Source of the DNA: Pelomyxa schiedti
Taxonomy: Eukaryota; Protista; Evosea
Length of the DNA: 41,635 bases
Direction of reading: 5' to 3'
NCBI GenBank assembly: GCA_020536535.1
Contig: JAHLWZ010000434.1
Coordinates: forward strand, 1 to 41,635
A program made the position numbers and the translations under genes. This document shows positions 1 through 41,635 of the stretch, piece after piece. Below the pieces are notes generated by a model. It was not told where the DNA came from and ran no database searches. It was given only the letters and a program-made list of their open reading frames with translations. Position 1 is the stretch's first letter, and every line of letters starts with the position of its first letter.

Positions 1-409
1 CGCAGTCGCCGACGCGCCACTCGCCGCGGACGCCGGTGGGCACCGCCAGGGGGACGATGTCACGCCAGACCATCAACGACACACTGAGAATGTACCCTCT
101 GCGCTCTTGTCTTTGTTGTTGTTGCTTCCAACCCGGCATCGTCGAGCTCTGTTGACTCATCATTAGCAGATTTTGCGCCTGTCATCTGCTCCTCATCAAA
201 AGTTTTCTTTTCTCAGAAGTCGAAAACAAGTTGGCTGTTTGTTTATTCTGCCATTTTGCGTACCAAACTCAACTCACAGTTGGGTTGACCGCTGGACCAT
301 GGAGTCTATCAGTGGCAACAAAGGTCGATGTTTTTTGACTCAAACCACCATCACATTTTGTCGTTTCGTTTTTGAAAAAGGGGAGGCCACTAACAACAGC
401 AAACCAAGA

Positions 410-819
410 ATGACCGCATCCATGACCGCCATCACCATTCCTGTTCGTTCTTCCTCCTACTCTTTTTATTTTATGGCTTGTTGAAACAACGCGGTTCGTT
501 AACCCATAATGGGAGTAGAAGAGCCTGCAGGTGTGTGGGTGGATGCACAAGGAAGGAGCCCCGCCGGCCCGAGTCTGGAAGAAACGTTGGTTTAAAAACA
601 CATTCGAGCAGCCCCTGGTTTTGAGTTACTATCAGTACAAAGATGTCCCTTCCTCGCTTAAGGTTTGTTCACTTTGGGTGGTCATTTCATAACTCGCTTT
701 TAGGGCACTGTTGATCTTAAACAAGTATTGGCGTATGCTTGCACTAAACCCACAATTACCGCCAATGTTACATACGACAAAGTAAGTGTGTTTTTGGGTG
801 TGTTCAGTGTCGCCTGACT
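410..819 (+). CDS. PH-domain protein, 5' part; paralog/duplicate of the gene at 26620-28894, truncated by a scaffold gap
   Basis: Spliced translation MTASMTAITIP|KSLQVCGWMHKEGAPPARVWKKRWFKNTFEQPLVLSYYQYKDVPSSLK|GTVDLKQVLAYACTKPTITANVTYDK has the PH signature GW(L/M)xKxG...WKKRWF. Intron positions match the 26620 gene, and 701-819 is identical to 26991-27109. Confidence 0.8.
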
Positions 820-919
820 NNNNNNNNNNNNNNNNNNNNNNNNNNNNNNNNNNNNNNNNNNNNNNNNNNNNNNNNNNNNNNNNNNNNNNNNNNNNNNNNN
901 NNNNNNNNNNNNNNNNNNN
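820..919. other. Scaffold gap (100 N)
   Basis: Run of N, preceded by sequence identical to a locus at ~27 kb, which suggests a collapsed repeat. Confidence 0.99.
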
Positions 920-1336
920 CACTTTTGGTGCGTCCACGCACCCACCAAAAATCTCTGCGCTTTTCGCACACGCTGGTGCTTTTTTTCACGCACCAGTGCG
1001 TCCCGTTTTCCTCAGAAAATTTTCATCATTTTGTTTTTGCAGCCTTGGAGTGTGGGGGCGGGTGCGTGTGGTTCGACGGCGGTTAATGGCATGGGTGGGT
1101 GTGGTTGGTCGGTGTTGCTGGCAACAGCTTGAGAATGAAATGCCAGTGTACATCGACTGTGGACAAAATAAACAAGGAAGTGTGGTGGGCACACTGTGAC
1201 CCACCACTTTCAAACTGTGACTCCCCACACACAACGGTCGTTTTGGCATTTTACCCCAAGTCCCGGAAATGATTGGGGTGAAGTGTATTTACATATAAAC
1301 ACGAGTCCACAAGGAAAAGTAAGGGAAAAGAGGTAA

Positions 1337-1378
1337 CCACACAAAAGTGTGCAAACGAAGTGCACCACTTTTGTGTGG
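1337..1378. repeat. Hairpin element copy 1 (13-bp perfect arms CCACACAAAAGTG / CACTTTTGTGTGG, 16-nt loop)
   Basis: Arms at 1337-1349 and 1366-1378. A second copy with the same short flanks lies at 16284-16325. Confidence 0.9.
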
Positions 1379-1457
1379 GGAAGAAGAAGAAGACATGGAG
1401 GAGGAAGAGGAAGAGGAAGAGGAGGAGGGCAAGAGTGCATGTGTGTATTGTAAGTAT

Positions 1458-1459
<2 letters not shown>

Positions 1460-1488
<29 letters not shown>
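1460..1488. repeat. (CA)n microsatellite, next to GAG/GAA and TTG simple repeats
   Basis: About 14 CA units read directly. Confidence 0.95.
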
Positions 1489-1490
<2 letters not shown>

Positions 1491-1989
1491 GAGAGTTCTC
1501 AGAGAATCAGAAACACCTGTTGTTGTTGTTCTGCTGGATGCATGATGCATCATGCATGATGCCTGATGGCTCTCACTCAGTACATACAGTACACACCTCG
1601 TTGTGGGTGAGTTGTTGTTGTTGTTGTTGTTGTTCCTTTTGCCTGCCTGAACACGCTCATCAACTTTCTGTGATAAGAGGCCATTACCAAGGTACATTCT
1701 GTCTCCCTTTTTCTCACCACTCTGTAGTAATAGGTACCAGCACTGCCCCATTGAGCGCAACACCAGGCCATAGTTCCACTCTCCCATACTCACATCCTCT
1801 TACTCTTGCTCCTTCACCATTCCTACACCACTCCAATGCACCTCCCACAACCACAGGAAAAAAAAAATAAATTGTGCAATAACACAATTTGGCCCCATTT
1901 AGGGGTAAAGTAAGCTTACTTCACCAAAGGCACGTAGCAACGCTAGCTTGGCTGTGACTCCAATTCTCTTGTGGTGCTCTGCTTTTGTC

Positions 1990-2925
1990 ATTTCGCGGTG
2001 GGTGCGAATCTCCTGACTTCAGATTCGTACTCCGACGTGATTGTGGCATGGAGTTCTACACAGTTCGCTATGAGAGCGGTCAGTTGATTTGATTAATTTG
2101 TGTAGTTGGGTATTTGTACCTTGATCCTTGTGGCCAGCATTCAGAATAGGCCTGTAGTATTAGGAAGAGTCGCAAAGTGAAGCGGACTTGTTAATCTACC
2201 AGATAGATATCATTGATGTGCAAACAGCCCGTACGTAGTCGCTCTTGCGCAACGAATACAATCTGAAAAGAACTTAATCTTTACGGAGTAAGCCATTGGT
2301 GATACTTACTTGGTCAATGTAATCTCGGATTCGAGAACAACAGGGAGTAGAATGCACGAAACCACAGTAAGGTGCCGTACAGAACTTGAGCAGCCAAGAA
2401 AGGGGCAGTCGACTCCTCTTGAAATAGCAGGGAAAACATCTTGTTTGGAAGTTACTATTGATTGAACGATGCAAAGGGGGACAGTTTTGCCCGCTGGATA
2501 CGAAAGGAGTTACAGGTATAGTTATAGTGTCCATCTCAGGTCCCTCAGTCATATCAAAGGTAACTGAGGAGAATTTAATATAAAAAATAGCAAATTTCAG
2601 TAGACTTGGAATCAATATGGGCCAACAAGAGAAACACTGTAAAAGAGAAAGAAAAAAAAAAAAAAACCTAAGCCCAAATTGAGTGAAACTGATACCGCTT
2701 GTCCTTGAAGTTGACCTGTTTGTAAATAACCACAAGTGAAGCTCCCTCATTCAAAGGCGCACCTCCAGACACTGGGAATGCACTGAAGTACTGCGAACCA
2801 TTTCCAGTCACCCACGGTGTAACACCAGCAAACACGCTGTATCTCGGGAATGCCATCACGATAGCTTGGTGGATGGTTATCCCGCATTCAACATCTGAAA
2901 CGGTTCTGCAATGAAGATTAGACAA
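1990..2925 (-). CDS. Possible multi-exon hypothetical gene or gene relic, no recognisable domain
   Basis: Overlapping minus-strand ORFs 2668-2925 and 2274-2750, plus a clean short intron (GTAAGT...TTTTCAG, ~2263-2309 minus) and further GT..AG pairs. No consistent long spliced product was resolved. Confidence 0.3.
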
Positions 2926-3399
2926 TATACAAGAAAAAGCCTACAACACCATACCACACTTGTCAGCCACAAAGGGCACAACGAGTCGTGTGTGCGAACG
3001 CGGCGGCGCATGGGAACCTGTCCATTATGTTCACACAACAGTTGTATAGCACTCTCCACTCCACTCCCCTCTCTCTACCTCCTCCTGTTATGCCACTCGT
3101 TCCGATGTGTAATCTCCGGTCATTGCGTTTCGGCTAGTGGACAAGATTGATTTATGGGAAATCTCCCCGTCCCACCGTTGGGCGCAGATTCCGGAGTGTA
3201 CAACCGGGAAGAAGTTTCTTATTCCTTCCCACGCAGGTATTCAGAAAGCAGCAACCGTCTGACACCAATAGTGCATCCTCGACCTCAAAGAGGTCTGGTC
3301 TCTGGGTCCATCAAGTTTCTCAAAGGAAAAGACACTTTTACATTCAAGAAACACAAAAAAAAAATAAAACACACCAACCACTGTTTTTAGTGACGCTTC

Positions 3400-6300
3400 A
3401 TGAGCCGAGATAGCGACAAGTTTACAATCGAGGCGCCTGCCGACGACGGCTCGCCGTCGCCGCCCCAACATGACGTCGGCGATGGCCTACCCACCAATGA
3501 CTACCAGATGCGAGAGGCCGCCGACATTGGACAGCATCACCCGCCTCCGCAACCACCTGCGCTCGCTGTGATCACGCTTCCCCTTCCTGCCCCCGCCCCC
3601 GCCCCTCGCCCTCCTAGTTCCGCTTCCGTGTTTGCTCGTTTTATGAAAACTTCTTCTTCTTCGAGGCCGCCACCGCCGCCGCCGCTGCTGCTGATGCTAA
3701 TGCGCTTTCCACTGCCGCCGCGGCGCCGACCGTCTTCCCATCGTCCCGATCAACTTGCGCAAGCACCGACGATGCAGGCGCCGCGGCAGACGGCGAGGAG
3801 GAGGAGGAGGAGGAGGATGGCGGCTGCTACGACGAACAAGAGGAACTCGGGGTGCCACAACGCACGGTGACAGTGCGACCCGGGGACGACATGTGGGAGG
3901 CCTACGACTCGGCCAGCTTCGGGGGCTGTTATACTACGTTGATGTCCGAGGANNNNNNNNNNNNNNNNNNNNNNNNNNNNNNNNNNNNNNNNNNNNNNNN
4001 NNNNNNNNNNNNNNNNNNNNNNNNNNNNNNNNNNNNNNNNNNNNNNNNNNNNACGAACAAGAGGAACTCGGGGTGCCACAACGCACGGTGACAGTGCGAC
4101 CCGGGGACGACATGTGGGAGGCCTACGACTCGGCCAGCTTCGGGGGCTGTTATACTACGTTGATGTCCGAGGACAGGCAGATTTGGGCGGAAAAGAACCG
4201 CGGTGCCGTCGCCCATAAATTTCGCCACCCACACACAGTGTAAGTAAATGCTGATCAATTATACTAGTGGAATTTACATCCCCTTCACAAATTGATTAAC
4301 ACACAGGGTAACTGTCCGCCGCCAATTCCGCCGCAACAAAGTGGATGCGCCTTGGAACACCTTCATTTCCTTCTCTTCTCCTGCGGACGCAGACTTCGCA
4401 TACAACAGATACTGGTTGCTTTACAAGCTGTGTCGTGTTACCGCGCACCCTGGTGCACCGCAGCAGCAACAACCACTACTACAACAACCGCAACAGCAGC
4501 AACTACTACGATTACAACCGCAGCAGCACGGGCTGGGACCTACAAGTTCAGCGGCGGCGACAACGTCTAGTCAGTTCACTAATGACCCTAATGCTGAAGG
4601 AGTGATTGGAGGTGGGACTTATTTCACTACTCACAGAGGTTTCCTCCCTTCATTCCCATTTCACGTTCTTATATCTCTTGTAGCGCCGCTGTTGGGCAAT
4701 TTGCGTGAGGGCATGACGGGAGATATATCCAACAATGTCAACTGGGACATTCTGCCTCATTTTCTGGATGGCAACAATGGGCAAACTGTGGGTGGTGGGG
4801 CTGAGTGCACTGGTTCTATGGCTCCTCTCCACTACGGTCCTATTCAGCAACAGCAGTACCAAGAGCTAGCTCGAATTAACACCACTCCCAATTGTGGATT
4901 GATAACACAGATTGGCGCCACTGACCTTCACCCAACAGAGCAAATTGTTGGAGCCGTTGTTCCTGAGCCAGTTCCCATTCCCCGAGCCACCACCATTCCT
5001 AATGTGCCAGCGATAAGCAGTCTGCAAAACCTGGTAGAATACCTGAGGGGCATATTGAGCCCAGGGCAGTTTTTTGACCGGGCAAGCCTAAATTACACTA
5101 GCAAAGATTTAATTGGCAAGGGCAGTTTTGGCAGAGTGTATAGAGGTTTGCTTTTCATCTCACCAGCATTAACTGACCGATTGCTTACAGCAACAAATGG
5201 AGCCTCAGAAGTAGCCATTAAAGTAATAAACTTGGATCCGTCTATACAGCCCACTCCCGACTTCAATGGCATTGCGAAGGAAGTTCTGAATTTGAGGAAA
5301 GTTTAGTTTCAATTCACCCATAATTTACACATCTTAGATCTGTCGCACATTCAAATCTTGTGTCGTGCATGGGTGCGCTCTATACTGGGGAAAGTAGTAA
5401 CTTGTCCCTCTGCTAACCACACTGTATTTAGGTGTATGTGTGGATGAAAAGGCAAAGGAGTTTTCAATTGTATTCGACAGGATGGAATGCTCCTTGACAG
5501 CACTTCTGGAAAAACAGGATTTACCTACCAAGATGCGAAAGTATATCAAACTGACGTACGAACAGAAATTGGACATTTTCTTGCAGATGGTAATAAGCGT
5601 GCTCTTTCTTTTTTCTAAAATCGGCATAGCTTACAGTTATCGAATTTCTTCACAACACAGCCCACATGGTTCACTGGTTATTGATCAGAAACTCCTTTTT
5701 TCAACTCACTCTGTACAGCGACATCAAATTGGACAACTTCCTACTAGATGCAAATTTGAAGCTGAAGGTTTGGCTACTGAGGTGTTTAGTTCACTCTAAC
5801 CAACTAAATTTAGCTGTGCGACCTGGGATTCGCCAAGTTGATATGGGAGTCCAAGCCAATTGCGTCCGGCACCCGTATATTTGTTCGTTGTTAAGTACTT
5901 AACACTTACTGATGCACAGAGTTATATATGGCGCCGGAGTTGTGGAAACAAAAGGGCTACGGGCCATCTTCCCCGGCCTCGGATATGTGTGTTTAGCCCC
6001 TTTTCATTTCTGCACGGAGTCAACCCTTGGAACAGCTATGCACTGTCCTTCACTATGTACCAGCTGCTATATGAATGGCCCTTGTTCGAAGCTGATGTCA
6101 CGGCAACGGAAGACTCCTTTGTGAACTCTGTTGTCTTAGGTCTGGTGCGCCCCAACCTTTCCAAACAGCCAAAAGACCCAGATATCAAAATTCCGCTTCA
6201 GCCCTGCTTGGTAGGATGACGTGTTTTCTTTATTAGGACTTACACTTGGCAGGTGAAGATGTTCACCCGCTGCTGGCACCCGGACCCTTCTTCTGTGTGT

Positions 6301-6450
6301 TCATTGTTTTTTTGCTCCTTGTTTCATTTTCTTCCACCACAGAGACTCACAGCCACTGAAGCACTTGCATTGGTGAATGAGGCAATTACTCTCTACCAAA
6401 CTAGATCGCAGGGACTCCTCAGCTACTTGGCTTATAAGTTTCATTATTGA
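3400..6450 (+). CDS. Protein kinase (TKL-like, non-RD) with N-terminal RRM-like module; paralog 1, possibly impaired
   Basis: After splicing: IGKGSFGRVY, VAIK, KEVLNLR, HSNLV, MVHCDIKLDNFLL, KLCDLGF, YMAPE, SDIYAL, CWHPDP..RLT. Starts MSRDSDKFTIEAP like the paralog at 13510. The model needs a 38-nt GT..GAG intron (3628-3665) or a frameshift, and a GA donor at 5297. It spans an artefactual gap. Confidence 0.85.
3953..4052. other. Scaffold gap (100 N) with duplicated flanks
   Basis: About 3831-3952 is repeated at 4053-4172, indicating an unmerged contig overlap. Confidence 0.97.
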
Positions 6451-6528
6451 GTAACAATAAAATCTCTCCACTTTCTTGCCAAGAAAATTTTAGTTAGCAA
6501 ATTCAGAGTTACATTTATGTCCAGGTGG

Positions 6529-8334
6529 TTACCTGGTCTTGTTGCGGCCTGCCGTAGGATGATGATACGGCTCAGTTGTGGGGGCTGTGGAATTGGTTTG
6601 TGTGATGGCAGCTATTGTGCCGAGTCCGATGCGGGAGCGGGGGTCCAAGTGTGCGAGAGAGGTGAGGAGTGTTGTTGGAGGTTGTGTGATGGGTTGTATT
6701 GTTTGAGGGGTGTTGGTGGAGGTGATTCTGGGACCACCGGTTGTTCTTCCAGTGGGTTTGTTGGTGCAGTTGCTGCACTTTTGGCTTCTGTTGGTTTGGT
6801 TTCTGGTGCAGATGTGGTGGAAGTGGAAGAAGTGGTTACGCGACTCGTCCAAAAAGCCAGTCATCAATATGGCTGTTGAGCATCGCGTTCTGTGGAATAT
6901 TAGCAATGAATTTGTATGTTATTTCTTAGTTGTCTATGTGGTCCCATGGTACCGGAAAGGAAAAAAGTTCCTCCTTCGTTCTTGGTACTTTGGAAGAGGA
7001 GTAAGGTACTTGCTGCGGGTGTTGTGATGTTGCTTCAATCTGATTGGCACTCAGTGTCCATCTTGAATTTAATTATTATTACTGGTCTTGACCAAAAATA
7101 ACCTGTGGTGTTTCCAGTCACCTCCTTGGGGTTGTCTGTGCTCCATAAAAGGAGAGGACTTCCTTTTGATGATATGGGACAGTGGCAAATCTGGGGAGGA
7201 GTCATGTGGGACAATCACCAAAGAAATTTATACCTGAAGATACAAAACTTCCATACTCTCCGGTGTTCATTTCAAGTGGGTTCAAAGGTGAAAGAGGGTA
7301 TTGCACTGTCCCGGCAAAGGTGTCAGGATTGTATTGTTCCAGATGTTGGTCATATTGATAGAGTCTTTAATAGGTTCACCATCCATGCCCGATGATGTTG
7401 TATCACTAAATTCCCTTATAACTTTGAAAAAGGGAGAATGCGCTTTACCAACTGGATATCTGTTGGGCTGAAGTGAAAGGAGGGTAATTTGGCACGTCAT
7501 CTGTTGCACTGCATTTGAGTCTAATCAATTCTTCCAATTTTCTTTATCCAAGGTGGTGATGGGTACCAATCACGTGAATGTCTTGCAGAAAGCTTGTCTT
7601 TTCTTCTGTTAACTAGTGAGGCGTTAACACAGCCGACAATATAACAACAATTACAATACCGTAATTTTTGTGTTTTTCAGCATTCGTCGACGTAATAATT
7701 GAACTGCAATGGCAGGTCCTTGACGAAACTTGAACTCACACCTCCACAAATACTGAGCTGGCGTTTTCTTGAACACTTTGTCCCAACTTTTTACTGTACC
7801 ACATGCCTGTTGTAAGGATCAAGGAACAAATTGCTAGAAGTAACCAAAGGTATTACTTGAAATAAGGACAAAAGCAATTCAGGGTTTAGTTCTGGTCCTT
7901 CCATCTCCACGTAAACACAGAAAGCTCTTGGCTCTACGGTGGAAGCAGCACACTTTTGGTTTGTTTCTGCCCTTGAACTTCTCGATGCGTTCTGCCGGTC
8001 CAAGTTGGGAGGGCTGGGCCTACTCCTTTTCCTCGAGTCCCTTCTATCCACTCTCCTATCGGCCGGTTCCCTGCTGTCGTGCTGCCTGTCACACTCCTCC
8101 TTCGTCGATCTTTTTGGTTCCAGGCTTCTTCGCTGTTGCAACGCTTGATCCCTCACTCTCTGCTGTTGCTGTTGGTACATGTACCTCCTGTTCTGTAACG
8201 CCTGGCCCTGCCAGCGGCAATAATCCCTCATTGACATCAACATTTCGTGTTGGCTCATCAGATCGCGGTACCGCCTCTCCATTTCCATCTCCATTGTCAT
8301 TGACCTTGAGGCGTCGCGCAATCGCGATCTGCCG
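6529..8334 (-). pseudogene. Decayed duplicate of the RBM25-like gene (16420-18871)
   Basis: Colinear with ~16.6-18.6 kb including introns. It has a TAA stop (6836-6838) right after ..IDDWLFGRVA, deletion of the PWI core, a 1-nt deletion near 7360, and loss of a splice acceptor near 7545. Confidence 0.88.
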
Positions 8335-8434
8335 NNNNNNNNNNNNNNNNNNNNNNNNNNNNNNNNNNNNNNNNNNNNNNNNNNNNNNNNNNNNNNNNNN
8401 NNNNNNNNNNNNNNNNNNNNNNNNNNNNNNNNNN
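8335..8434. other. Scaffold gap (100 N)
   Basis: Run of N; the left flank is nearly identical to ~18540-18641. Confidence 0.99.
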
Positions 8435-8637
8435 GCAACTGGTGGCTCCGTCGCAGTGCCTTTTGGATGTCAGCGTCGCCCCAGTTTGTTCCTGTACCCT
8501 GTTTTCGTAGTACCAACTTTTCTCCCGCAGAAATTTTCTCTGGGGCCGCTCTCTTGCTGCTTGGCAATTAATTACATTACGAAGAAAGAATTCGCTCTCG
8601 TTTTCGGGACACTGTTGTGTCCACTGTCGCTGGTCGT

Positions 8638-9249
8638 ATTGTGCGGCAAAGGTGGGGTTGTTTCAGCGGAACAGTTGGACGTCCAATGTGGTGTTGGCGT
8701 GCACCCAGCCTCGAATGGACGAGGCCGTGAAGCAACTGGCAGAAGGTAACCCAACTGCAGCACCCTCCGCTCTTTTCAACTCATTAAAGGTTATACCCCC
8801 GTTGTAACCCTTCTTGTACTGACCTTGATGTACACAGCGCATACCATGTTGAAATGGGGAGGTATGGCACAGATGAGGTTTGGTTTGAGGATCTTGTTGA
8901 ACCTGCAGCCGTCAGAGCTGACCATCCTAGAATGTGGAAAGATGCAAGGAAAAAGAGTGAGGCTGTTTGGCTGGGTTCACCACATCCGCACACAGAAGAG
9001 TGTGACTTTTGTGGACTTGAGAGATGGACAGGGCTTCTTGCAAGTAAATTCAACCATTTGAAAAAAATCCCACTCATCCTTTCAGTGTGTTTTACCTGGC
9101 CCCGAGTTGCCAGTGAAGCACTGCTTGCTCAGCTCCTCAGGGACTCTGTGGAACTTACAGGCGTTCTCAACCATCTTCCAGAAGGGGAAGCGAGCAGCTG
9201 GCGTAGCTACTGCACCACCTCTTGAGTTGATAGTCGATTGGTGGCGAAC
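8638..9249 (+). pseudogene. Decayed partial duplicate of the asparaginyl-tRNA synthetase gene
   Basis: Matches ~19715-20509 ([20 protein letters not shown] ... [32 protein letters not shown] ... LELIVDWWR) with introns retained, several deletions and frameshifts, and no catalytic domain. Confidence 0.9.
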
Positions 9250-9774
9250 TGCCAACAAATCACTGAAGAAGTTTCAGGAAGGTACCCACCTAAGCACAAA
9301 GTGCGCAGAGGATCTTTCTCAACAGAAATGTGCTCGCCATGGAATTTGCAAGTATTGATTGGAAAGTGGGCAAATTTCCATCCCCGATTTCATTGAAGGT
9401 ATTATTTTTCTTTTCTTTTTCTGAGTCTCCTCCTTCTTCTTCCTCTTAGTTCATGAAAATGTTTAATGAAATGAAAAAGAAGATATTCTATTGTGGAACC
9501 ACTTCATCATCGGTAACTGGTTGCCAGATTCCACCTTGGAAAGCTGCGCTTGGTGTTCAGTTCTATCGACTCGGCCTTATTTCGCACCCAAATTCTTCCA
9601 GTTCATCAAGTCCCAATACAGAATCAGACACCGGTTCTCGTCAAGTCTCTGATGGCCAAAAGTTCTTCCGCGGCATCAGAGGAAGCATAGCTAGCTAGGG
9701 AGATGTGCAAAAAGAAAGTCTATGTAAGCCATCCTTCACTTACTCCTCAAACTGAACACTCCATTATTTCTTAG

Positions 9775-9996
9775 ATGAACCGGCTGTTCCGGCAAATGGA
9801 TGTGGATTGTTCCGGAACCATCACCGCTGATGAACTGAAGGCCGGCCTGAAAGCCCTGTCCATCCTGTGGATATACCCTCAGTGAGCATCTCAAAACGGG
9901 TATGTACCAATAGCACCAATTCCGCACTCACAAACCAACAGCTCATGAATCCATGGTGAAGAGTTCAAAGCTGCTCGGCTGCCGGATCGCCTCTAA
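9775..9996 (+). pseudogene. EF-hand (calmodulin/CDPK-like) gene fragment, degenerate
   Basis: After an intron (9724-9774) it reads MNRLFRQMDVDCSGTITADELKAGLKAL, a canonical DxDxSGxIxxxE loop. It then frameshifts, with remnants KRLMN...EEFKAA of a second EF-hand. There are upstream in-frame stops. Confidence 0.6.
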
Positions 9997-10104
9997 TTCA
10001 TTCACACCACCACATGACAATCTTTGTGGCCTACGTTTTTTTGTTTGCTGTATCACCCTCTTCAGGTTTTGTTTTATTCACGAAAAAGTCTTTTATAGTC
10101 CATT

Positions 10105-13100
10105 TTATAATCCTAGTCCTTTCTTCATGCGGCCAAAGAAGCCGGGAGCCAGTTCGGGTGTTGGAGTTGGGGTGCAATTAACCTTCCTCACTGCGTTAAG
10201 TGCCATTGCCTCCATCACTGCATCATGCGCTTTGGTGGCTGTCAATCTCTGTGAGTGGATTAAATAAAACAAGGAACAACAAAAGAGTATACAAAATAAG
10301 GGTCCGTGTGCCAGCATTGTTGAAACATTGTCACCTGCTCTATTGATCAGTAATAATAAAGAAATAAGATTTCTTACCAAACATGGCGGTATCGGCACGG
10401 GTGAATTTGGGTCGGGAATATCCTTGGAAATATCGGGGTGCTGGGCTAATACAATTCTATTGTACATAATGCTGTCTAGACGCTCAGAACGGTCAAACGA
10501 GGGTTGCTGATAGAGCAGCTCCCACATAGTGAACGCCATGGCCCACCTGTTACGAGGGTGGAGAAATCCGGAAAAGAAAAGGGCTAAACACATGTCGGAT
10601 TCTGGTGAAGATGGCTGGTAGTCGGTGTTTTTCAATAATTCCGGCGCCATATACGGTGCTGTGCGTCAGTCAGTGTTAAGTACCTAACTAAGTGACATAC
10701 CTGTGCCTGATGCTCGTCCCATAGACTCCGAAATCAACTTGACGAAGCCTAGATCGCAGAGCTAAGTGTTGGTCGTTAAGGTGAGATTAACACAACCCAG
10801 CCATCATACCTTTACAGTCAGATTTGCATCAATTAAGAAATTATCTGGCTTGAAATCACTGTAAAGACAAGAAAGGGGGAGTGAGAAGTTGTCGTAATCT
10901 GCTTAGGAAGTACCAGTGCACCATGTGTGCCTGTTCATGAAGATAAATGACAACTCTAAGCTATGGTGATTTAGAAGGAAAAAAAACAGCACACGGCCAT
11001 TACCATTTGATCCAAGATTGACAATTTATCTCCATATGCCAAGTGCCTATACTTAAGCATTTGTGGTGGTAATTTCTGAGGGTCGGAGATAAAGGCTGCC
11101 AAGGAGCATTCCATATGTTCAAATATAATTGAAAACTCCTTTGTACTTTCATCTAGGCAGACGCCTAATATAGTGTGATGCAATCAGTAACTACTATAAA
11201 AAACACACCAATAAAGCTGACTAAATTAGGATGAGACAGAGACCTGAGGTTGTGTAAGACTACTTGGTGAATTGAAACAAAACATACCGGTGGTTCATAA
11301 CCTCCTTCTCTAAGATGCCTAAGTTCCCATCTTGGTCATAGGTCTTCCTTATGTCTATTACTTTAACAGCTGTGTTTGTGGCTCCAAATGTAGCTGTAAG
11401 AAAACAGTTAGTTCTCGCTGGCTAGAAACAAAGAACTAACCTTTATAAACTCGACCAAAGCTCCCTGCCCCAATTAGGTCCTTATCAGTGTATTTTAGGT
11501 CACGCCGTTCTACAAAATGAGGCGGAAGCAATACGGTGTTCCACAGGTATTGCATAAGTTGTTGTATTTCATTGCTGAGAACTGTTGCAGCAGGGAAGGT
11601 TGGAATGGAAACTACTACTGGCTCAGGACAACCAGTGCCATTACCCAGAGCCTGCTCATTGAGCTCATCCATAAAATGATGCAGCCCGTCCCAGTTGACT
11701 TGGGTTGAGCTATCAGCCTCAGTGTGGTATACATCATGTTCGGCCGTAGTGCTCTTGCGTGGTTTTTCCAAATTTGCCAACCGCGTCGCTACAAAGAGAT
11801 AAGAAATAAGATTGAATAAAGAAGAGAAAACCTTTGGGAACAGTGGGATATGTACCATGTTCAAGCGGGCCTTCACCATTACCCTCGTTTGTGGACTTTA
11901 GGCTCTCCAAGGGTTCTTGTATGAAAACGTGTGATAGGTATTCCTCTTCCAGAGTCTGCGGCGTACTTGTAGTGGTAGTACTAGTAGAGGTAGTTGCTGA
12001 CGTTGTAGTAGTCGTAGTACTAGTACTAGTTGCCGCTGTTGCACTTGGGACAGCAGACGTCGTTTTTGCCGCCGCTGAACTGGGTTGTTGCAGCCCCTGC
12101 CGCAGTTGCTGCGTGGCACCACCACCACCACCAGGGGGAGCAGGAGGAAGAACAGGAGCAGGAGCAGGTGCCGCGGCGGTGACATAACGCAGCTGGTAAC
12201 GGTCACCGCATATTCTGTACGCAACATCCGCGGCCTGTTGGTTATTGAATGCAATGAAGACGTTCTTCGAGCCGTCCGTTTGGCGTACGACGCACACTCT
12301 GTGTTGCGTGAATCAACGGAGATGTAAAGAATTAGTAATCAATTAGATTTAGATCAAAATTTGTTTGATATATCCTATGTGAGCACTTTTACACCCCGGT
12401 TTTTGCCCGTTTTAGCAACAATTTTCTTCTTCAATCCGTCTCTCTGTGGGGTTAAAACCGTCATCACAGAACCCTTTTCTTCTTGTTTCCTCTGGCACAA
12501 GTGTTAAAACCGTTATTCGTCATAGCAAGATCCTGCGGTTCGAGTTCCACTTCAAGCATTCATTTTTTGTAGAATGGTAGAGGATTCCTGACCTAGCAAT
12601 AAAACACAAGGAGATTGGCACCCCTGCCACTTTTTTTTCCAGGTTTTTCTTCAACTCCAAGAATTTTCTTCTTTTTTTGTTGATAACTCGGTTATTTTTT
12701 TTGTCTATTTGCGTCCGTCTGGAAAATTTTCTGGCACACATGGATTTGGAACCTCCACCCTTTCTGCTGATGAACGAGAGTTTTACCCCTTGCGCAACAC
12801 CGAAATAACACTTAGAAAAGACCGAGTTGAGAAGAAAATTGTTGCTAAAACGGGCAAAAACTGGGTGTAAAAGTGCTCACCAGGACTGTGCGGGATATTC
12901 AAATGAATGGGCCCACTCACGCGCTCTTCCCGCGAAACCGGTTCATGACCTGGTCTTCACCCAGTCTGTACAGCCCGGGGCCGCCCATGGACAACAACGT
13001 CGGACGGGTGCCTCCCTTGCTGCATCTGTTGTAGGGCCCCAGCATCGTCGCAGCGTTTTGAGGTATGACCATCGGCGGCAGAAGCAGTGCGGGCGCTCCT

Positions 13101-13510
13101 TGCTTCTTCTTGTTCTTGTTCTTGTTCTTCTTTGCTCTGCCCTTGCCCCAATAGTCACAGGTCGCAGTCAAAGTAGGAGGAGGCTGCGACGACGACGAAG
13201 CGGCGGCTGACAACGTGGAAAGCGCAGCAGAGGCGGCCGTCCCGGGGTAAGAGGCAGCAGGGGCCAGGCCACGGAAAGGAGAGGGAGCAGGACCAGGCGC
13301 GGGAGCAAGCGCGTTGGCACGAGCGTGATCGGGATGCGTGATTACGGGGGTAGGGGGTGGCGGCAGCCCTGGGGGCTCCTGCCGTGGTTTCTGCTCGTCC
13401 GAGGCGTCCAGCATGGACCAGTCGTTGGTTGGGTGGGAGTCATCAACAGGCGGCGACGGCGAATCCTCGGTCGGCGCCTCGATTGTGTAACGGTCGCTAT
13501 CTCGGCTCAT
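10105..13510 (-). CDS. Protein kinase (TKL-like, non-RD) with N-terminal RRM-like module; paralog 2, apparently intact
   Basis: Spliced motifs: IGAGSFGRVYK, TAVK, EKEVMNHRSLSHPNLVSFIG, MVHCDFKPDNFLI, KLCDLGF, YMAPE, SDMWAM, CWHTDP..RLT, ending FFGRMKKGLGL*. The introns traced are GT-AG and positionally conserved with paralog 1. An alternative ATG lies at 13525. Confidence 0.9.
12359..12908. mobile_element. Non-autonomous foldback/MITE-like element inside kinase intron 1
   Basis: Near-perfect ~50-bp inverted repeat (12379-12430 vs 12830-12880, GTGAGCACTTTTACACCC..TTTTTGCCCGTTTTAGCAACAATTTTCTTCT) with weaker extensions on both sides. There is no coding capacity. It inflates the intron to 622 nt versus 67 nt in the paralog. 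No TSD identified. Confidence 0.75.
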
Positions 13511-16283
13511 TGGCGCTGCCGGCATCACTAAAAAAAAAAGTTGAGTTTGGGGCTTTTGATTGATGAGTTTTACCGCTATTTGTGCCCTTTCCTCCCGGCA
13601 GAAGGTTCCACGTGGAATGTGAACTTCAACGAGTTATCACTCTCTCAGTATCGTACTCGTGCTCACAGAGTGTAGTCTCTGAATTGCACACTCTCCTCCT
13701 CCATTTTGAGATCAGAGACCAGTTCTTCTGAAAAAAGCAAAAACGAAAACAACGACGTTCTGATGTGTCAGTTCATGTCCGGTGTTGCATGGAGTTGTTG
13801 TTATTGAGAGACCAAGTAATTGAGAGATGTTGATGTGTCACATCATAGGTTTGATTGTACGGTGTTCGGGGTGTTCGTTGTTCTGTGATTCAAGCGTTGT
13901 ATTCCTCGATTTGATGTTTGCTGGATATTGGCCTGAATTTGGTATGCATGTGTTGGTTCTCTGCCTCTTAATTGTTCATAAAACAATATAGATGAGCTTA
14001 GACTTGCTTCCAAGGTGTTTCCGTGTCCAGGTATGCCTTCCTGTTGTATTATAGTTGGCTAATTCAATTAAAAGATGATGTGCAAAGCCTTGTTGAAGTA
14101 CTGCTGATTCCTCCAGCAAACTGTCCTTGTGGAAGTACTGCTAATCCCTAGGTATGGTTCCATTTCCCCAAAAACGATTCCTTACATGGCGAAGACTGCA
14201 AAGACTGCTGCTATTGTTGCTGAGTGCTCTCCTAACTTGTGCAGCTTGAATTCTAGCATGCTTTGAGCTGTGCTTAATTGAACAGTGTCCGCTTTGCAGC
14301 ATTGTTGCTGAGCTGTGAATTTCTTTCTTACTTTCGCATTGCAGTGTCGCAGTGGTCCGCCTCAGAATGTTCTTGCTCATGGTGGTCCTAGAACAAGTGC
14401 TAGATTGTTTGCAGTGCTTGTTTGAGCTTCAGATTCTTGGCGAATATAGGTATGTTCAGTTTCTCAGAGCCTTCTTCTAACTCAGGAATAGGTCCAATTG
14501 TAGAATTCTGAGCAATTTCCATGCTTGCTGAACATATAATATATGCTGGAAGCCTTGGTCATTTTTGTATTTCCGATGCTTCCAGGTGCCTCCTGTGTGC
14601 AGTGCCATTCTCGCATTTGCACCTATGCTGTGTGCTGCCTTGGTGTCAGAATTGCAAGTAATTCCTCAGGTCCATCTTGCACTGCCTCCAATTTGAGCAA
14701 GGTAACACCATTCTCTTCAGAGATGCCCAATTAACATGCAGAAGATTCTGGTGCCTCCAGTTGAGATGACTCTATGAGCTCATAGATTCTCGCTTGTTTT
14801 TCCAGATCTTTCAGGGTGTGTCCATCACGAGATGATGCCAGTAGTCTATTTGGGTGGTACAAGGATTTTCCCTTCTTGTCCAAGTGCTCAACACCACAGG
14901 TTCCTTCCCACACACCAAAACTAGTAACTAATTGGCTCTCCACAAGATGTCAGGAGCTTCCATGAAAACACACCTCACTACTGTGTTCCTAAGGTAACCC
15001 TTCCTAAGGTTGATGCAGGGTGACACAGTAATTCCATTACTAACAATATCTCAGATAGTGCCACATAATCCAAAGGGTTCTGCAATCCCTGTGGAGAAAT
15101 GGGAAACATAGGTTCAGGTAATTTGTTTTTGAAATCAAATTGACTTCCAAATCATTAGGCTAGATAAACCGATTCTATGATAATTCTGGGAGTGGAAAAT
15201 GTAGCTGATCCTAATGCACAGACATTAGGTATGCATTCCTCACTTCAAAATTATGACTATTCCAAAAATTCCTAAAGCATAGAGTGCAATCAATCCTCAA
15301 TCTAATTTTATGCTGAATAAAACGCAAATACAAGCTAATAAAACAATAAATACAAACGAAATGAATAAATAGAGTGCTACTAAGGGTACATAGTAGAATC
15401 CAAAGATTTCCAAGCTTCGATTCTGCATACCTAGCATTCCTGTGTTTGTCAGAATACTTGATTCATTTCCATGCTACTCCTCTTGCAGGATGCATGCTGT
15501 CAAGGCCAGAAATGTCCGCTTCAGTACCAGGAATCTCCTTGGAGTGCCTGTTGGGAATGCAATTCCACAGTATCCCTTCTGTGATGCCATCATGGCTCCA
15601 CCATGCCGGATTCTCTTGTATCTTATGAACACTCTGCTGGTATCTCCGCATGCTGGTTCTTGAACAATGTGCTGTGGAGCTGAGCCAATGCTCTAGGGTC
15701 TGATAAAACTTGCTTTCCACTGTTCCTGTGTTATTCCTGGTATGCGTTTCCTGGTTACTATTGCCACAATAACGATAATCCACACAGGAGCAATGATTGC
15801 CAAAAACCTGCATAATTACAATGAGAAGGTTAGAGAAGTGAAATTCCATATTAATCTGTTTCTTTGCTGTTGTGATGTGGTACCACACAGTAACTACACA
15901 TGCACACAAGGAGAGAAAGAGAAAGAAAAAGAAAAGAAATAGTCGATGCCTGCCTTGGGGATGGAACCTCGAACACCGCCATGCCGATCAACCCCTTTGA
16001 CACTTACGCAAGGACAGACGGAAAATATAAAAAAAGAAAAAACCAACAACCGCTTCTACTACCTACTGACGACGACAACGATGATGACGACTACTACACA
16101 CACCACAATATATTATTTCTTATTACTCTGCTTGGTGATGGGGATGGTGTGTGTGCATAATGCATGCTTCTCCTTCTTCCAATGGTAGTAGTGGGGGAAA
16201 CAAACCACCACACAACACCACTGCCACCACCATTTTTTTTTGTTGTCTTCAATCACAACTATTTCAGAAGAAAGAAATACTCC

Positions 16284-16325
16284 CCACACAAAAGTGGGCA
16301 AACGAAGTGTGCCACTTTTGTGTGG
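16284..16325. repeat. Hairpin element copy 2
   Basis: Arms at 16284-16296 and 16313-16325, about 95 nt downstream of the RBM25-like stop. Confidence 0.9.
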
Positions 16326-16419
16326 TTACCTCTTGATTTGTTATGTGAAGTGTTGTTTAGTTGCCATTGGTGCTTATGGTCTCTTTATGTTTGTTTTTTT
16401 GGAATTTATTTTGAAAGTA

Positions 16420-18871
16420 CTATGAGTGGAAAGGACTGTCATCGCAGGAGGGGGGTTTTGGGCTATCAGTTGTTTTGTGGTGGTTGGTTGCTGTTAGTGG
16501 CACTTGGTTGTGTTTATTGTCCACTTGTGTATGGTGGTTAACTGTGTGCCTAGTGTGGGATGGGGATTCTGGCCCGGCACTGTGGCATTGGTTCTGTGAG
16601 TCAGTGGGATGTTGCTGTGGCTGCTGTTCCACAGGTTCCGCTGTGGTAGCCGGTGTAAGAGCGGGAGGGAGAGTGGGTGCTGTTGCCGTTACTATTTTTA
16701 TAGTTGTTTCTAGTAGTGAGGTGGGTTGTATTGTGAGGGGTGTTTCTGGTGGTGTTGGTGGAGGGGATTCTGGGACCGCCGGTAGTTGTTCTTCAAGTGG
16801 TTTCGTTACTGTGGTGACTACACTTTCCGTTTCCGTTGGTTTGGTTGCTGGTGCAGATGGGGGAGTGGGTGCAGTTGTGATGGGTGGACTCTCTAGAGAC
16901 TCCGTCACAAGCAGTTTCCAAAGCTCCATAACAAGGTCACCGGCGATTTTGGAGTCCTCCAACACTAGTGCTAGTCTCCTCTCCAAATCAGATGGTGTGA
17001 CGTGGGACTGAAGGTTTTTCAGTATGAAGTCCTGGAGAATTGAGTCCGGCTCTCCCATTAGGTCTGCTACTCGCCCAAAAAGCCAGTCATCAATATGGCC
17101 GTTGAGAATCGCGTTCTGTGGAATTTCAGAAATGAAACGTTTGTTGTTTCTTACGTTGTCTATGTGGTCCCATGGTATCTGAAAGGAAAAGAGTTCCTCC
17201 TTAGTTCTTGGTACTTTAGAAGAGGAGTCGGGTTCTTTCTGTGGATGTTGTGATATCGGTTCAATCTGATTGGCACTCAGTGTCCATCTTGAGTTTAATT
17301 ATTATTACTGGACTAGACCAAAAATAACCTGTGGTGTTTCCCTTCTCCTCTTTGGGCTACTGGGTCGCCTGTGCTCCATAAAAGGAGAGGACTTCCTTTT
17401 AATGATATGGGATAGTTGCAAATCTTGGGAGGAGTCATGTGGGCCATTCACAACAAAATTTATACCTGAAGATACAAAACTTCCATACTCTCCGGTGTTC
17501 ATTTCAAGTGGGTTCAAAGGTGAAAGAGGGTATTGCAGTGCCCTTGTAAAGGTGTCAGGATCGTATTGTTCCAGATGCCGGTCATATTGATCGGAGTCAT
17601 TAATAGGGACACTGTCCATGCCTGATGGTAATGTAGGATCACTATAAATTCCCTTATCTTTTGAAAAAGGGAGACAGCAGTTTACCAACTGGATATCTCT
17701 TGGGCTGAAGTGAAAGGAGGGTGAAACTTTGGCTCGTCGTTTGTTTCATTGCTTTTGAGTCTAATCAATTCTTCCAGTTTTCTTGCACAGTCCATGAACT
17801 GGTCCTTTTCTGAATTTTATTAGTGTCTTTCCAAGGCAGTGACGGATACCAATCACGTGAATATCTTGCAGAAAGCTTGTGGTTTCTTCTTCTGATAACT
17901 AGTGAAGAGTTAACACAGTAGACAGAATAACAACAATACCGTAATTTTGGTGTTTTTCAGCATTCTTCGATGCAACAACTGGAATGCTATGGCAGGTCCT
18001 TGACGAAACTTGAACTCACACCTCCACAAATACTGAGCTGTTGTTTTCTTGAACACTCTGTCCCAGCTTTTTACTGTACCACATACCTGTTGTAAGGATC
18101 ACAAAGGAACAAATTACTAGAGGTAACCAAAGGCATTACTTGAAGTAAGGACAAAAGCAATTCAGGGTTTAGTTCTGGTCCTTCCATCGCCACGTAAACC
18201 AAGAAAGCGCTTGGCTCTCCAGTGGAAGATGTACACTTTTGGTTTGTTTCTGCCCTTGAACTTCTCGCTTCGCTCTGTGTAGTGCTGGGCTTACTCCTTG
18301 CGTCACCACTGCCTTCCGAACTCCTTTTTCTTGAGTCCCTTCTATCCACTCTCCTATCAGCAACCGGTTCCCTGCTGTCGTACTGCCTCTCACACTCCTC
18401 CTTCGTAGGTCTTTTTGGTTCCTGGTTTCTTCGCGATTGCAACGCCTGATCCCTCATTCTCTGCTGTTGCTGTTGGTACATGTACCTCCTGTTCTGTAAC
18501 GCCTGGCCCTGCCAGCGGCAATAATCCCTCATCCTCATTGACATCAGCATTTCGTGTTGGCTCATCAGATCGCGGTACCGCCTCTCCATTTCCATCTCCA
18601 TTGTCATTGACCTTGAGGCGTCGCGCAATCGCGATCTGCCGCCACCACAGCCACCGCCACCGCCACTGCCCCCGCGATCGTACGAATCGCCGCCGTTCGT
18701 CCGCGGTGGATCTAGATCTTGGGTGCGACGAGAACTGGTGTTTGTGCTGGTGACGCTATTGCGCGGTGGAGATAAAGACGGAGACGACACCGGAGATGGG
18801 GAGTATGACCTCAAGCCGGATCTGCGACCAACGGCGTCCCCCACGGCACGACTAGGCGACACCCGCGACAT
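16420..18871 (-). CDS. RBM25/Snu71-like splicing factor (RS/RD-rich N-terminus, divergent RRM, C-terminal PWI domain)
   Basis: Spliced RRM LVYVAMEGPELNPELLLSLLQ|VCGTVKSWDRVF...CEFKFRQGPAIAFQLLH resembles the RBM25 RRM. VPRTKEELFSFQIPWDHID|NAILNGHIDDWLFGRVADLMGEPDSILQDFILKNL...LALVLEDSKIAGDLVMELWKLLVTE matches the RBM25-type PWI. All introns are GT-AG. Confidence 0.85.
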
Positions 18872-19221
18872 TCTCTTTGCTGTTTTTTTTTTTTTTTTCG
18901 TTTCAACAAGATCTCCCTGATCAGTTGTCACCGCAAACTTCAAGATTACTCTCAACAAAAGCTGAGGAGTGACTGCTTCACATTGGCAGGTACTGGAGTT
19001 TATCCCAGAATCTGAGAGTGATAACTGTGATGGAATTCCGAGGTATTGAGTATTTGAAGGGTGAGGACATGACGTTGAAGCTTCAGAGAGGAATGTCCCA
19101 TTTCCTCGTGCTTTTGGGGATGGTTCGGCACACGGATTCCTCATCGAGATTCTCAGGAATGTCAAAACGATCATTTTTTGTTTTTCGTAATCTATCTATC
19201 TTTTGTTCTTTTGAAGGCACG

Positions 19222-19232
19222 CGTGCGGATCT
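19222..19232 (+). promoter_or_regulatory. Candidate proximal motif CGTGCGGATCT (also at 26581-26591)
   Basis: The exact 11-mer lies 8 nt before the AsnRS ATG and 28 nt before the PH-gene ATG. A reverse-strand GCGGATCT lies at 26459-26466. Function is inferred only. Confidence 0.25.
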
Positions 19233-19240
19233 ACGACCAA

Positions 19241-21844
19241 ATGGCTACAGAGTCAACAGCGACACCAACAGCGACGACAGCGGCGACTGCGACACCCGCG
19301 GTCAACACTGCGGAACACAGGCCGATATTGGAGGCGTTGCATCTCGACAAAAAGCGCATCGACGACACTCTGCGCAACCCAAAACTCACGTCCGATCTCG
19401 TGGAGATCGCCCAAGCGGCAAAGGTCGACGCCGCGACCGGCGTTCCCAAAGAAATCGGCAATTTGCTCTACTCGATCGCGACGGTGAGCGCCTTTTGCGT
19501 TTTTCTTTTCTCTTTTCTTTTTTGCTCACCTTTTTTTTTTTTGGACAGGAGTACCCAGCAACAGGCACAAAGGAAGCCAGAACGATAGTACTATTGCACA
19601 TCGTTGCAGGGAAAATAACCTCCAAAGCCCAACTTCTGGTGTGTGCCACTTTCTGCTTTGTTGTATCCTGTATTCTGGTTGCCAGGACTGACGAGCCTAT
19701 TAGGCAGCGTTTGAATTGTGCGGCAAAGGTGGGGTTGTTTCAGCGGAACAGTTGGACGTCCAATGTGGTGTTGGTGTGAACCTCACCCAGCCTCAAATGG
19801 ATGAGGCTGTGAAGCAACTGGCAGAAGCTAACCCAACTGCAGCACCCTCTGCTCTTTTCAAGCTCATTAAAGGTTATATTCCCGTTGTAACCCTTCTTGT
19901 ACTGACCTTGATGCACACAGCGCATACCACGTTGAAATGGGGAGACATGGCTTTCCTGAAGAAGTGTGCTGATGCACATGCAAAAGTTGCCGAGCAGCAC
20001 GCCCCTGCCAAAGCGAAACCTACTGCAGCTTCAACCACTACTACTGCAGCCGCACCCAAAGCAAAAGCGCCTGCAACCGTGTGTTTTGCCTTTTGGCCAC
20101 TTACATTCTCATCTTTGGGATAGATGAGGTTTGAGGATCTTGTTGAAGATCCCGCTCTCCCTGCAGCCGTCAGAGCTGACATCCTAGAATGTGGAAAGAT
20201 GCAAGGAAAAAGAGTGAGGGTGTTCGGTTGGGTTCACCACATCCGCACACAGAAGAGTGTGACTTTTGTGGACTTGAGAGATGGACAGGGCTTCTTGCAA
20301 GTAAATTCAACCATATGAAAAAAATTTCCACTAATCCTTTCAGTGTGTTTTAACTGGGCCCCGAGTTGCCAGTGAAGCACTGCTTGCTCAGCTCCTCAGG
20401 GAGTCCTCTGTGGAACTTACAGGCGTTCTCAACCATCTTCCAGAAGGGAAGCGAGCAGCTGGTGTGGCCACTGCACAGCCTCTTGAGTTGATAGTCGATT
20501 GGTGGCGAATTGTTGGGAAGTCTGATGTTGATTTGGAAAAGATTGTGCAACCAGACTCAACTGTACCCCAAAGATTTGATCAAAGACGTAATTTTCCACT
20601 TTCCTCGTCATTTTCCACTTATATCAACTTTGACAGATATTATTGTACGAGGAGAAAGGACATCAGCAGTACTAAAGCTCCGATCAGTGGTCATGCAGTG
20701 TTTCCGAGAGTATCTCTTCGCCCACAAATTCACCGAGGTGACACCCCCCACAATTGTTCAGACACAGTGTGAAGGTGGCCGTATGACACATTTTCCTTTT
20801 CTCATTTCTTCATGCAGGTGGGTCGGATCTTTTTGAGATGAACTATTTTGGGGAAAAAGCTTATATGACCCAATCCAGTCAGCTGTACTTGGAAACCGTG
20901 ATACCAGCTGTTGGACCAACTTTTTGTGTTGTAAGTTACCAATACTCGAATGTGCCACTTTAACTTTATTTTCAAAGCTCCCTTCCTTCCGAGCAGAGCA
21001 AAGTAGGACTCCCCGTCACCTTGCTGAATACACACATATGGAGGTTTCCTAACTGCACCTATGTACAAGGAATTAACACATTAACAGGCTGAAATGCCGT
21101 TCATTGTATTTGAAGATCTCCTTGCTCACCTTGAAGATACCATTTGCACTGTATGTGCGGCGGTACTGGAACGAGCACCACAACTCGTTAAGTACCTCAA
21201 CCCAAACTTCGAGGTGCCAGTCCGACCATTCAAGAGGATGACCTACAGAGAAGCAATCAACTTCTGCAATGAGCACCATGTAAAATACACCCCCTTATCC
21301 TTCCTCTAACCTCATTTGTGAACCAGATCATCAACACCGAGACTCAACTGCCATTCGAGTACGGCCAGGATATCACAGAGAAGCCGGAACGTGAAATGTG
21401 CGCCCTGATTGGAAAACCCATCTTCCTGATGCGGTTCCCTGTTGAGATGAAAGCCTTCTACATGAAGCGACCCGCCGACGACCGCTCCGTCACCGAAAGC
21501 GTTGATGTGGTATGCGCATTCCCTCCGTCACAAACAAATTCCACACACAGTACCCCACCACAAACACCCCAGACTAACCTCAATGACAGCTCATGCCCGG
21601 CGTCGGGGAGATTGTTGGAGGATCCATGCGTATTGATGACTACGATGAGCTGATGGCGGCCTACGCCCGCAACAAGCTGGACCCCTCGCCGTACTACTGG
21701 TTCACGGACCAGAGGAAGTACGGCACATGCCCCCACGGTGGCTACGGCCTTGGCGTGGAGAGGTTCCTGATGTGGATGACAGCAGACCCGCACATCCGCA
21801 ACATGTGCCTGTACCCAAGGCACATACAAAGGTGCACCCCTTAG
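19241..21844 (+). CDS. NARS1: Asparagine--tRNA ligase, eukaryotic cytosolic type, with GlnRS-type N-terminal domain
   Basis: OB fold [26 protein letters not shown]; [18 protein letters not shown]; motif 2 [21 protein letters not shown]; PVEMKAFYM; [21 protein letters not shown]; motif 3 [25 protein letters not shown]; ends [11 protein letters not shown]. First introns at 19484-19548 and 19639-19703. Confidence 0.97.
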
Positions 21845-22089
21845 ATAGCCCAAACCCACCAGAGCCAAACACACAACACAACCCATTCTTTTGGGAAAAA
21901 CACCAGAACAACAAACAACAATAAATACAATTGAGTCTGTTTGCTGTGTACCCCAGAGTGCCCCCACAGTTTCTGTAATTTTTTTTTGATCAAAACAATC
22001 AAAACAAATAAACTACCGGATCAAAACCGAATCGGTAGAACAACCCCTGCACGGCCCCACAACACCCCAGAAACTGGTAGCATCCCACA

Positions 22090-24537
22090 ATGTCGTCTGA
22101 CATACCTCTTGTTGAGCACAAAGGGGCGTGGTCGAAGGAGCCGTCGTCGGTCTCGTGGCGTGGGCGGTGTACAAGGCGAAAAGTTGCTTTTGCTAGCGTT
22201 GTGGCATTCGCGGTGGTGGTTTTGGTTATAATTGCCCTCGGTGTGTTATCTATTTTTGTCTTTCTCCCTTTTCAAATTCAATGCATTCATACTTTTTTTT
22301 TGCTGTTGCTGCTATTACTGTTGTTGTTTTTGTAAACGAAACTTGTCAATTGTAATTGCGGTTTAGTCCTGGTTGCTGTGAGAAACAAGAACGATGATGT
22401 GCACTTGGACGAAGATATTAATGTTGACAACATTGTTGAGGAACTTGGGCAACTTGAAGATATTGCCGAGCAATACGGCAATTGCCGAACTGACTTTAGT
22501 GGGTACGAATTCCGGCATATTTTTATGTCACTAATGTGGAAACCAAAAAAATAAGGGGATATGAAGCATCACTCGAATATCTGGAAGAGCAGTTGGCAGG
22601 GTCTGGCCTTATTGTTTGGAGGAGTCCAGTATTTTTCTCCCTCAGAATGCTCAACACAACAAGCGCCCTTAAAATGTCTCTGGTGTCACCTGTGAAGGTG
22701 GACTTCATACGCAATACCGACTGGAGGATTTTGGGAGGCAGTATCAGTAGCAACGTCTATGGAGCCCCCTTGTGCAATGTTTCTGGTCCTGGTTGTACTG
22801 ACGCAGATTATACCGGTAAGGTTACTGTTTGCAGTCTTCTACTCTGACTAATGACTAGGTTGCCCAAACGGCGCTGTCGCTGTTATTACTGACCCCCTCA
22901 ACGTCTGCTCTTGGAGTGAAAAGGTTGCTGTAGCTGTCAAGTACGAATATTTCCGGCTTGTTTTCTTTTCTAATGATCGAAGCAACTCTGCTGCAATGAT
23001 AATGGGCTATAGCACCGACTATCCAACCTCCCCACCAAGGTACACTACTTTAGAAAGGATAAGCTAATCCACGATTAGGTATTATTTTTCGGCGTACAAC
23101 CACCCAATTCCCGGCATTACTGTAACTGGCAAGTATGTAACGCCCCTTATTTTCCCATGTGGTAAAAGAAAGCAGTTTGGCGCAAATGTTACTTGCCTAT
23201 GGTGTCAGTGCTACAGTGAACGTTGAGGTTCTCCTATTCACCTTCCACTTTTTCTTTTTCCAACATCTTTAGTTCCTCATTGAAACAACTATCGTATTCA
23301 CAGAAAATTTGATTGCAGAAACCCCAACTGTATGGGTGTTTTCATTGCCCCTACTGATTGCCAATTAGGGAAATTCAGATAATATAGTGACAGTGGGGGC
23401 CCATTTGGATTCTACTTCCGAGGTTGATAGTTTCTCTATCTTCTTTCCTCCCATTTTCCGGTTTACCAGGGTTTGAAGTATGGTAATTAGGGTCCAGGTA
23501 TTAATGACAACGGGAGCGGAAGTATGACTCTGTTAGAGCTAGCTCTGGTTGTATCGAGAACAAAGTAGTTACCAAAAGGTCACTACTGAATTGGGCTAAC
23601 TATGTCTTGAGGATGTCCGATTGGATTAAAAACAAGATACAGTTTATGTGGTGGGCTGCAGAAGAGTACGGTCTCGTTGGGTCAGTACTGTACTTGCAGG
23701 TATTTTATTTCCTTTTCTTGAAAAGAATGACTAAAATGATAGGTTTTCCTCATAGTACCTCAATGCAACCGACAGAGCCAAAATTGTTTGCAACCTGAAT
23801 ATGGATATGACAGGAAGCCCAAATTACATTTTGGAGATAATAAATGGATCTACTGTAACCCAGCCTACAGCGCAATATGGAAGTATACAAATCCAAGTAC
23901 TCCTTTAAATATCTGCCTTCTAATTTTTAATTGTTGTAGAAATTGTATTCCGATTACCTGGAATCGCAGGATTTCCATTACAAACTGATTAACACCCATG
24001 GTGCTTCCGATTATTATCCCTTCAATTACTATGGCATTCCGGCCAACTCGATTGCAGGAGGGGCAGGTAATTTCCATTTTATATATTATATTTCACCCTC
24101 AAATATCTCCTTAGGAGAACTCAAAACCGCTGATGACCGCGACTTATTTGGCGGTGTATGCAATGTTGCAGCCGATCCCTGTTATCATCAGTATTCATAA
24201 AACTTACTTCATTACATACTAACCACAACAGGGTATGCGATACCATGGACAATTTCTCCACCGAGTGCCTTGAGCTAATTGGTATTGGTTCCATTTCTTA
24301 TCTCCAGAATTTGTTCCCCTTTCACTCATTGAAAAAACAGCCAAGGCGAATGCGCATGTAACACAAGAGCTTGCACAAAACGAAAATGTTAGGGACTTAC
24401 TGTTTGGAGGCGCAGCCCAAACACAGCAACAACAACCAATTGATTTACAGGACTTCCTAGACACCGTGGCACAGAACAACAAGCATTACTCTATCCTCTC
24501 CATAGAACCACTCCATGTAACAGATATACTATCTTGA
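22090..24537 (+). CDS. M28 family aminopeptidase with PA domain and N-terminal membrane anchor
   Basis: Hydrophobic VAFASVVAFAVVVLVIIALGVLV. Zn-ligand motifs VGAHLDS, GPGINDNGSGS, WWAAEEYGLVGS, NLNMDMTGSPN, ASDYYPF, DPCYHQ. PA-like segment GPGCTDADY...CSWSEKV. More than a dozen short introns. Confidence 0.93.
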
Positions 24538-24717
24538 AAACAAAACAAAACAAAAAAAAAAGTTGTGCTCTGTGGGCTTCGAACCACGCCACAACAAAAC
24601 AAGTTCCCTTTCCTCCCAAGTTGCTGGGGTGCGAAAAACCAAGTCGGAAATCACACAAACAAAATCGAAATAACAGCAAATCAGAAAAACAAAATAACCA
24701 CAACGAACTAAACCAAC

Positions 24718-26373
24718 ATGAGCGCGTTTCCTCGTCTTGTACCAAAAACCACTGTTGGGAACACAAACCAGCCCCAACTACAAAACGCCACACTCCAGCA
24801 ACTACCACCACCAACTAAATTAAACAACCCCACCCAGCCCCAAAAAGCCCAACCACCCACTTCACAACCTCCTGTTCAGATAAATACCACACCCAATTCC
24901 ACAACACAAGGAGCAGCAACAGCAACTGCAGCCGCAGCAACTGCAACTGCAACAGCAAACAATAACAACGTGGCCACGCAAAGGCAGGCACAGCGCTATG
25001 CCACAGTGCAATACAGTGACCTGGTCACATCAAGATCCACCCAGCAGTTCCTGGAGTCACTCCACACACTCATCTACACTGACATTGACAAGTTCCTGCA
25101 CCCCCAAGTAACCCCAACACAGCCAAACGCCGATGACGTCATCAAGCAAAAGGCCGCCCTGCTGGCTCAGTCGTCATCTTGCGCGCAGCAACTGCAGCGA
25201 GGCGGGTGGGTTCTGTCCGCGGAGTTGCTTTCGGCCGTGACGTCACAGCGAATCCGGCCTTCCACGAAGGCAGCCGCCGCGGCCATCATCAGCGATGTGA
25301 TGTGGCTCAATGCTGATAAGTACCAGGACGAGGCGAATACCTCTCGCGCTGAGATGCTGTCCCTGGATGACGAAGCGGCAATACATCAGAAGCTGCTCAA
25401 GGACGCGAAGGACGAGGAGGAAGCTCTGGAGGCACAGCTGAGGCTTGTGAAATTGAAAAAGGCCCAGGAGCAAGGGAAGTGCGAGGAGTTGAGGAGGCTG
25501 AGCCTGCAGGCAAAAGCAAAGAACGAGGTTCTGACCGCAAAGGAGAAGCTGTTCAGGGCAGAGCACCAGGGGACTGAGGAGACACTGAGGGGTGTCATTG
25601 AGGCTATTGGGGCACTTCAATCGAAGATTCGGGCTTCGAAGCTGGAAGACTTGACCTGCAGCGATGTTGCTATGCTTCTGAGAGAGCTGGGATTGTCTCA
25701 GCACTGCGAGGCATTCGAAAATATCCCGTGCAATGGGCCTACACTAGAGCTTATTGTTAACGAGAACAACTGGGAGGACACCGGCATCACTGACATCATG
25801 GAGAGGAAACTGCTATCATACTCAGTGTGGTTAATAAGTTCCTCTGGGAGAATCCGCGCCCCAATCCCAAGTGACCTCACAGCTAGTGTACTGGGCACTG
25901 AAGATACCTCCCTGTTGCAGCTTCCCTCATTCTCAGGACCGCAACTTGAGCAATGGCTCCGAGTCTGTCACCTCGCAGATAAATTCTCTTCTGTTCCTGG
26001 ATATGCATTCCTCGAGATGACAGGCACTGACCTCAAACGGCTGGGAATCGACCTTCCCCTCTGTCCACCAGTAACCAGGCTGATCAAGGCCACAAGGGTG
26101 AGCCTGGCACAGGCATTCGTAGTAACAAGCATGCGTGAATCCAGTGTTGCACTAGAGAACAAGAGGATACCGCCGCAGTGGCAGTGTGCCCTCACAGGGA
26201 GGCAGATGCAAAACCCAGTGATTGCAAAGGACGGCTTTGTCTATGACTCCTCGACGGTCCCACCAGAAGAATCAACCCACAGCCCACTTACTTATGAAGA
26301 ATGGACTCCCAGTTCCATTCTACCATGGACTTGTATCACCTGGAAGAAACTACTTGACAACAGGAGGCTTTGA
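24718..26373 (+). CDS. Intronless coiled-coil / SAM / SAM / U-box protein (putative E3 ligase)
   Basis: 551-aa ORF. E/K/A/Q-rich heptad region; SAM-like LTCSDVAMLLRELGLSQHCEAFENIPCNGPTL and FSGPQLEQWL..VPGYAFLEMTGTDLKRLGI; U-box-like IPPQWQCALTGRQMQNPVIAKDGFVYD..SPLT. Confidence 0.8.
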   Translation: MSAFPRLVPKTTVGNTNQPQLQNATLQQLPPPTKLNNPTQPQKAQPPTSQPPVQINTTPNSTTQGAATATAAAATATATANNNNVATQRQAQRYATVQYSDLVTSRSTQQFLESLHTLIYTDIDKFLHPQVTPTQPNADDVIKQKAALLAQSSSCAQQLQRGGWVLSAELLSAVTSQRIRPSTKAAAAAIISDVMWLNADKYQDEANTSRAEMLSLDDEAAIHQKLLKDAKDEEEALEAQLRLVKLKKAQEQGKCEELRRLSLQAKAKNEVLTAKEKLFRAEHQGTEETLRGVIEAIGALQSKIRASKLEDLTCSDVAMLLRELGLSQHCEAFENIPCNGPTLELIVNENNWEDTGITDIMERKLLSYSVWLISSSGRIRAPIPSDLTASVLGTEDTSLLQLPSFSGPQLEQWLRVCHLADKFSSVPGYAFLEMTGTDLKRLGIDLPLCPPVTRLIKATRVSLAQAFVVTSMRESSVALENKRIPPQWQCALTGRQMQNPVIAKDGFVYDSSTVPPEESTHSPLTYEEWTPSSILPWTCITWKKLLDNRRL

Positions 26374-26619
26374 CACCACTGTTTTGTAACTCAGTATTGA
26401 TGATTAAGAATGCTCTTGCAAATAGTGGGTGATTCGACAACTGAGAGAGTTGATGTGTAGATCCGCTTAGCGGAAAAAAGTCAAAGGGTGAAAAATATAA
26501 ACCACCGCATTTTTTCGTTCGTTCTGTTCAAGGAGCACTTTTTTTTTTTGAAAACAGAAACATCAAAACAAGGGGAGCCACGTGCGGATCTTCGTGTCGT
26601 GCGACATAACCAACCAACA

Positions 26620-28894
26620 ATGACCGCAGCATCAACCGCCGTCACTATTCCTGTTCGTTTTTGCTGCCGATTCTTTTTATTTTATGCTTTTTTTTTTTTT
26701 TCCCCTGTACAGTAGCACCCGTTTTTCCCCGTCGTTTTTATGGTTTTTGTTGTTGTTGAAACAACGCGGTTCGTTTTTCTGATAATGGGAATAGAAGGAC
26801 CTGCAGGTGTGTGGGTGGATGCACAAGGAAGGAGGAGGTCACGGTGGCCTCCGAAACTGGAAGAAACGTTGGTTTAAAAACACACGCGAGCAGCCCCTGG
26901 TTTTGAGTTACTATCAGTACAAAGATGTCCCTGCCTCGCTTAAGGTTGGTTCACTTTTTGATGTGATTTTCCCCTCCCATAACTCGCGTTTAGGGCACTG
27001 TTGATCTTAAACAAGTATTGGCGTATGCTTGCACTAAACCCACAATTACCGCCAATGTTACATACGACAAAGTAAGTGTGTTTTTGGGTGTGTTCAGTGT
27101 CGCCTGACTGCTTCGTAGGTAAGAACAGGATTCCGACTTACCACACCTAGTCGTGTATTCCGGTTCGTTGCCGAAGGCCTTCAATCTGGCAAATATTGGA
27201 CTGCAGCGTAGTTCCTCCATTTTTCCAGTTTGCAATCTTATTTCTCTCCTTAGATTTGCAGCTCTCATTGAAGAAGTAATCAAGTTGCACCCAGTTGATT
27301 GGGCAGACAGGCCCAAACCCGTGGCTGTTACGGTTTGTAATCACTGCTGCAGTGCTTGTTTCTCACTGTCTCCAGGCACCACCGACAGCACCTGTTGCAA
27401 GAGTCTCACCCAAAACCGGAATGCACTATTGTGGAAAGTGAGACCATTTTCGTTGGATAAGTTCGACCCACTTACCCTCTCTAGGGCCGGACTCCCGAAG
27501 GGCAAGTATTGTACAGGCACTTGTGGACCAACTGACGGTCTCAATTGCCCCGAGTGTGCTCTTCTGGACAAGAAAGCTGGAATTAAAAACTTTTATGCTG
27601 TATGATTTTCAGTCAGCATTGTTACCAACTCATCCAACCAAAGAAAGCATTGAAGGCGGAGGAATCTGAATCTTCTTCCTCTTCCTCTGACGAGGGATCT
27701 TATTCCGTTTCCACCTCTGCAAGTGCATCTTATTCCTCTTCCACCTCCACGGAATCTGAATCAGATGACAGGGTGTGTCTCCAAATTTTGGAGAAATCAA
27801 TTCACTAATACTTTCCAGCATCATAAATCCAAGCACTCCTCAAAGACAACCAAGACAAAAGAAGCTGTTGTTGTACGAACTTATTTTCTGTTTTTTTGTG
27901 CCAACCCTTTTGCAGGTTCCTCCCAAGGGATCCTCTTCATCCACTGGTGAACTGAGAAGTTCAAGTAGGTCTCATGAGACTGGCTCCAAGGCAAAGCTCA
28001 CATCATCAAGCAAGTCCGATCTCAGGACTTCCTCCAAGACCCCAGACAGGGAAGAGCGTGATAGGGACCGCCATGACCACGGTCATGACAGGTTTTTCTT
28101 CTTCTTTTTTTTTTTTTTTTTTTTGCCTTTCTACTCTCTAACGAGTACTACAGAGAGAGGGACCGAGACAGGGAGAGGGGTGACAGGGACAGAGGTGACA
28201 GAGACCGCGAAAGGGAAAGAGAAAAGGAGCGCGAACGAGAGAAGGAAAAAGAACGAGAAAGAGAGAAGGAGAAGGAGAGGGAGAAGGAAAAAGAGAGGGA
28301 AAGGCGTGAGCGCGAGGCCGCCGATGCCGAGCGAGCTAGGCAGGAGGAAGCCATTCGCCTAGAGGCAGAGAGGCAAGCCAGGGAAGAGGCCGAGAGACAA
28401 GCCCGCGAGGAGGCAGAGAGGCAGGCAAGGGCGGAGGCAGAGAGGCAAGCCCGCGAGGAAGCGGAGAGGCAGGCCCGTGAAGAAGCAGAGCGCCTCGAAC
28501 GCGAGAAAGCAGAGCGAGAGGCCAGGGAGAAGGAGGCAGCCCGCGCAGCATCCGCCGCCTCCTCAACCTCATCAGCAGCAGCACCCAAGGCCAAGTCCAG
28601 CAGCCGCAAGAGGAGCGGCAGCGGATCCGGCGGCGACGACCGCCACGGCCACGGCAGCAGCAAGCACCACAGTCACAGGCACGAGAAGCCAGAGAAGCCT
28701 TCGTCGTCGTCCCGCCGGACTGATAAGACTACTTCCAGCACTCCAAGCAAGACAAGTGAGCCAGGGGGTGCAGACAGGCACCACCGCCATCACCACCGCA
28801 AGGTATTATTATTATTCTTCGGCATTGAATCGCGTAAACTTACACACTTGCCTTGCAGGATTTCAAGGAGATTGAATGGTCTGACTCTGAGTAA
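26620..28894 (+). CDS. PH-domain protein with Cys-rich motif, Ser-rich region, ER/K charged helix and acidic C-terminus
   Basis: Spliced MTAASTAVTIP|KDLQVCGWMHKEGGGHGGLRNWKKRWF...GTVDL...FRLTTPSRVFRFVA..W..(PH); HYCGK|AGLPKGKYCTGTCGPTDGLNCPEC; long RE/KE tract; last exon 28859-28894 DFKEIEWSDSE*. Confidence 0.85.
28362..28493 (+). repeat. Coding 24-bp tandem repeat (EAERQARE) x5 plus a partial unit
   Basis: Units such as GAGGCAGAGAGGCAAGCCCGCGAG, with mostly synonymous variation. Confidence 0.9.
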
Positions 28895-29371
28895 ACCAAA
28901 CCAAACCAAAACAAACAAGGGCACCCCACTCCACCTTTACAATACCAGTAGAAAAAGAAAAACCATCAAAACCTTCATGGTATTTTTCTAAGCATGTTGT
29001 TCTATGCGGACATAACACAAAAATCGTGGTTTGTCGTGCCTTGGTTCTGGTCTCGTTCTTGTCTTGGATTGATTCCAACCTAGTATTAGCAGAAAACCTC
29101 TAAAAGAAAAAAAAATTGACTCTATTTTTCTCTCTCCTTTGTGGATCTGAGATCGCCGATAATTTCGTAAATCGTTCCGCTTTCGACGATGGGAAGGGAG
29201 GACAGAACGGGCCGATCGGCCTTCAAAAAGCCACTCTTTCCAACACACTTCACCTCATAATTTAATTAAAACAAACAACAAGCAAGTGTAGTTGTAGTAG
29301 TTGTATCCCGATACACACAAACAAACAAACACAAAACAAAGAAACAAAAACCCAACCAAACAACCAACGAA

Positions 29372-32287
<2,916 letters not shown>

Positions 32288-32421
32288 GACCCATAACAAA
32301 AAGAAGCCCTTGTTGGCAAAGTTTTGGTTCTTAGTGGAACCTTCTGTGTACAGTACTCGCTTATCACCCACAATCAATTTGGCTCAACCAATCAAATTCG
32401 TTTTCGATAAAAAAATCAACG

Positions 32422-34775
32422 ATGAATCGACGTGGGCGGGGGACGCAGGGCCTTGGGCGGCGCACGGGCAACGCCGGGGGTGGCGGGGGCCGCAGTGTGC
32501 AGATTGTGGGANNNNNNNNNNNNNNNNNNNNNNNNNNNNNNNNNNNNNNNNNNNNNNNNNNNNNNNNNNNNNNNNNNNNNNNNNNNNNNNNNNNNNNNNN
32601 NNNNNNNNNNNATCAAATTCGTTTTCGATAAAAAAATCAACGATGAATCGACGTGGGCGGGGGACGCAGGGCCTTGGGCGGCGCACGGGCAACGCCGGGG
32701 GTGGCGGGGGCCGCAGTGTGCAGATTGTGGGACTGCTGGTTGTTGGCCTGGTCGTCGTTTACATGGTGGTGATGACATACTACGTGTTCAGCGGCCGGGG
32801 AACCGAGACGGCCACAACCACGACCGGGGTTTTTGACGACGCCGACGCCGACGCGCTCCCTGGGGCGAGGACGCCTTTTCGTACCCAAATTTTGTATGGG
32901 CTGCCCAACTGCAAAATTATGTTTGGGCAGCAGTTTAGTTTTAATAGAATAGCCAAATTTCTAGATGGGGCTGTGTGAGAAGATATTAAACACAAATATG
33001 TTTGGAGGCAGTCTAAAATGGCTAAACGATATTTCTAACTAAAGTGAATGGGCTTTGTTGAAAGGCTATTAATAAAATAACCGGAGTTAAAACCAAAACA
33101 AACAAAACAAAAGTAAGGCTCCCAGCAAAGTGCCAACAAAGACAATGGATGGAAAAACAGTGGTTAGGATTGGACCACTTGCCCGCGCAGAGGGAAAACC
33201 TGACTCCCCTGAGCCAAGCCCAGAATTTGTGGATGTAAAAGTGAAAGGCACTGTAATTCCGCCACAGAGAGAGCCAGCACCCCTCACTGAACCAAAAGAA
33301 TCGGACCAAACGCCAACAGAACCAGAAGAGGTGGAATCTGAAGAGACTGGCGAAGAACGGCACTTTACACTGAGGCCACAACCCCCACTGAATGGTCCTG
33401 ACTATACTTCCATTGATCCGTCCAACAAGTGCCAAGTCGTGGATGTGGTGTACACTTGGGTCAATGGCAGGTCTGATTCTTTTTCTTCTTTTTTAATTCA
33501 AGTGTTTCCTCACCCTCTCTTTAGTGATCCAGAATTCCGGAAGATAAAGGCAAACTGGACTTCAGTATCATACTTTGAAGGGGGATTTCGCGACTATGGT
33601 GTCCTAAAATATTCAATGAGGTAACTTTGGGTCTGCTCATTCAATGGTTTACACTCAACAGGTCGATTGAGAAGTTTATGCCTTGGGCACGAGATATTAT
33701 TCTGGTTACAAATGGGCAAGTACCCACATGGGCAAACATAAGTGCACCAAGGTTCAGAGTTGTTACTCACGAACAGGTTTGCACAAATACTTCGAATATG
33801 CTTCTCTAACACTGGCTTAATTCTTTTAGATCTTCAAGAATAAAAAGAACCTTCCCACATTCAACAGGTCACTCTCGTAAATTTTTGGCTTCAGTATCAG
33901 TAAAACCAACGTACAGCAATGCTATTGAAGCTAGCATCCACAACATTCCTGGTCTTGCCCCCTGCCTTTTGTACTTAAATGATGATATGTTCCTGGGCAG
34001 CAATGTGACCAAAGACTAGTTTGTCCCACTTTTTTGAAATTCCAGCCGAAGTTAAGTACAGACAGTTTTTTTGATCCTGAAACCGGCATACAAAATGTCT
34101 TCTTCTCCCACACAAAGGCACCAGCGTGGAATGCCATGAGAACCAATAAGTGGCACGCCAGTGTTGGATTCTCAAATTCGTTATTCAACTCGTGTGTGTT
34201 TCCTTTTTTCCCGCAACATTGTTAACAACAATTTTTCCCACCAGATACTACAATCCCACTAACCTGACATTGGAACACCACTATACTGGGCACAATTGCT
34301 ATTTCATGCGCCAAGATGTGAGTACTCTTGCACTAAATATACATATGACCAGTAACATTGACAACTAGGTGATTGATGTGATGTATCATAGATGGCAGAA
34401 GAATTTCGACTTTGCTGAGACCCACAAATTCCGGCATCGAAATGACACAGCATTCCCTTTTCTGAACATGAATGTTGCTTTTGCTGAGGGTGTTGGTCAA
34501 AGACCTAAATTCCGGAACCGGGCAGCTTTTGGAACGTGGAAATCAAACTCAACTTTGGTGCCTTAAACCTCCCACAATAAGACAATTCTCTTACACATAA
34601 ACAGAACATTGAGTGGTGGAAAGGAATGGTAAAAAATAACCCGTACTGCGTTTGTCTGAATGATGCCCTGGATGATACACCCGAATCACTCATTGAAATA
34701 GAAAGACTGAAAGCACTCTTTGAAGAAATGCTCCCGATTCCATCCCGTGTGGAAAAGAGACTAAATCCGCACTAG
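32422..34775 (+). CDS. Stealth-family hexose-1-phosphate transferase (GNPTAB/Gpt-like), type II membrane protein
   Basis: TM segment IVGLLVVGLVVVYMVVMTYYVF; CR1 VDVVYTWVNGSDPEF; CR2 LKYSMRSIEKFMPW..VTNGQVPTW..VVTHEQIF..LPTFNSNAIEASIHNIPGL..LYLNDDMFLG; CR3 HKFRHRND; CR4 CLND..LPIPSRVE. The start is duplicated across the gap (32422/32643). Confidence 0.93.
32512..32611. other. Scaffold gap (100 N) with duplicated flanks
   Basis: About 32391-32511 is repeated from 32612. Confidence 0.97.
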
Positions 34776-34914
34776 TGTGCCGGTACAATGCTTTCCTAAA
34801 TTCCATCCACTAATTCCTTTCAGGAGACAAATTCGCACCCATTTCTTTCCTGTCCTATAAATCTATCTATTTGATAAAAGATGAAAAATACTACAAGCTA
34901 CAAAGGATATTTTT

Positions 34915-36133
34915 TCATTCCTGGGTTGGGATGTACAGTGGGCACCTTGAGGGTATTGTAGCGGAAAATGTTTTATCACCAGTGAATACAATAGTGGGAT
35001 TGTGGGATGCGGTAATCAATATTTCCTCGTTGCACCCACTCAGGAACCTTATGAGCAAACCCTGAGGTAAATTTTCAAACTGCAGACTGGCCTTACGCAG
35101 CACCTCCCCATAATTGTTAATCGCCTGGTGGTGGGCAAATGCCAGAGGCATGGCCGCGGCCTGCTTTGGTATTATCAGGTCATTAACTGCTTCCTGGTTT
35201 GATTTTGACCACACCTAAAATAATAAATAATGCGTTATGAATAATTGACACCGGGCCTCATTTTCTAAAACACTATTTTTATTTTACAAACATCAATTCC
35301 AGCTATATGGATAACTCCACTCTTGTAGTAGTTTTTTTTCAAATGCATAACTAACAACACCAAACACCAAACACCAAAAACCAAAAAACCAAAAAACCAA
35401 CGAACCTGGTGCCATTCACCGTGGCCCTGCCACATCTTCCACACCCCATTCGACCTGGGCCCGATCATCAAGCACACCCTGCGGTCCGACCGCCACGCGT
35501 ACACCATCATGGGATCCTTCCACATCGGGATGGGCCCCGAGTCGGGCTCGCTCGTTCCAAAGTGCCACGACTCCCGGCGGCCGTCGCCCTTGCCCCCCAC
35601 CGCTACGTCGTAGATCGTGCCGTGCCGCAGCACCCNNNNNNNNNNNNNNNNNNNNNNNNNNNNNNNNNNNNNNNNNNNNNNNNNNNNNNNNNNNNNNNNN
35701 NNNNNNNNNNNNNNNNNNNNNNNNNNNNNNNNNNNTCCTTCCACATCGGGATGGGCCCCGAGTCGGGCTCGCTCGTTCCAAAGTGCCACGACTCCCGGCG
35801 GCCGTCGCCCTTGCCCCCCACCGCTACGTCGTAGATCGTGCCGTGCCGCAGCACCCCGGCGCCCTCCCACGTGGCCAGGGTGGGGTCCTCGGGGGGGCCG
35901 ACGCCGCGGGTGGTGCGGGGGAGCGCGGGGGGTTGGTGGAAGCGGGGGTCGAGGAGCAGGCGGCAGGCCGAGGCGAGGAAGTGCGGGGGCAGCCGGCGGG
36001 CGGGGCACGCGGCGCCGCAGCGGGGGTGGTGGGACAGGAGCAATGCCAAGGACTGCTGCCCGTGGTAGCCCAGCGTGGTCGGCAGCGCTCGTGCTGGGGG
36101 CGCACTACCCTTCGGGCCGCCGTGTGCCGCCAT
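34915..36133 (-). CDS. Uncharacterised two-exon protein, HPRCG-motif family, paralog A
   Basis: MAAHGG..GQQSLALLLSHHPRCGAACPARRLPPHFLASACRLLL...SNGVWKMWQGHGEWHQ|VWSKSNQEAVNDLIIP...RCPLYIPTQE*. Intron 35215-35405. Clear homolog at 38719-39618. Confidence 0.8.
35636..35735. other. Scaffold gap (100 N) with duplicated flanks
   Basis: About 35515-35635 is repeated from 35736. Confidence 0.97.
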
Positions 36134-36149
36134 TCACAGATGTGTCGGT

Positions 36150-38649
36150 ATGAGCGTTGACCAAGAAAGCTCGAAACCGAACGGAATGATGAATCGCAAT
36201 GTTGACAACCAACCGGTGACGGCGTGCTGGGTCTGTTACAACCCCATTGTTTGTGACGATGCTCAGGGGCACCCACGATCACAAATGGTGTGGCCTCACA
36301 AGAAACTTATGGGTGGGGTGACGTGTGGATACTTACCTTTTTTGCTCGAACAGGAGTGCGGACACAGAGTGTGCGGGGGTTGCATGGTGTCACTCTGTAC
36401 ATCCGCCTATTTGTCATCGTCATCACCACAACAACTTGGGACCACCAACGGGGGTGGGGGTGATGTGGACATCGAGTGCAGGGTGTGCCACCACGTGACA
36501 TCGCTCAGTGTGTGGGATGTCTTTGCTGATGCCCCTGTTGGTGCCCGTCATCGTGGTGGTGCATTGTTCCAACCAGGTTTGCTGCTCCCGAATTGTCCAC
36601 GAAATATATCACACACAGCAGGGAAGTGCGTGTTGCACCCAGACAGGCCACTGGAGAGGTTCTGTGTCACTGACAACCTCCTCGTGTGCCTCGAGTGTGC
36701 CTTGGATCATCACCGCACTCACGAATTGGTTACAATCGCAAGACAGGCACAAACAACAGCTGAGCAGGTTCCCAGAATTGTGGAGTTCATCAAAAAGAAG
36801 AGAACCCTCATGGAAGAATCAGCACAACAAACTGAAGATGCCATCAGACTCCTCACCAAGGTGTGCAGTAATGACCCAATTGATTCGATTTGATTAAAAC
36901 AGACAAAAAAGCGGCAAAGGAGAGTTGAAGGGCACATCAGGGGCACAATCAACAGACTGATGAAGGAACTTCAGAAAAAGAAGGACGCACTGCTTGCCAA
37001 CACATCAAAATTCTTTGAAACCAGGAGGAGATCCCTCAAATTGCATCTGAAATGCACTCAATCTGCTGTTTCTCAGTTGAGTCAATCTGAGACTCAGTTC
37101 AGTACATCCACGGGCTCTTGTGAAGCACAGACTGGTGGGATCCCCCTGTCTTCACTTGTCATCATTACATGCAATCCAGTCCTCTCAAATTCCAGCAACT
37201 GGAAAACTTCTGTGTTGTTGGTTTGTTTGACTCCATTACTTTCATTTTTTGTGACATACACTCAGGAACAACCATTGTTGAGTGTGTGTGAGGGCAGATT
37301 TAAAATAAAACAGGAAGATGCCCCTGCTGCTCTCTCATGCGTGAAAAACATGTCACTTTCAAGTGTGTAACATTGACTTGAAAGGGTCATGCTAAACAAA
37401 AACAGATGTGGTCGGAGAAGAAGAGTTTGCACTGCAGACAATGAGGCTCTTTGTTGAAGGTGAGTTCAAACAGTGCTTTGACAACTGCCTTGAAATGTTC
37501 CTTTGTCCCTCTCATGGGCCTCTTTGTGAAATACATTACAACAACAAACATGATCAGGAAAACCACGTATGTCCAAGAGGTGCAAGGGAGACACACAACC
37601 TGTCTGAAGCAGTTGCCCTTCTTCTTCTATATTTCATGTTGTACCTCAAACCTTTCCTCTTCAACAGCCTTGGCCCGTTTACAAAGCATCCAGCAGTCTA
37701 CATCAGGGAGGTCTTGCTCCCCAGGAGCTCCCCAGAATCACAAGTTTTTCTCAAAGTTGTGACTGATACAGCCCACAGATTGGTTCGACTGGAACCTCCC
37801 CCAGCACCCAGGTCCAGATTCTGGTCTCTGTTTCAGCCTTCACCAGAACAACAACCACCAGAAATAAATCCACACACTGAATGGAAGTGTGGTGTTGCTG
37901 CATTGGCACAGGTGATGCGTGGGTTCATGTTCATCTGGGGTGTTGGTGATGTGAGTGGGTGCACTACAAATTACGTAAACGAATGGAATGCGGTGATCTC
38001 ATCTTTTTGGGCGTGGCCACGCCCAATACACTCATCCTCATGCCTCAAAATCCCCATGGCATTGGCTGATACCTTCCAGGAGCTTTACGGCCCACACGTC
38101 ACCAGCACAGCCACTTCACAGTTCTTTGCGGTGGCAGCACACTTTGGCAACGTTGTGGCACAGGGGATGCTTGGTAATTTCCAGCCGAGTGTAGCTCGAA
38201 ATCGTGTTTGGACACCCATGGACAACCTCAGGGAGGCAGTGCAGTGGCTCACAAAGGCATCAGAGGGTGGTGATGCAGGGGCACAGTATCACCTGGCCCA
38301 GTTGTATGAGACTGGGTGGGAGGGTGCTGGTGTGAGGAAAGATGTGGCGGAAGCAATGAGGCTGTACAGGTTGTCCGCTGACCAAGGGTGGGGGGAGGCA
38401 CAATACAGGCTGGGTGTGTTACTGGTGAATGGTTGTGGTCGTGGCACAACAACAAACGGCAGTGGGGGCGGATTGGGGCAAAATGAACTGTACCAACAAC
38501 AACAGAAGTGGGGAGAGGGTGTTGATCTGTTGTTGTTGGCTGCAGACCAAGGCAACAAAAAGGCACAGGACAAGCTAATGATGATGAACTCTCAGCATGT
38601 TAAAGAGAGGGCGGCTGCTCTGCTCCTCCCCTCCTTCCTTGTAGGATAG
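36150..38649 (+). CDS. TRIM-like RING / B-box / coiled-coil protein with C-terminal SEL1-like repeats
   Basis: RING CWVC...CGHRVCGGC...CRVC; B-box CVLHPDRPLERFCVTDNLLVCLECALDHHRTH; coiled coil. GT-AG introns 36861-36902 and 37363-37405 join the three ORFs in frame. SEL1 repeats EAVQWLTKASEGGDAGAQYHLAQLYETG..GVRKDVAEAMRLYRLSADQGWGEAQYRLG. Confidence 0.85.
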
Positions 38650-38718
38650 GAAAAAAAAAGAAGGGAAACATGGGGAGTTTAATCACTACACAAAAAAATA
38701 AGTGAAGAATCAGACAAT

Positions 38719-39618
38719 TCAGTGCTTCAGAATAGAAATTGGACACCTTGAGCTTGTTGTTGTGGAAAATGTCTTGTCTGTGGTGAACACGATGGTGGGG
38801 TTGTTGGAGACAGGGATCAGTATTTCACCATTATTGCAGCCACCAAGGAACCGAATGAGCAGACCTTGAGGTAACTTTTCAAACTGCAGAATGTCCTTGT
38901 GGTGCAGTGCCTCCCCGCAATTATTAATTACAGTATGATCAAACATTGGGAGCACTGCTGCCTGCTCTGGTATTATCAGATTGTCAACTGCTTTCTGGTT
39001 TGACCTCGGCCACACCTAAATAAGCCTCAATACAATTCTTTCACAGCACCACAAAGCCAACAATAATATTACATAGAAATGCTGTAATAATATTAATGAC
39101 TACACACCGGCAAAGGAATATATCAACCCGTCCCTATTACATTAACGATAAGTAACCAATACCTGAACCCATTTGGCTGGGCCCTGCCACAGCTTCCACA
39201 CGCCGTTGGACGCAGGAGATATGCTCAGGGCCACGCGGCGGTCGTCCCTCCACACATAAACCAGCTTGTGGTCCCCGCTCCCGAGCATGGGGTGGTTGCC
39301 AGGGGCCGGCTCGTTGGCCGCGAAGTGCCACGCCTCCCGCCCAACCTCCACGTCGTACCTCCGCCGGGCCTCCACCTCGACCGCCGAGGGGCGCCCCGCG
39401 ACCAGCAGCCGGCACACCGACGCGAGGACCGCTGGGGGGACCCGCCGGAGGAGGACCGCGGGGGGACCCCCTCCCTCGGAGGCGCCGCCGCAGCGGGGGT
39501 GGAGGGACAGGAGCAGGGCCAGGGACTGCTGGCCGGCGTAGGACAGGGTGGGCATGGGGCCTCGCGAGTGGGCCTTGGGGCCTGGGAGGGGTGGCGGAGG
39601 TGGTGGTGCTGATGCCAT
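38719..39618 (-). CDS. Uncharacterised two-exon protein, HPRCG-motif family, paralog B
   Basis: MASAPPP..GQQSLALLLSLHPRCGG..RRVPPAVLASVCRLLV...SNGVWKLWQGPAKWVQ|VWPRSNQKAVDNLIIP...RCPISILKH*. Intron 39016-39162 is at the same position and phase as in paralog A. Confidence 0.82.
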
Positions 39619-39757
39619 AGTAAACCAAGTTGCTTGTTGCTTGTGCTTGTTAGTGAATAACAAGAAAAGAGTTGATTCTGGGAATGGCTTTCAGCTACAT
39701 CTATTTTGGGTTTTCAGTTTCTTCACTGAAGGAGAGAACTGTCTGGTGTAGTGTTTT

Positions 39758-41635
39758 TTACAAGGACTTGATTGCAGAGAGGATGCGGGAACGGGTGCAG
39801 TGAGTGTCACAAAGAGAACGGAATTCTGTGCGGTCCAGAACTCGCCGGGTGTACACTTCTATTGTTTGTTGAGGTTGTTTTGGGTGTTTTTGTGTTGTGA
39901 TTGTTAGTGCGTGCTTCCACCGGCGGTGATTTTAGGGTGTTGTTGTTATTACCTGCGAAAACCGGGTAAGTGTATTCCACTGTGAGGGGTTCGAAAAGGA
40001 GTGTAATATCTTCTCTGGGTGCCACCGGCCTTGGTGGGATGTGGAACTTGATATCAAGCTTCTTGGTTCCCCAGCCAAGAACACACCTTATGGAAAAGTT
40101 ACAACAAGAAGAAGGAGGCATTATTATACCAGACTTTCATCTTCTTTTTCTCTTGATCGTAAAAAACTGGTGTCATCATTCTGTTGTCAGCCTGATTGAT
40201 TTTAAATATTTTGAGTATATTCAGAAACAAGAAAATAAAGAGAAACAGAGCGGGAAGTGCACTTTCACATCATTATCAGCTGCAATATTTAACAGCCAGG
40301 CTCGGGCCATTTCCAAGTCTCTTTGATCATCCTTGCGGACAGAAGAACTCGCTTGCGGAGATGAAAGAGAAGGAGGAGAGGGAGAAGCGCATGCCCGGCA
40401 TAAATCATAGTTGCATATGTGGCAGTGAAAAGAGTAATCATCTTGCTTCACGGTGTTGCAAAGTGCGCATGAGAACCTGGAAACAGTTTTGAGAGATTGA
40501 AAATATAAAGTGCAGTCCGAACCCATTTGCGTGGTGTGGCCTGAGCTCAGTTCGGTGCAACTTGGAAACATAAAAAAGGGGATGACCGGCAGGGCATTTT
40601 GCAGTGCACTCGGGGCATACTAAATAATATATGGATACATTTATTGATAGTTTGTGGTTTTGTTCACTGCCAAAAAATAATAAAGGAGATGGCCACTTAC
40701 AGTCATATCTACATTGTGTGCAATGCATCACAGGGCATGAGTTCTTGGGTAACTTGCAACCGTCACATGTATAATGCAAATTCACATATTTGGGATCTTC
40801 TTGCTGCAGTTCTTGCAGTGAAGAATAAGGTATTAAAGTGTGCCCTTTGGTGCACAGATTAACAGATGTGCGACTGCTGGTTGAGGTTGTTTTAGGAACA
40901 GAGCCCATTGGCGGCTGGGATACACCCACGTTCAGCCCAAATGGGTCCCAGCTGCTATCTCCAAAGAAAGAAGCAATAATGGCTGTGGAATTGCCGGTGG
41001 AAGGTGTGACATGACCCAGGTTTAACCCGATCTCATTGAGTACAATCTGATACAGAGATCAATAAAAAGAGAGAACCAAGCAAAAAAGGAAAGAACTTGA
41101 TAAAACCCTTCAAAAAGAGAAATCATGAAATCAAGCTCCTCTGCAAGAGTCATGGTAGGTTCCGTATCTCCTCCAGAAATCCTTCTCATGGAACGGAGGT
41201 CCGTTTCTGTGGATTTTGTTTACAATGTGTGATTTAAAGCTGATGAACCAGAGAAAGATTCGAAAAGAAGTTGCTTGACCGTGCAGTAAGACTCAGAACG
41301 CCGTTTATAATAAGTTGCAAGTGGTTCAATGGTCAACTTTGGCTTGACAAGTATTTCCATGGGATCCCGTATGTCACAGGTACATGTCTCACCAGCGAAA
41401 TCCACCTGCATTCAACAAAAAAAAAATCTCAACACTTCAATTTAGTGCAACTCTTGAGCAGACAGACCTGCTTGATATGAGTTTCCCGCGTGAGAGCCAT
41501 AAGAGCTTTGAAAAGATTGGCGAGCTCACTTTTGTATTCTTCGGACATGTGAATCTTCAGTGCTTCAGCGTTTTTCTCTGGAGAAAGGAGGCATTCAAGG
41601 GCCCAAATGCAGTGCTCATACCTGACTGAGAGCGT
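39758..41635 (-). CDS. Uncharacterised protein (5' end outside window) with two ZZ-like zinc fingers embedded in a conserved unknown domain
   Basis: Continuous spliced reading: YEHCIWALECLL..YKSELANLFKALMALTRETHIKQ|..PKLTIEPLATYYKRRSESY..LAEELDFMISLF..[CTKGH..YTCDGC..MHCTQCRYDLCPEC][CPAGH..FSCALC..FHCHICNYDLCRAC]..DNRMMTPVFYDQ..KVWCVLGW..YPVFAEVYTRRVLDRTEFRSLCD..KSL*. Confidence 0.8.

What the first reader, a model, noticed from the sequence alone, without database searches (positions are those of the whole stretch)
19241..19990. Class II AsnRS carrying the class I GlnRS N-terminal (YqeY/GatB-like) tRNA-binding domain
Seen: splicing exons 1-4 gives [99 protein letters not shown], fused in frame through an A/T/P/K linker to a complete AsnRS. 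Established: eukaryotic GlnRS begins with a non-specific RNA-binding domain (Pfam tRNA_synt_1c_R1) with the same landmarks in the same order (ETLKN, GxLLY, KI..QLxAA, CGVGV, LKWAD). That domain is structurally related to the tRNA-binding tail of GatB, the amidotransferase subunit that acts on both tRNA-Gln and tRNA-Asn. Animal and fungal AsnRS normally has an unrelated N-extension. Inference: this is a cross-class domain graft that may boost tRNA-Asn binding or dock AsnRS into a synthetase complex. I do not know of a description of this architecture.
Basis: partly seen in the sequence, partly recalled or inferred. Interest (0 to 1): 0.85.

Follow-up and report, generated by a model that had tools for sequence, protein, structure and literature searches.

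The report
Amoeba AsnRS carrying GlnRS-type N-terminal domain
This is a real, transcribed gene for the amoeba Pelomyxa schiedti's asparaginyl-tRNA synthetase, which carries at its front the tRNA-binding domain better known from glutaminyl-tRNA synthetase; the layout is standard across amoebozoans and already published for trypanosomatid parasites, so it is genuine but not new.

Summary
Twelve exons (19241-21844, + strand) encode a 675-aa protein. It is identical to the deposited NCBI protein "asparagine-tRNA ligase [Pelomyxa schiedti]" (P0042).

- **Domains.** Residues 30-176 match Pfam tRNA_synt_1c_R1 over its whole length (88 bits). An AlphaFold model of this part finds only the GlnRS N-terminal domains in the PDB. 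A Lys/Ala/Pro/Thr linker follows, then a complete AsnRS (TIGR00457 above its cut-off).
- **Fusion.** One RNA contig, seen in two runs, removes the 45-nt intron that joins the linker to the AsnRS. A metagenomic orthologue has Gly where Pelomyxa has the Met that could otherwise have started a separate AsnRS.
- **Novelty fails.** 48 of the 120 best AsnRS hits have the same architecture. Every one that carries an organism label except one is amoebozoan (dictyostelids, Mastigamoeba, Mastigella and others); the exception is a cluster member labelled as a glaucophyte. Trypanosomatid AsnRS with this domain was tabulated in 2012 and described in 2021.
- **What is modestly new.** The domain is widespread in Amoebozoa. 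Pelomyxa's own GlnRS keeps its copy, unlike trypanosomatid GlnRS. The GVG hinge and the Trp needed for tRNA binding in yeast GlnRS are conserved.
- **Function.** The likeliest role, a tRNA-binding enhancer acting in cis, is inferred and not tested.

Interest is low to moderate.

The parts
19241..19483 (+). Exon 1 (aa 1-81). It holds a T/A-rich low-complexity start (aa 1-25) and then the first helices of the R1 domain (…[21 protein letters not shown]…GNLLYSIAT).
   Evidence: PF04558 32.6 bits, profile 7-57; 100% identical to P0042 aa 1-81. The junction to exon 2 is not covered by RNA; it is supported by L005, which lacks this intron.
19549..19638 (+). Exon 2 (aa 82-111), the middle of the R1 helical subdomain.
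   Evidence: RNA contig joint 19638>19704 (run X1).
19704..19872 (+). Exon 3 (aa 112-168, last codon split). It contains the hinge motif CGVGV (G133-V134-G135) between the two subdomains.
   Evidence: PF04558 24.5 bits, profile 96-134; in alignment A3, G133 is invariant and G135 nearly invariant; joint 19872>19921 in X1 and X2.
19921..20078 (+). Exon 4 (aa 168-220). It holds the end of the R1 domain (LKWGD, W174; the Pfam match ends at aa 176, about 19946), one further helix to about aa 194, then the Ala/Pro/Lys/Thr-rich linker.
   Evidence: AlphaFold helices up to residue 194, then pLDDT 57-74; W174 is nearly invariant.
20079..20123 (+). The 45-nt GT..AG intron that joins the linker to the AsnRS. 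It ends in TAG and is directly followed by ATG.
   Evidence: Removed in RNA contigs of runs X1 and X2, with 160 matching letters on each side and no mismatches.
20124..20300 (+). Exon 5 (aa 221-279): end of the linker and start of the OB-fold anticodon-binding domain.
   Evidence: PF01336; the orthologue reads GNLEDL where Pelomyxa reads MRFEDL.
20344..21844 (+). Exons 6-12: 20344-20587, 20637-20774, 20818-20930, 20978-21043, 21088-21279, 21327-21509 and 21590-21844 (including the TAG stop). They hold the rest of the OB fold and the class II catalytic domain (aa 355-668).
   Evidence: All six joints are seen in RNA contigs of X1-X3; PF00152 245 bits; TIGR00457 393 bits against a cut-off of 342.6.

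Best explanation
One gene encodes what appears to be the genome's only AsnRS of this type, in Pelomyxa schiedti (Archamoebae, Amoebozoa). The protein has four parts: a short low-complexity start, a two-subdomain helical domain homologous to the N-terminal tRNA-binding domain of eukaryotic GlnRS (Pfam R1), a flexible Lys/Ala/Pro/Thr linker, and a standard class IIb AsnRS (OB-fold anticodon binder plus catalytic core). This much is shown: the gene structure, the single spliced mRNA, the identity of both domains, and the fact that the same architecture is the usual form of AsnRS across Amoebozoa. This is inferred: by analogy with yeast Gln4, the domain binds tRNA in cis through hinge closure between its two subdomains. 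It would thereby raise the affinity of AsnRS for tRNA-Asn. That is the role played by Lys-rich N-terminal extensions in other eukaryotic class IIb synthetases.
For: - **Gene model and transcript.**
- **Identity with the deposited protein.** It is identical to the NCBI protein 'asparagine-tRNA ligase [Pelomyxa schiedti]', whose contig length of 41635 equals the window length.
- **R1 domain.** PF04558 scores 88.4 bits over the full profile. The profile of 47 such domains hits human GlnRS 4r3z at E=7e-51 and the yeast Gln4 NTD 3tl4 at 8e-37. The AlphaFold model has pLDDT 88. The only four PDB matches with E<=0.001 are 3tl4 (TM 0.66 by target) and human GlnRS.
- **AsnRS.** TIGR00457 is above its cut-off. 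The best PDB hits are AsnRS enzymes: 3m4p at 6.5e-167 and human NARS1 at 3e-155. AspRS is far weaker, at 5e-53 or worse.
- **Conservation of the fusion.** The orthologous locus L005 is collinear over aa 17-675 and has no Met at the junction. An intronless 657-aa ORF in L018 has the same architecture. 48 of the top 120 hits carry R1, from Dictyostelia, Archamoebae, Variosea, Protosporangiida and Discosea. In the AsnRS-core tree, carriers and non-carriers are split by one branch with SH-aLRT 98.
- **Functional residues.** In Gln4, changing G112-V113-G114 or W160 cuts tRNA affinity 4-12 fold (PMC3333875). The equivalents G133, G135 and W174 are invariant or nearly invariant in the AsnRS domains.
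- **Single copy.** No second AsnRS of this type was found in the genome.
Against: - No biochemical datum exists for any AsnRS-borne copy of this domain.
- The domain evolves much faster than the core: 37% against 71% identity with Mastigella.
- In Pelomyxa and its nearest relatives it has lost a segment, and it lacks the LGPK start of R2 that dictyostelids keep.
- The crystallised Entamoeba AsnRS chain (3m4p, 456 aa) has no such domain. An archamoeba may therefore manage without it.
- Parrot et al. 2021 suggest the domain may act differently on AsnRS than on GlnRS.
- The exon 1/2 junction is not covered by the RNA contigs that were laid.
Confidence: 0.75

Rival explanations
1. The domain mainly serves as a protein-protein docking module. 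It would tether AsnRS to a multi-synthetase complex or another partner rather than bind tRNA.
For: In the human multisynthetase complex the GlnRS NTD is needed to stabilise the association of other synthetases (as cited in PMC8319005). The same genome keeps an NTD on its GlnRS, so two synthetases carry one kind of module.
Against: AsnRS was not found in the T. brucei complex despite carrying this domain (PMC8319005). The residues conserved in the AsnRS copies are the hinge GVG and the Trp, which in Gln4 affect tRNA binding. No complex prediction or interaction datum was obtained here.
Confidence: 0.18
2. These are two adjacent genes wrongly joined: a stand-alone R1 protein ending at the TAG at 20121-20123, and a minimal AsnRS starting at the ATG at 20124.
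For: The intron's last three bases are TAG in the upstream frame, and the next codon is ATG. An AsnRS starting there would have a bacterial-like length.
Against: One RNA contig in each of two runs spans exons 2-6 (X1) or 3-6 (X2) with the 45-nt GT..AG intron removed. The orthologue has Gly at that position. Intronless homologues encode one continuous protein. In the alignment of 47 homologues the Pelomyxa Met lines up with non-Met residues.
Confidence: 0.02
3. The domain is a decaying relic without function in Pelomyxa.
For: Lower conservation than the core, an internal deletion relative to dictyostelids, and its absence from the crystallised Entamoeba enzyme.
Against: The frame is intact across four exons. 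The Pfam match covers the whole profile. The fold is confidently predicted (pLDDT above 90 for residues 21-190). Key hinge residues are kept across Amoebozoa.
Confidence: 0.05

Closest known systems
Trypanosomatid AsnRS with a GlnRS-appended NTD (Parrot et al. 2021, PMC8319005; L. major LmjF.34.2340 in Gowri et al. 2012, PMC3532385)
   Same: An N-terminal extension of about 200-235 aa, homologous to the eukaryotic GlnRS NTD, placed in front of a cytosolic-type AsnRS. Its function is untested in both.
   Different: In trypanosomatids the GlnRS has lost its NTD; here GlnRS keeps it. Trypanosomatid AsnRS also has a 17-aa insertion between motifs 2 and 3, and in some Leishmania a further 220-aa extension; neither was examined here. 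Whether the two lineages share one origin of the fusion could not be tested, because no trypanosomatid sequence was reachable with these tools.
Amoebozoan AsnRS in public databases (Dictyostelium purpureum and D. citrinum, Tieghemostelium, Heterostelium, Acytostelium, Cavenderia, Mastigamoeba balamuthi, Mastigella eilhardi, Stygamoeba and others)
   Same: The same three Pfam domains in the same order and a similar length (647-705 aa). The core tree places Pelomyxa next to Mastigella at 71% identity.
   Different: Pelomyxa and its close relatives lack a segment of about 8-10 residues inside the second subdomain and the LGPK motif that follows LKWAD. Pelomyxa adds a T/A-rich 25-aa start.
Eukaryotic GlnRS N-terminal domain (yeast Gln4 NTD, PDB 3tl4; human QARS1, 4ye6/4r3z)
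   Same: The fold with two helical subdomains, the conserved GVG hinge and the Trp that packs against it.
   Different: Here it is attached to a class II enzyme for another amino acid. Sequence identity is 19-25% to the solved structures and about 26% to the same genome's GlnRS domain. Pfam R2 is not detected.
GatB / GatE tail and YqeY domains of the tRNA-dependent amidotransferases
   Same: A similar overall shape. ESM-Atlas GatB clusters score TM 0.49 over 173 residues, and GatB_Yqey proteins TM 0.43/0.50. The GatE tail scores E=0.06 in the profile search. GatCAB acts on both tRNA-Gln and tRNA-Asn; that point is established knowledge and was not tested here.
   Different: There is no significant sequence match to PF02637. 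Foldseek matches to YqeY and GatB in the PDB are non-significant, at E of 1.8 to 3.9.
Animal AsnRS N-terminal extension (Pfam PF20917)
   Same: The same position in front of the OB fold of cytosolic AsnRS.
   Different: It is an unrelated domain family. None of the 48 R1 carriers has PF20917, and no PF20917 carrier has R1.

Membership tests
Asparaginyl-tRNA synthetase (class IIb; NCBIfam TIGR00457 asnS equivalog) | Whole-protein score above the curated equivalog cut-off | tested here: met
   393.1 bits against a cut-off of 342.6, residues 240-674, profile 8-454 of 455. The AspRS and LysRS models all fall below their cut-offs.
Asparaginyl-tRNA synthetase (class IIb; NCBIfam TIGR00457 asnS equivalog) | OB-fold anticodon-binding domain followed by the class II D/K/N catalytic core | tested here: met
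   PF01336 at residues 251-331 and PF00152 at residues 355-668, 245 bits.
Asparaginyl-tRNA synthetase (class IIb; NCBIfam TIGR00457 asnS equivalog) | Closer to solved AsnRS than to AspRS | tested here: met
   3m4p scores 6.5e-167 and 5xix 3.1e-155, against a best AspRS score of 5e-53.
Asparaginyl-tRNA synthetase (class IIb; NCBIfam TIGR00457 asnS equivalog) | Charges tRNA-Asn with asparagine | not testable with these tools
   Needs an aminoacylation assay.
GlnRS N-terminal domain (Pfam PF04558 tRNA_synt_1c_R1) | Score above the gathering cut-off with coverage of the whole profile | tested here: met
   88.4 bits against 28.6, profile 7-161 of 162. Exon 1 alone already scores 32.6 bits.
GlnRS N-terminal domain (Pfam PF04558 tRNA_synt_1c_R1) | Two helical subdomains with the fold of the Gln4 NTD | tested here: met
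   The model has pLDDT 88.1 and ten helices. 3tl4 is the top hit (E=7e-6, 179 aligned columns, TM 0.66 by target). The only other significant hits are human GlnRS.
GlnRS N-terminal domain (Pfam PF04558 tRNA_synt_1c_R1) | Conserved GVG hinge and the Trp that contacts it (Gln4 G112-V113-G114 and W160) | tested here: met
   The equivalents are G133-V134-G135 and W174. Across 47 AsnRS-borne domains, G133 is invariant and G135 and W174 are at least 90% conserved (roles from PMC3333875).
GlnRS N-terminal domain (Pfam PF04558 tRNA_synt_1c_R1) | Followed by R2 (PF04557), as in GlnRS | tested here: not met
   P0042 has no PF04557 hit at E<=0.1. Stygamoeba AsnRS has a sub-threshold partial hit (20.4 bits, profile 1-43 of 94).
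GlnRS N-terminal domain (Pfam PF04558 tRNA_synt_1c_R1) | Binds tRNA | not testable with these tools
   Needs gel-shift or kinetic assays.
GatB_Yqey / YqeY (PF02637, PF09424) | Sequence match to the family model | tested here: not met
   No such Pfam hit at E<=0.1. The GatE tail reaches only E=0.06 in the profile search.
GatB_Yqey / YqeY (PF02637, PF09424) | Shared fold | tested here: inconclusive
   Atlas GatB cluster TM 0.49 and GatB_Yqey cluster TM 0.43/0.50. PDB YqeY and GatB hits have E of 1.8 to 3.9.
Trypanosomatid-type NTD-AsnRS (PMC8319005) | GlnRS-like NTD appended to AsnRS | tested here: met
Trypanosomatid-type NTD-AsnRS (PMC8319005) | The same organism's GlnRS lacks the NTD | tested here: not met
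   The own GlnRS at G000:C838 carries R1 (83.4 bits), followed by LGPK and the HIGH motif.
Trypanosomatid-type NTD-AsnRS (PMC8319005) | 17-aa insertion between motifs 2 and 3 | not tested

The most novel reading that the evidence does not exclude
The GatB-like tRNA sensor was present on both amide-amino-acid synthetases (GlnRS and AsnRS) early in eukaryote evolution, mirroring GatB's dual action on tRNA-Gln and tRNA-Asn. On this reading Amoebozoa and Euglenozoa retain the ancestral AsnRS form. Animals and red algae, the non-carriers seen here, replaced it with the unrelated PF20917 extension, or in Rhodosorus carry no extension domain at all. The domain would then read a feature shared by tRNA-Asn and tRNA-Gln rather than act as a non-specific RNA binder.
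Probability: 0.12. Interest if true: 0.6.

Novelty: new member of a known kind. Interest (0 to 1): 0.27.

Why it matters
The case shows that the GlnRS-type N-terminal domain on AsnRS is more than a trypanosomatid oddity: it is the normal form of the enzyme across a whole eukaryotic supergroup. It also coexists there with a GlnRS that keeps its own copy. That argues for an old duplication of the domain rather than a swap. It also offers tractable organisms, Dictyostelium above all, for testing what the domain does on a class II enzyme. For the scan, the lesson is that the fusion is genuine, while the claim of an undescribed architecture does not hold.

Tried and rejected
- **Exon 1 against 1.84 billion representatives.** This returned only a 108-aa fragment (P0001) and a low-complexity hit. 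P0001 nevertheless led to the orthologous locus L005.
- **ESM-Atlas feature searches.** Neither P0001 nor the P0042 NTD gave a usable hit.
- **Word-based search with P0042 residues 1-200.** It found only P0042 itself, so the R1 relatives could not be ranked that way.
- **R1-only tree.** It used 48 AsnRS domains and 3 GlnRS domains. It was unresolved: the three GlnRS rows did not group, and no well-supported branch decided the matter. One versus several origins of the AsnRS-borne domain stays open.
- **Paper searches.** Searches for 'tRNA_synt_1c_R1' and for AsnRS + Dictyostelium + GlnRS found nothing. The absence of a paper on the amoebozoan enzymes holds only for the library that was searched.
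- **Two-gene model.** A stand-alone R1 protein plus a minimal AsnRS starting at the ATG at 20124 was considered and rejected.
- **Second AsnRS in the genome.** C4:49258-50430 is only 24-47% identical to this AsnRS and is more likely another class IIb enzyme. The other matches are truncated copies.
- **Joining exons.** Exons were searched one by one by reference until the deposited protein P0042, identical to the 12-exon model, came back from the database. It was then used by id.
Full report
**What is in the sequence**

The region 19241-21844 on the + strand is a eukaryotic gene with short GT..AG introns of 43-80 nt. I derived a 12-exon model from the sequence:

| Exon | Coordinates |
|---|---|
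| 1 | 19241-19483 |
| 2 | 19549-19638 |
| 3 | 19704-19872 |
| 4 | 19921-20078 |
| 5 | 20124-20300 |
| 6 | 20344-20587 |
| 7 | 20637-20774 |
| 8 | 20818-20930 |
| 9 | 20978-21043 |
| 10 | 21088-21279 |
| 11 | 21327-21509 |
| 12 | 21590-21844 |

The coding length is 2025 nt, or 675 aa.

Exon 1 alone passes the Pfam gathering cut-off for tRNA_synt_1c_R1 (PF04558: 32.6 against 28.6 bits, profile 7-57). Exon 3 matches profile positions 96-134 at 24.5 bits. Exon 5 matches the OB-fold anticodon-binding domain.

**Is it one gene?**

The fusion depends on a 45-nt intron (20079-20123). That intron ends in TAG in the upstream frame and is followed at once by ATG. A two-gene reading was therefore a serious rival.

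- Four single-cell RNA-seq runs hold the locus; all come from one sample and one study, labelled 'protist metagenome'.
- Laying their contigs on 18800-22300 gave one contig in X1 covering exons 2-6 and one in X2 covering exons 3-6. In both, the 45-nt intron is removed exactly, with no mismatches and 160 matching letters on each side. All downstream joints are also seen.
- The only significant hit of exon 1 among 1.84 billion representative proteins was a 108-aa fragment, P0001. Its contig, a 132-kb ENA metagenome contig (L005), carries a collinear orthologue of the whole gene, aligned over aa 17-675.
- In L005 the exon 1/2 intron is absent, which supports the one junction that the RNA contigs do not cover.
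- In L005 the exon after the linker intron begins GNLEDL, where Pelomyxa has MRFEDL. No start codon is conserved at that position.

**Identity of the organism and the protein**

A metagenome scan with the R1 exons found an intronless 657-aa ORF (L018) with PF04558 (165 bits), PF01336 and PF00152. Using it and its dictyostelid relatives as a profile returned P0042, among others. P0042 is 'asparagine-tRNA ligase [Pelomyxa schiedti]', 675 aa, on a contig of 41635 bases. That is exactly the length of this window.

tblastn lays P0042 onto the exon model along its whole length. It is 100% identical to exon 1 and exon 6, where the HSPs coincide with the exons. The other HSPs run through in-frame introns and so show lower overall figures. 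The window is therefore Pelomyxa schiedti (Archamoebae), and the gene is already deposited with this model. From here on I used P0042 by id.

**The two halves**

- **N-terminal domain.** P0042 gives PF04558 at 88.4 bits over residues 30-176 (profile 7-161 of 162), PF01336 at 251-331 and PF00152 at 355-668. A profile of 47 AsnRS-borne N-terminal regions (A3) hits human GlnRS (4r3z, 4ye6) at about E=1e-50 and yeast Gln4 (4h3s, 3tl4) at about E=1e-37. It touches the GatE tail only at E=0.06.
- **Predicted fold.** An AlphaFold model of residues 1-235 has mean pLDDT 88. Residues 21-190 are above 90. There are ten helices, and the linker after residue 194 has low confidence. Foldseek finds four PDB entries with E<=0.001. 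All are GlnRS N-terminal domains, and 3tl4 is first (179 aligned columns, TM 0.66 by target). YqeY and GatB appear only at E of 1.8 to 3.9. Against ESM-Atlas clusters the order is GlnRS (TM 0.56), GatB (0.49), then GatB_Yqey proteins (0.43/0.50). The domain is therefore a GlnRS-type NTD. The GatB/YqeY relation is visible in shape but not significant here.
- **R2.** Pfam R2 is not detected in Pelomyxa.
- **C-terminal enzyme.** It passes the NCBIfam asnS equivalog cut-off (393 against 342.6 bits). It is far closer to solved AsnRS than to AspRS.

**How common is the architecture?**

Of the 120 best AsnRS hits, 48 carry the domain. Those with an organism label are listed below.

| Group | Species |
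|---|---|
| Dictyostelids | Dictyostelium citrinum, D. purpureum, Tieghemostelium, Heterostelium, Acytostelium, Cavenderia, Synstelium |
| Archamoebae | Mastigamoeba balamuthi, Mastigella eilhardi |
| Other amoebozoans | Ceratiomyxa, Clastostelium, Phalansterium, Vermistella, Stygamoeba |

All of these are Amoebozoa. One cluster member is labelled as the glaucophyte Gloeochaete (MMETSP1089), which I did not follow up. Animal and red-algal AsnRS in the same list carry PF20917 or, in Rhodosorus, no N-terminal extension domain.

I built a maximum-likelihood tree on the last 440 residues only, so the domain itself played no part in it. It splits carriers from non-carriers on a single branch (SH-aLRT 98) and puts Pelomyxa next to Mastigella at 71% identity. 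This fits vertical descent within Amoebozoa. The sample is limited to the best 120 hits of a dictyostelid profile.

**Literature**

- Gowri et al. [quoted passage not shown]
- Parrot et al. 2021 (PMC8319005) describe an extension of about 235 aa on trypanosomatid AsnRS, homologous to the GlnRS-appended NTD. They note that trypanosomatid GlnRS lacks the NTD and that AsnRS was not found in the T. brucei multisynthetase complex. They suggest the domain may have another function there.
- I found no paper in the searchable library on the amoebozoan enzymes.

**The genome's own GlnRS**

PF04558 searched in the genome gives its strongest hit on contig C838, at 83.4 bits. That locus encodes R1, the LKWADGK…LGPK continuation and the HIGH motif of a class I GlnRS. 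Pelomyxa therefore has the domain on both enzymes, unlike trypanosomatids. The two copies are only about 26% identical, so this is no recent graft. An R1-only tree with three GlnRS sequences was unresolved.

**Likely function**

Grant et al. (PMC3333875) showed three things for yeast Gln4:

- Losing the NTD impairs growth and reduces the enzyme's complementarity for tRNA-Gln.
- The two subdomains resemble GatB's helical and tail domains.
- Mutating the hinge G112-V113-G114, or W160, lowers tRNA affinity 4-12 fold.

In the 47 AsnRS-borne domains the equivalent G133 is invariant, and G135 and W174 are at least 90% conserved. The best-supported mechanism is therefore a tRNA-binding domain acting in cis on a flexible Lys-rich tether. 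This is inference, and nothing here tests it. A docking role in a synthetase complex is the main rival.

**Verdict**

The observation and the domain assignment are right, and the fusion is real and expressed. The architecture is already published for trypanosomatids. It is present in public databases for many amoebozoans, including this very protein. What is modestly new:

- the breadth of the architecture across Amoebozoa;
- its coexistence with an NTD-bearing GlnRS;
- the conservation of the hinge residues.

**Limits**

- The RNA runs are all one sample, kept as contigs rather than raw reads.
- The exon 1/2 junction rests on the orthologue and on the deposited model.
- No trypanosomatid sequence could be fetched, so a common origin with that lineage is untested.

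Noticed in passing
window 7269-8334 and 8638-9251; also G000:C1113:13921-14507, C3049:548-979, C1003:29486-29629: There are truncated, intron-containing copies of the AsnRS 5' part, 82-92% identical in DNA. They correspond to 19715-19951 plus 20128-20512. The window and C1113 copies, and by their boundaries the C3049 copy, lack 19952-20127, which holds the linker and its intron. The C1003 fragment is broken differently. The window copy lies beside an 83% copy of the upstream neighbour (17501-18641 matches 7269-8334). The reading frames are broken, so these look like pseudogene fragments of one segmental duplication family. They lie inside the 3400-13510 stretch that another first-stage note reads as a kinase pair (s1-620849).
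   Followed up: partly
window 9249-9278: In runs X1 and X2, an RNA contig that follows the AsnRS sequence up to 20509 continues with letters that match 9249-9278 exactly. That is the sequence just beyond the truncated copy. The copy is therefore itself represented in the RNA libraries, or else it creates a branch in the assembly graph.
   Followed up: partly
P0124 (cluster of P0029): One R1-AsnRS cluster member is labelled Gloeochaete wittrockiana (MMETSP1089), a glaucophyte. It sits in a cluster whose relatives on the tree are amoebozoan-like. This is either contamination of that transcriptome or an occurrence outside Amoebozoa.
   Followed up: no
PDB 3m4p: The crystallised Entamoeba histolytica AsnRS chain is 456 aa and aligns only to residues 236-675 of the Pelomyxa enzyme. 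This parasitic archamoeba may have lost the N-terminal domain, or the construct may have been truncated.
   Followed up: no
P0009 and P0012: Trichuris AsnRS entries are about 1100 aa, twice the usual length. They score very high against the profile although only about 70% of the query is covered. They may be tandem or fused gene models.
   Followed up: no
window around 3900-4050 and 8000-8400: Runs of N (translated as X in ORFs) interrupt the window, which shows scaffold gaps inside the duplicated region.
   Followed up: no
L019 1-2330: A metagenomic GlnRS with R1 is 46% identical to P0001 over 56 residues. Its gene is split into two overlapping ORFs (4-1275 and 1143-2270), which suggests an intron or a frameshift.
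   Followed up: no
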